DNA of 64,000 bases from an uncultured Gemmatimonadales bacterium (GTDB lineage: Bacteria; Gemmatimonadota; Gemmatimonadetes; Longimicrobiales; RSA9): the NCBI GenBank assembly GCA_963798845.1, contig CAWCUS010000006.1, positions 320,001 to 384,000 of the forward strand. The letters run 5' to 3'. The number at the start of each line of letters is the position of its first letter. Within the stretch, counting starts at the first letter, position 1. This document shows positions 1 through 64,000 of this stretch, piece by piece. A program made the position numbers and the translations under genes. The notes beneath the pieces were generated by a model that was given only the letters and a program-made list of their open reading frames with translations, was not told the DNA's origin and did not search any database.

Positions 1-190
1 CATCGCCGGGATGCTCAGCGTCGGCCTCGTCGACCGCCTCACCGGCATCGCTTTCCTCTGGCTCAATGTCGTGGGGGCCGTGGCCGTGGTCACCGTCGGC
101 ATGGCCCTGAGCTGGCTGGCACCCGGCCAGCTCGCCCCGGCCGTCCCACCCCCGGACGCCCCCCTCCCCCAGGAGCCGCGCCCGGGGTGA
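1..190 (+). CDS. C-terminal fragment of a membrane transporter, probably sodium:solute symporter family (5' truncated by window)
   Basis: Frame 2 reads IAGMLSVGLVDRLTGIAFLWLNVVGAVAVVTVGMALSWLAP...* (TGA 188-190); two hydrophobic helices resembling SSS C-termini. Confidence 0.5.
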   Translation, partial: IAGMLSVGLVDRLTGIAFLWLNVVGAVAVVTVGMALSWLAPGQLAPAVPPPDAPLPQEPRPG

Positions 191-384
191 CCGGCCTCAC
201 GGCCGCCCGCGACCGCACGCCTCCCCTGGGCGCCCGGCTGCGCGCCCTGCCGTCCACACACGCGCCACTCACTTCCTGACCGCCCCGGCCCGACCATTGC
301 ACGTCGTTCGCGTCCGCGCTGCCCAGGGCCCGCTCGACTCCAGCGGGTCAATGGGTTCAACGGTCCAGAGCTCCACCGGTCGAC

Positions 385-1344
385 ATGTCCCCGTCCCGGG
401 CACCCCGCCGCTCGCCTCCGGCCATCCGCGTCGGCATCTCCGGCTGGCGTTACCCCGGTTGGCGCGGCGACTTCTACCCGGAATCGCTGCCCCAGCGCGC
501 CGAGATGGCCTACGCCTGCAGCCGCTTCCCCACCGTCGAGCTGAACGGGACGTTCTATTCCCTCCAGCGCGCGGCCTATTTCGAGAAATGGCGCGAGGAC
601 ACCGGCGACGATTTCGTGTTCGCAATCAAGGGGAGCCGGTTCATCACCCACATGCTCCAGCTGAACGAGCCGCGGCAAGCGCTGGCCAACTTCTTCGCCC
701 AGGGCATCCTGGCGCTCGGCGCCAGGCTCGGGCCCATCCTCTGGCAGTTCTCGAGTCGGTTCCGGTTCCGCGAGGAAAAGCTGCGCCCCTTCCTCGCGCT
801 CCTCCCCCACGACCAGGCGCACGCCGCCCGCCTCGCCCGGGAGCACGACCACCGCGTCAAGGACCCCGCCGTCGCGCTGCAAAGCGAGCGCCTCGCCGGC
901 ACACGGGTTCGCCACGCCCTCGAAGTCCGCCACGAGAGCTTCATCACGCCCGCCTTCCTCGACCTCCTCCGCGAGCACGACGCCGCCGCCGTCGTTTCCG
1001 ACAACCCCGGCCTCTACCCGGTCATCGACGAGCCCACCACCGATTTCATGTACCTGCGCCTCCACGGCGCCGAAGCCATGTACGCCGGCAGCTACACCGA
1101 CTCCGCCCTCGACCAATGGGCCAGCCGCATCGCCGGCTGGCACGCTCCCCGGCCGACTGAGGCGCCCGAGAACGACGACGACGCCGAGCACCACGGGGTC
1201 GAACCCGCCCGGCATGACGTCTTCGCGTACTTCGACAACGACCAGAAGACCCGCGCCCCCTTTGACGCTCGCCGGCTCATGGAGCGGCTCCACCTCGAGG
1301 CTTCCTTCTTTGCCCCGGGTACGGAGGACGGCATGCCCTTCTGA
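385..1344 (+). CDS. DUF72 family protein
   Basis: IRVGISGWRY..W...FYP, VELNGTFY, FAIKGSRFITH, ALEVRHESF, YLRLHG, YFDND motifs. Confidence 0.92.
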   Translation: MSPSRAPRRSPPAIRVGISGWRYPGWRGDFYPESLPQRAEMAYACSRFPTVELNGTFYSLQRAAYFEKWREDTGDDFVFAIKGSRFITHMLQLNEPRQALANFFAQGILALGARLGPILWQFSSRFRFREEKLRPFLALLPHDQAHAARLAREHDHRVKDPAVALQSERLAGTRVRHALEVRHESFITPAFLDLLREHDAAAVVSDNPGLYPVIDEPTTDFMYLRLHGAEAMYAGSYTDSALDQWASRIAGWHAPRPTEAPENDDDAEHHGVEPARHDVFAYFDNDQKTRAPFDARRLMERLHLEASFFAPGTEDGMPF

Positions 1345-1414
1345 CGGGTGCACCCGGTCTCCCGTCTCTCCCCCGCGGTTTCCCGGTTTCCACATTTCCC
1401 ATACCTTCTCCCCC

Positions 1415-1732
1415 ATGGACAACCCACGAATCCAGAGCCTCCGGCGAATGCTCGAGAAGCACCCGTCGGACGCACGGCTTCATTTCGGCCTGGCCCTCGA
1501 GCACGAGAAGCTGGGGCAATGGGAAGACGTCGCGGCCCAGCTCCGCCGTTATCTCGAGCTGACCGAGGACCAGGGCAACGCCTGGGGACGCCTCGGCGCC
1601 GCGCTCCGCCGCCTGGAGCGCGATGAGGAGGCCCGCGAGGCGTATCGCGCCGGTGCGGACGCCGCGCGGCGGCACCATCACCCTTCGATGGCCGAGGAGT
1701 TCGATGAGATCCTGGAGGAGTGGGGCGATTAG
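1415..1732 (+). CDS. Small tetratricopeptide repeat protein
   Basis: MDNPRIQSLRRMLEKHPSDARLHFGLALEHEKLG...AWGRLGAALRRL; TPR-like helices; ATG at 1415. Confidence 0.8.
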   Translation: MDNPRIQSLRRMLEKHPSDARLHFGLALEHEKLGQWEDVAAQLRRYLELTEDQGNAWGRLGAALRRLERDEEAREAYRAGADAARRHHHPSMAEEFDEILEEWGD

Positions 1733-1759
1733 CGCGCAGGCTCCACCACCGGGGAGGTC

Positions 1760-2425
1760 ATGAGCTTCCTTTCCTTCTTCCTTGCGGCGCACCTGATCTG
1801 GATCTCCGGCCCGGGGCGGCTCACCGTCCGCCCTCCCGCCGAGGCCGCCGACACCGGCACCTACTACATCCTTCGGAGCGACATCCTGATCGGTCGCGAG
1901 CGGTACGCCCGCAGCGACACCCTCCTCACGGTCGAGCTCGCGTTCCAGGACCAGCCCCGCCTCGACGTCCGGGCATCACTCCGCCTCGACGCCACGGTCC
2001 GCCGCCTCGAGCTGCGCGTTTTCCCGGCCGACCTCGAGGACACGACGCTGATCCAGTCCTCCGCAGCCACCTTCTCCGACGGGGCCGTGCAGCTCGAGCA
2101 GCCGATCGGTACGCCCGCAGCGGACACCGTCCAGGTGCCCGCCGGGACGCTCCCCTTCCTCAGCCCCAGCCCCTCCTTCATCGAGCAGATCGTTCGGCGC
2201 GCCCGGGTCCTCGGCGCCCAGAAACCCGTGAGGATCTGGATTCCGGATGCCGGGGGCGGTCGCGTCCTGCCCGTGACCGTGACCTTTACGGACAACGGGC
2301 TCGCCACCGTGCAGTTCGAGGAAATCCGTGCAGAGCTCGCCTTCGACCACGACGGCGTCCTTCTCGGGGCCGCCATCCCCGCTCGGGCCATCCGCATCCA
2401 CCGGGCACCACCGCCCGAGGACTAG
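1760..2425 (+). CDS. Hypothetical exported protein
   Basis: GGAGG RBS, hydrophobic N-terminus, beta-rich body, host-like codon use. Confidence 0.7.
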   Translation: MSFLSFFLAAHLIWISGPGRLTVRPPAEAADTGTYYILRSDILIGRERYARSDTLLTVELAFQDQPRLDVRASLRLDATVRRLELRVFPADLEDTTLIQSSAATFSDGAVQLEQPIGTPAADTVQVPAGTLPFLSPSPSFIEQIVRRARVLGAQKPVRIWIPDAGGGRVLPVTVTFTDNGLATVQFEEIRAELAFDHDGVLLGAAIPARAIRIHRAPPPED

Positions 2426-2429
2426 AAGG

Positions 2430-3032
2430 CTACTCCAGCAGGCTCCCCTGCCCCCCCACCGGCGGGACTTCGTGGCACGCCCGGCAGCGCGCCTCGTACG
2501 ACTCCAGCCCCCCCACCTGGATCGTCGGCCCCTCCGCCGGCGCCGGGCGGCCATCGATCAGCCGCTGGTTCCGCGTCGCCAGCTCTCCGCACCGAACGCA
2601 GATCGCGTTCAGCTTGTCCACCTTCTCCGCCACCGCCAGCAGCGCCCCGATCGGACCGAACGGTCGACCCCGGAAATCCATGTCCGTCCCCGCCACGATC
2701 ACCCGAACCCCGCGGTCCGCCAGCGCGTTCGCCACCCTCACCACACCGTCATCCAGAAACTGCACCTCGTCCACCGCCACCACTTCCGTGTCCGGACGAA
2801 CCCGCGCCATCAGCTCCGCTGAAGTCGAGATCGGTTCCGCTTCCACCCGCCCCAGATCGTGTGAGATCACCTCGCGGATCCCGTAGCGATCGTCCAGCTG
2901 CGATTTGAAGACCTGCACCCGGTTTCGCGCCAGCGTCGCCCGCCGCACGCGACGGATCAGCTCCTCGGATTTCCCCGAGAACATGACCCCGCTCACCACC
3001 TCGATCCATCCCGTCCGCTTCGCTCCTCCCAT
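2430..3032 (-). CDS. tdk: Thymidine kinase
   Basis: [15 protein letters not shown]-loop, [23 protein letters not shown]...YEARCRAC Zn site. Confidence 0.97.
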
Positions 3033-3098
3033 GGCCGCCAACCTACCCGCGCCCCCCTCCCCCCGTCCACCCCTCCAGCCCTCCCCTCCTGTGAGAGA

Positions 3099-3320
3099 GC
3101 CCGAGCCCCTCTGCGAGGGCGAAGCCCGAGCCCCTCTGCGAGGCCGAAGCCCGAGCCCCTCTGCGAGGCCGAAGCCCGAGCCCCTCTGCGAGGCCGAAGC
3201 CCGAGCCCCTCTGCGAGGCCGAAGGCCGAGCCCCTCTGCGAGGGCGAAGGCCCGAGCCCCTCTGCGAGGGCGAAGCCCGAGCCCCTCTGCGAGGCCGGAA
3301 GGCCGAGCCCCTCTGTAGGG
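3099..3320. repeat. Tandem repeat, ~25-bp unit GCCCGAGCCCCTCTGCGAGG(C/G)CGAA, ~9 copies
   Basis: Directly visible; units start at 3099, 3124, 3149, 3174, 3199, 3224, 3249, 3275, 3301 (last partial); no spacers. Confidence 0.95.
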
Positions 3321-3416
3321 AATCCCCCCACACTCCCCCGCCGAACTTCCTCCATTCCCCTACATACACTCTCCCCAATACAGGATAACCTTATGCACAA
3401 ATAAGGAATGCAACCC

Positions 3417-3884
3417 ATGAACCTCTCTCAAACGGCTGAACACGCGCTCCGCGCCGTCCTCTTCCTGGCACGACAGCCGGAGCGGACGCGCGTTCCTGCC
3501 GAAGCGATCGCCGACGCGCTGGGCGCGCCGCGGAACTACCTCGCCAAGACCCTGGGCGTCCTGGCCAGGGCGGGCGTGATCGACGGAATGCGAGGGCCGA
3601 CGGGTGGGTTCCAGCTCAGGGTTCCCGCGCGCGAGCTGACGCTCGCGAGGGTGGTCCTGGAGTTCGATGAGCCGGCGCCTGGCCGGATGTGTCTGGTGGG
3701 GGGCCACCTGTGCGACAGTCTGGCGCCGTGCGTGGCCCATGGGCGGTGGATGTCGGTGCGGGCGGCGGCCCGGGCGCCGATGGAGCAGACCACGATTGCG
3801 GACCTCCTGAGCGGTGCGGCGGGAGTGGCGCGTCCGGAGCCGGAAGTCGCGATCCGGCAACATAGAATGGAGGAGGGGCGATGA
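3417..3884 (+). CDS. Rrf2 family transcriptional regulator (Fe-S type)
   Basis: [42 protein letters not shown]-x6-C-x5-C-x2-H; alternative start 3408; stop overlaps nirK ATG. Confidence 0.92.
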
Positions 3885-5005
3885 GTGAGATCAGGAAGAT
3901 GGTGAAGGCTCGCTGGGTGACGATCGGAGCGTTCGGAGCGCTGCTGGCGGCGAGCGCGGTCGCCTTTACGCTGTCGGCGGCCGAGCCGGAGACGCCGATG
4001 AGCGCCGCGATCCCGACGACCCCGAAGCTGCCGGAGATCCGGGGCGAGGAGCACGCGCAGCTCACGACGCCGCCGTTCGTGCCGGCGCCGATCACCCGGG
4101 ATTACGCCACGAAGGTGATCGTCGACCTGGAAGTGGTCGAGAAGCCCATGAAGCTGGCCGACGGGGTCGAGTACAACATGTGGACGTTCGGCGGCACGGT
4201 CCCGGGGCGGTTCATCCGGGTGCGGGAGGGTGACCTGGTGGACTTCCACCTCCAGAACGCTCCCGGGAACATGATGCCTCACAACATCGACCTGCACGCG
4301 GTCACCGGCCCGGGCGGCGGCGCGAAGGCCACGATGACGATGCCTGGCAAGGAGACGTCGTTCGAGTTCCGGGCCCTCAAGCCCGGGCTGTACGTCTACC
4401 ACTGCGCGATGGCGCCGGTCGGGATCCACATGGCCAACGGCATGTACGGGCTGATCCTGGTGGAGCCGAAGGAGGGGCTGCCGAAGGTCGACCGCGAGTA
4501 CTACGTCATGCAGGGCGAGTTCTACACGAAGGGGAGGTACGGGGAGGCGGGGCTGCAGAGCTTCGACATGGACAAAGCGCTCTCCGAGACGCCCGACTAC
4601 GTGGTCTTCAACGGCGCCGTCGGCTCACTCACGGGGGAGCACGCCCTGAAGGCGCAAACGGGTGAGACCGTCCGCCTGTTCGTCGGCGACGCGGGGCCGA
4701 ATCTGGTCAGCTCGTTCCACGTCATCGGCGAGATCTTCGACAACGTGTACCGCGAGGGCGGGATCACGGCGGAGCACAACGTCCAGACCACGTTGATCCC
4801 GGCGGGCGCGGCGAGCACCGTCGAGTTCCGGGTCGAGGTCCCCGGCGACTACATCCTCGTCGACCACGCGATCTTCCGTGCGTTCAACAAGGGGGCCCTG
4901 GGGATCCTGTCCGTCTCGGGGGACAAGAACCTGGCAGTTTTCAGCGGGCAGACGTCGGATCGGGATTACGCCCCATCCGCGACGGCCCCGGCGGACCAGG
5001 ACTGA
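3881..5005 (+). CDS. nirK: Copper-containing nitrite reductase (AniA-like)
   Basis: [37 protein letters not shown]: type-1/type-2 Cu ligands and catalytic Asp/His; N-terminal signal. Confidence 0.96.
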
Positions 5006-5018
5006 CCTCGCCACGGGA

Positions 5019-5810
5019 ATGACCGTTCGACGACTGGCCGCCCTGCTCCTCGCCTTGCCCCTCCCCCTCGCCGCCCAGACGGGGAGGGAGGGAGCGGGCG
5101 CGCCCATGGAGCGCCCCGGCGACATGGTCGTGGTCCCCGCCGGCAGCTACACCCCTCTCTACTCCCCGGACAGCGCCGTGGTCTCGGTCGCCGCGTTCCG
5201 ACTCGACGCTTTTCCGGTCACGCGCGCCCAATTCGCGGCCTTCCTCGCAGCGGAGCCCCGGTGGCGGCGGAGCCGCGTCAAGCCGGTGTTCGCCGACAGC
5301 CGCTATCTGTCCGACTGGGACGAAGACGTGCGGCCTGGCGCCAGACCGAACGCACCGGTCACGGCGGTTTCGTGGTTCGCGGCGCGCGCCTACTGCCAGT
5401 GGGCCGGGAAGCGGCTCCCCACCACCGACGAGTGGGAATACGCCGGTCGCGCCGACGAGACGCGGCGGGACGCCGAGTCCGATCCCGCGCACCAGCAGCG
5501 GCTCGTGGACCTGGAGACACGAAGGTCGCGCCAGCTTCCGGACGTCGGGACCGTCTTCCGGAGCGTGTTCGGCGTCCACGACATGCACGGCCTGGTCTGG
5601 GAATGGGTCCGTGACTTCAACAGCGTCACCGTGGCCGGCGACTCCCGCGGCACCGCCGCCCGCGACGTCCAGCTCTTCTGCGCTGCCAGCGCGGAGGGGG
5701 CCACCGACACCGGCGACTACGCCGCGTTCATGCGCTACGCGTTTCGGGCGAGCCTGCAGGGCCGGGCCACCGCGCCCGTCCTGGGCTTCCGGTGCGCTGA
5801 CGACCTCTGA
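5019..5810 (+). CDS. Formylglycine-generating enzyme (SUMF1) family protein, NirV-like
   Basis: Signal peptide; PVT.VSWFAARAYCQWAGKRLPTTDEWEYA, DMHGLVWEW, LGFRCA; follows nirK. Confidence 0.88.
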   Translation: MTVRRLAALLLALPLPLAAQTGREGAGAPMERPGDMVVVPAGSYTPLYSPDSAVVSVAAFRLDAFPVTRAQFAAFLAAEPRWRRSRVKPVFADSRYLSDWDEDVRPGARPNAPVTAVSWFAARAYCQWAGKRLPTTDEWEYAGRADETRRDAESDPAHQQRLVDLETRRSRQLPDVGTVFRSVFGVHDMHGLVWEWVRDFNSVTVAGDSRGTAARDVQLFCAASAEGATDTGDYAAFMRYAFRASLQGRATAPVLGFRCADDL

Positions 5811-5858
5811 CACTTCGGCCCGCCCTTGATCATCATGAACAGCTACGGCTCCGTCACC

Positions 5859-6509
5859 ATGCGCCGGCTTCTGCTCACCCTCACTCTGGTGTTGCCATTC
5901 GGTCCGGGGGCATGCGCTCCATCGGACCACGACGTCGTGGAGAAGGCGGCGGCCGACACCGGCATGGCAATGGACCAGGCTGCCATGCACCACGACGCAC
6001 CGCCCGCCGCCGACCCCTCCGACTTCTCCGTCTACAACGCGGAGTCCACGTGGCGGGATGCCTCCGGGGCTGAGCGGCGGCTCGGGTCGCTTTCCGGGCG
6101 ACCCCGGGTCCTCGCCATGATCTACACCAACTGCGCTTTCGCCTGTCCCCGGATCCTCGCAGACATGAAGCGGATCGAGGCCGGCCTCCCGGACGCGCTG
6201 GGCGACCGGGTCGGCTTCGTCCTGGTCACGATCGACCCCGAGCGTGACACGCCGAAGCACCTCGCGGAGTTCGCCCGTGGCGCTCGCCTCGACACGGCGC
6301 GCTGGACGCTCCTCACCGGGGATGAAGGGAGCACCCTCGAGCTCGCGGCTCTGCTCGGGGTCCAGTACCGCCGGACCGGCCCAGGACAATGGGTCCACAG
6401 CAACCTGATCACCCTCCTTGACGCGCGAGGCGAAGTGTCCTTCCGGCAGCTGGGTCTCGGCACGGACCCGGCGCCCATGCTCGACGCCATCAGCTCTCTC
6501 TCGGACTGA
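5859..6509 (+). CDS. SCO1/SenC family copper chaperone
   Basis: YTNCAFACP (CxxxC), TIDPERDTP, WVHSN conserved His; start 5835 or 5859. Confidence 0.93.
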   Translation: MRRLLLTLTLVLPFGPGACAPSDHDVVEKAAADTGMAMDQAAMHHDAPPAADPSDFSVYNAESTWRDASGAERRLGSLSGRPRVLAMIYTNCAFACPRILADMKRIEAGLPDALGDRVGFVLVTIDPERDTPKHLAEFARGARLDTARWTLLTGDEGSTLELAALLGVQYRRTGPGQWVHSNLITLLDARGEVSFRQLGLGTDPAPMLDAISSLSD

Positions 6510-6573
6510 TCGTTGACCCCGCCGGGCGCCGGGTGCACCATCACCCTCCTCTTCTCGTGCACCAGGAGCGTTC

Positions 6574-7902
6574 GTGCACCTCGTCTGGCACCGTGACGAC
6601 CTGCGGGTCCATGACCACCCGCCTCTCGTCGCAGCAGCGGCGGCGGCCCCCGTTGCAGGCGTGGTCGTACTCGAACCGGACATGCTGGACGGCGAGCTCC
6701 GCCCCCGCGACACGTTCTATCTCCGCTGCGTCGCCGCGCTGCGCGACGAGTACACGGCCCGCGGAGGCATCCTCCTGGTCCGGCCCGGTCTCCCCCAGGA
6801 GGTCCTGCCGGAGCTCGTTCGCCAGCTCGGATCCGTGGACGTCGTCCACGCGATTTCGGCGGTGCCCCGCGCGGCGCGAGACACCGAGCGGGAATGCGCG
6901 CGCACGCTCGGCGCGACGGCGCTGCGCCTGCACGAAGGGGCCTACGTCCACGAGCCGGACGAGGTCCGGACCTCGGCGGGGACCTTCTACACCGTGTTCG
7001 CGCCCTTCTTCCGACACTGGCGCTCCCTCGGCACACCGGCGCCGCTTCCGCCACCACGCCACATCACCACCGACCCCCGCGCCGCCGCCCTGGACCCCGG
7101 TGCCATCCCGGGTCCCCCCAGCGAGATGCAGCTCCCGCCTGCGGGCGAGGCAGCCGCCCTCGACGCCCTCGAGGCGTTCGTCGCCGAGCGCCTTCCGGCG
7201 TATGATCGCGATCGGGATCGCCTCGACGGCCGTGGCAGCTCGCACCTCTCGCCGTGGCTGGCCGTGGGCGCGCTCTCGGCTCGGGCGGCATCAGCCCGCG
7301 TCGAAGCGGTGTCCGGCCCCCGCGCACGTCAGGCGGCCGAGAAGTGGCTGTCCGAGCTCGCATGGCGCGACTTCCTGGCGGACCTCCTGTATCACCGACC
7401 GGACCTGCGCACTGCGCCGTTCGACCCCCGCTGGACGCGCCTCTCCTGGCCCGGAGACGACGACCGTTTCACCGCGTGGCGAGACGGCCGGACGGGCGTT
7501 GCCGCCGTCAATGCGGCAATGCATCAGCTCGCCCGCACCGGCTGGATCTCCAACCGGGCCCGCATGATCGCCGCGCAGTTTCTGGCCAAGAACCTCCGCG
7601 TCGACTGGCGCCGCGGCGCCCGCGTCTTCGAGGACTGGCTGGTGGACGCAGACGTCGCCTCCAACACGGGCAACTGGCAGTGGGCCGCCGGCCTGGGCAT
7701 CGACAACGTGCCGTATTTCCGGGTCATGAACCCCGAGTCTCAGGCCCGGCGTCATGATCCCGACGGCGAGTGGCGCCGCCGCTGGGCTCCCCCTCAGCCT
7801 GGCGATCCGCACCCGGACCACCCCATCGTGGACCTGGCCGAATCGCGCAGGGCCTACGTCGAGGCGGCAAGGAGAGCGCACTCCGGCGACGCTCCGGGGT
7901 AG
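6574..7902 (+). CDS. phr: Deoxyribodipyrimidine photolyase / cryptochrome family
   Basis: VWHRDDLRVHDHP, SHLSPWLAVGALS, ELAWRDF, GWISNRARMI, DADVASNTGNWQWAAG, YFRVMNP. Confidence 0.92.
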   Translation: MHLVWHRDDLRVHDHPPLVAAAAAAPVAGVVVLEPDMLDGELRPRDTFYLRCVAALRDEYTARGGILLVRPGLPQEVLPELVRQLGSVDVVHAISAVPRAARDTERECARTLGATALRLHEGAYVHEPDEVRTSAGTFYTVFAPFFRHWRSLGTPAPLPPPRHITTDPRAAALDPGAIPGPPSEMQLPPAGEAAALDALEAFVAERLPAYDRDRDRLDGRGSSHLSPWLAVGALSARAASARVEAVSGPRARQAAEKWLSELAWRDFLADLLYHRPDLRTAPFDPRWTRLSWPGDDDRFTAWRDGRTGVAAVNAAMHQLARTGWISNRARMIAAQFLAKNLRVDWRRGARVFEDWLVDADVASNTGNWQWAAGLGIDNVPYFRVMNPESQARRHDPDGEWRRRWAPPQPGDPHPDHPIVDLAESRRAYVEAARRAHSGDAPG

Positions 7903-7960
7903 CACCGCGTGTCCGCATCGACGGCCCTCGCGCGTTCAACGCCCGGAGCCACCCATCGCC

Positions 7961-8809
7961 ATGACGCACACCAGGTTGCACTTCGGACTCGCCACGGTCG
8001 TCGCGGCCCTCGCCCTCCTGCCGGGTCCGGGGCGGGCGCAGAACCAGTACATCACTGGACGTGTCCTCGATGACGAATCCGAGCAGCCGCTGGAAGGCGT
8101 GCACCTGGCCCTCCTCGACTCGGCCGGGGTCCAGCGCGCCGACGCCCTCTCCGATTCCGTCGGTACCTTCGCCCTGACCGTTCCCCGGCCCGGGAAGTGG
8201 TGGGTTTCGGCCGGGATCATCGGGCACTCGGCTGTCCGTTCCGAGCCTCTCGACCTCGAGCTCGGCGAACGGGTCACACTCGAGGTCCGCATGGCCGTGG
8301 CCGCCGTCCCGCTCGACCCGATCGTCGTCACCGGCCGCGCCCACCTGAGCCCCGACATCCGCCAGTTCTACGAGCGGAGGAACCGAGGGGAACGCTCCGG
8401 CTTCGGCCAGTACATCACTGCCGCCGAAATCGACGATCGCGGCCCCATCGAGGCCACCGATCTGTTTTACGGCGTCGCGGGAGTGCGGGTCGTCCCTGGC
8501 GCTACCGGCTCCGGCCGGAGTCTTCGCATGACCGCCGGTTGCGTGCCGGCCGTCTTCATCGACGGGATGCAGATCAACCGCTTCCGCGCCAGTGAGTCCA
8601 TCGACGACTACCTTCCGGTCTTCTCCATTGAAGGCATCGAGATCTATCGCGGCGCCGGCTACCAGGTAGGACGCTTCAACGATCCCGGGGGGTGCGGCCT
8701 CGTCCTCATCTGGACCCGCCGCGGCGAGATGGAGCCGGGCTCCCACTTCTCATGGAAGAAGCTCGCGCTGGGGCTCGGGCTCGTCGCCGCCATCTTCTTG
8801 ATCCTCTGA
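7961..8809 (+). CDS. Carboxypeptidase-regulatory-like domain + TonB plug-like domain exported protein
   Basis: Signal peptide, ITGRVLDDESEQPLEG, LDPIVVTG, CVPAVFIDG, IEGIEIYRG, CGLVLIWTR; C-terminal hydrophobic tail. Confidence 0.75.
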   Translation: MTHTRLHFGLATVVAALALLPGPGRAQNQYITGRVLDDESEQPLEGVHLALLDSAGVQRADALSDSVGTFALTVPRPGKWWVSAGIIGHSAVRSEPLDLELGERVTLEVRMAVAAVPLDPIVVTGRAHLSPDIRQFYERRNRGERSGFGQYITAAEIDDRGPIEATDLFYGVAGVRVVPGATGSGRSLRMTAGCVPAVFIDGMQINRFRASESIDDYLPVFSIEGIEIYRGAGYQVGRFNDPGGCGLVLIWTRRGEMEPGSHFSWKKLALGLGLVAAIFLIL

Positions 8810-8893
8810 GCGCGGCGCTCACTGGCTTGGTCCGGCCGCTCCCGCCCCCTACATTGTCGCCCCCGACCCTTTTCGAGCCCACGGAGGCGCCCC

Positions 8894-9100
8894 ATGCCGA
8901 ACCACGTCTACAAGAAGGTCGAGCTCACCGGATCGTCCCCGGACGGAATCAATGAAGCGATTCGAAGCGCGGTTTCCCGGGCCAGCGAAACCATTCACAA
9001 CCTGCGCTGGTTCGAGGTCGGCGAGATCCGCGGCCACATCGAGAACGGGCAGGTCGCTCACTGGCAGGTCACCGTGAAGATCGGCTTCACGCTGGACTGA
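8894..9100 (+). CDS. Dodecin (flavin-binding)
   Basis: [12 protein letters not shown]...LRWFEV.EIRGHI...[13 protein letters not shown]. Confidence 0.95.
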
Positions 9101-9144
9101 CGGCCACCTTCCAACCGGCGGGCAATCGCCGGCGTGGGCCGCTT

Positions 9145-10041
9145 TCAGGACGCGAGTCGCTCGAGCAGCTCGCGCATGGCGAGGTCGTGGACGTCCGCAG
9201 AGGCATCCTCCTCCGCCACCTCGCCCGCCGCCTGCGGGGTCTCCAGGATCAGGGGGATGCCCCGGCTGCGAGGGTCGGCGAGAAGCCAGCGGAAGGGCTC
9301 CTCGCCGATCTCACCCTCGCCGATGAGCGCGTGGCGGTCACGATTCGTGCCGAGGCCGTACTGGCTGTCGTTCAGGTGGAAGAAGGACGGCCCCTGCCCC
9401 GTGGCCGCCTGGAACGCGTCCAGCGCCTCCCGCAACCCCGCTTCCGACGACGCGATATCGTAGCCTGCGCTGAAGAGGTGGCAGGTATCCAGGCCGTACC
9501 CGGTTCTCCCCCTGAGCGACGGCGGGACAGCGTCCAGGATCGTTCCCACCTCCTCGGCCGTCCGGCCCACCGTGTTCCCGGCCCCCGCCGTGTTCTCCAC
9601 CCACAGGCACGTGTTCGAAGCCACGCCCTCGAGCGCATTCGTGATCGCTTCGCTCACCAACCCCAGCGCCTGCTCCACGTCTCCCTTCCCCGCGCTCCCG
9701 GGGTGGAAGCAGACGCCGCGCGCGCCGATCGCGCTCGATCGCTCCAGCTCCTTGGCGAGGCCCGCGTGCGCCCGCCCCCTCTTCTCCGGGTCCTGGTTCG
9801 CGGTGTTGAGCACATAGGCGGCATGGACCACCACGTGCGCCGGCGGGATCCCCGTCTCCTCCAGCGCCGCGAGGAACCGCTCCACGCGCTCCTCCCGGAT
9901 GCTCGACCGGTCGCCATAGAACTTCGGGATGGCGGTGAACAGCTGCACGGCGTTCAGACCTGCGGCTTTCGCACGACGCACGGCCATGTCGATCCCACCG
10001 GTATCCACGGTGTGCGCTCCGAAGATGTGTGGCTTCGCCAT
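9145..10041 (-). CDS. nfo: Endonuclease IV (AP endonuclease 2)
   Basis: Zn ligands HAAY, FHPG, ENTAG, DTCH, HLNDS, DRH, ETP all present. Confidence 0.95.
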   Translation of the reverse strand: MAKPHIFGAHTVDTGGIDMAVRRAKAAGLNAVQLFTAIPKFYGDRSSIREERVERFLAALEETGIPPAHVVVHAAYVLNTANQDPEKRGRAHAGLAKELERSSAIGARGVCFHPGSAGKGDVEQALGLVSEAITNALEGVASNTCLWVENTAGAGNTVGRTAEEVGTILDAVPPSLRGRTGYGLDTCHLFSAGYDIASSEAGLREALDAFQAATGQGPSFFHLNDSQYGLGTNRDRHALIGEGEIGEEPFRWLLADPRSRGIPLILETPQAAGEVAEEDASADVHDLAMRELLERLAS

Positions 10042-10157
10042 TCCGCTCGTCCCCCCTGTTCGCTCGCGCCTCCGCCGCGTCCCCGCTCAGCCCCTTCCGC
10101 CGCCCATCGAATCTCCCCGCGGCGCCGGTCTCCGGCAACCCGGTCCTGGTCCGTGCG

Positions 10158-11960
10158 TCAACGCGCGGTGGTGATCCCGGGAAGGCTCGGCAGGAGCAGG
10201 CCGTCTCCCACGGTGTACCCGCTCGGCAGGTCGATGGGGAGGCGTCCGGTGATCGGCGACGCTCCGGCGAGCGCCGCGGCGACCGCGCGCTGGCTCGGTG
10301 GCTCCCGGTCCCAGGCCAGGAGATAGGTGCGTGCATCCGGGAGCTGGCGGAGAAGGTAGGGATCCCCGAACGACACCACCGGGGCCCCCGCTCCGGCAAG
10401 CTCGTTCCCCAGCACTCCGATCTCGGCCGGCAGCCCGAGCTCGCCCTTGCCCGGCACCGCACGCACGAAGCTGGCGAAGAGCACGAGATCGGCGTGCTGC
10501 GAGAGCCGTCGCACCCGACCCATGTCCGCCGCTTCCGAGCGCCTCGATAGCCGCAGGGTCAGGACCCGCCCGCCGCGCTCCTGCAGGGCACGTTCCAGCT
10601 CCAGACCCGTGTCTCTGCGCACGTGGTCGTCGTAGATCACGAGCAGCACGGCTCGTCCCCGCGTCCGCGCCGGCAGGGCTCCAGGCTCACCTCTCACCAG
10701 CGTGAGCGACCGCTCCGCCATTCGCCGGCTCCACTCCGCGTTCGCCGCGTGCACGCCATCGCCCCCGAGCGCGGTAGGATTCTCAGATCGCGCCATCCTC
10801 AGCCCGGCCGCAGCCTTCGCGCTGAGGACCCGGCGGACCGACTCGTCGATCCGCGCCTCCGTGAGCCGTCCTGCTCGCACCGCCCGCACCACCGCGTCGA
10901 CCGTCCGCCGCTCCCCCGGCGGCATCAGCAGGATGTCCGCCCCCGCCCTGAGCGCCGCCACCGCCACCTGCCCGGTCGAGCCCTGGCGCTTCAGCGCGTC
11001 CATGTAGAGGGCATCGGTCACCACCAGCCCACGGAACCCGAGCTCTCCCCGGAGCACGCCCTCGATGATCGGCGGCGCCAGCGTCGCCGGCCTCAGCTTG
11101 CCATCGGGATCCAGCGCGGGAACGGCGAGGTGCGCTGTCATGATCCCGTCCACGCCTGCGTCGATCGCCGCCCGGAACGGCGTCAGCTCCACCCGCTCCA
11201 TCCGATTGCGATCCGCCCGCAGCACCGGGAGCGCCAGGTGAGAATCCGTCTCCGTGTCGCCATGACCAGGGAAGTGCTTCGCCACCGTGAGCAGGCCGGC
11301 GGCCTTCGCCCCCCGGACGAACTCTGCCACCCGCTCCGCCACCTCGACGGCATCGCTGCCGTACGATCGCGTGTTGATGACCGGGTTGTCCGGGTTCACG
11401 TTCACGTCCGCCACCGGCGCGAACGTCATGTGCACGCCCGCGGCCCTCGCCTCCTCCGCCGTGATGCGGCCGGCCTCCCGCGCGTACGACGGCGGCCCCG
11501 CCGCCGCGAGCGCCATGTTGATCGGGATCATCGTCTCGCCCAGAAGCCGCATACCAGCCCCCCACTCCAGGTCCGCGGCGATCAGCAGCGGGACGCCCGT
11601 CTCGCCCTGCAGCTCGTTCAGCCACGCGGCCGTCGCCCTGGCAGCGCCGGTACCCACGATGAAGCCGCCGACCTTCTCCTCCCGTACGAGTCGCAGCGCA
11701 CGCTCCCGCTCGGCGCTCCCCTGCGCTGGATTCCCTCCCTCCAGCCACGCCAGCACCAGCTGTCCCACCTTTTCGCGCAACGTCAGGCTGGCGAGGACCG
11801 AGTCGACCCAGGCTACGTCCTGCACGGACCGTGGCCTGGCCTCGCTGGTTTCCGCCGCGGCGGATGGAGACGGACGAGCAATCAGCGCCGACGGCGCGCC
11901 GGTCTGGGCAAACGCCACTACGAGCCCGAGAACGGTGCCGGTGAGCGTCATCGCTGCCAT
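10158..11960 (-). CDS. Glycoside hydrolase family 3, beta-N-acetylglucosaminidase (NagZ-like, two-domain, exported)
   Basis: ADLEWG, FAPVADVN.NPDNPVINTRSYG, KHFPGHGDTETDSH, VTDAL.M; signal peptide. Confidence 0.9.
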   Translation of the reverse strand: MAAMTLTGTVLGLVVAFAQTGAPSALIARPSPSAAAETSEARPRSVQDVAWVDSVLASLTLREKVGQLVLAWLEGGNPAQGSAERERALRLVREEKVGGFIVGTGAARATAAWLNELQGETGVPLLIAADLEWGAGMRLLGETMIPINMALAAAGPPSYAREAGRITAEEARAAGVHMTFAPVADVNVNPDNPVINTRSYGSDAVEVAERVAEFVRGAKAAGLLTVAKHFPGHGDTETDSHLALPVLRADRNRMERVELTPFRAAIDAGVDGIMTAHLAVPALDPDGKLRPATLAPPIIEGVLRGELGFRGLVVTDALYMDALKRQGSTGQVAVAALRAGADILLMPPGERRTVDAVVRAVRAGRLTEARIDESVRRVLSAKAAAGLRMARSENPTALGGDGVHAANAEWSRRMAERSLTLVRGEPGALPARTRGRAVLLVIYDDHVRRDTGLELERALQERGGRVLTLRLSRRSEAADMGRVRRLSQHADLVLFASFVRAVPGKGELGLPAEIGVLGNELAGAGAPVVSFGDPYLLRQLPDARTYLLAWDREPPSQRAVAAALAGASPITGRLPIDLPSGYTVGDGLLLPSLPGITTAR

Positions 11961-12253
11961 TCGCTTGATTTGGAGTGAGTGCGGGCGGCCTTCACAGACT
12001 CGCCCGTCAATTCTTGCTAATGGCTCGAATGCCCGCAAGTTCCACGTTTGCCGATGCTTCCGACTCCCGCCTGCCGCGCCACACCCTTGACAGTACGACC
12101 TATCATGACCACCTTACGCGTGACCTCCCAGTCAGCCTTGTGACACCCGGCGGCGCGGGTTTTGCCGGCGGCTTCCCGCCGGCTTGGTATCCGTCCGCTG
12201 GTGTTCCTTTGTCGGAGACGGTCGAGAACGTGGAAGGCACGACGACGAAGTCG

Positions 12254-13024
12254 ATGGGCACCTTCAACGTGTCCGGAGAGGCAGAGGCGCTCATTCGCTG
12301 CCTCACGGGGGTCGTCCATGCCTCCGTTCACGCCGGCATCGGCGGCATCGAGGCCATCCGCGTCACGGCGGCCGACGAGATGAGCGCCCGCGCCATGCCC
12401 GACCGGATCCGCTCCGCCCTACTCGCCGGCCTCGCCACCCCTGTGCTCCCCGGGCGCATTTTCGTCCGCACGTTACCCCAAACTGCCAGTGATTCCGAGC
12501 AGGGCGACGACGCGGCCGCCACACGCTCACCGGGACCCTGTGACCGTGGACCCCGCCTCGTCGCGACGTCCACCCTCCTTGGACAGGACCCGGCGACGGC
12601 CGCATTTCCGGAGCTCGGCGGGATCGCCACGGAAGTCATGCGCAGGGCACCAGACTATATCGCGCGGCCACACCTCGTCGCCGTGGACCTCGATCGCCCC
12701 GGTGACGGACGCGTCGTCTGCTGCGTTTCCGTCGCCTACGGCGCCCACGTCCACCGCGCCGAGGCCACGGCCATCGATCTCCCCGGGGCCGCAGCACAGG
12801 CCGCCGCACAGGCCACCGTCGGCGCCCTCGTCGACGCCGGCCTCGAAGGCCTCGAGCTCGGCGGGCTCCGGGAGGTCGAGATCGCCGGACGCGACTACGT
12901 CCTCGTCGCTCTCCGGCGCACCGACACCTGTCCAAGACACCGCTCCGGGAGCGCACTGGTCCTGGAATCACCGGAGCGAGCCGCCGCTCGAGCAACCGTG
13001 GCCGCGGCCAACGAGATCCTTTGA
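12254..13024 (+). CDS. Hypothetical protein
   Basis: Host-like codon use; mixed alpha/beta protein with two regions separated by a linker; start uncertain. Confidence 0.7.
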   Translation: MGTFNVSGEAEALIRCLTGVVHASVHAGIGGIEAIRVTAADEMSARAMPDRIRSALLAGLATPVLPGRIFVRTLPQTASDSEQGDDAAATRSPGPCDRGPRLVATSTLLGQDPATAAFPELGGIATEVMRRAPDYIARPHLVAVDLDRPGDGRVVCCVSVAYGAHVHRAEATAIDLPGAAAQAAAQATVGALVDAGLEGLELGGLREVEIAGRDYVLVALRRTDTCPRHRSGSALVLESPERAAARATVAAANEIL

Positions 13025-13213
13025 CCGCCGCCGAGGCGACAGCACGGAACAACGCACCTGAACTCGATGCCTACGGGCTTATAGAGAGTCAGCAAGGAGA
13101 CAATCTGAACTAACGGAGCCCCCCGCCGGCGGAATTCGTCACAACTCAGCGGAGCCTGCAGTACCTAGCGGAGCGCTCGCGGCCGAATAGCGGACAACGG
13201 CCGACGCCACGCT

Positions 13214-13225
13214 GAAAGGAGGTGA
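13214..13225 (+). promoter_or_regulatory. Extended Shine-Dalgarno GAAAGGAGGTGA for the small ORF at 13232
   Basis: Near-perfect complement of the 16S rRNA 3' end; GGAGG ends 9 nt before ATG. Confidence 0.85.
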
Positions 13226-13231
13226 CGCTGC

Positions 13232-13303
13232 ATGACTGACATGATCTTCCGGATGATCGAGGCCGTCGCCGCGCTCGTTAGCGCTGGACACCTCGTCATC
13301 TAG
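13232..13303 (+). CDS. Unannotated 23-aa hydrophobic peptide MTDMIFRMIEAVAALVSAGHLVI
   Basis: Strong SD, ATG 13232, TAG 13301-13303; below the ORF-track size cutoff; directly upstream of HD-GYP gene. Confidence 0.72.
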   Translation: MTDMIFRMIEAVAALVSAGHLVI

Positions 13304-13332
13304 TTATGAAAGCGGGGGCTCCGCTCCTTTCT

Positions 13333-14673
13333 ATGAAGTCGCTAAACACGTACTTCGCCTCCGTCTGTGTGGCCGCAGTTGTATTTGCGGCCACCTTGGA
13401 CTGGAGCATCTTACTCGGCCTGTCAAGCCGAGACTGGACGGGACTGGGGGCATTTCTGTTCCTCGCGGTCTTGTCACAAGCTCTGGCGGTTGATTCCACG
13501 CTCGGAGCGAACAAACCCGTCAAATCGTCTATCGCGTTTCTCCCCCTGCTTGCGTTGGCCGTGGTGATGCCGGTACCTGCCGTCGTCTTGGCGACCGCAA
13601 GTATGACGGCCGTGCATGAAGTCTTCTTTCGGGAACGAAATTGGCTTCGAGCCGCGTTCAACACGGCACAAACCGGCATTTCGTACGGGGTCGCAGCAGT
13701 TGTCTTTGGAGTGATTGCTCGAGCTTCGGGCCTGAGCCCAGAACTTGGTGCACCCGTTGACGTTGCCAATCTGTTCTTCCCGTTCTACGGATTGGCAGTC
13801 ACGTTTTTCCTTCTGAACCTCCTTTTCGTCAGTGCTGGCGTCGCAATACGCCAATCGCAGCCGATTCAAGCAGTGCTGCAAGAGGCAATAGGCCGCGGCG
13901 GCGGCAATCTTGTCTACGATTTGTTGGCCAGCCCGATCGCTCTCTTCGCGGCGTATTTGTACGAAGCTTTCTATATGGGCGGCTTGTTCATTGCGGTCCT
14001 ACCTTTCTTTATCATCAGGCATTCGTACCTATCCGCGATTCAGCTCAAACAGGCAAATAACGATCTATTGCACGTATTGGTCAAAGCCATTGAGACGCGC
14101 GACCCCTACACCTCAGGGCATTCGCTGCGAGTGTCGACGCTGGCGCAGATGATTGCTGCGGACTGGGGGCTGCGACCTGGTGCAATCGAGAATGTGAAGA
14201 CGGCGGCATTGCTCCACGACATCGGGAAGATTGATGCGCTCTACGCCGAGATCATCGCCAAGAGAGCGGAACTCACGGAAGAAGAACGCAGGGTCATTCG
14301 AACCCACGCTACCAAAGGTGCAGACCTTCTCCAATCCCTCACTTCACTCGACAAAGATGTGATCGTTGGAGTTCGCCACCATCACGAGCATTACAATGGG
14401 TCAGGCTACCCTGAGGGGCTAAACGGAAAGAGCATTCCGCTCGCCGGTCGCATCATCATGATTTGTGACTCCGTGGACGCGATGCTCTCTGACCGTCCCT
14501 ATCGTAACGCCCTCCCGGTTAGCGCGGTCCGCGCGGAATTGCGCCGATGTGCGGGGACCCAGTTCGATCCGGAACTGGTCGAGACAATCCTCAGGAACAA
14601 TACTCTTGAGCGTGCAGAAGTTCTCGTAGACCGCGGTGGGGCCAAGGCCGCTCTAAAGGCGATCGCCGTCTAG
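13333..14673 (+). CDS. Membrane-anchored HD-GYP cyclic-dinucleotide phosphodiesterase (multi-TM N-terminal sensor, MASE9-like)
   Basis: ~7-8 hydrophobic segments, then RDPYTSGHS, LLHDIGKI, HHHEHYNGSGYPEGL, CDSVDAM, DRPYR; alternative start 13306. Confidence 0.92.
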   Translation: MKSLNTYFASVCVAAVVFAATLDWSILLGLSSRDWTGLGAFLFLAVLSQALAVDSTLGANKPVKSSIAFLPLLALAVVMPVPAVVLATASMTAVHEVFFRERNWLRAAFNTAQTGISYGVAAVVFGVIARASGLSPELGAPVDVANLFFPFYGLAVTFFLLNLLFVSAGVAIRQSQPIQAVLQEAIGRGGGNLVYDLLASPIALFAAYLYEAFYMGGLFIAVLPFFIIRHSYLSAIQLKQANNDLLHVLVKAIETRDPYTSGHSLRVSTLAQMIAADWGLRPGAIENVKTAALLHDIGKIDALYAEIIAKRAELTEEERRVIRTHATKGADLLQSLTSLDKDVIVGVRHHHEHYNGSGYPEGLNGKSIPLAGRIIMICDSVDAMLSDRPYRNALPVSAVRAELRRCAGTQFDPELVETILRNNTLERAEVLVDRGGAKAALKAIAV

Positions 14674-14881
14674 ATCGTCCCGACAAGCCATTGCGCTGAG
14701 TTCTCTCCGCCCCACTGTTGAAGGGGATGCAGCGCCAGACCAATGAGGACCAAGTCCATGCCGGATTTGTAACACCTCGGTCTTCAAGCCTCTCCCAACG
14801 AAACCCGGGGGCATCAATGCTGCGCAATTGCCGTTTGCTTCAGCTCAAGCTCAGAAGTTGTTGTCGGTAAGCGCCACAGCC

Positions 14882-17800
14882 ATGGACGCTGAGACCACAA
14901 GCCTTCTGATGCTGGGTCCACCGAGCATACAGACGGGGTCGAATTCTGTGCGTCTGTCAGTTAAGGAAATTGCCGTTCTAATATTTCTCGCCGAAGAAGG
15001 GCCGCAGTTGAGAGAGACCATCTCTCAACTACTCTGGCGTGGCAATCCTGCAACTGCCCGACACAGCCTTAGCCAGGCCATCTACAGCATTCGCCGGAAA
15101 CTTGGGCAATCCAGTATCACAGGTGATGCTAATCGGATCGCTCTCGACCGAATCTCCACCGACTTGGAGGAGTTCCGGGTTTCTATTCAACGGGAGGATT
15201 GGCGATCCGCCTCCCTCCTTTTCCGCGGTGAAGTTGGAAGTGGCATAGAGAACTCCCTCCCAGACCAGTTCCAAGATTGGCTTTGGATCACTCGCACGGC
15301 ATACCGGCACCAAGCGGATATCGTCCTGGAAGGGCTCCAACTGGACGGCCTGCGCCACGAGACGGAACGCTTGGCTACCATTCTGCTGCGGAGTGACTCT
15401 TCTGACGAGAATGCACAGCGGACGCTCAGGTGGGCCACCTCGCGATCAGTGGAGTTGGATTCGGATGCGGATCAGAATCGGGAAGCGACACTAGGGCGGC
15501 GTCTACCGTTTGTGGGACGTGCCGGCGAAATGGCGAGCTTGGCGCACCTCGCAGGTGAGTGTGCGCGCGGACGTTTTGCCGGCGTCGCAATTCTCGGTGA
15601 AGCAGGAGTCGGCAAGACAGCTCTGTTGAACCGATTTGCGCGCCTCCAAGCACTGAAAGGTGCCAAAGTTCTGTCGGCCACGGCATACGACGCCGAAAGC
15701 AAGCTACCTTTCGGCGTCGTCACGCAGTGGGCTCGTGACGCCATGCAAGGTGCCGGAGGCGATGACAACGGTGTGATTGCTCCAGAGGAAGGCTTGCGGC
15801 GTCTGTTCGCGGGGGACCCACACGAGCAGTCAGGCGTCGAGGATTGGGACCGATTCCGCTTCTTGGAGGCTTTAAGGGGGCAGGCGTTGTCGTTGTGCCG
15901 AGACCGCCTGGTTCTACTGATTGTGGACGATGCACAATTCGCCGACGCCGCGTCTTTGGGTTTCTTACACCACATGGCCCGAAGGAGCCCAAGCGCTCAG
16001 ATTATGGTGGTCGCTGCTGTACGAACCAATGGGAATGACACTAACACGACTCTCTCTGAATGGCTTCCCTTTGAACGCGTATTGCTGCAACCGTTGTCAG
16101 AACAGCACGTAGCGGAGATGCTTAAGCGGATTGACGGCAGTGACGACCAGGGTCCTTTCGATCCCGACCTCATATACCAGAAGACGGCCGGCAACCCTCT
16201 CTTGATCGCGTCAGTTGTCTTTGGCCGCCAGAACGCCAATGGAGCAGCATCGCCATCGGCCGCCACCGAATTTTTCCTCCCCCACATACGCGGCCTAAGT
16301 CGTGCTGGTCGTCGGCTCTTGGCGGCGCTATCGGTCGCTGGGGAACCCATAGCCCTGACGCTGGCAGCGCAGATAGCGGGGCTGAGTCCAGCGGCGGCCG
16401 CGTCTGAAGCCGCAGAAGAATTGGAACGAGCTGGGCTAGCGTCGCGTGACCCAGAAGGCATTCGCCCGAGACATAACCTCGTTGCCAATGCAGCGCTAAG
16501 CGAGATTACCCCCGCCGAACGGAGGGGGCTGTACGGACGCGCGGCCAACATCTATGCGAGACTGGAACGCGCATCCCCGGCAATGCTAGCAATCCGCCAC
16601 GACATCGCTGGAGACCGATCGTCGGCATTTCAGGCCGCCCTTGGCGCCGCCAGCACGAGCCGAGGAGCTCCACGCCCATCGTGAGCAGGAGTTCTTCCTG
16701 AAGCTCGCCTTGCACAACGCGCCAGACGGAGAGGAAGCCGGTGTGTTGCGTTCAGGTAGGCGATCTGTTGGTCAGGTCTGAGCGCCGGCGAGAAGCTCAG
16801 AGATCTCGACGCAATGGATGGGCACGTGTTGTCGGACGGAACTATCGCCAAGAATGAGGCGTTGGAGCTCCTGCTGGCTTTGTCATCCGCCAAAGACGAC
16901 GGCATAATTGATCGTGCGCTCCCCACAATTGCGGAGTTAAGCAAGCGCCGCCCTTGCGTGGACGGCCGAGCTGTACATTGAATTGGGAGCTGTCGCTCAC
17001 GATTTTCCGCATGGAAGCGGCGGTCGCTGCTGCGCGATGCTGCCTTAAGGCGTGCAGCGGATATCCCCAGACAGCGGCGTTGGCCGCATTTCGGCCAAGG
17101 CGTGACCATTGTGGGCACATACGTCGGCTACGAAAAGGCCTGAACGAAATCAAGAAATGGATGAAGACGGCCGAAGATCGCTCCCGAAAACAACGCAGCA
17201 TTACTCATCTCCCGCGGTCAATTGTGCATGTTTGCGCAGGCCGCCTTATGGAAGCTGAAAAGGCCCTATCCGAAGCATTGGGCCTGGTTGAGCAGATTGG
17301 GCTTTATGGTCAGCTCTTTTCGGTCCATAACAATATCGGGGTTTGTTACATGGAGAGCGGGAAAATCTCACACGCCCTCACCCATTTCCAGCATGCCTTT
17401 GCGCTTGCGCGAGGAAGGCATGGCCCAGGACACGCGCCAATCGTTGACGACAATTACGCGCAGTTCCTTTTTCATCGGGGGGACCACGAGGAAGCGATCA
17501 CCTATTGTCGCTCAGCATTGGCTTCGGGAGGAGATCACTTCAGTAGGGGATTTCCTCTCCCAGACACGCCATTGTCGGCCTTTCTTGCCTCCAGCTTGGG
17601 CGGATTGCGGCGGCGCAGGAAACCCGCCGAGAAATTGAGATCACGCTCGCTGGGCAGGAATATCGAGGCGGCGACATCTCCTACGTGGAGATCTTTCTCG
17701 CGCGGATGCTGATGCTGGAGGGGCGGGCGGACGAGGCGAAGGCGCGGCTGGCGGCAGCCATCCGCGCCTATGCGCCCCGCGAGGAGCTGGCGTCCGCCCG

Positions 17801-17957
17801 CATGGAGCTGGAGCTGTCCCGGATCGAGCTGCGCGATCAGCCTGCGGCGGCGGCCGAGCGTGCGGAGAGAGTCCTGGACCGGCTGCAGGGATCCGGCGCG
17901 GTTCCGCTCATCGAGACGGCGGAGAGCCTGATCCACCGCGCCCTCAGCCGGGTCTAG
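14882..17957 (+). pseudogene. wHTH-BTAD-AAA(STAND-like)-TPR transcriptional regulator, frameshifted in its 3' third (pseudogene or assembly indels)
   Basis: RETISQLLW...ARHSLSQAIYSIRRKLG, PFVGRAGEM, GEAGVGKT, LLIVDDAQFAD, TAGNPL open to 16684; TPR fragments (VHNNIGVCY) in other frames 16660-17957. Confidence 0.8.
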
Positions 17958-18712
17958 AGCAGCCCTTCTCGACGTAGCCAGGCCTCGACGATCCACTCCC
18001 AGCCCAGGTGATCGCGGACGAAGGAGGGGCGGTATCCGATCAGCCGGTTCATGGAGTTGCTCATCGTGAACCCGTCCGGGTACCCGAACCGCGCGGCGAC
18101 GCGGTTGATGTTGGCTCGGGTGTTCTGCAGGTGGATGGACGCATGCAGCAGTCGGGCGAATTGCAGCCAGTGGGACGGCACCGGCAGTCCGCGCTCGCGG
18201 AAGAAGCGGCCAAGCGTCCTGCGGGACTGGCAGAGCTCGCCCGCCAGACGCTCGATACTGTGCACCTGAGGCGCCCGGGCGAAGATCGTGAAGATCCGGT
18301 CCCGCACATCGGCCGCCGCCACTACGCCGGCGAGGTCCAGGTAGTCCGCCACGGCCAGCGGCAGCGAGCCCGGCGGGGTGCCCAGGAGCGTGCGAAGCGC
18401 AGCCATCGTTCCCCGTCCGCCGGTCGGCAGGACGCCTCGCGGCCGGAGCTCAGGGACGTGCCGCAGCACCGGCACGACCGGAGCAATGTCCTCGGGCTCC
18501 GGCAAGACCACGAACAGGGGCAGTGATCTCGGCTTTTCCACGACCCAGTCGAGCTCGGCCCACAGCGCTCCCACGGCTTTCATGAACCACACGACCGACG
18601 CTCCCGGCTGCGGCGCCGGGTCCGCCGGGATCGCCGGCTCGATCCGCTCGAAGGTATAGTACGGAGGCCGGAACAGGTGGAGACCGGACGGGATCTGCGA
18701 CTGGGCATTCAT
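17954..18712 (-). CDS. AraC-type HTH transcriptional regulator
   Basis: SIERLAGELCQSRRTLGRFF...PSHWLQFARLL...INRVAARFGYPDGFTMS; AGGAGG RBS before ATG 18712. Confidence 0.82.
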   Translation of the reverse strand: MNAQSQIPSGLHLFRPPYYTFERIEPAIPADPAPQPGASVVWFMKAVGALWAELDWVVEKPRSLPLFVVLPEPEDIAPVVPVLRHVPELRPRGVLPTGGRGTMAALRTLLGTPPGSLPLAVADYLDLAGVVAAADVRDRIFTIFARAPQVHSIERLAGELCQSRRTLGRFFRERGLPVPSHWLQFARLLHASIHLQNTRANINRVAARFGYPDGFTMSNSMNRLIGYRPSFVRDHLGWEWIVEAWLRREGLL

Positions 18713-18900
18713 CGTGTCCTCCTGGGGTGGCGTCGCTGGGGCTGCCCGCATATTCGCGCGCGGGTATCATCGGGGTGTCAAAGCCCAGCGGCCGCGCCTC
18801 CGCTCCATCCTTGACGCCGACGCGGGGATCGCCGACCGGAGAAATGTGGAACGGTTCTTCCCACATCCATTTCCGGATCGACGGCCTTCATGGAGGCGCG

Positions 18901-19323
18901 ATGGGCGAGCTGGATCGGCACGATGAGACGGGGGAGTTCGGGGCGGCGCCGTTCGGGGAAGCGGTGAACGGAGGGCAGCTCGCGCCGCACGAGGAACGGC
19001 TGCTACGGCTGCTGGCGGAATTCCGGCGCCGCCAGAGGCAGCGGCCCGACCTGGTCGTCCGCCCGTGGTGGACGCCGGTTCCGGAAGGCAGCGCGGCGCC
19101 TCGCCTGGGATTCGTGCTGGAGTACTGTCCGGACGGCGCGGCCAGCGTGGAGCTGACCGTACGCGGGAATCGGGTTACCGTGGAGGGCCCGTTCGGAGCC
19201 GCCAATGTGCCGCTGAGCCTGGCGACGGGGTGGGAGATTGACGGCGTCGATGCCGGCTCGCCGGAGACCATGGCCAACCACCTGATCCGGTGGGCCGACC
19301 AGGCGCTGGAAACGGTGGAGTGA
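18901..19323 (+). CDS. Hypothetical protein
   Basis: GGAGG RBS before ATG 18901; host-like codon use. Confidence 0.65.
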   Translation: MGELDRHDETGEFGAAPFGEAVNGGQLAPHEERLLRLLAEFRRRQRQRPDLVVRPWWTPVPEGSAAPRLGFVLEYCPDGAASVELTVRGNRVTVEGPFGAANVPLSLATGWEIDGVDAGSPETMANHLIRWADQALETVE

Positions 19324-19334
19324 TCGGGGGGGGT

Positions 19335-19357
19335 CGGGGGCCGGAAGGCGGCCCCCG
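19335..19357. terminator. Hairpin between convergent genes
   Basis: CGGGGGCCG-GAAGG-CGGCCCCCG perfect 9-bp stem; no U-tract. Confidence 0.45.
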
Positions 19358-19380
19358 GACCGGCCGCCGGGGCAGGGTCG

Positions 19381-22300
19381 TCAGCCGTCCGTGATCGACT
19401 CCAGCTCCGCCTTAAGCTCGGTAAGCTCGCGGCGCAGCGCTCGGTACCGCCCGGCCGCCTCGTTCCCCGGGTCCTGCGCCGTGCCCGTGATGCTTCCGTA
19501 GAGGTACTGGATCTGCTCGACCAGCATCGGCTGCGGATAGGCAATGCCCTCGTGTTCCGTGAGGCGGGAGTGGATGCCGCGGAGGCGATCCAGCCGCCCG
19601 GACGACGACCGGGCTGCGGCGCCGCCGCTTTCACCGGCCCCTTCCGCCTTTTCGATCTCCCGGTCGACGGTCGCCAGCGTACGACGGGATTCGCTGAGAA
19701 GGTCCCGGACCTGGAGGGCGAGAGCCTCCTGGCGACGCAACGCCGCTGCGCTCACCCCTGCCGCGTCGGTCCGGGGGTCCATGACGACGGTCAGGGGCCG
19801 GGTGGCCGACCAGTCGCCGGTGCGGACGCGCACGGCGTACTCGCCAGGCGCCAGAGCAGGCCCGGACGCACCGCCCCAGCCGGCGCTCTCGGCCGTGGGA
19901 TCGCGCCAGGGCCCTGCGTGCTCTAGCGGGATAGTGGCCCGCGTGTGGCCGGCCTTCGACGGCACGGCGGGTCCGCCACGCGGCTGCGGGGCTTCGGTCT
20001 CTTCCTCTTCGCCGACCTGGCGCTGCCGGCTCGGCTGTGGCCAGCGATTGATGACCGCTCCCGCGCTGTCCAGCAGCTCGATGACGACCGGCTCTTTCGG
20101 CTGGTCCGAAAGCACCCAGTCGAGCACGGCCCCGGGCTCCCCGTATTGCGGCATCACCGCGTCGCGCTCGCCACGGCTCCGCCAGGTGGCGAGCACCGCC
20201 TCGGCCGGGTCGAAAAGGTAGCCGGGCGCGCGGGCGATGTCGGCGCGGAGGCCGCGCAGCGGAACCACGTCCCTCATCACCCAGAACCCACGTCCCATGG
20301 TGGAGATCGCGACGTCTCCGCCCTCGAGCGCGATGTCCGTCACCGGCACCGCGGGGAGGTTCAGCTCGAGAGGCTGCCAGTGGGCGCCATCGTCGAACGA
20401 CGCGAACACCCCGAAGTCGCTGCCCGCGTAGAGCAGTCCGGTCCGCACCGGGTCCTCGCGAACCACGCGCACCGGGTAGTCCGCCGGGATGCCATTGCTG
20501 CCGGAGGTCAGGAGCGTCCACGTCCTCCCGTAATCGCGGGTCCGATAAACCAGCGGACGCCAGTCGTCGAGCATGAACCGCACGACGGAGAAGATCGCGC
20601 TGGCGGCATCGCGCGTGGATGCATCGATCGACTGAACTCGCCCGCCGGACGCGAGCCCGGCCGGTGTCACATCCGTCCACGTCGTCCCGCCGTCACGCGT
20701 GACGTGGAAGCGCCCGTCGTAGGATCCGGTCCAGATCACCCCCGCCCGAACGGGGCTCTCCTCGATGGCGTACAGGGTCGAGTAGACCTCTTCGCCCGTG
20801 ATGTCCCTCGTGATCGGCTCCCCGGCGATCCCCTGGGTCCCTGGCGGCGTGGCCGTCAGGTCGGGACTGATCCGCTCCCACGTAATCCCGCCGTCCCGCG
20901 TCCGGTGCACGTACTGCGAGCCATGATAGACGGTGTTGGGATCGTGCGGACTGACTTCCACCGCGGTGACGCGCTGGAATCGGTAGGGGAGATCGCGCGG
21001 GGCGGTGCCGTACATGTTCACCGCGCCCACCGCGTGCTCCCGCGCCGCCCCCGTTCGCCAGTCCCAGACCATGAAGCGGCCCTTGCACGCCGCGTACACC
21101 ACGTCCCGGTCGCCGGGCTTCGGAACGGCCGGTCCGGTCTCGCAGGTCCCGCCCCCGAAGCTGGCCTCGTCGGGCCCCGCGGCGGTGGGGCGCGTGGGCA
21201 CGCCTACGATCTCGCGGTCCTGCTGCCCGCCCCAGACCCAGTACGGATAACGATCCTCGATCGCGATCTGGTAGATCTCGGCGGTCGGCTGGTTCAGCTG
21301 CGACGACCAGGTCCGCCCTCCGTCGCGGCTCACGTTTGCGCCGCCGTCGTTTCCCTGGACCATGAGCAACGGGTCGTCCGGGTCCATCCGAATGTCGTGA
21401 TTGTCCCCGTGCGGCGTGGTCATCCGTGCCCAGGTACGGCCCCCATCACTGGACCGGTAGAGACCCTCGTCGTTCACCCACACCACGTCGGGATCCGTAG
21501 GATCGACGTCCACGTTGGTGTAGTAGAACGGCCGGGCCAGCAGGCGCCCATCGGAGGAGACCTGCGTCCACGACGCGCCCCCGTCGTCGCTCCGGTACAG
21601 GCCGTCCTTCGGCTCCGGGGCCTCGATCAGGGCGTAGACGATGCGCGGGTCGGAGCGCGCCAGGGCCAGGTCGATCTTGCCGAACAGCTCTCCCTCCCCG
21701 GTCGGGAGGCCCCCGGCGAGCCGCGTCCAGCTGTCGCCGCCATCGGTCGACTTGTAGATCCCGCCTTCGCGCGCACCGCTGATGATCGTCCAGGGCTTGC
21801 GCTCCGCGCGCCAGCTGGCCGCGTACAGGACGTCCGGATCCGACGGATCGATCTCCACGTCCACGATCCCGGTGCTGTCGCTCACGAACAGCACCTTCTC
21901 CCAGTTCTCGCCGCCGTCCCGGGTCCTGTAAAGTCCGCGCTCCGGGTTGGCGCCGAACGGGTGACCGATGGCGGCCACGAACGCCACGTTCGCGTCCCGG
22001 GGGTCCACCTCCACCGCCCCCGCGTTTCCCACGTCGCGGAGCCCGAGGAAGCGCCAGCTCTTGCCGCCATCCGTAGAGCGGTACGCCCCCAGCCCCGTGA
22101 TGACGTTGCTGCGCAGCCCGTCGCTGCCCGTGGCGACCCAGATCACGTCAGGGTCCGAGGGCGCCACCCGCACCGCGCCGATCGAGGGCGTCTCCAGCCA
22201 GCCGTCGCTCAGGTTCTCCCAGCTGCGGCCGTAGTCCGTGGTGCGCCAGACCCCGCTCCCCGAACCGCCGAAGTAGTAGGTCCCGGGATGCCCGCGCACC

Positions 22301-22581
22301 CCGGTGACTGCCGTGACCCGACCTCCCCGCGCGGGTCCCACCCAATCCCACCCAAGGCCGGAGAAGAGCGCCGGGTCGTACACGACGTTCGCAGGATCCG
22401 GGGTCCTCCGCTCCGCCAGCGTCGTCGCCGGCAGCACGCCGGCTTCCCCGCGTGCCGCGAGCGGCGGCTGCTCGAGGGGCTCGCGAGCGGGAGCCGACGC
22501 ACATGCCCCGAGCCCGGCGAGGCTCAGGGCCGCGGCGATGGTGAGCGCGCTGCGGGACGAAGAGACCGTTGTCGTCGTCAT
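19381..22581 (-). CDS. VPS10/BNR (Asp-box) repeat glycosyl hydrolase-like lipoprotein
   Basis: GPARGGRVTAV, many S/T-x-D-G-G-x-S/T-W Asp boxes, HGDNH, NDGG; LGAC lipobox. Confidence 0.88.
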   Translation of the reverse strand: MTTTTVSSSRSALTIAAALSLAGLGACASAPAREPLEQPPLAARGEAGVLPATTLAERRTPDPANVVYDPALFSGLGWDWVGPARGGRVTAVTGVRGHPGTYYFGGSGSGVWRTTDYGRSWENLSDGWLETPSIGAVRVAPSDPDVIWVATGSDGLRSNVITGLGAYRSTDGGKSWRFLGLRDVGNAGAVEVDPRDANVAFVAAIGHPFGANPERGLYRTRDGGENWEKVLFVSDSTGIVDVEIDPSDPDVLYAASWRAERKPWTIISGAREGGIYKSTDGGDSWTRLAGGLPTGEGELFGKIDLALARSDPRIVYALIEAPEPKDGLYRSDDGGASWTQVSSDGRLLARPFYYTNVDVDPTDPDVVWVNDEGLYRSSDGGRTWARMTTPHGDNHDIRMDPDDPLLMVQGNDGGANVSRDGGRTWSSQLNQPTAEIYQIAIEDRYPYWVWGGQQDREIVGVPTRPTAAGPDEASFGGGTCETGPAVPKPGDRDVVYAACKGRFMVWDWRTGAAREHAVGAVNMYGTAPRDLPYRFQRVTAVEVSPHDPNTVYHGSQYVHRTRDGGITWERISPDLTATPPGTQGIAGEPITRDITGEEVYSTLYAIEESPVRAGVIWTGSYDGRFHVTRDGGTTWTDVTPAGLASGGRVQSIDASTRDAASAIFSVVRFMLDDWRPLVYRTRDYGRTWTLLTSGSNGIPADYPVRVVREDPVRTGLLYAGSDFGVFASFDDGAHWQPLELNLPAVPVTDIALEGGDVAISTMGRGFWVMRDVVPLRGLRADIARAPGYLFDPAEAVLATWRSRGERDAVMPQYGEPGAVLDWVLSDQPKEPVVIELLDSAGAVINRWPQPSRQRQVGEEEETEAPQPRGGPAVPSKAGHTRATIPLEHAGPWRDPTAESAGWGGASGPALAPGEYAVRVRTGDWSATRPLTVVMDPRTDAAGVSAAALRRQEALALQVRDLLSESRRTLATVDREIEKAEGAGESGGAAARSSSGRLDRLRGIHSRLTEHEGIAYPQPMLVEQIQYLYGSITGTAQDPGNEAAGRYRALRRELTELKAELESITDG

Positions 22582-22681
22582 GATCGTGTGGAACGGGTCC
22601 GTGGCTGCGGGCAGGGGCGGTAAGATGGGCCGGCGGTGCGGGAGTGGCCAGGGGTCGCCTTCCGCCGCTAGCTTCCTCGCC

Positions 22682-23074
22682 ATGGTCTACCCCGACAGGA
22701 TTTACGGCGAGCGCGTTCGACGCTTCAGCCAGCGCATCGAGACCGTCCTCTACGACGCTTACCGTCGCATGGACGCGGACCGCGAGGAGCGCGGGATGGA
22801 GCCGCCTCGACCGGGCGAGGTTCAGCTCTTCTCGTGGCCGCAGGAGTGGCCGGACTGGTCGTGCGGCTTCGGTGGCGACGCTCGTCAGGAGCTGTGCATC
22901 GACCAGACGCACGTCGTCACCGACGACGGGGCCCGCGTCGCCTACGTGTACCACGCGGCCAGGTTCGTCCGGCGGCTCGAGAACCCGGGGCGCGCCTTCT
23001 GGGTGGCCGTCCGGCAGCACGAGCTTCCCGGTGCCACGGACGAGACCGCGTGGCGGCGGCTGGAGGAGGACTGA
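22682..23074 (+). CDS. Hypothetical protein
   Basis: ATG 22682; MVYPDRIYGERV...WPQEWPDWSCGFGG; host-like codon use. Confidence 0.7.
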   Translation: MVYPDRIYGERVRRFSQRIETVLYDAYRRMDADREERGMEPPRPGEVQLFSWPQEWPDWSCGFGGDARQELCIDQTHVVTDDGARVAYVYHAARFVRRLENPGRAFWVAVRQHELPGATDETAWRRLEED

Positions 23075-23080
23075 GGCCGG

Positions 23081-23836
23081 TTAGCTGTGGTGCCCGGCCC
23101 CTCGACCGAACCGGGGCAGGATCAGGCCCGTGCGTGCCCGCCAGGCCGGGTACTCGGGGTAGCGGCTCAGGCTGGCCTCGATCGAGAGCATGTTCGGGAA
23201 GAAATAGAGCGCCCACACCACCGCCAGGACCACCCAGGGCAGCCAGTGGTCCACGATCACCGCATAGCTCCCGTACACCAGCATCTCGCCCAGGTAGTTC
23301 GGGTGCCGGATCCGGCGGTAGAGCCCCGACGTGATCAGCCCCGGGCGTTCCGCGTCCCGCTCGCGGCCGCGCCGGAGCATCACGTGTTTCTCCGTGTCCG
23401 CCGCCACCATGAGCGCCACGCCAATGGTGTGCACCGCCACGGCCAGGGCGAGACCCCATGCCGGCGCAGGCGTCCAGCCCACACCTGGCGGGCCGGCGAT
23501 GAGGATCACCGGCGCGATCCAGTAGAGCGAGAGGAAGGCCAGGGCCGCCATCGCCGCGGGCACGCCCACGGACCTCTGCCACCGGCGGTCGGGCAGCGTC
23601 ACGTCCTTGAGCACCCAGACCATCCCGTACGAGCCGTGCAGCGCGAGGTACACCCACGCCGGCGCCGAGTAGTTGCCGTACATCACCATGAGCGCCAGGA
23701 CGAATGGCCCGGTAGCGGCCTTGTGGGCGTCGATCGCCACGTTCAGCGGGATCCTCCCGCCTGGCACCGGTCGCATCACGCGCTCCGCCCAGCGATGCAG
23801 TGCCGCCGCCCACCGCGGCATGGCGTCCACGTTCAC
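23081..23836 (-). CDS. DUF1295 / isoprenylcysteine methyltransferase-steroid reductase-like membrane protein
   Basis: YLALHGSYG..W..KD, ADTEK, GLITSGLYRRIRHPNYLGEMLVY; AAGGAG RBS before GTG 23836. Confidence 0.82.
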   Translation of the reverse strand: MNVDAMPRWAAALHRWAERVMRPVPGGRIPLNVAIDAHKAATGPFVLALMVMYGNYSAPAWVYLALHGSYGMVWVLKDVTLPDRRWQRSVGVPAAMAALAFLSLYWIAPVILIAGPPGVGWTPAPAWGLALAVAVHTIGVALMVAADTEKHVMLRRGRERDAERPGLITSGLYRRIRHPNYLGEMLVYGSYAVIVDHWLPWVVLAVVWALYFFPNMLSIEASLSRYPEYPAWRARTGLILPRFGRGAGHHS

Positions 23837-24053
23837 GCGGCGCTCCTTGTCTGGACGTATGGCGTCGGCTGCGACGTCGCGATCGCCCTCCCACGTTGTG
23901 CCCGGGGCATCTTCGCGTCCGGCCCGCCGTCCGCGGTGTGGCCTTCCGGTCCGGTCATCGTCGCTTACCCCGCTCCGGCGGACGCGGCGCAGACGCGCGC
24001 CCATCGACCGCGGGTTTCCCCGCCCGGTTCCGCAGGCGTCCGGCGGCCGCGGT

Positions 24054-24461
24054 TCAGGCGTCGCCGCCCGTCGGCGGGCCCCCGGGCGTGTCGGCGTCCG
24101 CGGCCGGGTCGGGTTCCGGAGCGGGGCTGGGGAGCGCAGCCGTGATCTCACTGCGGTTCTGCCGGGCGGCGCGCTCCTCCAGATCCCTGCGCAGGTCGGT
24201 GATCTTGGACTGGATCCGGTCCAGGACCGCGTCCAGCCGTGGCTGCGCGTCGGCCAGGAGGCGGCCGACCTTCGGCTTCACGTCGTCGACGGCACTCTCG
24301 ACGCGTGGTCGGAGCTCCGCCATGGCGGCATCGACCCGGGCGTCCAGCTGGTCGAAGGCACGCTTGAGCCGCGGCCTCGCTTCCTCGATGGCGGCTTCGA
24401 TCCTGGCCTCCAGGTCTGTCAGGGCGTCCTTCCTCGGTCCCTTCTCCTTCTGCTCGTCCAC
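24054..24461 (-). CDS. Hypothetical protein with 11-residue amphipathic repeats (apolipoprotein-like)
   Basis: IEAAIEEARPR/LKRAFDQLDAR/VDAAMAELRPR/VESAVDDVKPK/VGRLLADAQPR/LDAVLDRIQSK; GGAGG RBS before GTG. Confidence 0.72.
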   Translation of the reverse strand: MDEQKEKGPRKDALTDLEARIEAAIEEARPRLKRAFDQLDARVDAAMAELRPRVESAVDDVKPKVGRLLADAQPRLDAVLDRIQSKITDLRRDLEERAARQNRSEITAALPSPAPEPDPAADADTPGGPPTGGDA

Positions 24462-24610
24462 GGGTGCCTCCCTGGCGGTCTCGCTGGTGGATGTCTGCTC
24501 TGGCGTCTCGTGTCCCTACGGCCGGCCCTCCGCCCGGTTTCGCACCGCTGCCATGGCTCTTGCAGGGGCGCACTGCGACCGTCGCCCAGATCGCCATGCA
24601 CGCCAGGACT

Positions 24611-25108
24611 ATGGACCTGCTCACGATTTGCGAATCCGTCAAGGCCCGGGCCTCCGACATTGCCGCCGACATCATCGACCGCTGGGATGGCATCAGCGTT
24701 TCCGAGCCCTGGCTCGAGCTGCCGGAGCAGCTCAACCACGACCACCTTCCCGAGCTGGTCCTGCGCCTGGGGGCCGCTTCGCTCTGCACCGACTTCGACC
24801 GCGATCTCTGCCGTGAGGTCATGCACACCGCGGCGAAACACGGTGAACGGCGGCGCACAGAAGGATACGGCGAATCGCTCGTTCACCGTGAGTACCATCT
24901 CCTGCGGCGGACGCTGGCCGAGCGCATCAAGCGAGAGTACGGTGAGACGTCGACGGTCTTTCTCGCAATGATGCGGATGGACGCACTGACCACTCTGGCG
25001 ATCGCGGCGGCCCTCCACGGGTTCCATCGCAGCGACCTCGCCGAGCGCGGGGTCTGGCCCGACGTCATCGACAGACTGCTGGACGAGTGGCCCCTTCCGC
25101 GGGGTTGA
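24611..25108 (+). CDS. Hypothetical all-helical protein (RsbRD_N/globin-like sensory domain resemblance)
   Basis: DHLPELV...AAKHGERRRTEGY...LVHREYHLLRR pattern. Confidence 0.6.
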   Translation: MDLLTICESVKARASDIAADIIDRWDGISVSEPWLELPEQLNHDHLPELVLRLGAASLCTDFDRDLCREVMHTAAKHGERRRTEGYGESLVHREYHLLRRTLAERIKREYGETSTVFLAMMRMDALTTLAIAAALHGFHRSDLAERGVWPDVIDRLLDEWPLPRG

Positions 25109-25133
25109 GTACCGGGGGCGGCCGACCGCAGCG

Positions 25134-25688
25134 TCAGGGCAGCCTGTTCAGCGCAGACCGGTAGGTCTCCAGGTCCGCTTCCGAGAAGAGGACGAAGCGG
25201 ACTTCGTCGAATCGGCCTGGCCGCGCCTCCAGTGCGCTCGCCACGGTCGCCAGGGCGACGGCGGCCGCGTCGGCCACGGGATAGCCGTACACGCCCGTGC
25301 TCACCGACGGGAAGGCGATGGTCCTGCAGCCCGCCCCCTCCGCTTCCTCGAGCGAACGCCGGTACGCCGACGCGAGCAGCTCCGCCTCGCCGCGCTCTCC
25401 GCCACTCCACCGGGGTCCGACGGTGTGGACCACATGGGCCGCGGGCAGTGACCCGGCAGTGGTGACGACGGCCTCTCCGGTCGGCAGGCCGTCTGGATAG
25501 CGATCCTGGCGAAGCTGCCGGCACGCCTGCAGGATAGCGGGGCCTCCATGCCGGTGGATCGCGCCGTCCACACCGCCACCGCCCATGAGCGACGAGTTGG
25601 CCGCGTTGACCACCGCGTCCACGGCCTGGTCGGTGATGTCCCCCCGGACCAGCCGAAGCGTGCCCCCTCGGAAGACCCGGGAGATCAT
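25134..25688 (-). CDS. Macro domain O-acetyl-ADP-ribose deacetylase (YmdB-like)
   Basis: GDIT...DAVVNAANSSLMGGGGVDGAIH, HTVGP, AFPSVSTGVYGYP. Confidence 0.93.
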   Translation of the reverse strand: MISRVFRGGTLRLVRGDITDQAVDAVVNAANSSLMGGGGVDGAIHRHGGPAILQACRQLRQDRYPDGLPTGEAVVTTAGSLPAAHVVHTVGPRWSGGERGEAELLASAYRRSLEEAEGAGCRTIAFPSVSTGVYGYPVADAAAVALATVASALEARPGRFDEVRFVLFSEADLETYRSALNRLP

Positions 25689-26371
25689 CTTCGCCTCCGA
25701 ATGCGGGTACGTGTCAGCGCCCTGGGCGTGCACCCCACCCGCTCCGCCACGGACCGCCACGCCGGACCGTGGCCGCGGTGGCCGTGCCGCAGCCACGCTT
25801 CCGCGTGCGCCATCTCGTGCAGCATGGTGTCCTCGAGCGCGGCGCGGTTGTGCGGGATGAGCAGGTCGGCGGACAACGCGATCTCCCGGACTCGCCGCCG
25901 GCCTCCCACGCTGTCGTAGGAGATCGTTCCCAGCGTACGGGTCATGCGCCCGCTCAGGCGGATTGGAATGACAGGAAGACTGCCGTCGAAGCGGGTCCGG
26001 TTGAACCGGTCGAAGAGCGCACGCACGGGCGCCGTGCACTCGGCGTCGCGACTCGGCCGCCGACGCGGCCGCGTCCGTCTCGCCACGCGCAGGCCCCGCT
26101 TCGCCCCTTCCCAGTTCCGGATCAGGTCCAGCGCCGCACGGTATTCCACCGACCGCCGCGGCGCAGACACGAACGTCGTGATGGCCCGGACCACATTGGG
26201 CGGGGCCTCGCGGAAGCAGGCGTGGGTGTTCAGCGTCCGGCCGTCGCGGGAAATGGACAGGAGCACGGCCCGGTTCTCCCGGTACCGCACCTCCTCTATC
26301 TTCGACCCGCGAGCCTTCAGCGCCCGGAGCACGGGGTCGCGTGAGGGTTCAGAGATCATGACGCTCAACAT
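25685..26371 (-). CDS. SprT-like zinc metalloprotease domain protein
   Basis: FNRTRFDGSLP, SGRMTRTLG, TMLHEMAH, GHGPAW; start 26371 or 26359. Confidence 0.88.
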   Translation of the reverse strand: MLSVMISEPSRDPVLRALKARGSKIEEVRYRENRAVLLSISRDGRTLNTHACFREAPPNVVRAITTFVSAPRRSVEYRAALDLIRNWEGAKRGLRVARRTRPRRRPSRDAECTAPVRALFDRFNRTRFDGSLPVIPIRLSGRMTRTLGTISYDSVGGRRRVREIALSADLLIPHNRAALEDTMLHEMAHAEAWLRHGHRGHGPAWRSVAERVGCTPRALTRTRIRRRR

Positions 26372-26482
26372 AGCCGTGGACGAAGCAGCCGGGCCACCTG
26401 GTCGGACGCAGGTTGCCGGTGTTCCCCCGGCGGCTTACGCTCAAGCGCTTCAGCGCGCTGGCTCACAACGTGGAAGGATTTG

Positions 26483-27253
26483 ATGACGCCCTGGGTGCTC
26501 CGGCTCTTGATCGCCAACATCGCGGCGTTCCTGCTGGCTCCGCCCGGGTCTGTTCAGTACCACCTGCTCATGTTCATCCCCATGGCGGTGCTGCAGCGGC
26601 CCTGGTCGCCGCTCACCTACATGTTCCTCCACGCCAACGTCACACACATCCTCTTCAACATGCTCGGGCTCTACTTCTTCGGACCACGGCTCGAGCAGCG
26701 GATCGGCTCACGCGCTTTCATCTTCCTCTACCTGGTCTCCGGGCTTTCCGGCGCGGCGCTCTCCTACGTCTTCGCCTTCAACGCCGCCATCATCGGGGCG
26801 TCGGCCGCCGTTTTCGGCGTCCTTTACGGATTCGCTCACTATTGGCCCGAGGACCGGATCTACCTCTGGTTCGTCCTGCCCGTTCCCGCCCGGCTCCTCA
26901 TCCTTGGGCTCGTCGCCATCTCTCTCTTCAGCGGGTTCACGGGCAGCGGCGGCGGGATCGCGCACTTCGCCCACCTGGGCGGTTTCGCCGGCGGCTTCAT
27001 TTACCTGAAGCTGCGCGAGCGCCGATCGGGCGCGTTCCGTCGAGAAGCGACGCCGGGTGCCGAGCCGTCTGCCATTGAGCGACTGTCGGGGAAGGCGGCT
27101 CGAGACGAGAAGCGGTGGGAAACGATCGACACCTCGCGCCTGCACGAGATCAACCGTGTGGAGGTGGAGCGGATCCGCGAGAAGGTACGCGAGCACGGAG
27201 CCGGCAGCCTCACGCCCGACGAGCGCGCGTTCATGAACCGAATGGCGAGCTGA
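26483..27253 (+). CDS. Rhomboid family intramembrane serine protease
   Basis: TYMFLH...HILFNM, IGASAAVFG, AHFAHLGG. Confidence 0.93.
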   Translation: MTPWVLRLLIANIAAFLLAPPGSVQYHLLMFIPMAVLQRPWSPLTYMFLHANVTHILFNMLGLYFFGPRLEQRIGSRAFIFLYLVSGLSGAALSYVFAFNAAIIGASAAVFGVLYGFAHYWPEDRIYLWFVLPVPARLLILGLVAISLFSGFTGSGGGIAHFAHLGGFAGGFIYLKLRERRSGAFRREATPGAEPSAIERLSGKAARDEKRWETIDTSRLHEINRVEVERIREKVREHGAGSLTPDERAFMNRMAS

Positions 27254-27311
27254 CCTGACTCTGGCAGCCTGACCTGGGCGCGCCGCGCTGCGACACGGCC
27301 TGACTCCCGCC

Positions 27312-28040
27312 CTAGTCCACCCTGCCCATCCGGCGCCGTGCTCGTTCCAGGCGCTCCGGATCTCCCATCTCCATCCACAACGCGCTCCCGATGTCGAAGG
27401 GCAGGATCCGCTCGCCCCCGCCCGCCAGGCGCAGGTACGGCCGAATGATCGAGAACGCGCCGCGCTCTTCGACGAGGTCGAGGAAGGACGGAGACACGAC
27501 GTGGATCCCGGCGAACGCCCATTCGCGGCCATCGCCGCGGAGCGGACGCGCGGTGTCCTCCGTCCCCTCACCGCGATTCACGCGCGCCTGGAGACCGTCG
27601 TCGTCGAAGCGGAGGAGCCGGCTGGACGGTCGATCGCTCACGGCCAGCGTCGCCAGCGCTCCCGAATCCACGTGCGCAGCGTACAGCGCATCCAGCGGCG
27701 CCTCCGTCACGATGTCGACGTTGTGGAGGAAGAAGGGCGAGTCGCCCCGGAACAGCGAACGGGCGCGCACCACTCCGCCACCCGTTTCGAGCGGGGCCGG
27801 GGATTCTTCCGACAGCTGGACGTCCACGCCGAACCCGTCCCGCGCTTCGACGAAGTCCCGCACCTGGCTCGCGTGATGGTGCACGTTGATGATGAGCCGA
27901 TCTGCCCCGGCCGCGACCAGCCGACGAGCGATCCGCTCCAGCATCGGCACTCCGCCCACCGTGACCAGCGCTTTCGGGACCCGGTCCGTCAGGGGCCGCA
28001 GCCGCGTGCCGAGACCCGCAGCCAGGATCATCGCATCCAC
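27312..28040 (-). CDS. murU: Nucleotidyltransferase, MurU-like (MurNAc-1-P uridylyltransferase)
   Basis: AMILAAGLGTRLRPLT...PKAL, LETGGG; coupled to AmgK-like kinase. Confidence 0.8.
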   Translation of the reverse strand: MDAMILAAGLGTRLRPLTDRVPKALVTVGGVPMLERIARRLVAAGADRLIINVHHHASQVRDFVEARDGFGVDVQLSEESPAPLETGGGVVRARSLFRGDSPFFLHNVDIVTEAPLDALYAAHVDSGALATLAVSDRPSSRLLRFDDDGLQARVNRGEGTEDTARPLRGDGREWAFAGIHVVSPSFLDLVEERGAFSIIRPYLRLAGGGERILPFDIGSALWMEMGDPERLERARRRMGRVD

Positions 28041-29525
28041 GCCTGGCCTCGCGCTTCCCGCTCGTCCGGGCCGGAGCGCGCGTCGAGCGGCGGACCGGGC
28101 CAGGAATCCCGCTCCCTGTGGCTCAGACGCACGTGCACCTGGGGAAAGCGCGTCTGCAGGTGGGCCGCGAGCCGCTCGGCCATGTACACCGACCGGTGCT
28201 GGCCGCCGGTGCAGCCGAAGGAGACGGTGAGGCTGCTGAAGCCGCGGCGAAGGTACTCCTCCACCTGGGCGTCCACCATTTGCTGGACCCCCCGCCAGAA
28301 GGCGTGGGACTCCTCTCGCGCCTCGATGTACTGGATCACCGACTCGTCCAGTCCCGACCGGTCACTGTAGCGCAGGTGACGACCGGGATTGGGCAGGGCC
28401 CGGCAGTCGAACACGAACCCGCCGCCGTGACCGCTCGAGTCCTGTGGATAGCCCCGCCTGTAGCTGAAGCTGATCACCCGTACCGTGAGTCCCGCCTCCT
28501 GCTCGTCCTCCGTGTAGCCGGCGTACCGCTCCACGATGCGCCGGAACACGGCCTCCAGCTCGGGCGTGGACACGGGAAGCCCGTCCTCCACCAGCTCGCC
28601 CAGATTGCGCGCGGCGTGCGGCACGCTCTGCAAGAAGCGCGGCTTCCGCTCATAGAACCCGCGATACCCGTACGCCCCCAGGGCCTGGAGTACCCGCACC
28701 ACCACGAACCCCTGGAAAAGCTCGCGGAAGGATGCGGCGTCCACCGCGACGTGGCCGGCAAGCGCGTCCAGATAGTGGTCGAGGAGCCGGCCCCGGACGG
28801 CCATCGGCAGGTCCGCCTTCGCGTCGTAGAGGAGCGACGCGACGTCGTAATGCAGCGCGCCTCTCCGCCCGCCCTGGAAGTCGATGAACCACGGACTCCC
28901 TTCCCGCAGCATGATATTCCGGGACTGGAAGTCCCGGTACAGGAAGTGGCTCGCGTCGGCCCGGAGCAGGAAACCCGTCAGCGCGTCGAAGTCGTGCTCG
29001 AGCAGCTGCTCGCTGAAGGGAATGTGCGCCAGCTTGAGGAAATGGTACTTGAAGTAGTTCAGATCCCAGCGGATCGACTGCTCGTCGAACGCATCGCGCG
29101 GATACGCCGCCCCGAAATCGATCCGGCGCCCGCCCTCCACCTGGAAGCGGGGAAGGTCCGTCAGCACTCGCCGGTAGATCGATTCCATCGCCGGCGGAAA
29201 TTCACCGGGGTCCCGCGCCCGTGCCTGCACCAGGGCATCGAACAGCGTGGTGTCACCGAGGTCTTCCTGCAGCCAGACCGACGCGGCCTCATCGTACCCG
29301 TACACGTCCGGCACCGGCAGTCCGGCCGCCCGGAACGTCCGGGCGAACGGAGATGAACGCCCGGTTCTCGTCGCGCTCGGGCCCGTAGGCGCCCACCGCC
29401 GTCTCCATGGCAGGCCCGATCAGCCGGTAGTAGACGCGCGTGGAGCCGTCCGCCCCCAGTTCCACTACGGAAGCGGGCTCTACTCCGAAATGTCGCTCGA
29501 AAAGCCTGAGAAGGGGACCGGTCAT
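28028..29525 (-). CDS. AmgK-like anomeric sugar kinase fused to RapZ C-terminal domain; single frameshift near 29349 (probable sequencing indel)
   Basis: GADGSTRVYYRL...ENRAF, then QEDLGD, YRDFQSRNIM, IDFQGGR, SFSY, FVFDCRALPNP, GCTGGQHRSV. Confidence 0.85.
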
Positions 29526-29709
29526 GCCGTCAGTATCGAAGGAATCGTCGCCCGCTACAAGGCGCACGGTGCATGCCGCGCCTCGCTCTTCCGCCGCCGC
29601 ACCGCGGTCCGCCCCCGTGCACCGGAGACCGCGCTCCACCCGCCACGATGAAACCCGCGAAAGTCCCGCCCGTATGGATGGCCAGGAAACGCAACCAGGG
29701 AGGGCTCAC

Positions 29710-29949
29710 ATGTCGGAAAACAAGTCAACGTTGAGCAGAATCGTCACCTGGGCGATTCTGGGCATCCTCGCAGTGATCGCGTTCAGACTGGCACTGCGCC
29801 TGTTCGGCTTCGTCGCGGGGCTGTTCGGCTTCGTCTTCGGATCCCTCATGTTCCTGCTTTTCACGGTCGGACCGGTCCTGCTTCTCGGATGGCTCGCCGT
29901 CAAGGCCTGGAAAGCGTTCACCCGGCCGACCCGCCTGACCACGGACTGA
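29710..29949 (+). CDS. Small membrane protein
   Basis: GGAGG RBS; two hydrophobic segments. Confidence 0.75.
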   Translation: MSENKSTLSRIVTWAILGILAVIAFRLALRLFGFVAGLFGFVFGSLMFLLFTVGPVLLLGWLAVKAWKAFTRPTRLTTD

Positions 29950-29959
29950 AGCACAACAA

Positions 29960-29989
29960 GGCGCCGGCAGGCTTGAGCCCGCCGGCGCC
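29960..29989 (-). terminator. Intrinsic terminator (minus-strand transcript from ackA side)
   Basis: Minus: GGCGCCGGCGGGCU-CA-AGCCUGCCGGCGCC followed by UUGUUGU; G-U pair favours minus strand. Confidence 0.65.
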
Positions 29990-30015
29990 GCACCGCCATC
30001 TATGTGATTCACGCA

Positions 30016-30170
30016 GGGGACACCCCGTGAGGCTGTCCCCTCCGGTCGTCGGCCCCCCGCGGACCTCCGGTCCCTTTGTTCACCGCGCCCTCCGGGCGCG
30101 TCTACCGCGCGACTCCGCCGCGCTGGCTCGGGAGGCCGTCGTATCTTCAGCAGAGTGAACATGAGACCGT
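30016..30170 (-). ncRNA. Candidate structured RNA with GGA-loop hairpins
   Basis: Three GGA-loop hairpins and an enclosing UGUUCAC/GUGAACA helix; see findings. Confidence 0.35.
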
Positions 30171-30239
30171 CGAGCGAGTGCCGCAGTAGGGGAACGGTGG
30201 AAAGTTGGCGGCTTCACCTGTGGGGAGTTGCCCGACAGA

Positions 30240-31481
30240 TCAGTACCGGCTCTCGAGCCCCATGACGATCCGGACCGTGTCGCGCGCGATGAGGAGCTCC
30301 TCGTTGGTCGGGATCACCCAAGCCTCGAGGCGCGATCCTTCACGTGAGATGCGGCCGGAGGCCTCGCCCCGGATCTCGCTGTTGGCGGCGTCATCGAGCT
30401 CGAGCCCGAGCCATTCGAGCCCTTCCATGATGCAGGCGCGGATCAGGGGCGCGTTCTGTCCAATGCCTCCGGTGAAGACGACGCCGTCGGCGCCGCCCAT
30501 GGCGGCGAGATACGCGCCGATGTACTTGCGGGTCCGATAGCAGAAGATCTCGATTGCGAGTCGGGCCCTGCGGTCGTAGTGCTCGTCGGCCTCCTCGAGC
30601 AATTCGCGCATGTCGTTGGTGAGGCCCGAGATCCCGAGCAGCCCGGACTGCTTGTTCAGGAGGTTCTCCACCCCGCGCAGGTCGAGCCCCTCCTTCACGG
30701 AGATGTAGTCGAGCACTGCGGGATCGACGTCGCCGGATCGAGTCCCCATGACGAGGCCCTCGAGCGGCGTGAACCCCATGGAGGTGTCCACGCTGTTCCC
30801 GCCTCGGATGGCGCATGCCGAGCAGCCGTTGCCGAGGTGCAGTGTGATGATGTTGACGTCCTCGCGTCCCTTGCCCGTGAGCTGTCGGTAACGGTAGGCC
30901 ACGTAGCGGTGGGATGTGCCGTGGAACCCGTAGCGGCGGATCTTGTGGCGGCGATAGAGGGAGTAGGGGATCGCGTAGAGATAGGATGTTTCAGGCAGGG
31001 TGTGGTGGAAGGCAGTGTCGAAGACGGCCACCTGGGGCACCGCGCCGAGGGAGTCGCGGACCGCGCGCACGCCGGCGAGGTTGTACGGCATGTGGAGCGG
31101 TGCGAGGTCGAGGTGCTCTTCCAGCTGCTTGAGCACGCGCTCGTCGATGGCCACGGAGTGAGAGAAGGACTCGCCGCCGTGAACGACGCGGTGGCCGACC
31201 GCCTGGATCTCGGCGAGGCTCGCGATGTCCACCCCGCTCGCCTCGGATGTGAGCCACTTGAGGATCCAGTCGATGGCGGCGCGGATGTCGCGGATCGAGG
31301 CGGTCGTGCGCGTGTCCCCGTTCACCTCGGTCCAAAGGGACAGCACCGCCTCACCGCCGACGCGCTCCACGATCCCTCTCGCCAGCTGCTCGTCTCGGTC
31401 TTCATCGATCCGCTCCTTGTCGGTGCGGATCAGCTGGAACTTGACCGTGGACGATCCGACGTTCAGCACCAGGACGTTCAT
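30240..31481 (-). CDS. ackA: Acetate kinase
   Basis: [71 protein letters not shown]. Confidence 0.97.
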
Positions 31482-31907
31482 CTATGCCCTCCCGCCCGTG
31501 GGGCGCCCCCGGCTCCGGGCGCACGGCAATCAGGTTCGTTGATGGGGTCAAGATGACGGCGGTCCCGGCCAGCGGCAACGTTGGCGGACGCGGGGATGCG
31601 GACGGTCGGGGCTCCGCGATTCGCTTCGGGACATGGGCATCGCGGGGAGCGGCGGCGGGACCGGGGTATTCGAGCCTGCGGGCGCGGGGGCTGGTTGCCG
31701 GGCTGCGCTGGCGCCGGTATGATCGGGCATCCCCTGCACCCGCCCTGGCCCAATGATGCCTGTATCCGGCCGCCGGATCGTGAAGCGCGGACCATCCTGC
31801 CCGTGGAGAATGGCGCGGTGACCGAGGTGTTGGAGAACCTGCGCCTGCCCGGTCACGAGGCGGGGGTCCCGCCCTCTCCCTCCTCGCCCGCATAGCGAGC
31901 GACCCGC

Positions 31908-33080
31908 GTGCGCTGCGCTCTCGTGTGGGAGGACCGTCTGGCCGGGTATCGCTTCCGTCCCGGGCATCCACTGGATCCACGCCGTCTCGAGCTCACGGTC
32001 GGACTCATACGTGCCCTCGGCATGGTCGGAGACCGGGACCGACCGCTCGTTGCTCCACGGGATGCCACGGATGAGGAGCTCCTCACGGTGCACGAGCCCG
32101 ACTACATCGAGGCGGTCCGGGTGGTCTCGGACGATCCGTGGGCCAGAGTGGACCGCCGTTTCGGGCTCGGGACCCAGGACGTGCCCGTGGTGGCCCGGAT
32201 GCACGAGATGTCGCGGGCCGTGGTCGGCGCCACACTGACGGCCGCCGAGCTGGTCGCGCACGGCCGTGCGACGAGGGCGTTCGCGCCTGCGGGCGGCCTC
32301 CACCATGCCCACGCCGGCGCGGCGTCCGGGTTCTGCGTGTACAACGACCTGGCGGTGGCGATCCGGTGGCTGGAGCGGGTGCAGGGCATGCGCGTGATGT
32401 ACGTGGACTACGACGGCCACCACGGCGATGGCGTGCAGTCGGTGTTCTACGACGACCCTGACGTGCTCACCGTCTCGATCCACGAGAGCGGCCTCTACCT
32501 CTTCCCCGCGTCCGGCTTCGTCGACGAGGTGGGCGACGGCGACGGGCACGGGTTCGCTGCCAACATCCCGCTCGAGGCCCAGACGGAGGATGCGTCCTTC
32601 ATCGCGGCGTTCGACGCCATCGTACCGGACCTCGCGGCGGCCTTCCGCCCCGACATCATCGTGATGCAGGGAGGGTGCGACGCGCACGCCCTCGATCCGC
32701 TGACCCACCTGCGCTGCAGCACGCGCCTGTTCGAGGAGCTGGCGGGGCGAGTGGCGGCGCTGGCCGACCGGTTCTGCGACGGCCGTCTCGTCGCCACCGG
32801 CGGAGGCGGGTACGCGATCCACGAGGTGGTGCCGCGCGCCTGGACGCTCACGTGGGGCGCGCTTTGCGGGCATCCGGCTCCCGACGATGCGCCCGCCGAG
32901 TGGCTGGCGTCCGTGCGCGCGGAGGCGGCGGGTCCGGTGCCTACGCCGTTGCGCGACCCGCCGGACCTGATCCCGCCGTCACAGCGGCGAGAGGAGGTCG
33001 AACGCACCAACGAGCTCACGGTGCAGGCGCTGCGGCGTCGGATCATGCCGATCCTGACCGGTTGGGGGCTGGCCTTTTGA
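31908..33080 (+). CDS. acuC: Acetoin utilization protein AcuC / Zn-dependent histone-deacetylase family
   Basis: GHPLDPRR, GGLHHA, SGFCVYND, DYDGHHGDG, SIHE, GCDAH..DPL, TGGGGY. Confidence 0.92.
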   Translation: MRCALVWEDRLAGYRFRPGHPLDPRRLELTVGLIRALGMVGDRDRPLVAPRDATDEELLTVHEPDYIEAVRVVSDDPWARVDRRFGLGTQDVPVVARMHEMSRAVVGATLTAAELVAHGRATRAFAPAGGLHHAHAGAASGFCVYNDLAVAIRWLERVQGMRVMYVDYDGHHGDGVQSVFYDDPDVLTVSIHESGLYLFPASGFVDEVGDGDGHGFAANIPLEAQTEDASFIAAFDAIVPDLAAAFRPDIIVMQGGCDAHALDPLTHLRCSTRLFEELAGRVAALADRFCDGRLVATGGGGYAIHEVVPRAWTLTWGALCGHPAPDDAPAEWLASVRAEAAGPVPTPLRDPPDLIPPSQRREEVERTNELTVQALRRRIMPILTGWGLAF

Positions 33081-33595
33081 GTGATGACGCCGAGCCGCTT
33101 CCGCTGACCTGGAGCCTGCTGGACAAGGCGGGACACCCCTTCACCATCCGCCCCTACGTCGAAGCGGATCGCGCTGCGGTGGATGCCATGTACGCGGACT
33201 TCGAGCCCAAGCGCTGCGCCCAGGGACTTCCAGCGCTGGACCCAGGTCAGAGAGCGCGGTGGCTGGACGAGATCCTGTCCATGGGTATCCATCTGCTCGT
33301 CGAAGTGGGAAGCGTCGTGGCGGGACACGGCATGCTGATCCCACTCGACGAGCACGCTGCCGAGCTTGCCAACTTTCTTCACCAGGCCTCACGTGATCGG
33401 GGCATCGGGACCGCGCTGAACCGGGCGCTGCTGGAGGTCGCCCGGCGCGAGCGGATCCGACGGGTGTGGCTGTCCGTGGAGCACTCCAACCGCCGCGCGA
33501 TCCGATCCTACGAGAAGGTAGGATTCCGCCAGCGCCCGGTGTCGGTGTGGGCGCCCGAGCTGGAAATGGAGATCGCCCTCATCCCGACTGGATGA
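33077..33595 (+). CDS. GNAT family N-acetyltransferase
   Basis: TTG overlaps acuC stop; RDRGIGTAL motif A, NRRAIRSYEKVGF motif B. Confidence 0.88.
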   Translation: MSDDAEPLPLTWSLLDKAGHPFTIRPYVEADRAAVDAMYADFEPKRCAQGLPALDPGQRARWLDEILSMGIHLLVEVGSVVAGHGMLIPLDEHAAELANFLHQASRDRGIGTALNRALLEVARRERIRRVWLSVEHSNRRAIRSYEKVGFRQRPVSVWAPELEMEIALIPTG

Positions 33596-33672
33596 TCTTC
33601 TTGAATCCTGGCGCGCATAACGACTATCTTCGGACGACCTCGGCAGCACCGCACCTCCGCACGGAGAGAGGC

Positions 33673-34020
33673 ATGGCCACGAAGAAGACCGAGACGACGA
33701 AGTCGAAGTCCACCGCCAAGAAGGCGCCGGCCAAGAAGGCGACCGCCAAGACGGCGACGGCAAAGAAGGCGACAGCGAAGAAGGCCGCGGCTCCGAAGAA
33801 GGCCGCTGTCAAGAAGCCCGCGGCGAAGAAGGCCGCTGCGCCGAAGAAGGCCGCTGCCAAGAAGCCCGCTGCGAAGAAGGCCGCTGCGCCGAAGAAGGCC
33901 GTGGCCAAGAAGCCGGCGGCGAAGAAGGCTGCGCCGAAGAAGGCTGCTTCGAAGACGTCGGCTGCCGGGGCGAAGGCGGGCGTGGGGAAGGGCAAGGCCA
34001 AGATGTCGAAGAACCGCTGA
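33673..34020 (+). CDS. Histone H1-like Lys/Ala/Pro-rich basic protein
   Basis: 115 aa, ~39 Lys by hand count; three 16-aa repeats KKAAAPKKA(A/V)(V/A)KKPAA; GGAG RBS. Confidence 0.85.
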   Translation: MATKKTETTKSKSTAKKAPAKKATAKTATAKKATAKKAAAPKKAAVKKPAAKKAAAPKKAAAKKPAAKKAAAPKKAVAKKPAAKKAAPKKAASKTSAAGAKAGVGKGKAKMSKNR

Positions 34021-34046
34021 GCGGCTGACGAGCCACATGGCGTGGA

Positions 34047-34084
34047 GAAGAGGGGGCGCCCGCTGGCGGACGCCCCCCTTCTTC
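34047..34084. terminator. Probable bidirectional terminator hairpin
   Basis: GAAGAGGGGGCG..CCGC-TG-GCGG..CGCCCCCCTTCTTC between convergent genes. Confidence 0.65.
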
Positions 34085-34130
34085 ATCGCCTCCTGCCTCG
34101 GTCTTCCTCCCCGCCACCTCAGCGCCGGAG

Positions 34131-36026
34131 TCAGGCGTCCGGCACCGTTTCCATCCCGCCCTGTACCCGTACGGTTCGGCGCACCAGAGCGCCGAGGGTC
34201 CCCTGCAGCTCGGCGTGGCTGATGCCGGACGGGAAGCAGACGTCGGCGCCAGTCTCGAGCAAGCGGAGCCGGAGCTTCACGGTTTCGGCGTTCACCACCA
34301 CGATCGGGAGGCGCCGGAGAGACGGATCCGCCCGCAGATCCCGGATCAGGGACACAACCCAGTCCACGCCCTCTCCAGCTGACAGGACGAGCGCCCCCAC
34401 GGGTACGCGCAGCAGCCGCTCCCGCGCCCGATCCAGGTCCGCGGCCACTTCCGCCAGGTACCCCGCCGAGCAGAGGCGAACCGCCGTCGCGACGGCTTCG
34501 GCCCGGAACGGGTTGACCAGCAGGATCTGGTGGCGTGCGGGGGATTCCAGACGCGCAGGAGCGCGCCGGGCCACCACTTCGAGCAGCGCGTCCACCACCG
34601 CCGGATCGTAGCGTCGCCCGGCCTCGCCACGCAGCTCTTCGGCCGCTTCCGTCGGCCTGACCGGCAGCCGGTACGGACGCGGCGAGATCATGGCCACGAA
34701 TGAGTCCACCACCGACAGGATCCGCGCGGAAAGGGGGATGTCGAGGCCGGCCAGACCGTTCGGGTAGCCCGCACCGTCCCATCGCTCGTGGTGGTGGCGA
34801 ACGGCCGATCGCACGCCGGCGGGGAGCGGCACGTCGTCGAGGAGGTGGAGGGCCACATTCACGTGGCCTTCGATGCGGCGCCGTTCCTCGGGGGTACGCG
34901 CGCGGCGTGCAGAGGCGATCAGCCGTCCTCCCACGGCCAGGCGCGCGAGGTCCCGCAGCAGCGCCGCGAGAGCGACTGCGTCCCGCTCCTCCCTGCGCAG
35001 CCCCAGCTCTTCGGCGACCCGGCCGGCGAGGAGCCGGACGAGGCTGCTCCCGCCGCGGAAGAACGGGTCGCGGTATTCCAGGAGACCCACCAGCCGATCC
35101 GTGATTTCGAGCAGGGCGGCCGCGTCACCACCCTCGGCTGCAGGGGCGGCGGGCACTGGAGCCACCGCCGACGATCGGTCGGCTGGCGGAGCTGCCGGGG
35201 ACGCGATTTCTGCGGTACCCGCCGACGCGGGTTCTGTCGCGGCTGTGCCTGCGCCATCGGCAGCGGTGGGCGTGGCGGATGCGGTCCCGTCGGCGGCCTC
35301 CGGCCGCCAGCCGAGCATATGGGAAAGCCGCTCGCGGATACCGGGCGCCGTGGCTTCGGATGCACCACGCGCGGGAGCGATGGCTTCGAGCTTGGCCAGG
35401 AGGCGCGGATCACCGGGCGTGCGGTCGAGGAGCGACCGGTACACCGACGCGGCCTCCTCGCGGAGGCCCTGGCGCTCGTACAGCTCGGCCATGGTCTCCG
35501 TCACCACCTCCCGGGGCAGTCCTCCCGCCGGGGGCGGACTCGCTTCCGTGGTGACAGATGGCCGCGCCTCGTCAGGAGCGGGCGCGTCCCCGTCGGCCGT
35601 TCCGAGGGCGGACGCCGCGACCAGACGCTCGAGGTCACGGACTCGCGCTTCCACCTCGGCCGAATCCGTCAGCCGGTCCAGCCGGCGGAAACGCTCCAGC
35701 CCTTCGTCGAGGCGTCCTTGCGCCACCGCCAGCTGGCCCAGGTGCTGGAGCGCCACCTGGTTGTCCGGGTCCAGCTCCAGCACACGCCGGAATGCGCCCT
35801 CCGCCTCTTCTTCCCTGCCCTGGTCCAGATGCAGCCGGCCCAGCACCACGTACGCACTCGAGTAGTCCGAATGGCGGAGCAGCCCTGCACGCAGGAGCGT
35901 TTCCGCCTGCGCGTAGCGGCCCGCGCGGCGGTACGCGTCCGCGAGGTGGGGGAAAACGAGACCGTCTGGGTGAGCGGCGTGAAGCAGCTCGAGGCGGCTG
36001 ATCTCGTCGCGGTTGTTTGACGCCAT
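34131..36026 (-). CDS. TPR + degenerate HD-GYP + REC-like domain protein
   Basis: N-terminal TPRs; RDPFFRGGS, LLRDL (HD lost), HHHERWDGAGYP, RPYR; C-terminal receiver-like fold. Confidence 0.85.
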   Translation of the reverse strand: MASNNRDEISRLELLHAAHPDGLVFPHLADAYRRAGRYAQAETLLRAGLLRHSDYSSAYVVLGRLHLDQGREEEAEGAFRRVLELDPDNQVALQHLGQLAVAQGRLDEGLERFRRLDRLTDSAEVEARVRDLERLVAASALGTADGDAPAPDEARPSVTTEASPPPAGGLPREVVTETMAELYERQGLREEAASVYRSLLDRTPGDPRLLAKLEAIAPARGASEATAPGIRERLSHMLGWRPEAADGTASATPTAADGAGTAATEPASAGTAEIASPAAPPADRSSAVAPVPAAPAAEGGDAAALLEITDRLVGLLEYRDPFFRGGSSLVRLLAGRVAEELGLRREERDAVALAALLRDLARLAVGGRLIASARRARTPEERRRIEGHVNVALHLLDDVPLPAGVRSAVRHHHERWDGAGYPNGLAGLDIPLSARILSVVDSFVAMISPRPYRLPVRPTEAAEELRGEAGRRYDPAVVDALLEVVARRAPARLESPARHQILLVNPFRAEAVATAVRLCSAGYLAEVAADLDRARERLLRVPVGALVLSAGEGVDWVVSLIRDLRADPSLRRLPIVVVNAETVKLRLRLLETGADVCFPSGISHAELQGTLGALVRRTVRVQGGMETVPDA

Positions 36027-36162
36027 GTACCGGGCCGGTGGACGAACGCAGGTGTCGTTCGCCCGGGAATATGCGCGGGCCCCGAGTCTGTCCACAAGCG
36101 CGGCGGCCCGGATCAGCCGCCGTTCATTCGCGCGGTTCGGCGGAGTGGGGCGGCGGGTTGTG

Positions 36163-36927
36163 TCAGAAGATGTATACGGGCGTCCCGACGCTCACCAGCT
36201 TCGCCAGCTTCAGAACGTCCTCGTTGTTCATCCGTATGCAGCCGTGGCTGGCGGCGTCGCCGATGCTGTCCTGATCGTAATAGTGGGTGCCGTGGATCAT
36301 GTATCCATCGCCGAGGGACAGCTTGACCGGGCCCAGGGCATTAGGGATCACGCGCTGGGGGCTGTCGAGGGGAGGTATGAAGATCTTCCCGTCGAAAACG
36401 ATCTCGCTCCCCGGGGTGAACGGCCACCAGTTGCCCCAACGATTGACGCGTCCTACCCGGTTGTCGCGCACGTCCAGGTAGGTGCCATCGGAGAGCCCCA
36501 CGCGATCCCCGTCGTTCAGGTGCACAGGCTCCAGGCCTCGAGCGGCGGCCTTCTCGAAGTAGTGCCAGTCGGGCGGGACCCAGCTCGGGTCCTCCCTCTT
36601 GTTGAGGATCCGGCGCTCGCCTTTGGGCGTGTCGAACCGGTACGTCCGGTCCGCGAACTTGAAGACCGTCCCCTTCCCCACCGCCACCGGCGCAGAGAAG
36701 ACGGTGTCTCCGTGCACGACCAGCCAGAGACGTCGCTCCTCCAGCGACACGAGGATCTTCCGGCCGGGATCGGCGGCGGCGGCTTTCACCACGGCACTGT
36801 CGACGCCGGAGGGGCTCGGGATCAGGCGCTGGCTCTGTGACGCCCCGGCGGTGAGCACGGTCACCGCCAGACCCAGCGTCGCTGCGGCCGTCGCGGTGGT
36901 CCCGATTCTACGCTGGAGCTTTTGCAT
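36163..36927 (-). CDS. L,D-transpeptidase (YkuD/ErfK family)
   Basis: Signal peptide; APVAVG, TPKG, YMIHGT...ASHGCIRM, VGTPVYIF. Confidence 0.93.
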   Translation of the reverse strand: MQKLQRRIGTTATAAATLGLAVTVLTAGASQSQRLIPSPSGVDSAVVKAAAADPGRKILVSLEERRLWLVVHGDTVFSAPVAVGKGTVFKFADRTYRFDTPKGERRILNKREDPSWVPPDWHYFEKAAARGLEPVHLNDGDRVGLSDGTYLDVRDNRVGRVNRWGNWWPFTPGSEIVFDGKIFIPPLDSPQRVIPNALGPVKLSLGDGYMIHGTHYYDQDSIGDAASHGCIRMNNEDVLKLAKLVSVGTPVYIF

Positions 36928-37103
36928 CGAACTACCCCTCACACCCGCAGATGCACCCTTCGATTCCCTCGCTCACCGAGTCGCAAACACTGCACAACAC
37001 GGACCAGCCAGCAGCCCCCCTGCTGCCCCCGTATCCTGTTGGGGTGCCGCAGCTTTGCGGCCACCTCATGGCCGACTGTGTCGCGGTTTTCGTAGGCGTG
37101 GCG

Positions 37104-38327
37104 TCATCCCAGCGACGGCACGGGGATCCCGCGCGTGGCCAGGATCCGCTCGAGCGTCTGGCCGATCTTGCTATTGGGCGTGGACGCACCGGCCGTGAAG
37201 CCAATGGTGATCGGGCCGTGCGGCAGCCATTCGGCCGCCTCCACTTCCGCGGCCTCGGGATCCAGCTCCGGCTTGTGCCGAATGCGGCCGGCCACGGGAT
37301 CGATGCAGGTCGCATCACTAATATGGTAGGTGGTCGTGTGCTGTCGACAGAGGTGCGCCAGGTGGTTCGTGTTCGAGGAGTTGTAGCCGCCGATCACGAT
37401 CATGACATCGGGCGGTTCCTGCATCAGCTTTCGGACCGCGTCCTGCCGCTCCTGCGTGGCGGAACAGATGGTGTCGAAGCTGCGGAAATGCCGGTCGAGC
37501 GTCTCCTCGCCGAAGCGGCGGGCGAGGCTCTCTCGCAGCGAGCGGGCAATGGACAGAGATTCGTTGGCCAGCATCGTCGTCTGGTTGGCCGCTCCGACGC
37601 GGACGAGGTCCGTTTCCGGATCGAACTCGGGCGAGGCCTTGCCGCGGAAGTGGCTGATCAGCGCTTCACGGTCGAGCGCAACCCCGTTCCCCTCGATGTA
37701 GTCCGTCAGCAGCTTCGCCTCCTCCATGTGCCGCACGATGACGTACCGTCCTCCGTGGCGGTTCACCTGGGAGGCCGTGGCCCGCGTCTCCTCGTGGCGG
37801 TGCTTGCCGTGGATCACGGCGGTGAACCCGTCGCGGGCGTAGCTGTCCACTCTCTTCCACACGTTCAGGACCGAGCCGCACGTCGTGTCCACCAGGATCG
37901 CTCCGGTGCCCTTCAGCGTCTCGAAGTCGTGCAGCGTGACGCCGAAGGCGGGAAGGATGACGACGTCGTCGGGGGTGAGGTCGGAGAAGTCGAAGCGGCC
38001 GTCGCCGTCCGGATAGAGGAAGCGGATCCCCATGTCCCGCAGGCGCTGGTTCACGTGCGGGTTGTGAATGATCTCACCGACCAGGAACATGCGGCGCTGC
38101 GGGAACTTCAATGCCGTCTGGTACGCGTACTCCACGGCGCGGTCCACACCGTAGCAGAAGCCGAACTCCTCCGCGAGGCGGACCGTGATGTCGCCGTAGA
38201 GCGCGGTGTGACCTTCGGCGGCCTTTATCTGTGCCACCACCGCGCTGTGGTACTCGGCATCGAGAACGGGCTGGACCTCCTGTTTCAGACCCAGGCCGCG
38301 GCGGAAGTAGGTCTCGGATTCGGGCAT
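37104..38327 (-). CDS. ispH: 4-hydroxy-3-methylbut-2-enyl diphosphate reductase (long form)
   Basis: FGFCYGVDRAV, IIHNPHV, DTTC, HEET, NQTT, DTICSATQERQ, SSNT, AGASTP. Confidence 0.96.
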   Translation of the reverse strand: MPESETYFRRGLGLKQEVQPVLDAEYHSAVVAQIKAAEGHTALYGDITVRLAEEFGFCYGVDRAVEYAYQTALKFPQRRMFLVGEIIHNPHVNQRLRDMGIRFLYPDGDGRFDFSDLTPDDVVILPAFGVTLHDFETLKGTGAILVDTTCGSVLNVWKRVDSYARDGFTAVIHGKHRHEETRATASQVNRHGGRYVIVRHMEEAKLLTDYIEGNGVALDREALISHFRGKASPEFDPETDLVRVGAANQTTMLANESLSIARSLRESLARRFGEETLDRHFRSFDTICSATQERQDAVRKLMQEPPDVMIVIGGYNSSNTNHLAHLCRQHTTTYHISDATCIDPVAGRIRHKPELDPEAAEVEAAEWLPHGPITIGFTAGASTPNSKIGQTLERILATRGIPVPSLG

Positions 38328-38609
38328 CGGCGCTCTGCGCTCCTGGTGGCATCGTCATCGTCCAGCACGGGTCCCGCAGGGTAGCCGCCACCCGCGCCGT
38401 GATGAAGACCCCGTCGCTGCGGCCGTGTTCCGCCGGGAGCGGCAGGCACGGGCAATGTGGCCGGGGTGCGGAGTTCGGAGCATGGCGTCCCCCACGGACG
38501 AGCCGTTCGTCGCTCCGATGGCTACGGCGGCAGCGCATGGCGGGCGGTCGCGCGGGAGGCGGAAATGCTATACCTTACGCGGCTTTCAGTCCCCTTTGGA
38601 GGTGGAAAT

Positions 38610-39680
38610 TTGGACGTTCGATCGGTGGAGTTCCTGAAGCGGCTTCTCGACGCCGCCGGCCCGAGCGGATTCGAGGCCAGGGCGGCGCGCGTGTGGCGGG
38701 AGGAGGCGGAGACCTTCGCCGACACGGTCACGGCAGACGTGAGCGGCAACTCAATGGCCGCTGTGAACCCGGAGGGTGTGCCGCGGGTGATGCTGGCCGG
38801 TCACATCGACGAGATCGGCCTGATGCTGACACACATCGATGACGACGGCTACCTCTATTTCCAAGGAATCGGTGGCTGGGACCCGCAGGTGCTGGTGGGC
38901 CAGCGTGTCCGGCTTCTGACGCAGAACGGGGACATCTCGGGTGTGGTCGGCAAGAAGCCGATCCACCTGATGAAGGGCGACGAGAAGGACAAGGCGTCGA
39001 AGATCGAGGATCTGTGGATCGATGTCGGCGCCGCGAACAGGGAAGCCGCGAAGCGACTGGGTGTTCGCGTGGGCGATCCGGCCGTGATCGACGCGCCGGT
39101 GGTGGAGCTGAACGAGGAGCGGATCGTCAGCCGCGCCATCGACAACCGGATCGGTGCCTTCGTGGTGCTGGAAGCGCTACGGCTTCTGGCCGCGGAGCGG
39201 CCGCAGGCGTCGGTGACGGCCGTTGCCACGTCCCAGGAGGAGATCGGATACAGTGGCGGCGGCGCGCGCACGAGTGCGTACACGGTGGACCCGGCGGTGG
39301 CACTGGTGGTGGACGTCACCTTCTCGTCCGACGCCCCGGGGCTGGAGAAGAAGGAGCTCGGGGAGCACAAGCTGGGCGGGGGTCCCGTCCTGGCCCGGGG
39401 CTCCGCGGCGCATCCGGTGGTGTTCGACCGCCTGGTCGAGATCGCGGAGCGGGAAGGGATTCCGTACACGATCGCGGCACAGGCTCGCTTCACCGCCACG
39501 GACGCGGACACGATCTATCTGTCCCGGGCGGGCGTGGCCACGGGCCTCATCTCCGTGCCCAACAGATACATGCACTCGCCGAACGAGATGGTGAGCCGCT
39601 CGGACCTGGAGCACGCTTCCAGGCTCATTGCCACCTTCGTGCGCGAGCTGGGTCCGGATACCGATTTCGTGCCGAGGTAG
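38610..39680 (+). CDS. M42 family metallo-aminopeptidase
   Basis: PSGFE, AGHIDEIG, AIDNRIG, QEEIG, VDVT, RYMHSP; GGAGG RBS before TTG. Confidence 0.93.
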   Translation: MDVRSVEFLKRLLDAAGPSGFEARAARVWREEAETFADTVTADVSGNSMAAVNPEGVPRVMLAGHIDEIGLMLTHIDDDGYLYFQGIGGWDPQVLVGQRVRLLTQNGDISGVVGKKPIHLMKGDEKDKASKIEDLWIDVGAANREAAKRLGVRVGDPAVIDAPVVELNEERIVSRAIDNRIGAFVVLEALRLLAAERPQASVTAVATSQEEIGYSGGGARTSAYTVDPAVALVVDVTFSSDAPGLEKKELGEHKLGGGPVLARGSAAHPVVFDRLVEIAEREGIPYTIAAQARFTATDADTIYLSRAGVATGLISVPNRYMHSPNEMVSRSDLEHASRLIATFVRELGPDTDFVPR

Positions 39681-39688
39681 TGAACGGG

Positions 39689-40321
39689 ATGCGCCTGATC
39701 GACATCTCGCAGCCGCTCGGGCCCGGCACGGCGGCCTGGCCAGGGGACCGGCCCTTCGAGCTCCAGTGGAGCCTGCGCCGGGACCGCGGCGACAGCGTCG
39801 ACGTGGCCAGCATCACGTTGAGCGTCCACACGGGCACTCATGTCGACGGTCCCGGCCACACCGGGGACGGGCCGGGGGCCGGCGCCCTGGACCTGGCGCC
39901 GTTCTTCGGCCCGTGCGTGGTGGTGGACGCTCGCGCTGCAGTGGCGGGAGAGCCTGCGGTGGTGACCGCGGCGGCACTCGAGGGTGTGGACGTCGCGAGG
40001 ACGCCCCGTCTCCTGTTGAGGACGCGAGACTCGGTGGACGCGGCCCGGTTCCCCGAGCGGTTCGCCGCATTTTCGGTCGAGCTCGCGCGCGAGGTGTCGC
40101 GGCGCGGCTTCGTGCTGGTCGGGACCGATGCGCCTTCCGTGGATCCGGTGGACTCAACGACGCTGAACGCGCACCGGTTGCTGGCAGAGGCCGGGATCCC
40201 GAACGTGGAGAACCTGGTCCTGTCCGGGGTAACACCGGGCCTGTACACGTTCATCGGGTTGCCGCTCCGCCTCGTGGAGGCGGACAGCTCGCCGGTCCGC
40301 GCGGCGCTGATCGCGTCGTAG
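39689..40321 (+). CDS. Cyclase family / kynurenine formamidase-like
   Basis: HTGTHVDGPGH, GTDAPSVD, ENL, DSSPVRA. Confidence 0.88.
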   Translation: MRLIDISQPLGPGTAAWPGDRPFELQWSLRRDRGDSVDVASITLSVHTGTHVDGPGHTGDGPGAGALDLAPFFGPCVVVDARAAVAGEPAVVTAAALEGVDVARTPRLLLRTRDSVDAARFPERFAAFSVELAREVSRRGFVLVGTDAPSVDPVDSTTLNAHRLLAEAGIPNVENLVLSGVTPGLYTFIGLPLRLVEADSSPVRAALIAS

Positions 40322-40372
40322 GAAGCGAGGTGGATCACCGGGAGCCTGGCCAGCGCCAGGGGAGGCGTACGC

Positions 40373-40840
40373 TTGACAGTACCCATCGTCATCCCGTGGG
40401 ACCTCTACGAGGGCAAGCTGGTGGTCTGGTGCGAGACGGTGGCGGCGGGTGCCCGGCGGGCCGTGCTGCTGCCACGATTGGACACCATCTTCGCCCCGAC
40501 GGAAGAGGATCCGACGCGGGAGAGGGAGTACGCGTCGCTCGACTGGCGGCTGGTGTCCCCTCGGGAAGAGGACTGGGCCCGCTACGCTTCGATCGTGGCG
40601 TCGCACGCGGGACGCTACCGTATACTCCACCGAATGCAGCGGGTGGAGAACATCGCAGAGTGGGTGGCGGGGCGGAAGGTGGTGGTGCCACAGTACCACC
40701 TGTGGCTGTACGGACGGGAAGAGACAGGGGTCGAGATCGACAGACTGTATGCAGAGCCGGACGCCGGCGCGCGGCGGCGGCTCTGGCGTGACCTGCTGGC
40801 GTGGCAGACGTCAGCGCAACTGCGGATGGAGGACGACTGA
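40373..40840 (+). CDS. Hypothetical protein
   Basis: GGAGG RBS, TTG start; within operon. Confidence 0.68.
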   Translation: MTVPIVIPWDLYEGKLVVWCETVAAGARRAVLLPRLDTIFAPTEEDPTREREYASLDWRLVSPREEDWARYASIVASHAGRYRILHRMQRVENIAEWVAGRKVVVPQYHLWLYGREETGVEIDRLYAEPDAGARRRLWRDLLAWQTSAQLRMEDD

Positions 40841-40845
40841 GTCGC

Positions 40846-41316
40846 ATGGATACGACGAAGCTGGTGAAAGAGATCCAGGGGATGCGGGAGGGTGGCTACC
40901 TGGCCGACCCGATCCTGCGGAAGGCGGTCCGGACGCTTGAAGAGGCGGATGACCGTTTCAACTGGGTGGGCGTGTACCTGATGAGGGAGAACGAGCAGAA
41001 GCTCTGGCTCCACAACTACGTGGGTACCCCGACGGAGCACGCCATCATCGAGGTCGGCCAGGGTGTGTGCGGCACGGCCGTGGCCGAGAAGGCCAACCAG
41101 ATGGTGGCGGATGTGAGCCAGGTTGAGAACTACCTGGCATGCAGTCCCAAGGTGAAGTCGGAGATGGTGGTGCTGATCCGTGCGGGTGACGAGATCCTGG
41201 GGCAGATCGACATCGACAGCCACCAGAAGGCCGCCTTCACAGAGGCGGACGAGGGAGGCGTGCAGCTGGTGGCGGACAAGCTCGCGGAAGTCCTGATGCA
41301 CGAGCGGCAGAGCTGA
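40846..41316 (+). CDS. msrC: GAF domain protein, free methionine-(R)-sulfoxide reductase-like
   Basis: NWVGVYL, GQGVCGTA, YLACS...SEMVV, GQIDIDS. Confidence 0.8.
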   Translation: MDTTKLVKEIQGMREGGYLADPILRKAVRTLEEADDRFNWVGVYLMRENEQKLWLHNYVGTPTEHAIIEVGQGVCGTAVAEKANQMVADVSQVENYLACSPKVKSEMVVLIRAGDEILGQIDIDSHQKAAFTEADEGGVQLVADKLAEVLMHERQS

Positions 41317-41323
41317 GCCGATC

Positions 41324-42085
41324 GTGCTGAGGACGGTCCTTGCGCCGAATGCGTCGCCGCTGACGCTGGACGGCACCCGGACCTACATCGTCGGACGTGA
41401 CCGGGTCGCGATCATCGACCCGGGCTCGAAAGACCCGGGACACCTGGATGCGGTATCGCTGGCCATCGGCGACGCGGCCGTGTCCGCCATTCTGGTCACG
41501 CATGCCCATCCGGACCACGCCGATGGCGCCGGCGAGCTGGCCGAGCGCCACGGCGCGCCGGTGCGGATGGAACGGACACGCTCCCTCGCAGACGGCGCCC
41601 GTGTCCCGACCGACGACGGGGACCTCGTGGCCGTGTTCACCCCCGGGCACACCCTGGATCACGTCTCCTTCCACTGGGCCGCGAAGGACGCCGTGTTCTG
41701 CGGCGACCTGATGATGGGCGGCGCGGACACCGCCCTGGTGGCACCGCCGGAAGGGGGGCTCGGCCCCTACCTCGCCTCGCTGGAGCGGATCCGGTCGTTG
41801 AGGCCGAACGTCATCTACCCGGGCCACGGTCCCGCCTTCCAGACTCCCGACCAGGCACTCGATCGCTACGTCCGCCACCGACAGCTGCGCCTGGAGCAGG
41901 TGGTGAGTGCGCTGCACGGCGGCGCACGAACAGCCGACGACCTGCTTGCCGCCGTATACGGCCCCCGCCTCGACCCGGATCTGGAGGCAGCCGCGGCGGC
42001 GGCGCTGAAGGCGTACCTCGAGTACCTCCAGGGGCAGGGACGGATCCGCCGCGCCGGACGCGGATGGGAGCCCCGGGAGCGATGA
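41324..42085 (+). CDS. MBL-fold metallo-hydrolase with C-terminal winged helix
   Basis: APNASPLTLDGT, THAHPDH, TPGHTLDH, GDL, PGHGP. Confidence 0.9.
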   Translation: MLRTVLAPNASPLTLDGTRTYIVGRDRVAIIDPGSKDPGHLDAVSLAIGDAAVSAILVTHAHPDHADGAGELAERHGAPVRMERTRSLADGARVPTDDGDLVAVFTPGHTLDHVSFHWAAKDAVFCGDLMMGGADTALVAPPEGGLGPYLASLERIRSLRPNVIYPGHGPAFQTPDQALDRYVRHRQLRLEQVVSALHGGARTADDLLAAVYGPRLDPDLEAAAAAALKAYLEYLQGQGRIRRAGRGWEPRER

Positions 42086-43215
42086 CGGTCGCCTCCCCGG
42101 GCGAGGAGAAGGCGGCCGGATCCGTGCTGGAGCGGCTGCGAGCGCTTGTGGAGCTCGAGTCCCCATCCGAAGACGAGGATCGCCTGCGCGCGCTGGCAGG
42201 GCACCTGGCCCGGACCCTCACCGACCTCGGCGCCGCCGTCGAGCGGGTGGAGGCCCCCGGGGTAGGTGAGCACCTCGTGGCCCGGGCACGGGGCACCGAG
42301 CCGCAGCTGGAACCGGTCCTGATCCTGGGCCACTTCGACACCGTCCACCCGGCGGGCTCCTTCGCGCCGGCCTTCACCGTGGCGAACGGCATCGCTCGCG
42401 GCCCCGGCGTATTCGACATGAAGGGCGGCATCGCGTGCGTGCTCGAGGCGCTTGCTCGCCTTGCCGGTCGGGGCCGCGCGCCGCGGCGCCCCGTCGTCCT
42501 GCTGCTGACGTGCGACGAGGAGACGGGCTCGACCACGTCGCGCGAGCTGATCGAAGCGCTCGGGCGCGAGGCCTCGGCGGTGCTGGTGCCCGAGCCGCCG
42601 CTGGAGAATGGGGCGGCGAAGACGCGGCGGAAGGGCGTCGCCTTGTACCGCGTGGACGTGACGGGCAAGGCGTCCCACGCGGGTCTGGACCCGGACGGGG
42701 GCGTTAACGCCGCGGTGGAGCTCGCGCACCAGGTCGTTGCAGCGGCGTCGCTCGGCGACCGGGGGGCGGGGACGACGGTTTCCGTGACGCGGATCGGCGG
42801 CGGCACGGCGTCGAACGTGATTCCGGCTTCGGCGTGGGCGCTCCTGGACGTCCGCTTCACGAGCGCCGATGAAGCGCGCCGGATCGATCGGCTGCTGCGC
42901 TCGCTGACGCCGGCGACGCCCGGGGCTTCGGTCGAGGTCAGCGGAGGGACGAATCGGCCGCCGCTGGAGCGCACTCCCGGGGTGGTGGCGCTGCTGGAAC
43001 GAGCGCGGTCCCTGGCAACGGCGAATGGCTGGACGCTGGCCGAGGGCTCGGCCGGGGGTGCCAGTGACGGTTGCTACACCGCGGCGCTGGGCACACCCAC
43101 GCTGGACGGCATCGGCCCGGCTGGCGGTGGGGCGCACACGCCGGACGAGCACGTCCTGGTCGAGGACCTCGAGCGGCGAGTGTCCCTGTACGCGAGGCTG
43201 CTGGAAACGCTATGA
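42082..43215 (+). CDS. M20 family metallopeptidase (glutamate carboxypeptidase/desuccinylase-like)
   Basis: GHFDTV, GPGVFDMKGG, DEETGS, GGASDG, GGAHTPDE. Confidence 0.92.
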   Translation: MTVASPGEEKAAGSVLERLRALVELESPSEDEDRLRALAGHLARTLTDLGAAVERVEAPGVGEHLVARARGTEPQLEPVLILGHFDTVHPAGSFAPAFTVANGIARGPGVFDMKGGIACVLEALARLAGRGRAPRRPVVLLLTCDEETGSTTSRELIEALGREASAVLVPEPPLENGAAKTRRKGVALYRVDVTGKASHAGLDPDGGVNAAVELAHQVVAAASLGDRGAGTTVSVTRIGGGTASNVIPASAWALLDVRFTSADEARRIDRLLRSLTPATPGASVEVSGGTNRPPLERTPGVVALLERARSLATANGWTLAEGSAGGASDGCYTAALGTPTLDGIGPAGGGAHTPDEHVLVEDLERRVSLYARLLETL

Positions 43216-44033
43216 CGGAGATCGTGGTCCGACCGGTGGAGGGACCGGCGGAGCGGGAGGCATGCGTGCGCCTCCAGCAGGCCACGTGGGGCCGCGACTT
43301 CGCCGACCGGGTCCCCGCGTCCATCCTCATGCTGGCCCAGGAGATGGGCGGAATAGTGAGCGGCGCGTTCCTCGGTGACCGGCTGGTGGGGTTCGTGTTC
43401 GGGATCACGGGGCTCCGGGACGGCGAGCTCGCGCACTGGTCCGACATGCTCGCCGTGGACCCGGAGGTCCGCGGCCGCGGAGTCGGGAGACGCCTGAAGC
43501 TGCACCAGCGCGAGCTTCTGCTCGCCCGCGACGTCCCGCGGATGATCTGGACCACCGACCCGCTCGAAGCCCGCAACGCCCACCTGAACCTGCGGCGTCT
43601 CGGCGCCACCGCCCGGACGTATCTCCGCGAGCTCTATGGCGATTCGGTCTCGCCTCTGCACGCAGGAATCGGCACGGACCGGATCCTCTGTGAATGGGCG
43701 CTCGACTCGGAGCGGGTCGCCGCCCGCGTGGCCGGCAGCGGGCCGGAGACGCCCGCCCGGCCGGGGACCATCCTCAACCCGACGGCGGAGGCAGGCAGAC
43801 CGTGGCCGCAGCCGCCGGAAGGCGGAGTGACGCCCCGGGCCGAAGTCGTGGGGGTGGTCGTTCCCGCGGAGATCCAGGGGTTGAAGTCGGCGGATCCGGA
43901 GCTTGCGCGCGCGTGGCGTTTGAGCGTGCGGACGGCGCTCGAGGCCGCCTTCCGCGAGGGCTACGTGGCAGTCGACTTCATTTCGGGGCCTGTGGTGGGG
44001 ACGTACGTGCTCGCGCGCGGCTTGTCCCTGTAG
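43212..44033 (+). CDS. GNAT family acyltransferase (D-amino-acid N-succinyltransferase-like)
   Basis: GG.VSGAF...LVGF, SDMLAV.PEVRGRGVG..LK..QR, WTTDPL.ARNAHLNL..LGA, TDR....W. Confidence 0.82.
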   Translation: MTEIVVRPVEGPAEREACVRLQQATWGRDFADRVPASILMLAQEMGGIVSGAFLGDRLVGFVFGITGLRDGELAHWSDMLAVDPEVRGRGVGRRLKLHQRELLLARDVPRMIWTTDPLEARNAHLNLRRLGATARTYLRELYGDSVSPLHAGIGTDRILCEWALDSERVAARVAGSGPETPARPGTILNPTAEAGRPWPQPPEGGVTPRAEVVGVVVPAEIQGLKSADPELARAWRLSVRTALEAAFREGYVAVDFISGPVVGTYVLARGLSL

Positions 44034-45934
44034 AGCTCGGCGTCGGCCCTCTGCAGGAGATCCTCCGCCCCGGTCACGTCGCGGGCGTACACCGCGATTC
44101 CCGCGGACACGCCAATGTCGCAGCGACCCAGCTTTGTCGCCGCGTCCGAGAATCGTGCGCGAACCCGCTCGACGAAGACGCGCGCGCCGGCAAGATCGGT
44201 GTCGGAGAGCAGCGCGACGAACTCGTCACCACCGTAGCGTGCGGCCAGGTTCATGGCCCGGGTCTCCTCCCGCAAGGTGCTGCCGAATGCGGCCAACGCC
44301 TGGTCGCCGGCGAGGTGCCCGTACGTGTCGTTGTACTCCTTGAAGGTGTCGAGGTCGAACATCACTGCGGCGAGGCGACGTCCGCGCCGGGCGGCCGCGA
44401 ACTCCCGTTCCAGCTCCCGCTGCAGCTGGCGCCGGTTGGCCAGCCCGGTGAGCGGGTCCGTGATGGAAAGGGTGCGGACCTGATCAAAGAGGCGCGCGGT
44501 CTTGATCCCGATGCCTGCCTGTTCCGCCATCGCCCCCAGGAGGTGCAGCTCCTCTGCCTGGAACGGGTCGCTCCGGATGCAGGCGAACAGGGCACCGAAG
44601 GTCTGGTCACGGAATCGGATCGGCGCAGCCGCCACGGGCCAGCGCCCGAGGAACGCGAGGCTTTCCGGCTGGATATACGGGTCCCGCGTCGGGTCCACCG
44701 TGGCGCGCGGCTCACCGTGGAGCACCACCCAGCCGGTGAAGCTGCCCTCGAGGGGGAAGCGGAGCCCGACCACGTCCTCGGACATGCCGACCACGGCCCG
44801 GGTCTCCAGCGTCCGCCCGTCCTCGGTCAGGAGCTCGATCCCGGCCGCTCTCGTGCCGAAAACGCGGCGCGCTGCCTCCGAGATCAGCCTGAGCGTGGAA
44901 TCGAGATCCGTCGTGCCGGCGAGCGAGTGAGCCACCTCCACGAGCGCCTGCGTATGCGCCAGCTGCCGCCGATGGTCCGCACCCCGTTCCGCTGCGCGGA
45001 GCGCCTGCGCGGTGCGAACTGCCAGCACGACCGCGAGCAGCGCGATCGCCCCGAGCGTGACGCGGCTCACGGCGTCGCGAAAAGCGATATCCAGCGCAGC
45101 GGCGCCGAGAAGGAGCGAGACGGCCGGCACGATCGAGGCGCGCACCACCTCGTGGGCGCGGCGTCCCACTAGCATGGCGGCGGCCGTGGCGGCCTGGCGC
45201 CTCGCTCGATACCCGGCGGCCGCGAACAGCAACCAGCCGGCGACCCATGCGAGGTCGAAGCCGTCGCCCATGCGCAGCGGGTGCGCGTCGATACCGGCCA
45301 GTGAGAACAGCGTGGCCGCGGCGAAGAGAGCCGTGGCGAGGAAAAGGAGCACCGCGGAGGAGGAATCCAGCGTGGAGGTGCCACGCAGCAGGACGAGCGC
45401 CGACACGAGCGCAGGCACGACGACCACGGTGTGGGCGAGGGCCAGGGTGGCCAGCTCGGCGTGAGTCGCGCTTCGGGCGAGGAGCGGCTCCACGGCCACG
45501 CGCAGCGTGATCACCACCGCGGCCAGGAGCAGAAGGGCGGCATCCCCCTTCAGCGCCGGTGTCCACAGGCTCTGCCGCCGCTGTCCAACGGCCAGAGCGG
45601 CGCCCACCGCGAGAAGGATGTTGGGCAGCAGGTAGACGTACAGCGACAGCGGCACACCGGCCGGGGACCAGACGTACTGCTCGTACAGGGCGAGGATCTC
45701 CGCCACCACCGCCACCGCCGCGGCGCTCGCCAGCACCACGAAAGCCAGGCGCGGCCACGAAAGCGCCCGGCGCGCAGCGTACCCCCACCCGAGCGAGCCG
45801 ATCAGGGGCGCGAACACCCAGGGCCACGCGCGAAGCGGCGCGGCACCCGCGTGCGCGAGCAACGGCAGCGATGCCACGGCGACGGCGATGATGCCGAGGA
45901 GCCACCACGGCACCCTCGCCGTCGATCGCTGCAT
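43961..45934 (-). CDS. Membrane-bound GAF-GGDEF diguanylate cyclase
   Basis: Multi-TM N-terminus, GAF, TDPLTGLANRR, DLDTFKEYNDTYGHLAGD, ARYGGDEF; start uncertain. Confidence 0.9.
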   Translation of the reverse strand: MQRSTARVPWWLLGIIAVAVASLPLLAHAGAAPLRAWPWVFAPLIGSLGWGYAARRALSWPRLAFVVLASAAAVAVVAEILALYEQYVWSPAGVPLSLYVYLLPNILLAVGAALAVGQRRQSLWTPALKGDAALLLLAAVVITLRVAVEPLLARSATHAELATLALAHTVVVVPALVSALVLLRGTSTLDSSSAVLLFLATALFAAATLFSLAGIDAHPLRMGDGFDLAWVAGWLLFAAAGYRARRQAATAAAMLVGRRAHEVVRASIVPAVSLLLGAAALDIAFRDAVSRVTLGAIALLAVVLAVRTAQALRAAERGADHRRQLAHTQALVEVAHSLAGTTDLDSTLRLISEAARRVFGTRAAGIELLTEDGRTLETRAVVGMSEDVVGLRFPLEGSFTGWVVLHGEPRATVDPTRDPYIQPESLAFLGRWPVAAAPIRFRDQTFGALFACIRSDPFQAEELHLLGAMAEQAGIGIKTARLFDQVRTLSITDPLTGLANRRQLQRELEREFAAARRGRRLAAVMFDLDTFKEYNDTYGHLAGDQALAAFGSTLREETRAMNLAARYGGDEFVALLSDTDLAGARVFVERVRARFSDAATKLGRCDIGVSAGIAVYARDVTGAEDLLQRADAELYRDKPRASTYVPTTGPEMKSTAT

Positions 45935-46097
45935 CACGCGAACGGCGCCAGTTGCTATGAGTTCGCTTCGGGGTGTCGGTAGATCGACCCCCATGGTGCC
46001 CTTCCTGGACTTCCTATATACGTTGCCCGGGAGATTAGGGAGGGCTCGCCAAGTCCAGGGAAGTTACTCCCTCGGGCGCGCACGTTCAAGGATCGCA

Positions 46098-47207
46098 ATG
46101 CGCATTCACCGGGTTCGGCTCAGGACCATCCAGCTCCGTCTCCGCCACCCGTTCCGGATCTCCTCGGGCGTGACGCACGAACGGACCATCCTGCTGGCGT
46201 TCGTCGACTTCGGCGGGATGGAGGGGGTAGCCGAGTGCGTGGCAGGAGAGGCGCCCATCTACACGGCGGAGACGGTGGAGACCGCGAGCTGGGTGATCCA
46301 GCGCCACCTGGCGCCTGCGGTGATCGGCGTGGAGTTCGCAGACCCGCCCGCGCTCTGGGGTCTTCTGGAGCGCACTGCGCGCGGGCACCTGATGGCGAAG
46401 GCGGCGATCGAGATGGCGGCCTGGGATGCGTACGCGAAGCTGCGCGGCGTCCCGCTGGCGGAAGCGCTCGGAGGGGTAGCAGCCGCCGTTCCGGCGGGCG
46501 TGAGCATCGGGATCCAGGATAGCCTGGATGCGCTGCTGGCGCGCGTGAGTGAGTTCGTGCACCAGGGCTACCGACGCGTGAAGCTGAAGATCGCGCCCGG
46601 CAAGGACACCGCGGTCCTGGACGCCGTGCGCTCGGCGTTCCCGGAGGTCCCGCTGACCGTGGACGCGAACAGCGCCTACGAAGCGGGAGACCTCGACCAC
46701 CTGGCGGCGTTCGACCGCTACGAGCTTCAGCTGATCGAGCAGCCCTTCCGGGAGGACGCCCTGCTGCTGCACGCCCGCCTGCAGGCGAGGATGGCGACAC
46801 CGGTATGCCTGGACGAGAGCATCACGTCGGCGGAGCGGTGCCGGGAGGCGCTCGAGCTCGGCGCGTGCCGGGCGGTCAACATCAAGCCGGGCCGGCTCGG
46901 CGGGCATTCCCCCTCCCTCCAGGTCCACGACCTGTGCCGCGATGCGGGTGTGCCCGTCTGGTGCGGGGGAATGCTGGAGTCCGGCATCGGCCGCGCCCAC
47001 AACGTGGCTCTGGCGAGCCTCCCCAACATGAGGCTCCCTGGCGACACATCCGCCAGCGACCGTTACTGGGACAGGGACGTCGTGGACCCGCCTTTCCGCC
47101 TGGCGGAGCACGGAATGGTGGCGGTGCCGACGGGTGCGGGGATCGGCGTCGCCCTGGACGAGGAGTTCCTGACTGCCATCGAGTCCGACCGGGTCGATCT
47201 CGTGTGA
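46098..47207 (+). CDS. menC: o-succinylbenzoate synthase / N-succinylamino acid racemase (NSAR/OSBS subfamily)
   Basis: KLK, DAN, EQP, DES, NIKPGR, WCGGMLESGIGRA. Confidence 0.88.
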   Translation: MRIHRVRLRTIQLRLRHPFRISSGVTHERTILLAFVDFGGMEGVAECVAGEAPIYTAETVETASWVIQRHLAPAVIGVEFADPPALWGLLERTARGHLMAKAAIEMAAWDAYAKLRGVPLAEALGGVAAAVPAGVSIGIQDSLDALLARVSEFVHQGYRRVKLKIAPGKDTAVLDAVRSAFPEVPLTVDANSAYEAGDLDHLAAFDRYELQLIEQPFREDALLLHARLQARMATPVCLDESITSAERCREALELGACRAVNIKPGRLGGHSPSLQVHDLCRDAGVPVWCGGMLESGIGRAHNVALASLPNMRLPGDTSASDRYWDRDVVDPPFRLAEHGMVAVPTGAGIGVALDEEFLTAIESDRVDLV

Positions 47208-47223
47208 TGGCGCCCGCCGAGCG

Positions 47224-48678
47224 TCAACGGCTGGCTTCCGGCAACGGCCTGCTTCCTTCGGACGCGGCGGCGCGCACGAGCTCCCACGCTCGGCGGACGT
47301 GGGCCTCCGTGGTCCGGAGGTTCCCGATCGCGATGCGGATGGCGTAGCGCCCCCGCACGCTGGTGTGCGACATGAAGACCTCGCCGCTGGCATTCACCCG
47401 CGCCAGGATCCGCTCGTTCATCGCGTTCACCGCCTCGTCCTCAAGCCCGGTGGGATGGAAGCGGAAGGCCACCACCGAGAACAGGGTGGGGGCGAGGCGC
47501 TCGAAATCCGGAGCGTCGTCGACCCAGGAGGCGAAGAGTCGGGCGAGCCGGACGTGCTCACGCAGCGCCTCGACGATCCCGCTGCGGCCGAAGTAGCGGA
47601 GCACGAACCAGAGCTTGAGCGAGCGGAACCGCCGACCCAGGGCGACGCCGTAGTCCATCAGATTGGTTACGCCTGTCTCCGGCGTACGCAGGTACTCGGG
47701 GGTCAGGCTGAAGGCCTGGCGCAGGATGTCCGGGTGCCGGGTGTACGCCGCCGAGCAGTCCACGGGCACGAACATCCACTTGTGCGGGTTGACGACCAAC
47801 GAGTCGGCCCGTTCGCATCCGTCCAGAACGTGGCGGAGCTCCGGGACGATGGCGGCCGTGCCGCCGTACGCGGCATCCACGTGGAGCCACATCGCTTCGC
47901 GCTCGCAGATGTCGGCGATTTCCGGAACCGGGTCCACGGCGGTGACGCCCGTGGTCCCGATGGTGGCCACGGCCGCCATGGGTCGGAAGCCACGCGCGCG
48001 GTCCTGACCGATGGCGTGTCGGAGCGCGTCCGTGTCCATGCGGAAGTCCCCGTCGGTTGGCAGGCGAACGAGGTTCTCGGCGCCCAGACCCAGGGCGATG
48101 ACGGCCTTGTCCACGCTGGAGTGCGCCTCCTCGGAGCAGTACACGCGGAGCCGGGGGACGTCGTCGCGGCCCGCGAGCCCGCGCGCCCGGATGTCGAGAC
48201 CCGCAGCCTCACGGGCTGCGGCGAGAGCGTAGAAGGTGCTGGAAGAGGCGGTGTCGTTGATGACCCCATGGAAGGAGGCGGGGAGCCCCAGCAAATCCCG
48301 CAGCCAGCCCAGGGTCACCTCTTCGAGCTCGGTCTGCGCCGGGCCGCTGCGCCAGAGCATGGCGTTGACGTTCAGCGCCGCAGCGAGCGCTTCCCCGAGG
48401 ATCCCGGGCGCCGATCCCGTGATGCCGAAGTAGGCGAAGAACCCCGGGTGATTCCAGTGAGTGGTGTTCGGGACGATGAGCCGGTCATAGTCGGCCAGGA
48501 TCGCCTCGAACGGCTCGGGATGCTCGGGTGCGAGGGGAGGCAGCGCTGCCCGGACGTCGCCGGGCTGCAGCCGCGGAAGCACCGCCACGCGCTCCGGGTG
48601 CGCGAGGTAGTCGGCGATCCGGTCGATGACTGCGCGGCCCTGCTCCCGGAAGGTTTCCGGATCCATGTCGGCGTGCAT
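47224..48678 (-). CDS. PLP-dependent group II (aromatic-L-amino-acid-type) decarboxylase
   Basis: THWNHPGFFAYF, AHSSVDKA, WLHVDAAYGG, NPHKW, LGRRFRSLKLWF. Confidence 0.93.
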   Translation of the reverse strand: MHADMDPETFREQGRAVIDRIADYLAHPERVAVLPRLQPGDVRAALPPLAPEHPEPFEAILADYDRLIVPNTTHWNHPGFFAYFGITGSAPGILGEALAAALNVNAMLWRSGPAQTELEEVTLGWLRDLLGLPASFHGVINDTASSSTFYALAAAREAAGLDIRARGLAGRDDVPRLRVYCSEEAHSSVDKAVIALGLGAENLVRLPTDGDFRMDTDALRHAIGQDRARGFRPMAAVATIGTTGVTAVDPVPEIADICEREAMWLHVDAAYGGTAAIVPELRHVLDGCERADSLVVNPHKWMFVPVDCSAAYTRHPDILRQAFSLTPEYLRTPETGVTNLMDYGVALGRRFRSLKLWFVLRYFGRSGIVEALREHVRLARLFASWVDDAPDFERLAPTLFSVVAFRFHPTGLEDEAVNAMNERILARVNASGEVFMSHTSVRGRYAIRIAIGNLRTTEAHVRRAWELVRAAASEGSRPLPEASR

Positions 48679-48773
48679 GGCAGCGAAACTAGGCGAGCGG
48701 CGACGACGCGTCCACCGCTGGCGCCCACCCGCCCCCGCTTTACGGGCGGACCCGGGGCGACGACCTTCCGTCG

Positions 48774-50384
48774 ATGCGCACGCTACTTCCCCCGGCGGGA
48801 TTCGGTGCCGCCGTCGCGGCCGTGCTCGCCCTCTCCGGATGCGGCGCGGGTGGGGCGAGGCCGGTGCCGGCCCCGAGCCCTCGCGAGCCGGTTGCCGCGG
48901 CAGCCGGCCACGCGGCCGACCTTCCTCCCGCGCCCGATACGAGTCCGGGCATGGCGGCTGCGCCGGGCAACAGCAGTCCGGCGGCGACACCGACCGTGCC
49001 GGCGCCGTCGCTCCGGGAAGCTACGCGCCTGCTGGACTCCCTGATGGCCGCCCCGCCGCTGGGGCGTGCGCACTGGGGCGTCGCCGTCTACGATGCGGCG
49101 ACGGGTGAGGCTCTGCTGGAGCGGAACGCGGACGAGCTGTTCGTCCCGGCTTCGAACATGAAGCTGGTGACCGTGGCCGCTGCGCTCGCGCTGCTGGGCC
49201 CCGACTTCCGCTTCACCACAACGGTGGCCGCGCCCGGGCTCGCCGACGGAGCCGCGGAAGCGCTCGTGGTCCGCGGCGGTGGCGACCCGACGATCTCGCG
49301 CGCGTTCTTCCACACCCCGCTGGCGCCGTTCGATTCCCTCGCCGACTCACTGTCGGCGGCGGGATTGAAGCGCGTGGATGGCCCCCTGATCGTGGACGAG
49401 ACCCGGTTCGACAGCACTCTGGTGAGCCCGGCCTGGGAGGCGGGCGACCTGCGCTGGTACTACGCGGCCCCGGTCACCCCGCTGGCCGTGCTCGAAGGCG
49501 CCTTCCCGCTGCTCGTCGTTCCAGGCGGCGCCGGAGGCCGCGCACGCGTGAGCGTGCTGCACGAAGGGTCGCCGGTGACGCTCGACGCAAGCGTGACAAC
49601 GTCTCCGGGAAACGCCGCGTGGAACGACGTGGTGGGGTGGGTCGGGGCGACGGACACGCTGCGCGTCCGCGGGCGGATCGGCGCCGGCGCGCGCCCGGAC
49701 ACGTCGTGGCTGGCGCAGCGGGACCCCGGCCGCTGGGCCGGCCTCGCGCTTGCGGCGTCGCTTGCAAGGGCGGGGATCGACGTCGCCGGTCCGGTGATCG
49801 TGCGGTACGGCGAGCCGCCGTTTCCTGACGCTCCATCCCTCGCGGTATGGCGATCTCCGCCGCTCGTGCATATCCTCCCGCTCCCGTTGGCGCACTCGGA
49901 CAACTGGATCGCGGAGATGATCCTGAAGACGTTGGGCGCGGAGGCGGGTGACGGTGGAACATGGAGCGCCGGGACGGCCGTGGCCGAGCGGTTCATGGCC
50001 GCGGAGGTGGGGTTGGATCCCGGCGCCATGTACATGCGCGACGGCTCGGGGCTGGCTGCCCAGGACCTGGTCACGCCGCGTGCACTGGTGAGCGTGTTGC
50101 GATACGTTCGCAGCACCCCGTGGGGCGCCGCCTTTCGCGCTGCCATGGCTGCTCCCGGCGACACGGCCGGGACGCTGGAGCATCGGCTCGATGGCTACGG
50201 AGGTCGCCTGGTGGCAAAGACGGGTACGATCACGCACGTGAACGCGCTGAGCGGGTACCTGCGGACGGAAGGCGGACGGGAGCTTGTGTTCAGCGTCCTG
50301 GTCAACGCCGCCGGCCGCCCCGCCTCCGAGGTCCGCAGGGCGGTGGATCGGGTGGTGGAAGCGCTACTCCGAAGTGGGAGCTGA
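48774..50384 (+). CDS. dacB: D-alanyl-D-alanine carboxypeptidase/endopeptidase (PBP4, S13), lipoprotein
   Basis: LSGC lipobox; PASNMK (SxxK), SDN, KTG, DGSGL. Confidence 0.92.
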   Translation: MRTLLPPAGFGAAVAAVLALSGCGAGGARPVPAPSPREPVAAAAGHAADLPPAPDTSPGMAAAPGNSSPAATPTVPAPSLREATRLLDSLMAAPPLGRAHWGVAVYDAATGEALLERNADELFVPASNMKLVTVAAALALLGPDFRFTTTVAAPGLADGAAEALVVRGGGDPTISRAFFHTPLAPFDSLADSLSAAGLKRVDGPLIVDETRFDSTLVSPAWEAGDLRWYYAAPVTPLAVLEGAFPLLVVPGGAGGRARVSVLHEGSPVTLDASVTTSPGNAAWNDVVGWVGATDTLRVRGRIGAGARPDTSWLAQRDPGRWAGLALAASLARAGIDVAGPVIVRYGEPPFPDAPSLAVWRSPPLVHILPLPLAHSDNWIAEMILKTLGAEAGDGGTWSAGTAVAERFMAAEVGLDPGAMYMRDGSGLAAQDLVTPRALVSVLRYVRSTPWGAAFRAAMAAPGDTAGTLEHRLDGYGGRLVAKTGTITHVNALSGYLRTEGGRELVFSVLVNAAGRPASEVRRAVDRVVEALLRSGS

Positions 50385-50388
50385 ACAG

Positions 50389-50985
50389 ATGGACGAGAAC
50401 ACACAGGGCACGGCGGGCCGCGCAGCACCGAAGCGGGGGAAGGGGTTTCTCTGGGCGTTCCTGGCGGTGCTGATCGCGTTCGGCGCCGGGTACGGATGGC
50501 AGTGGTACGAAGGCCGCTCAATCCGCGAACAGCTGGATCGGACCGAGAAGGAGCTCCGTATCGAGCGGCTCCGGATCGGGCTCGCCCAGGCCGCCGTGGC
50601 CGCACAGTCCGGTGACTTCGAAGCCGCGCGCCGGCAGATGAGCGAATTCTTCACGCACCTCCAGGACGCCGCCGAGGACCTCCCGCCCGACCTCGCTGCC
50701 CTGGCGCAAACGATCCTGGTTCAGCGCGACGACGTCATCACCGGGCTGTCGCGCTCCAACGCGCAGTACGTGGGCGTGCTCTACGGTATGCTGAACCGGT
50801 TCGAGGCGGCCGCCCCCCAGGCCGGCGCAGAGACCCCGGAACCAGACCGGTCCGCGCCGAGCACCGCGCCTTCGGGGGTGGGAAACGAGCCGGCAGGAGG
50901 CGAGCAGGCACCCGGGACCGGCGCGGAATCCGCGGGCTCCGCGCTGCCCGCGGCCCCGCCGGCCGTCGACAGCGGCGCGCGGTGA
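50389..50985 (+). CDS. Hypothetical membrane-anchored helical protein
   Basis: N-terminal TM, coiled coil, low-complexity tail. Confidence 0.72.
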   Translation: MDENTQGTAGRAAPKRGKGFLWAFLAVLIAFGAGYGWQWYEGRSIREQLDRTEKELRIERLRIGLAQAAVAAQSGDFEAARRQMSEFFTHLQDAAEDLPPDLAALAQTILVQRDDVITGLSRSNAQYVGVLYGMLNRFEAAAPQAGAETPEPDRSAPSTAPSGVGNEPAGGEQAPGTGAESAGSALPAAPPAVDSGAR

Positions 50986-51016
50986 GCCCGTGCCGGGCCA
51001 CGCACGTCCTGGCAGC

Positions 51017-51850
51017 TCAGGACCCGGCGAGCTCGGTCGACAGCGCGGCCCTCGTGGCCCGGTAACCCTCTTCGAGGAAGTATTCGACGGCGTCGAAGTC
51101 GAAGGTCGAGTACCCTTGCAGCTTCGGGTGTACGTGTACCACCCGCGGGCCGAGCCAGGAGTCCTCCACCACCTCCCGCCGGGCGTGCGCCATGATGTCC
51201 ATGACGCGGTGGTGGATCGCGATCATCCCTTTCTCCACCGTGTCCGCGGCGTCCTTGGTCCGGCCCGCGGAGGCGTTCACGGCAATGATCAGGTCGGCCC
51301 CCCGATCCGCCGCGCGCGTGATCGGCACGGTGTCCATCACCCCCCCGTCCACCAGGTGCATCCGGTTCACCTGCGCAGGCGGGTAGAAGACCGGCAACGC
51401 CGAAGACGCGTACACCGCCTCCGCCAGGTGCACGTCCGTCCGGCCCCCGGCACCGAACCACACGGTGCGCCCGCTCTCCAGGTCGACCGCGTTGATGCTT
51501 ACCGGCAGCACCAGCTCAGACCATTCCCGCACGGGCAAGACGCGCGCGATGTACGCTCGCAACGCCTCTCCCTTGAACATCGCGGGCTGACGGATGCCGT
51601 TCGGCAGCAGCGCCCAGCGATTGATGTCCACGATGTCCTGCTTGCGGAGAGCCCGCGCGTGCCGCACCAGGTCTTCGGGAGTGGCCCCGCCGGCTATGCT
51701 GGCCGCCACGAGCGCCCCGATGCTCGTCCCCACGACTTCCGTCACCGGAATCCCCGCCTCGCGCACGGCGCGCCACGCTCCGGCGTGGGCGATCCCCTTC
51801 ACTCCGCCGCCCCCCAGGACGAGCACCACCCGCTGTGTCAATGCGGTCAT
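51017..51850 (-). CDS. Patatin-like phospholipase
   Basis: LVLGGGGVKGIAH, GTSIG, ASSALP, VDGG. Confidence 0.93.
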   Translation of the reverse strand: MTALTQRVVLVLGGGGVKGIAHAGAWRAVREAGIPVTEVVGTSIGALVAASIAGGATPEDLVRHARALRKQDIVDINRWALLPNGIRQPAMFKGEALRAYIARVLPVREWSELVLPVSINAVDLESGRTVWFGAGGRTDVHLAEAVYASSALPVFYPPAQVNRMHLVDGGVMDTVPITRAADRGADLIIAVNASAGRTKDAADTVEKGMIAIHHRVMDIMAHARREVVEDSWLGPRVVHVHPKLQGYSTFDFDAVEYFLEEGYRATRAALSTELAGS

Positions 51851-51913
51851 GCCGGCAACGTACCGCCCCGGCTCCTTCGCGGGAAGCCGGGGACCCTGGG
51901 GCGTGTTCGGGGG

Positions 51914-51942
51914 TTGCATTGGGACTGGCGGCGCGGTATGGT
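51914..51942 (+). promoter_or_regulatory. Putative sigma70 promoter of suf operon
   Basis: TTGCAT (51914-51919), 17 nt, TATGGT (51937-51942). Confidence 0.55.
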
Positions 51943-51949
51943 TGAGATC

Positions 51950-51962
51950 AAGAATCATTCTT
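51950..51962. promoter_or_regulatory. Putative Fur-family (Fur/PerR/Irr-like) operator
   Basis: AT-rich palindrome AAGAAT-C-ATTCTT just downstream of the -10 element. Confidence 0.5.
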
Positions 51963-52042
51963 TGTAACGAGCGCACCGCCCGGCAGGCCCGCCACGGGGC
52001 GGGTTTTGTTTGCACGGCAGTGGAGGAATCGAGCGCGGAGAC

Positions 52043-52813
52043 ATGGCGATCCTGAAGATCGAGGACCTGCGGGCGAAGGTCGCAGGAGACGAGGGGCAGG
52101 AGATCCTGCGGGGGTTGAGCCTGGAGGTGGAGGCCGGGAAGATCCACGCGATCATGGGCCCGAACGGGTCCGGGAAGAGCACGCTGGCCAAGGCGCTGGC
52201 GGGGCATCCCTCGTACGAGGTGACCGGAGGTCGGGTCGAGTTCGAGGGCGAGGACCTGCTGGCTCTGGCGGCGGATGAGCGGGCGCGGGCGGGCGTGTTC
52301 CTTGCTTTCCAGTACCCTGTGGAGATCCCGGGCGTGTCCATCGCGAACTTCCTGCGAACGGCGATCCAGGCGAAGCGTGGCGACGAGGAAGTGGACCTGT
52401 TCGAGTTCCAGCAGGAGCTGATGGAGAAGATGGCGCTGCTGGAGATGGACCCGGCGTTCGCGGTGCGGAGCGTGAATCAGGGGTTCAGCGGTGGCGAGAA
52501 GAAGCGAAACGAGATCCTGCAGCTCGCGATGCTGGAGCCGAAGCTGGCGATCCTGGACGAGACGGACTCGGGCCTGGACATCGACGCGCTGAAGGTGGTG
52601 GCGAGCGGGGTGAACAGGATCCATGACCAGCGCGAGGACATGGGAGTGCTGCTGATCACGCACTATCAGCGCCTGCTGAATTACATCAGGCCCGATGTCG
52701 TGCACGTGATGGTGCGGGGCCGGATCGTTGAGAGTGGCGGCGCGGATCTGGCGCTCAAGCTGGAGGAGCAGGGCTACGAGGCCTGGCGAGAGGAGGAGGC
52801 GGCGGGGGTCTGA
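52043..52813 (+). CDS. sufC: Fe-S cluster assembly ATPase
   Basis: [57 protein letters not shown]. Confidence 0.97.
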
Positions 52814-52930
52814 GCGCGTCCCGTATAACGGTGGTGCGGGACGGCGCGCCTTTCGAACGGCGGCGCCGCTTCGCGGCTGTCGAGGGCGGGGCCGGCGGAA
52901 CGGCGGATCAGGAGGGTATTGCGGGGCTGA

Positions 52931-53021
52931 GATCGAATCCCGCAGCGCGGGTCGCGACGGCGAAGCCGGAGCGATCGAATCCCGCAGCGCGGGTCGCGAC
53001 GGCGAAGCCGGAGCGATCGAA
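52931..53021. repeat. 42-bp direct repeat x2 plus partial third, REP-like
   Basis: GATCGAATCCCGCAGCGCGGGTCGCGACGGCGAAGCCGGAGC at 52931 and 52973; GATCGAA at 53015. Confidence 0.9.
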
Positions 53022-53139
53022 CTCCGCGTAGCGGGCTGCCGGAGGCATGGACCGCCATCCGGCGCCAACGGAACGTCGGCTGCCGGGTAGCAGAGGGAAG
53101 ACGACAAGCAGTGCCCACACGGGTGGAAGGCGAGAAGCT

Positions 53140-54555
53140 ATGCCGTACGACGACACAGTCGCGAATCTGGGGCTCGAGGACTACAAGTACGGGTTCCGAA
53201 CGGACGACCAGGTGGTCTTCCGGGCCGAGCCGGGCCTCAGCGAGGACGTGGTTCGCCAGATCTCGGCGAACAAGGGCGAGCCGGACTGGATGCTGGATTT
53301 CCGGCTGAAGGCGCTGGAAGTCTACCACCGGAAGCCGATCCCGACGTGGGGCGCGGACCTGACGGGTCTCGAGGAGGTGCTGGACAGCATCTACTACTAC
53401 GTCCGGCCGCAGGAGAAGATGGAGCGGTCATGGGAGGACGTGCCGGAGAACATCAAGAAGACGTTCCAGCGGCTCGGGATCCCGGAGGCAGAGCAGAAGG
53501 TGCTGGCGGGTGTCGGTGCGCAGTACGAGTCGGAGATGGTGTACCACTCGCTGAAGAAGGAGTGGGAAAACAAGGGGATCATCTTCGAGTCTATCGAGAA
53601 CGGGCTGCGTCTCTATCCCGAGCTCTTCCGCGAGCACTTCTCCACGGTCGTTCCGCCGGCCGACAACAAGTTCGCGGCGCTGAACTCGGCCGTGTGGTCC
53701 GGGGGGTCGTTCGTCTACATCCCGAAGGGCGTGAAGATCGACACGCCCCTCCAGGCGTACTTCCGTGTGAACCAGGAGCGGATGGGCCAGTTCGAGCGCA
53801 CGCTGATCATCGTGGAGGAGGGGGCGGACGCGCAGTACATCGAGGGGTGCACGGCGCCGGTCTACTCGACGGAGTCGTTCCACAGCGGCGTGATCGAGAT
53901 CATCATCAAGGACAACGCCCGTTTCCGCTACGTCACGATCCAGAACTGGTCGAACAACATGTACAACCTGGTCACCCAGCGGGCGCTGGTGGGCCGGAAC
54001 GGGCACATGGAGTGGATCGACGGGAACCTGGGGTCGAAAGCGACGATGAAGTACCCGTCGTGCTACCTGATGGGCGAGGGTGCGCACGGCTCGATCCTGA
54101 GCATCGCGTACGCGGGCAACGGGCAGCACCAGGACACGGGCGGGAAGGTGGTGCACGCGGCGCCCAACACGACGTCGCAGATCATCTCGAAATCGATCTC
54201 GGTGGGCACAGGCCGCTCGACGTACCGGGGTCTGGCGAAGGTGTACGAGGGAGCGACGCGGGCGAAGAGCAACGTGGAGTGTGACGCTCTGCTGCTGAAC
54301 GAGACGAGCCGCACGGACACGTTCCCGTACATCGAGATCGAGGAGAACAGCGCGAGCATCGGGCACGAGGCGAGCGTGTCGAAGATCGGCGAAGAGCAGC
54401 TCTTCTACCTGATGAGCCGCGGTCTGGCGGAGGACGAGGCCGCCGCGCTGATCGTGCGCGGCTTCATCGAGCCGATCTCCAAGGAGCTCCCGCTGGAGTA
54501 CGCGGTGGAGCTCAACCGTCTGATCGAGCTGGAGATGGAGGGCAGCGTTGGCTGA
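53140..54555 (+). CDS. sufB: Fe-S cluster assembly protein
   Basis: [64 protein letters not shown]. Confidence 0.97.
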
Positions 54556-55858
54556 GGTCGCAGCGCCCCCGAGGGGGCTGACGGGCATAAGACGGGAGGA
54601 GGCGCTGGACCTGGCCGACGGGCACCCGGACTGGCTGCGGTCGCTGCGCAAGGAAGCGTTCGATGCGTTCGAGCGCCTGGACTATCCCACGCGCAAGCTG
54701 GAGGAGTGGCGGTACACGGAGGTGAGCCAGCTGAAGCTGGACGCCGTCCGCCCCGCTTCGAGGGCCGGGGGCCCGCCACCGGCGGAGGCGAGGACGCTGC
54801 TGGCCGAGAAGGACGCCGCGGCGAGAGTGCTGTTCGCGGGGGCGTCGCCGGCGGAAATCGAAGTGGATCCGGTCGTCGCCAGGCAGGGTGTGGTCGTGCA
54901 GGACCTGGCGACGGCGGCGGCGGAGCACCCCGAGCTGGTGCAAAAGCACCTGGGCTCGGCCCTGGCCATGGATGCCGACCGGCTGGCTGCGCTGAATGGC
55001 GCGTTGTGGACGGGTGGCGTCTTCGTGTACGTGCCGCCCGGGGTCAGGGTGGAGCAGCCGATCCGGGCGGCGCGCTGGCTGGGGGAGAGCGGTGTGGCCG
55101 TTTTCCCACGCACGCTCATCGTGGTGGAGGCCGGGAGCCACCTGGCGTACGTGGACGAGTTCGCTTCGCCGGACTTCGACGCCCCGGCCGTGTCGCTGGG
55201 CGCGGTGGAGGTGATCGCGGGGGAGGGCGCGGACGTGCAGTACGTGGCCGCGCAGCAGTGGGGGGCGAAGGTGCGGCACCTTTCCATGCAGCGGACGCTG
55301 GCGGCGAAAGACAGCAACCTGGACACGCTTGTGGTGAACCTGGGCGCGGAGGTCGCTCGGGTGGACCTGAACGCGCGGCTGGAGGGCCCGGGCGCCCGGA
55401 GCGAGATGCTGGGGCTCTACTTCGCCCGGGGCAGGCAGCACTTCGACCACAACACGCGGCAGGACCACGTGAGCCCGGGCGCGAACAGCGATCTGCTGTA
55501 CAAGGGTGCGCTGTACGACCGCTCGAAGGCGATCTTCCGTGGGGTGATCAGGGTCTTCCCGGGCGCGCAGAAGACTGACGCGTATCAGACCAACCGCAAC
55601 CTCCTGCTGAGCGAGGAAGCGGAAGCGGTCTCGCTCCCGAACCTGGAGATCGAAGCGGACGACGTGAAATGCTCCCACGGCGCCACGGTGGGGCACCTGG
55701 ACGACGAGGAGATGTTCTACCTTCTGAGCCGCGGGCTCAACAAGGAGCAGGCAGAGCGGCTGGTGATCTTCGGCTTCTTCGGCGAGGTGCTGGACCGGCT
55801 CCCGCTTCCCGGTGTGGTGGCGGAGCTCAAATCGGCGATCGAAGCCAAGATCCGCTGA
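54548..55858 (+). CDS. sufD: Fe-S cluster assembly protein
   Basis: [50 protein letters not shown] start. Confidence 0.95.
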
Positions 55859-56169
55859 TGGTGTGGATACAGGTGGCCACGACGGCCGACCTCCCCGAGC
55901 GGGGAATCGTGGCCGTCGAGGCCGACGGGGAAAACATCGCGCTGATCGCGACCGGCGGGGGCGCGTACTACGCGCTGAAGGACCGGTGCTCGCACGCGAA
56001 CTATCCGCTCTCGGACGGCGAGCTGATCGACGATGAGCGGCTGGAGTGCCAGTATCACGGTGCGAAGTTCGACGTGAAGAGCGGGCGGGCGCTGGCGCTG
56101 CCGGCGATCCGGCCCGTAAAGAGCTACGAGGTCAGGGTGGAAGGGGACGCCATCCTGGTGGACGTGTGA
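55858..56169 (+). CDS. Rieske-type [2Fe-2S] ferredoxin
   Basis: CSH...CQYHGAKFDV; ATG overlaps sufD stop. Confidence 0.93.
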   Translation: MVWIQVATTADLPERGIVAVEADGENIALIATGGGAYYALKDRCSHANYPLSDGELIDDERLECQYHGAKFDVKSGRALALPAIRPVKSYEVRVEGDAILVDV

Positions 56170-56173
56170 GGCG

Positions 56174-57466
56174 ATGAGCGATCGAGAACGACGGGAGAAC
56201 GGCGGGGTCACCGTCGCGGGGGCAACCGCGGCGCGCGGCCCCGATTCCATCAATGCGGCCGCGGTGCGCGAGCGCTTTCCGCTGCTGGCCCGGGGCAACG
56301 GGGGTCGGCTCGTCTACCTGGACAGCGCGGCCACGGCCCAGCGTCCGGACGCCGTGATCGAGGCCGTGTCCGAGTTCTACCGCCGGGACAACGCCAACGT
56401 CCACCGCGGCATCTACGACCTGTCCCGCCGGGCCACGGAGCGGTTCGAGTCGGCGAGGGCGGTGGTGGCGAGAATGCTGAACGCCCCGTCGTCGTCCGAA
56501 GTGGTATGGACGCGGGGCACGACGGAGTCCATCAACCTGGTGGCGGCCACATGGGGCCCGGAACACGTGGGCGAGGGCGACGAGATCGTCCTCACGCTCC
56601 TGGACCACCACTCCAACATCGTCCCCTGGCAGCTCCTGGCTCGGCGGGTGGGCGCGAAGCTCCGCTACGTAGGGATCGACGACCAGGGCCGGCTGAAGCT
56701 GGACGAGCTGGACGCGCTGCTCAACGAGCGTACCCGGCTCGTGGCGCTGAACCACGTGTCCAACGCGCTGGGCACGGTGAATCCCGTGGCGGAGGTGGCG
56801 CGGCGGGCGCACGCCGCGGGCGCGAAGGTGCTGGTGGACGGGGCGCAGGGTGCGCCGCACCTTCCGGTCGACGTGCAGGCTCTCGGCGCCGACTTCTACG
56901 CGCTGAGCGGGCACAAGATGGGCGGCCCCATGGGGATCGGGGCGCTCTGGGCCCACCGCGAGCTCCTGGATGCCATGCCGCCGTACCAGGGCGGCGGCGA
57001 GATGATCGACGTGGTGAACGCCGACGAGTCCACGTGGGCGGAAGTGCCGCACAAGTTCGAGGCAGGCACGCCCAACGTGGCCGGCGCGGTCGGAATGGCC
57101 GCGGCCGTGGAGTTCCTTTCGGAGCTGGGCTCCGAGGCGGTGGCGGCCCACGAGGCGGCGCTGGTCCGCTACGGGCTGGAGCGTCTGGGCAGCCTCGAAG
57201 GCGTGCGTCTGTTCGGCCCCACGTCGCCGGAGGACCGGATCGCGGTGTTCTCCTTCGCACTGGAAGGCGTGCACCCCCATGACGTGGCCACGATCCTGGA
57301 CGCGGAGGGGATCGCGGTGCGGGCGGGGCACCACTGCACGCAGCCGCTCATGCGCTGCCTGAAGGTGCCGGCCACGACGCGAGCGTCATGTTACGTGTAC
57401 AACACCACCGACGACCTGGACCGTCTGGCGGAGGGGCTGGAGAAGGCAAGGGCCATCTTCGGCTGA
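56174..57466 (+). CDS. sufS: Cysteine desulfurase, SufS group
   Basis: YLDSAAT, HHSNIVPWQ, DGAQ, SGHKM, FEAGTP, RAGHHC. Confidence 0.96.
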   Translation: MSDRERRENGGVTVAGATAARGPDSINAAAVRERFPLLARGNGGRLVYLDSAATAQRPDAVIEAVSEFYRRDNANVHRGIYDLSRRATERFESARAVVARMLNAPSSSEVVWTRGTTESINLVAATWGPEHVGEGDEIVLTLLDHHSNIVPWQLLARRVGAKLRYVGIDDQGRLKLDELDALLNERTRLVALNHVSNALGTVNPVAEVARRAHAAGAKVLVDGAQGAPHLPVDVQALGADFYALSGHKMGGPMGIGALWAHRELLDAMPPYQGGGEMIDVVNADESTWAEVPHKFEAGTPNVAGAVGMAAAVEFLSELGSEAVAAHEAALVRYGLERLGSLEGVRLFGPTSPEDRIAVFSFALEGVHPHDVATILDAEGIAVRAGHHCTQPLMRCLKVPATTRASCYVYNTTDDLDRLAEGLEKARAIFG

Positions 57467-57507
57467 GCCTCAGCCGCGCAACCGAGACTCGAACGCTGAA
57501 TCAACCA

Positions 57508-57963
57508 ATGGACCGATCGACGCCGGCGCTGGGAGACCTCTTCCAGGACATCATCCTCGAGCACTACAAGCGGCCGCGGAACAAGGGGACGCTGGAAGAC
57601 GCCACGGTCTCCGTGCACATGAACAACCCCACGTGCGGGGATGAAGTGATGCTGTACCTGGGGATCGAGGACGGCGTGGTGAAGGACGTGGCGTTCGAGG
57701 GGGAGGGTTGCTCGATCTCGCAGTCGTCGATCTCCATGATGACGCAGATCCTGAAGGACCAGCCGGTTGCCGACGGCCTGCGCATCGCCGGCCGGTTCAA
57801 GGAGATGATGCACGGCGACGCGGGCGCGGCGAAGGACAAGGAGCTGCGCGACGCCCGGGCGCTCGCCGGCGTGAGCAGGTTCCCGACCCGCATCAAGTGC
57901 GCGCTGCTCGGCTGGAACGCGTTCGAGGAAGCGGCCAAGCAGGCGGGGAACGGCAAGAAGTAG
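57508..57963 (+). CDS. sufU: SUF system NifU-family sulfur-transfer protein
   Basis: ILEHYKRPRN, NPTCGD, GCSIS, RIKCALL. Confidence 0.93.
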   Translation: MDRSTPALGDLFQDIILEHYKRPRNKGTLEDATVSVHMNNPTCGDEVMLYLGIEDGVVKDVAFEGEGCSISQSSISMMTQILKDQPVADGLRIAGRFKEMMHGDAGAAKDKELRDARALAGVSRFPTRIKCALLGWNAFEEAAKQAGNGKK

Positions 57964-57998
57964 CAGGCGGCAGGCGGCAGGGGCCGCCACCGTCGCAC

Positions 57999-58033
57999 CT
58001 GATCGGCGCTCACCGTTCCGGCGCGCCGATCAG
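57999..58033. terminator. Hairpin between convergent sufU and TlpA genes
   Basis: CTGATCGGCGC...GCGCCGATCAG 11-bp stem. Confidence 0.5.
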
Positions 58034-58035
58034 CT

Positions 58036-59532
58036 TCAGCGGGCGTGCGTTCCCAGCACGCTACGCAGTGTATTTTCCAGTTCGCCTCCGCGCAGCCCCT
58101 TGTCGATGGCGATCACCGAGCCGTCGGGACCCACCAGCACCGCCTCGGGCAGACCCACGACTCCATAGGCCCGGGAGAGGTCGCTGCCGAAGATCGAGTC
58201 GGGGCCGGCGAAGGAGTGCACCCACGGCATGGGCCACTCTTTCCGGAAGGCCGCGACGTCCGCGCGCTGCGCGTCGAACGAGACGCTGACAATGTCGAAC
58301 CCGCTGTCGTGGAAGTCGCGGTACGCCCTGTGAAGGCTCGGCATCTCCGCCACGCACGGCACGCACCAGGTGGCCCAGAAGTCCACGAGCCAGACTCGCC
58401 CGGCAAAGCGGGACGGTGGGATCGAGTCGCCGTCCGCGGCGAAGGGTGGGAACTGAATGTCTGGTACCCGGCTTCCGGCGTTGATGGCCACTCCGGGCGG
58501 CGCCTGGCTGGCGAAGCGGTACGCGTCGCTCGTCGGGAAGCGCTCGCCGAGCTGCTGGTAGAGCGCCAGGGCATCCTGCTGGCGACCGGCGTTCTTGGCC
58601 AGCGCCAGCCGCTCTTCCAGCGCCCATGACCGGGCCGCGCTGTCGGGGTTCTCCTCGACCACGCGCCGCAGGTACTCGTCGGCCCTGTGGTCCGCCAGCG
58701 CTTTCCGTCCGGCCGCCGCCTGTACCTCCTCACCACCGGTGGTCCCCACACCCCCTGGGGCGTCCGCTGGAGCGGCCGCCCCGTCTTCACCCGTTTCCAC
58801 GGCGTCCTCGGCCATCAGGGCCATGGCGCTGATGGTGCGCAGGTCCGTCGGGCGCCGCGCCCAAACCAGGGACGTGGGCGGGATGCCGCGGAGGGCTGCA
58901 TCGTACGTGGTGTCGGGCAGGTCGTCGCCCGTGCCCCTGAAGCCGGTGCTGGCGAGAGCGAGCCACGCCGCGGCGCGGACTTCGGCGTTCCGGTCGGTGG
59001 TGGCGATGCGTCTCAGGGAGTCCGGCCAGGCTCCGAGCGGGACGCGGAGGTCCGGCTCGCGGCCGGCTGCCACGTCCGCTTCGTACGCTTCGAACTGGCG
59101 CCGCTCCACCGCGCGGATCTGGTCGAGGATCCGGCCCCAGCGGGCCGACGCGGTCCCGGGATCGGCGGGGTGGAGGTCGGGCGCGGCGGCGGTGTCGTCG
59201 ATGACGACGTCGAAGCGATCGGTCCCGGGCTGAAGCAGGAGCGCGGCCCAGTCCCAGCGCGCGTGGTCGCCAGCGCTGTCACGGGAGAATCCGACCATTG
59301 CGGAGCCTCCGGCGGGCACCCTCCACCGAATCCGTCCCGTGGAATCGGTGCGGGCCTGGAGCGTGGTGTCGGCGGCGTCCACGATCAGGCGGCCGTACAG
59401 TCCCGCCACCGGGCGCCCGTCGGAGTCGCGGGCCACGGCGGTGATGGTGCTGGTCCGGGAGCTGCCGTGGCAGGCCACCAGGACGACCATGGCGGCCAGC
59501 CGGAGCGGGCGGAGCTCGTTGCCAGGTTTCAT
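58036..59532 (-). CDS. TlpA-family thiol:disulfide oxidoreductase lipoprotein with long N-terminal extension
   Basis: LVAC lipobox; VDFWATWCVPCVAEMP, YGVVGLP..VLVGPDG. Confidence 0.85.
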   Translation of the reverse strand: MKPGNELRPLRLAAMVVLVACHGSSRTSTITAVARDSDGRPVAGLYGRLIVDAADTTLQARTDSTGRIRWRVPAGGSAMVGFSRDSAGDHARWDWAALLLQPGTDRFDVVIDDTAAAPDLHPADPGTASARWGRILDQIRAVERRQFEAYEADVAAGREPDLRVPLGAWPDSLRRIATTDRNAEVRAAAWLALASTGFRGTGDDLPDTTYDAALRGIPPTSLVWARRPTDLRTISAMALMAEDAVETGEDGAAAPADAPGGVGTTGGEEVQAAAGRKALADHRADEYLRRVVEENPDSAARSWALEERLALAKNAGRQQDALALYQQLGERFPTSDAYRFASQAPPGVAINAGSRVPDIQFPPFAADGDSIPPSRFAGRVWLVDFWATWCVPCVAEMPSLHRAYRDFHDSGFDIVSVSFDAQRADVAAFRKEWPMPWVHSFAGPDSIFGSDLSRAYGVVGLPEAVLVGPDGSVIAIDKGLRGGELENTLRSVLGTHAR

Positions 59533-59539
59533 GACGATC

Positions 59540-60877
59540 TCAGAACTCGTCGAGGAGCCGGAAGCTCTCGCGCGTGGCGAAAGCACGGGCCAGCAGGTTT
59601 ACATCTCCGGATGTCCGGAGGGTCCGGCGGCGGGGTGGGAGAAGGGGGTCGAGCTCGCCGACATACAGCCGCGCGAGCGCGGACGGGTCAGCCAGGAGCG
59701 CCGCGTCTTCAGACTGTTGTCCGCCGTCGCCCGGCGGCGCTGTCTCCACCGAGGCGCTGCCATCCGGCGCGATCCGCACGACCCAGGCGCCGTCGTTGGC
59801 CGGGCGCTGGCTGTCGGCCGTCGCGATCCGCAGCGAGCATCCGCCAGCCGGCGCCCCGCCGTCGTCGAACCAGTGGCGGCGGCGCAGTGCGCCGGGCACG
59901 TCCAGCAATCTGGCCATGGGACCGCGGATTATGGTGGCTGTCGGGAACCAGAGCCCGCGCGAGCGAGGACGGCGGCCGCCCGGCGGCCGGGGATCGCGGA
60001 GCCGGTCGCCGAAGCGCTCTTCGGGTCGGGCGAAGTGGACGGCCTGGGGCCACTCGTCGGCGAGCCCGGCAAGATGCGCGAGGAGCGCGTCGTAGGCGAC
60101 GTCATCCTCCGCCACCAGCTCGCGCACCAGCAGGGTCCCCGGGCCACCGCGCCTCCCCGCCCGGAAGTGGAGCAGGGCGTAGCCGCGCACGCCGTCCTCC
60201 TCGACCACGACGGCGCTGTGCCGGAAGAGGCTCTCCCACACAGGCGGTCGCCGCAGAAGCAGTCCGTTCGAGCGCGCAGCCACGCGGGCGTAGCAGCGGG
60301 CGATGGCATCGCGGTCGTCCCGGGAGCGGGGGGACCGGACCGTACCGTGCGGGTCGGGCGGGGGGTCAGGAGCGGCCGCGGGGTGGCCTCGTGCGCCGGT
60401 GCCACCGGCGCGGGTGTAGTCGCCCGCGAGCAGGTCGCCCGTGGAGAACCGGTAGCGGTGAAGCCGGCCCACCAGCCCCCACCCGAGCCGTTCGTAGTAG
60501 TCGGGGCGGAAAGGGTAGAGCAGGCCGATCACGTCGCCGCGGTCGGCCGCGGCGTTGATGGCGTGCGTGCACAGTGTGGCACCAATGCCGCGGCGCCGGA
60601 AGTGCGGCTCCACGGCCACGGCCGCGAGCCCCATCACCGGCATCTCCCGACCGGCCACCACCTGGGTGAGCCGATAGATCCTGCACGCGGCGGCGAGGCG
60701 GCCCTGGTGCCGGGCTACGAGGACGTCGTCGAGCCCACCGTAGCGACCGCCGCGCTCCAGCTCGGCCGCCCTCGCCGCGGCGTCGCGCCGGCCGGGAAAG
60801 GCGCGAGACCAGAGGTCAGCGAGCGGGTGAATGTCGGACCGACAGGCGGGCTGGATCGCGAGGTCGGGGAGTTGCAT
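59540..60877 (-). CDS. Eis-like GNAT acetyltransferase with C-terminal SCP2 domain
   Basis: GLAAVAVEPHFRRRGIG, LLYPFRPDYYERLGW, ARLLDV..AL, terminal DEF. Confidence 0.85.
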   Translation of the reverse strand: MQLPDLAIQPACRSDIHPLADLWSRAFPGRRDAAARAAELERGGRYGGLDDVLVARHQGRLAAACRIYRLTQVVAGREMPVMGLAAVAVEPHFRRRGIGATLCTHAINAAADRGDVIGLLYPFRPDYYERLGWGLVGRLHRYRFSTGDLLAGDYTRAGGTGARGHPAAAPDPPPDPHGTVRSPRSRDDRDAIARCYARVAARSNGLLLRRPPVWESLFRHSAVVVEEDGVRGYALLHFRAGRRGGPGTLLVRELVAEDDVAYDALLAHLAGLADEWPQAVHFARPEERFGDRLRDPRPPGGRRPRSRGLWFPTATIIRGPMARLLDVPGALRRRHWFDDGGAPAGGCSLRIATADSQRPANDGAWVVRIAPDGSASVETAPPGDGGQQSEDAALLADPSALARLYVGELDPLLPPRRRTLRTSGDVNLLARAFATRESFRLLDEF

Positions 60878-61065
60878 GGCTCTGGCGTGTACACGGGCTG
60901 AAGCTGGAGCTTGGCGAGTCGATGGCGCCCGGTCAACGGCGGGCGGGGCAACCCGCTGTGCGCCGGTGCCGGCGCTTGCCGCCACCTGTCGCCGCGGTCA
61001 GCTTGTCCGTGCGGCCCGGGAACGGCTCCGGCCGGTCACGTGAGGGAGCAACCTGGAGGCGAGGA

Positions 61066-62388
61066 ATGAGCGACGGAGACGGTGAGCTGAGCGGGGCGGG
61101 GCGGATCGGTCGGCGCGTGGCCGTGGTGGCGGGGTGTCGCACGCCGTTCGCGAAATCGGGCACCGTGTTCAGGGACATGACGGCCATCGACCTGGGGACC
61201 CTGGCCGTGCGGGAGCTGCTCAACCGCGCCGAGCTCGAGGGGGACGACGTCGACGAGCTGGTCTACGGCACCGTCGTCCATTCCGTCCAGGCGCCGAACC
61301 TCGCCCGGGAGGTCAGCCTCCGTGCTGGCGTGTCCCCGAGCGTGCCGTCCTTCACCGTGAGCCGCGCGTGCGCCAGTGCGAACCAGGCGATCACTTCAGG
61401 CGCGGAGAAGATCGCGCTGGGTCAGGGCGAGGTGGTCATCGCCGGGGGTGCCGAGTCGCTCACGGACATCCCCATCATGGTGTCGAAGCCGCTCCGGGAC
61501 CGGCTGGTGGCGGCGTCGAAAGCCAGGACGATGGGTCAGCGTGCGAAAGCCTTCGCCGGATTCCGCCCCGGCGAGCTGGCGCCGATCACGCCCGCCATCG
61601 CCGAGCCGTCCACGGGCGAGACCATGGGCGACAGCGCGGAGCGGATGGCGAAGGAGAACGAGATCAGCCGGGAATCTCAGGACCGCTGGGCACTCCGGTC
61701 ACACGAGCTTGCCGCCAGAGGAACGGAGGACGGACGACTCACGGCCGAGATCGTGCCCGTCTACATCCCACCCCGCTACGACGAGGTAGTGGACGCGGAC
61801 AACGGGATCCGCACCGACACCAGCCTGGAGAAGCTCGCCTCGCTTCGCCCCGTGTTCGACCGGAAGTACGGCAGCGTGACCGCGGGCAACTCGTCGCCGC
61901 TGACCGACGGCGCATCCGCCGTGCTGCTCATGAGCGAGGAGCGGGCGAAAGCGGAGGGCCGCGCGCCGCTCGGCTACATCCGCAGCTGGGCGTACGCCGC
62001 GCTCGCGCCATCCGACCAGCTTCTCCAGGGCCCCGCTTTCGCCGTTCCGCGCGCACTCGACCGCGCCGGGGTGACCATGCAGGACATCGAGCTCTGGGAG
62101 ATGCACGAGGCGTTCGCCGCCCAGGTGCTGTCGAACCTGCAGTGGCTCGATTCGGACACCTTCGCGCGGGAGCGTCTGGGCCGGTCCTCCAGGGTTGGGA
62201 TCATCGACGAGGAGCGGATCAACGTCATGGGCGGAAGCATCGCGATCGGCCACCCCTTCGGAGCGACGGGCGGCCGGCTCACGGTCACGCTGCTGAACGA
62301 GATGAAGAGGCGGGGTGCCGGGATCGGCCTGATCAGCGTGTGCGCGGCCGGCGCGCTCGGCTTCGCCATGGTCCTCGAGCGCGACTGA
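61066..62388 (+). CDS. fadI: Acetyl-CoA C-acyltransferase (FadI-like thiolase)
   Basis: RTPFAK, SRACAS, GNSSPLTDGA, HEAFAAQ, GHPFGATG, CAAG. Confidence 0.88.
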   Translation: MSDGDGELSGAGRIGRRVAVVAGCRTPFAKSGTVFRDMTAIDLGTLAVRELLNRAELEGDDVDELVYGTVVHSVQAPNLAREVSLRAGVSPSVPSFTVSRACASANQAITSGAEKIALGQGEVVIAGGAESLTDIPIMVSKPLRDRLVAASKARTMGQRAKAFAGFRPGELAPITPAIAEPSTGETMGDSAERMAKENEISRESQDRWALRSHELAARGTEDGRLTAEIVPVYIPPRYDEVVDADNGIRTDTSLEKLASLRPVFDRKYGSVTAGNSSPLTDGASAVLLMSEERAKAEGRAPLGYIRSWAYAALAPSDQLLQGPAFAVPRALDRAGVTMQDIELWEMHEAFAAQVLSNLQWLDSDTFARERLGRSSRVGIIDEERINVMGGSIAIGHPFGATGGRLTVTLLNEMKRRGAGIGLISVCAAGALGFAMVLERD

Positions 62389-62418
62389 CCGCACCGGGCA
62401 GGGGCCAGGGCGTCCGCC

Positions 62419-63354
62419 TCACCTCGTCGAAATGACCCGGCGCAGCGTGCGCCACGCGATCAGGGCGCGGCGGGCACCGTAGTCGGGACCCCAGGAGCCA
62501 TCCGGCTGCTGCGTGGAGGTCAGGAGCCGGGCTCCGCTCCAGAGCGCCCGCCGCGTGTGCTCGGGCGCGATGCCGGCGTCGGCGGCGGCCAGGAGCGCCT
62601 CCAGCGCCTGGAAGGCGTCGGTCTCCACCCAGCTTCCGTCCCCGCGCTGCTTCGCCGCGACCAGCCGCAGTCCCCGCTCGCCCGTGGCACGGTCTTCCGA
62701 CACGGGCGAGAGAACAAGGGCGTGGACGGCGGCGAGCAGCGACGTGTTGGTCAGCCCCGGAGGCTGCGTCCGCTCCCACGCCGTGACGAGGGTGCGCAGG
62801 CCCCGGAGATGCAAACGCGAATCGGGACCGTCGTCGCCCCAGGCGAGGAGTGCCCGCAGCGCTGTGGTTGAAGCGAAGAATCGGACTTCCGAGTCACCCG
62901 CCAGCAGCCCCCCGCTCGGCGTCCTCGCCTCGGCGTAGACCACTTCGGGCGGGCCCGCGGAGAAGAAGCCGCCAAGGAAATGGTGACAGAGCGCCATCTC
63001 GTGCCGCTCCGGTGTGCACCCATCGCTCCAGGCCCCTGCCGCGCCGCGTCTCTGGCGAAGCCAGTCGAGCGCGCGCCCCACGGCCGGGTCGCGCTCGACG
63101 AGGCCGGCGGCGCTGCGCAGCTCCTGGATCAGGAGGAGCGCGCCGGCCGTGTCCAGGAGCTCACCGCCCCACGAAGACGACGGCTCCTGCTCGTCGAGCA
63201 GGCGTTGGACCCAGCGGCGCGCAGCCGCGGGATCGGCCGCGGTGGCGGCGTCATGGCCGGTAAGGCAGGCGGCGATCACGCTTTCGGGGGTGTCGTGCTC
63301 GGCGAGCCAGGCGCCCACCCCATCGATCGCGAGCCGGACGGCATCGGCCGTCAC
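62419..63354 (-). CDS. Hypothetical protein with terpene-cyclase/prenyltransferase-like QxxDGSW repeats
   Basis: EQEPSSSW, KQRGDGSW, TQQPDGSW after helical segments; GTG overlaps upstream stop. Confidence 0.65.
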   Translation of the reverse strand: MTADAVRLAIDGVGAWLAEHDTPESVIAACLTGHDAATAADPAAARRWVQRLLDEQEPSSSWGGELLDTAGALLLIQELRSAAGLVERDPAVGRALDWLRQRRGAAGAWSDGCTPERHEMALCHHFLGGFFSAGPPEVVYAEARTPSGGLLAGDSEVRFFASTTALRALLAWGDDGPDSRLHLRGLRTLVTAWERTQPPGLTNTSLLAAVHALVLSPVSEDRATGERGLRLVAAKQRGDGSWVETDAFQALEALLAAADAGIAPEHTRRALWSGARLLTSTQQPDGSWGPDYGARRALIAWRTLRRVISTR

Positions 63355-64000
63355 GACAGGAAACGGCGGATGGCGGCCAGCAGCACCACGTGCGCGCGTC
63401 GAATCTCCTCCACCGGCGCGGATTCATCCGCGGAGTGGGCGTCCCCGATGCTGCCCGGCCCGAAGCAGAGGGCGGGAGTGCCGGAGTGGTTGAACAGGTC
63501 GGCTTCCACCCACGCGCTCATGCCCTCTATGCGCGGCTCGATTCCACCGGCGGACAGCGCAGACTCCAGCACGCGCACCAGCTCATGGTCCTCCTCGATC
63601 TGGCTCCCGGGCTGGTGGAGGACCACGGAGACTTCCGCTCTCAGCGAAGGCACGTCGGTGCGGAGCTCCGCGAGCAGGTACTCCACCTCCGAAGCGACCG
63701 CCGCCTCTGTCTCGCCGGGCAACATTCTCCGCTCCAGCGTGAGACAGCAGGAGTCAGGGTAGACCGATGCCGCGCTGCCGCCCCGAATGGTGCCCGCGTG
63801 AATGGAGCCGTGACCGAGGAGCGGGTGGGCGGAGCGGCGGGAGAGCGTGGTCTCGATCTCGTCGAGGCGCGCCAGGAAGAGTCCGGCGTGGCGAATGGCA
63901 TCCACGCCTCGCTCCGGTCGAGAGCCGTGGGCGGCCTGGCCGCGGAAATCCACCTGGATCCACGCAAATCCCTTGTGCGCCGGCATGATGGCGAGCCCCG
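63351..64000 (-). CDS. ArgE/DapE-family M20 deacylase (5' truncated by window)
   Basis: AHKG, G.AAHGSRPERGVDAI, ERRMLPGE, FGPGSIGDAHSADE. Confidence 0.9.
   Translation of the reverse strand, partial: GLAIMPAHKGFAWIQVDFRGQAAHGSRPERGVDAIRHAGLFLARLDEIETTLSRRSAHPLLGHGSIHAGTIRGGSAASVYPDSCCLTLERRMLPGETEAAVASEVEYLLAELRTDVPSLRAEVSVVLHQPGSQIEEDHELVRVLESALSAGGIEPRIEGMSAWVEADLFNHSGTPALCFGPGSIGDAHSADESAPVEEIRRAHVVLLAAIRRFLS

Follow-up and report, generated by a model that had tools for sequence, protein, structure and literature searches.

Introduction

In the leaders of ermC/ermB, cat, cmlA, tnaC and speFL, a leader ORF controls a downstream ribosome-binding site which is held in an RNA helix, and in MS2 the translation of replicase is coupled to that of coat by long-distance RNA pairing. 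Other small genes act through their products. MgrB and SafA (on PhoQ), AcrZ (on AcrB) and KdpF (on KdpABC) are small membrane-protein modulators of sensors or transporters and, to our knowledge, have no link to MASE9 domains or HD-GYP enzymes; SHP/Rgg and other RRNPP systems are peptide-receptor pairs, the pheromones of Rgg/RRNPP regulators being hydrophobic peptides of about 22 residues. For c-di-GMP enzymes, control is usually ascribed to sensor domains and to transcription. No ligand is known for the MASE9 domain, which has been proposed to bind its ligand within the membrane (preprint 10.1101/2021.11.05.467447).

Here we describe, in a window of 64,000 nucleotides (the whole stretch of DNA analysed), a 23-codon ORF which precedes a MASE9-HD-GYP gene and lies inside an RNA leader whose long-range helix (P1) extends over the start of that gene. 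We propose that translation of the small ORF opens P1 and licenses HD-GYP translation, and that the peptide has a function besides, most plausibly that of a partner of MASE9 within the membrane; we give this reading a probability of roughly 0.45. The peptide and the RNA probably control the HD-GYP enzyme, and perhaps the peptide is also the partner of that enzyme.

Similarly to the ermC, cat, tnaC and speFL leaders, the locus has a short ORF, led by a Shine-Dalgarno (SD) sequence, just upstream of a gene whose initiation region is buried in RNA structure, and a ribosome on this ORF is placed to remodel that structure. Unlike the ermC-type leaders, which use the coding sequence of the ORF itself, the helix is long-range, its upstream arm lying about 110-150 nt before the ORF and pairing with the spacer after the stop, so that the whole ORF is enclosed; the gene under control encodes a c-di-GMP phosphodiesterase instead of a resistance or catabolic function, and the peptide is an amphipathic helix conserved over its full length. 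As in MS2, translation of the upstream cistron would be needed to open a long-range helix blocking the downstream start, but here that cistron is a 23-codon micro-gene and the system is chromosomal and conserved phylum-wide. With MgrB, SafA, AcrZ and KdpF the locus shares a tiny hydrophobic protein whose gene accompanies that of a polytopic membrane protein and which co-evolves with the membrane domain of the latter; however, this peptide is shorter (19-25 aa) and without flanking basic residues, and its partnership is a putative one.

Results

The MASE9-HD-GYP gene and its upstream ORF

The initial annotation described a 23-residue ORF with an extended SD ahead of a multi-TM HD-GYP protein with intact catalytic motifs, and both are present (Table 1). 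The downstream protein matches MASE9 (PF20972) at residues 49-231, ahead of the output domain, with 44.1 bits (gathering cut-off 24.3), and HD_5/HD (HD_5 E 4.4e-33), and its HDxGK and HHExxxGxGYP motifs (H295, D296, G298, K299, H350, H351, E352, G358, Y359 and P360) are invariant in 20 orthologues. Two in-frame ATGs follow the stop of the small ORF, at 13306 (2 nt away) and 13333 (29 nt away), and 13333 is most likely the start codon, since the N-termini of the orthologues align with it. Across loci, the gap between the small-ORF stop and the HD-GYP ATG measures 22-49 nt.

Table 1. Positions of genes and RNA elements in the window.
Feature	Position	Strand	Basis or remark
geneX, upstream syntenic gene	11975-13024	+	Putative start; homology to orthologues from ~12113
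5' arm of long-range helix P1	13079-13126	+	RNAduplex and MFE fold of 13078-13340
Motifs of P1 5' arm, with internal loop: AUAGAG, AAGGAG, GGAGCCCCCCGC	13081-86, 13094-99, 13115-26	+	
Two single-stranded AGCGGAGC repeats	13148-55, 13167-74	+	Nearly invariant GAGCG(G/A)A columns in 69-sequence alignment A2 and in a consensus
Hairpin P2 (CGGCCG 13180-85 with CGGCCG 13198-203)	13178-13206	+	RNAalifold on A2; MFE fold
Third AGCGGA, in P2 loop	13189-94	+	
CGACGCC after P2	13202-08	+	Possible anti-SD
SD of small ORF, GAAAGGAGGTGA	13214-13225	+	AAAGGAGGTGA conserved in alignment A2
Small ORF, 23 codons, amphipathic-helix micropeptide	13232-13303	+	ATG to TAG; conservation, coding signature, amphipathicity, alignment A4
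P1 3' arm: GCGGGGGCUCC (13312-22), then GCUCCUUUCUAUGA	13312-13336	+	RNAduplex, MFE fold; covers G-run and HD-GYP start codon
MASE9-HD-GYP gene, predicted c-di-GMP phosphodiesterase	13333-14673	+	Pfam, NCBIfam, orthologue starts, invariant catalytic residues
wHTH-BTAD-AAA_16-TPR regulator (STAND, SARP/AfsR-like), disrupted	14828 to ~17950	+	
AraC-type regulator, HTH_18, intact	17954-18751	-	

A scan for SD-led small ORFs upstream of homologous HD-GYP genes, an idea already put forward in the initial annotation, recovered a hydrophobic ORF of 19-25 codons (mode 23) in 74 of the 75 assessable public loci (80 were fetched, and L055, L071, L092, L108 and L115 end at contig ends). An equivalent ORF stands before 11 of 12 distant orthologues (27-35% MASE9 identity). 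Small ORF and leader recur across the phylum Gemmatimonadota, and the leader is single-copy, with one occurrence in the genome. At one locus (L044) the HD-GYP gene is present and both leader and small ORF are absent. To judge from these sequences, the occurrence of the small ORF is far above chance, and it is a genuine peptide gene, conserved and tied to the HD-GYP sensor.

The check for selection, likewise suggested earlier, was made on 123 pairs from 72 unique small-ORF sequences and gave a pN of 0.125, a pS of 0.439 and a pN/pS of 0.28, pN and pS both being lowered by the choice of pairs according to small-ORF similarity. It is conceivable that the ORF is untranslated, its apparent conservation being an RNA-level constraint of a riboswitch-like leader: the leader is clearly structured, and the synonymous divergence of the ORF is below that of the adjacent gene (pS 0.44 vs 0.73-0.78), which fits such a constraint as well. 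This seems most improbable to us, however, given that changes at third codon positions outnumber those at second positions fivefold (differences by codon position 487/195/991), that the frame is open in 74/75 loci and the +1 frame closed in 71/72 unique sequences (the +2 frame in 42/72), and that the start codon varies between ATG, GTG and TTG, with one always present at a fixed distance from a strong SD. Additionally, we looked in the leader alignment for consensus pairing inside the ORF and found none, and an Rfam scan of 12800-13500 matched no family, c-di-GMP riboswitches included (two chance-level hits, E >7).

An amphipathic peptide in step with MASE9

The encoded peptides (19-25 residues, GRAVY 1.3, net charge mostly -1) have the periodicity of an amphipathic helix. 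Their hydrophobic moment is maximal at 100 degrees (0.33, vs at most 0.21 at other angles), and 57 of the 67 unique peptides are more amphipathic than 95% of their own shuffles (z 2.25 for the window peptide). Conservation reaches the N-terminus in alignment A4, where Gly19 is nearly invariant; a basic N-terminus is lacking, as mostly are flanking basic residues. In 51 of 72 sequences the last residue is a Trp, and in the very divergent peptides of distant orthologues a Trp lies at the end or beside it; the divergent clade to which the window peptide belongs is without it, the ORF being retained. Eight peptides were looked up among some 15 billion predicted proteins and none was present, which shows how such small genes escape annotation.

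Peptide identity follows MASE9 identity (r 0.71, a correlation confounded by shared descent) more closely than HD-GYP-domain identity (r 0.56; 567 pairs), and the rate of change of the peptide is close to that of MASE9 (mean identity 0.365 vs 0.406). Phenol-soluble modulins and type I toxins resemble such amphipathic peptides without a signal peptide, and the small ORF could in principle encode an independent toxin, pore former or surfactant-like peptide of about 23 residues, which merely shares its transcript with the HD-GYP gene. This is hardly tenable for a peptide which is anionic rather than cationic, which is strictly linked, in single copy, to one gene family across the phylum and whose ORF is embedded in the helix for translational control of the HD-GYP gene.

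A long-range helix over the HD-GYP start

P1 encloses the small ORF and buries the HD-GYP start codon with the stretch ahead of it. Its duplex energy in the window is -34.1 kcal/mol (RNAduplex, z -3.8) and over 69 loci averages -39.6 kcal/mol (mean z -3.9); in these loci the duplex begins -3 to +6 nt from the small-ORF stop and ends at the HD-GYP ATG. Positions are occupied by several types of pair, with compensated changes in the core in L065 and L101 and the arms swapped in L050, and cognate arms pair more strongly than non-cognate ones (-40.1 vs -32.1). Hairpin P2 shows compensatory changes in four pairs (e.g. GC 39, AU 24 and GU 4; RNAalifold on A2), and the MFE fold of the window leader (z -3.16) holds both P1 and P2. 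This leader with its long-range helix had been missed in the initial annotation, and our literature search found no description of such a leader. The position of the ORF inside a covarying helix over the HD-GYP start region points first to a cis-acting translational gate.

Such a gate might also work through a purely cis-acting leader peptide, in the manner of ermC, cat, tnaC and speFL: the nascent chain (still in the exit tunnel, since it has only about 23 residues) would sense a metabolite or condition and stall the ribosome at the stop or close to it; with the 3' arm of P1 thereby held open, HD-GYP translation would be induced, the released peptide being functionless. The geometry of P1, running from the small-ORF stop to the downstream ATG, fits this proposal, as do the narrow length range of the ORF, the purifying selection on its peptide and the recurrent C-terminal Trp, which could equally mark a nascent-chain stalling signal (the window peptide being without it). 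In addition, the HD-GYP gene of L050 is not preceded by a G-rich SD, suggesting that it depends on a ribosome arriving from upstream. Against stalling stand the amphipathic periodicity over the whole length of the peptide (not a known requirement of arrest peptides), the conservation of its N-terminus, the loss of the terminal Trp in the window clade, which kept the ORF, and a genomic context which suggests no inducer. We regard a stalling leader with a functionless product as possible, though doubtful.

Conserved neighbours and the question of a peptide signal

The neighbours of the leader are themselves conserved. The upstream geneX falls in the same blastp cluster in 63 of the 67 loci with at least 1.3 kb upstream and matched no Pfam or NCBIfam family; in the AF2 model of an orthologue (pLDDT 89), the N-domain resembles a CDF-transporter CTD (Z 9.5) and the C-domain the regulatory domain of LeuA/citramalate synthase (Z 9.8). 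Downstream, the AraC-type gene announced by the initial annotation is intact and belongs to one cluster in 43 of the 45 loci with at least 6 kb of sequence. The regulator between it and the HD-GYP gene carries the expected domains (Trans_reg_C, BTAD, AAA_16 and TPR) and is a neighbour in 58 of the 61 loci with enough flank; it is not intact here. Aligned with the intact 1047-aa orthologue from the same genus, it changes between three frames, with five stop codons in the first of them (16682, 16757, 16979, 17141 and 17162), and by its reading frames it is a pseudogene in this genome; intact orthologues are found in L046, L119 (same genus, L119:5626-8769) and L120 (L120:5439-8600). In L039, L040 and L048 the regulator was not found within about 4.2 kb downstream, with leader, peptide and HD-GYP gene intact.

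These data bear on the initial suggestion of a peptide module with a quorum or RRNPP-like circuit, in which an exported peptide would carry quorum or identity information, either by binding to the TPR domain of the adjacent regulator or by being sensed by MASE9 from outside. Part of it holds: there is a real and conserved peptide gene with a tie to the HD-GYP sensor, and the regulator and the AraC-type gene are conserved neighbours. As with SHP/Rgg, moreover, a short hydrophobic peptide gene adjoins a regulator with TPR-type repeats, an almost constant neighbour, and the peptide is of the size of the Rgg/RRNPP pheromones. The circuit itself is not supported. An RRNPP receptor combines an HTH with TPR-like repeats and has no NTPase, and this assignment is ruled out by the domains of the regulator, a STAND NTPase with wHTH-BTAD; nor are peptide and receptor kept together, as RRNPP pairs are. 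The regulator is dispensable in some lineages, and its decay here together with its absence from the searched flank of three peptide-keeping loci makes a peptide/TPR quorum circuit unlikely. Furthermore, the peptide has no signal-like basic N-terminus, its gene is wired, through a helix which serves the HD-GYP start, to that gene and not to the regulator, and no export/import machinery (exporter, processing protease or oligopeptide permease) occurs among the six neighbouring gene families scanned against Pfam (a partial annotation of the blastp clusters present in at least 6 loci). Altogether, we consider an exported signal quite improbable.

Discussion

In the mechanism that we prefer, with the small ORF as both gate and peptide gene, P1 would lock the stretch from stop to start, containing the G-rich ribosome-binding stretch and the HD-GYP ATG. 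The small ORF has a near-perfect SD. A ribosome translating it and terminating at its stop (13301-13303) would have to unwind the 3' arm of P1, so that synthesis of the phosphodiesterase would require, and scale with, translation of the small ORF. It is from the geometry of the leader that we infer such coupling of the two translation events by melting of the helix. Ribosome entry at the small ORF is itself probably regulated by the conserved upstream elements (the three AGCGGA motifs, one of them in the P2 loop, and the possible anti-SD), which may act at its SD. The peptide would have a role of its own as well. As an amphipathic helix (about 23 residues) which is under purifying selection and keeps pace in evolution with the MASE9 domain, it would most likely insert next to MASE9 and bind it as a co-synthesised intramembrane partner or modulator. 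After the cis-acting gate, this role as MASE9 modulator is the second function that we prefer.

Several observations count against parts of this mechanism. Classical termination-reinitiation would call for a shorter distance than the 22-49 nt which separate stop and ATG. For a transmembrane helix, the peptide has very few residues, mostly without basic ones at its flanks, and it is amphipathic rather than uniformly hydrophobic. In L044, the gene occurs without a leader. Among the listed sequencing runs which contain the stretch, none is recorded as RNA.

Taken together, the observations also allow a broader reading, which we put forward as rather unlikely. The micropeptide would be the intramembrane ligand or subunit of the orphan MASE9, and the leader a new class of relay riboregulator, in which a factor reads the AGCGGA repeats and the hairpin and sets the translation of the micro-ORF, which would both unlock the phosphodiesterase and supply its peptide partner in fixed stoichiometry. 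The whole would form a phylum-wide module of five genes (a ligand-binding geneX, the leader with its peptide, MASE9-HD-GYP, the STAND-TPR regulator and the AraC-like regulator).

For the biology of the Gemmatimonadota, the AGCGGA-repeat and hairpin element, which has no Rfam counterpart, implies an RNA-binding factor or ligand in this phylum. As proposed here, a second-messenger phosphodiesterase would be gated at translation, phylum-wide, by a conserved micro-ORF and a long-range RNA helix, and the amphipathic micropeptide, co-evolving and translated together with the orphan MASE9 domain, offers a concrete, testable candidate for the ligand of that domain.

Conservation and coding character of the small ORF

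The initial annotation had placed a small, Shine-Dalgarno (SD)-led ORF directly before an HD-GYP gene, and this ORF was confirmed as real (coordinates in the table). It was found in each full-length orthologue locus (n = 11) of the 40 nearest genomes, where it is hydrophobic, 20-26 codons long, and ends ~28-37 nt 5' of the HD-GYP start. In a second, same-family set it was called by script in 24 of 25 loci, the end of the ORF being visible by eye in the 25th (L034). Both sets include loci of two unpublished genomes (G017 and G020), on which alone we base no claim. The relatives of the window genome are metagenome-assembled Gemmatimonadota, titled Longimicrobiales or Gemmatimonadales.

The scan upstream of HD-GYP homologues that the initial annotation had suggested was carried out on public species-representative genomes, in which 564 stretches encode an HD-GYP relative; the best 80 of these 564 were taken. 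Contig ends make five of the 80 loci unassessable (L055, L071, L092, L108 and L115), and an SD-led small ORF is present in 74 of the remaining 75 (L109 being scored by eye). L044 is the sole absence among these 75 assessable loci. In that locus, from a record labelled Chloroflexi, positions 7779-7929 before the MASE9-HD-GYP gene hold neither leader nor small ORF, and the regulator still lies downstream. An even sample of the phylum yielded the MASE9 part in 54 of 301 genomes, representing 37 of 128 genera. Twelve of the most distant orthologues, at 27-35% identity, were inspected, and in 11 of these a hydrophobic ORF of 16-27 codons with an SD occupies the equivalent position; the sequences of these distant peptides are very different, yet they carry a Trp at or next to the C-terminus. 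Exact look-up of eight peptides in a 15-billion-protein collection returned no record, and Pfam and NCBIfam hold no family for the five peptides searched.

The 72 unique nucleotide versions of the ORF are 19-25 codons long, 34 being of 23 codons, and start with ATG (38), GTG (31) or TTG (3). Differences at codon positions 1, 2 and 3 number 487, 195 and 991, and pN/pS is 0.28 over 123 pairs, which were picked by small-ORF similarity, so that divergence is biased downward. A stop occurs in the +1 frame of 71 of the 72 versions and in the +2 frame of 42. By these patterns, the small ORF is a conserved gene and evolves as a protein.

The encoded peptides form amphipathic helices that are hydrophobic (GRAVY 1.3), with a net charge of mostly -1, and their mean hydrophobic moment shows a sharp peak of 0.33 at 100 degrees per residue, staying at or below 0.21 elsewhere over 80-180 degrees. 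Amphipathicity lies above 95% of a peptide's own shuffles in 57 of 67 unique peptides (z 2.25 for the window peptide). Their majority consensus reads MFSSLFDFxGAxLSLLxxGxxxW, in which a single Gly, corresponding to Gly19 of the window peptide, is nearly invariant; the window clade has diverged (M-T/S-D-x-I-F/L-R-...-A-G-H-L-x-x) and lost the terminal Trp. The main rival to a functional peptide product is a pure arrest-type leader peptide, for which the fixed length of the ORF and the terminal Trp speak, and against which the amphipathicity and the loss of the Trp in the window clade count.

Over 567 equal-length pairs, taken with no similarity filter, the peptides share a mean amino acid identity of 0.365, compared with 0.406 in the MASE9 part and 0.573 in the HD-GYP part, and peptide identity correlates with that of MASE9 at r 0.71, versus 0.56 for the catalytic part. 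The correlation with MASE9, which bears on the peptide/sensor co-variation check proposed in the initial annotation, is suggestive of co-evolution, but it is confounded by shared descent.

The HD-GYP gene and its neighbourhood

The downstream gene combines a MASE9 membrane domain (PF20972; 44.1 bits, cut-off 24.3) with an HD-GYP domain (HD_5 match, E 4.4e-33), whose HDxGK and HHExxxGxGYP residues are invariant in 20 orthologues, in agreement with the intact catalytic motifs noted originally. Orthologue N-termini align with the ATG at 13333. We rejected the reading of the small ORF as a split-off or frameshifted HD-GYP N-terminus, since the orthologue N-termini begin 3' of the spacer; also against it, the small ORF has a different frame and its own SD at all loci. 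The G+C content of the HD-GYP gene (0.564) and of the regulator (0.597) is lower than that of the flanks (0.69) in the window, and the same deficit of the HD-GYP gene relative to its flank recurs in 54 of 54 other loci where the sequence suffices (mean 0.562 vs 0.681), so that a recent island was rejected as the explanation of the low-GC stretch 13000-17500; low G+C is a persistent trait of this gene family. A second, unrelated HD-GYP gene is found in the same window at ~34131-36095 on the minus strand (654-aa ORF, with the HD-GYP match at 34578-35099). A promoter scan of 12900-14900 gave no sigma-70-type promoter.

Features of the locus in the window and, for the leader, its elements in 5' to 3' order
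Feature	Coordinates	Remarks
Leader element 1, 5' arm of P1		(A)AGGAG..CCCCC(UCGGUCUGCC)
Leader element 2, repeats		two or three single-stranded GAGCG(G/A)A
Leader element 3, hairpin P2	13178-13206	stem variable; loop with another (U)AGCGGA
Leader element 4		CGACNCC
Leader element 5, SD of small ORF	13214-13225	GAAAGGAGGTGA in the window, 6 nt before the small-ORF start; AAAGGAGGUGA in the general layout
Leader element 6, small ORF	13232-13303	23 codons, ATG to TAG
Leader element 7, 3' arm of P1		(GGCAGACCGA)GGGGG(CUCC...), reaching the HD-GYP ATG
Long-range helix P1	13079-13126 x 13312-13336	-34.1 kcal/mol, z -3.8
MASE9-HD-GYP gene		in-frame ATGs at 13306 and 13333, both 3' of the small ORF
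Trans_reg_C/AAA_16 ORF	14828-16684	TPR pieces in other frames
AraC-type gene, HTH_18	17954-18751	convergent

ORF clustering over the 80 loci and the window placed geneX (the syntenic gene upstream) in 63 of the 67 loci whose flanks are long enough, a wHTH-BTAD-AAA_16-TPR regulator (Pfam, ~1,100 aa) directly downstream in 58 of 61, and an AraC-like gene in 43 of 45. The majority clade has the regulator in convergent orientation, and the wider clade of the window has it in co-directional orientation. These three genes and the HD-GYP unit form a conserved module. The convergent AraC-type regulator of the initial annotation therefore holds; its wHTH-BTAD-ATPase-TPR regulator holds as a conserved neighbour, but is broken in the window, where it is a pseudogene (14828-17950) that is interrupted by five in-frame stops and changes frame at least twice. 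Homology to the intact gene of the same genus (L119:5626-8769, 1047 aa) runs through 14909-17230 in one frame with the five stops, 16954-17526 in a second and 17562-17945 in a third; the gene is also intact in L120. No trace of the regulator was found within ~4.2 kb downstream in L039, L040 and L048, which keep leader, peptide and HD-GYP. Since the peptide is kept where the regulator has decayed or is untraced, its function does not need the TPR regulator, and the latter belongs to the STAND NTPases, a class that differs from RRNPP; both points speak against the RRNPP-like pairing of peptide and TPR regulator proposed earlier. Overall, what the initial annotation observed is confirmed, the broken regulator excepted, and its interpretation is partly supported.

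No family was found for geneX. The AF2 model of an orthologue (L089:7012-7737, pLDDT 89) shows two joined domains, one resembling the C-terminal domain of CDF transporters (6vd9_A, Z 9.5, rmsd 2.0, 68 aligned) and the other the regulatory domain of LeuA/citramalate synthase (3f6g_B, Z 9.8, rmsd 3.0, 109 aligned). From these two ligand-sensing folds, geneX is a candidate trans-factor of the module. In the majority clade (L062, L064, L080, L084 and others), the last ~30 nt of geneX form an almost perfect inverted repeat (GGCCACGGACC...GGGTCCGCGGCC), which encodes the protein end ...LQATDRWVRG and is absent from the window; the conserved peptide tail may thus reflect an RNA hairpin.

Structure of the leader RNA

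A structured leader, missed by the initial annotation, surrounds the small ORF; the layout of this leader was obtained from an alignment of 69 leaders (A2) and inspection of 260 nt upstream. An E-value scan against Rfam gave nothing meaningful in 12800-13500. In the window genome we found no further copies, the nhmmer leader profile matching its own locus (E 9e-13) with the next match at E 1.6, and a regular expression for three spaced AGCGGA motifs matching unrelated tandem repeats only. CsrA was considered as a reader of the GGA-containing repeats and rejected, the family not being found in the window genome (96% complete; controls positive). Eight loci from several clades (L068, L088, L091, L093, L099, L100, L103 and L110) have an extra GAGCG motif between the SD and the start of the small ORF (GGAGGTGAGCGCA), a place where a factor on the repeats would occlude small-ORF initiation.

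RNAalifold on the MAFFT alignment A2 recovers P2 only, because the P1 arms are misaligned, and P1 was therefore tested per sequence by RNAduplex and arm swapping. Over the 69 loci, the duplex that the upstream region forms with the stop-to-ATG spacer has a mean energy of -39.6 kcal/mol and a mean z of -3.9 against shuffled 3' arms (0 to -7.3 per locus, L074, with its 5-nt spacer, being an outlier); it starts -3 to +6 nt from the small-ORF stop and extends to the ATG. At each position of the register, several kinds of Watson-Crick or wobble pair are found (e.g. UA 33, GC 13, GU 6, AU 2), with compensated changes within the core in L065 and L101. At L050:7105-7361 the arms are swapped (G-run 5', C-run 3') and the HD-GYP gene has no G-rich SD, which argues that conservation acts on the helix rather than on the G-run. 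Cognate arms pair at -40.1 kcal/mol versus -32.1 with arms of other loci; in 17 of 68 loci the cognate arm is better than all 20 non-cognate ones, and the median number of non-cognate arms that pair better is 2.

P2 covaries as well (GC 51/AU 17/UA 1; GC 39/AU 24/GU 4; CG 24/UA 23), and both helices are present in the minimum free energy structure of 13078-13340 (-106.9 kcal/mol, z -3.16). A strong, covarying helix, its 3' strand beginning at the small-ORF stop, thus sequesters the HD-GYP initiation region, and the SD of the small ORF is among the strongest possible. A terminator-like alternative, in which the 3' arm folds into a local 6-bp hairpin (13311-13325) followed by CCTTTCTAT, is confined to the window clade, and transcription attenuation was for this reason not adopted.

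Proposed mechanism and relation to known systems

Leader ORFs controlling a downstream start that is sequestered by a helix are known from erm, cat and tnaC, and coupling from MS2; we liken the present leader in kind to these. By translating the small ORF and terminating on it, a ribosome would unwind the 3' arm of P1, so that HD-GYP synthesis would be coupled to small-ORF translation, and initiation on the small ORF would itself depend on a reader of the AGCGGA repeats, P2 and a possible anti-SD. The peptide may also work as a product, as its amphipathic periodicity over the full length, purifying selection and tracking of MASE9 argue. Small membrane proteins such as MgrB and KdpF act as partners of larger proteins, and the peptide is a candidate for this type, the preferred role being that of an intramembrane partner of MASE9. 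Such a role fits the suggestion of a published preprint that MASE9 binds a ligand within the membrane (10.1101/2021.11.05.467447).

Literature searches at abstract level on MASE9, on HD-GYP leader peptides and small membrane proteins, and on Gemmatimonadetes uORFs brought up no description of this module. New are the long-range helix enclosing an entire ORF, the phylum-wide family of amphipathic micropeptides, the element of AGCGGA repeats and hairpin and, as the target of control, a MASE9-HD-GYP enzyme.
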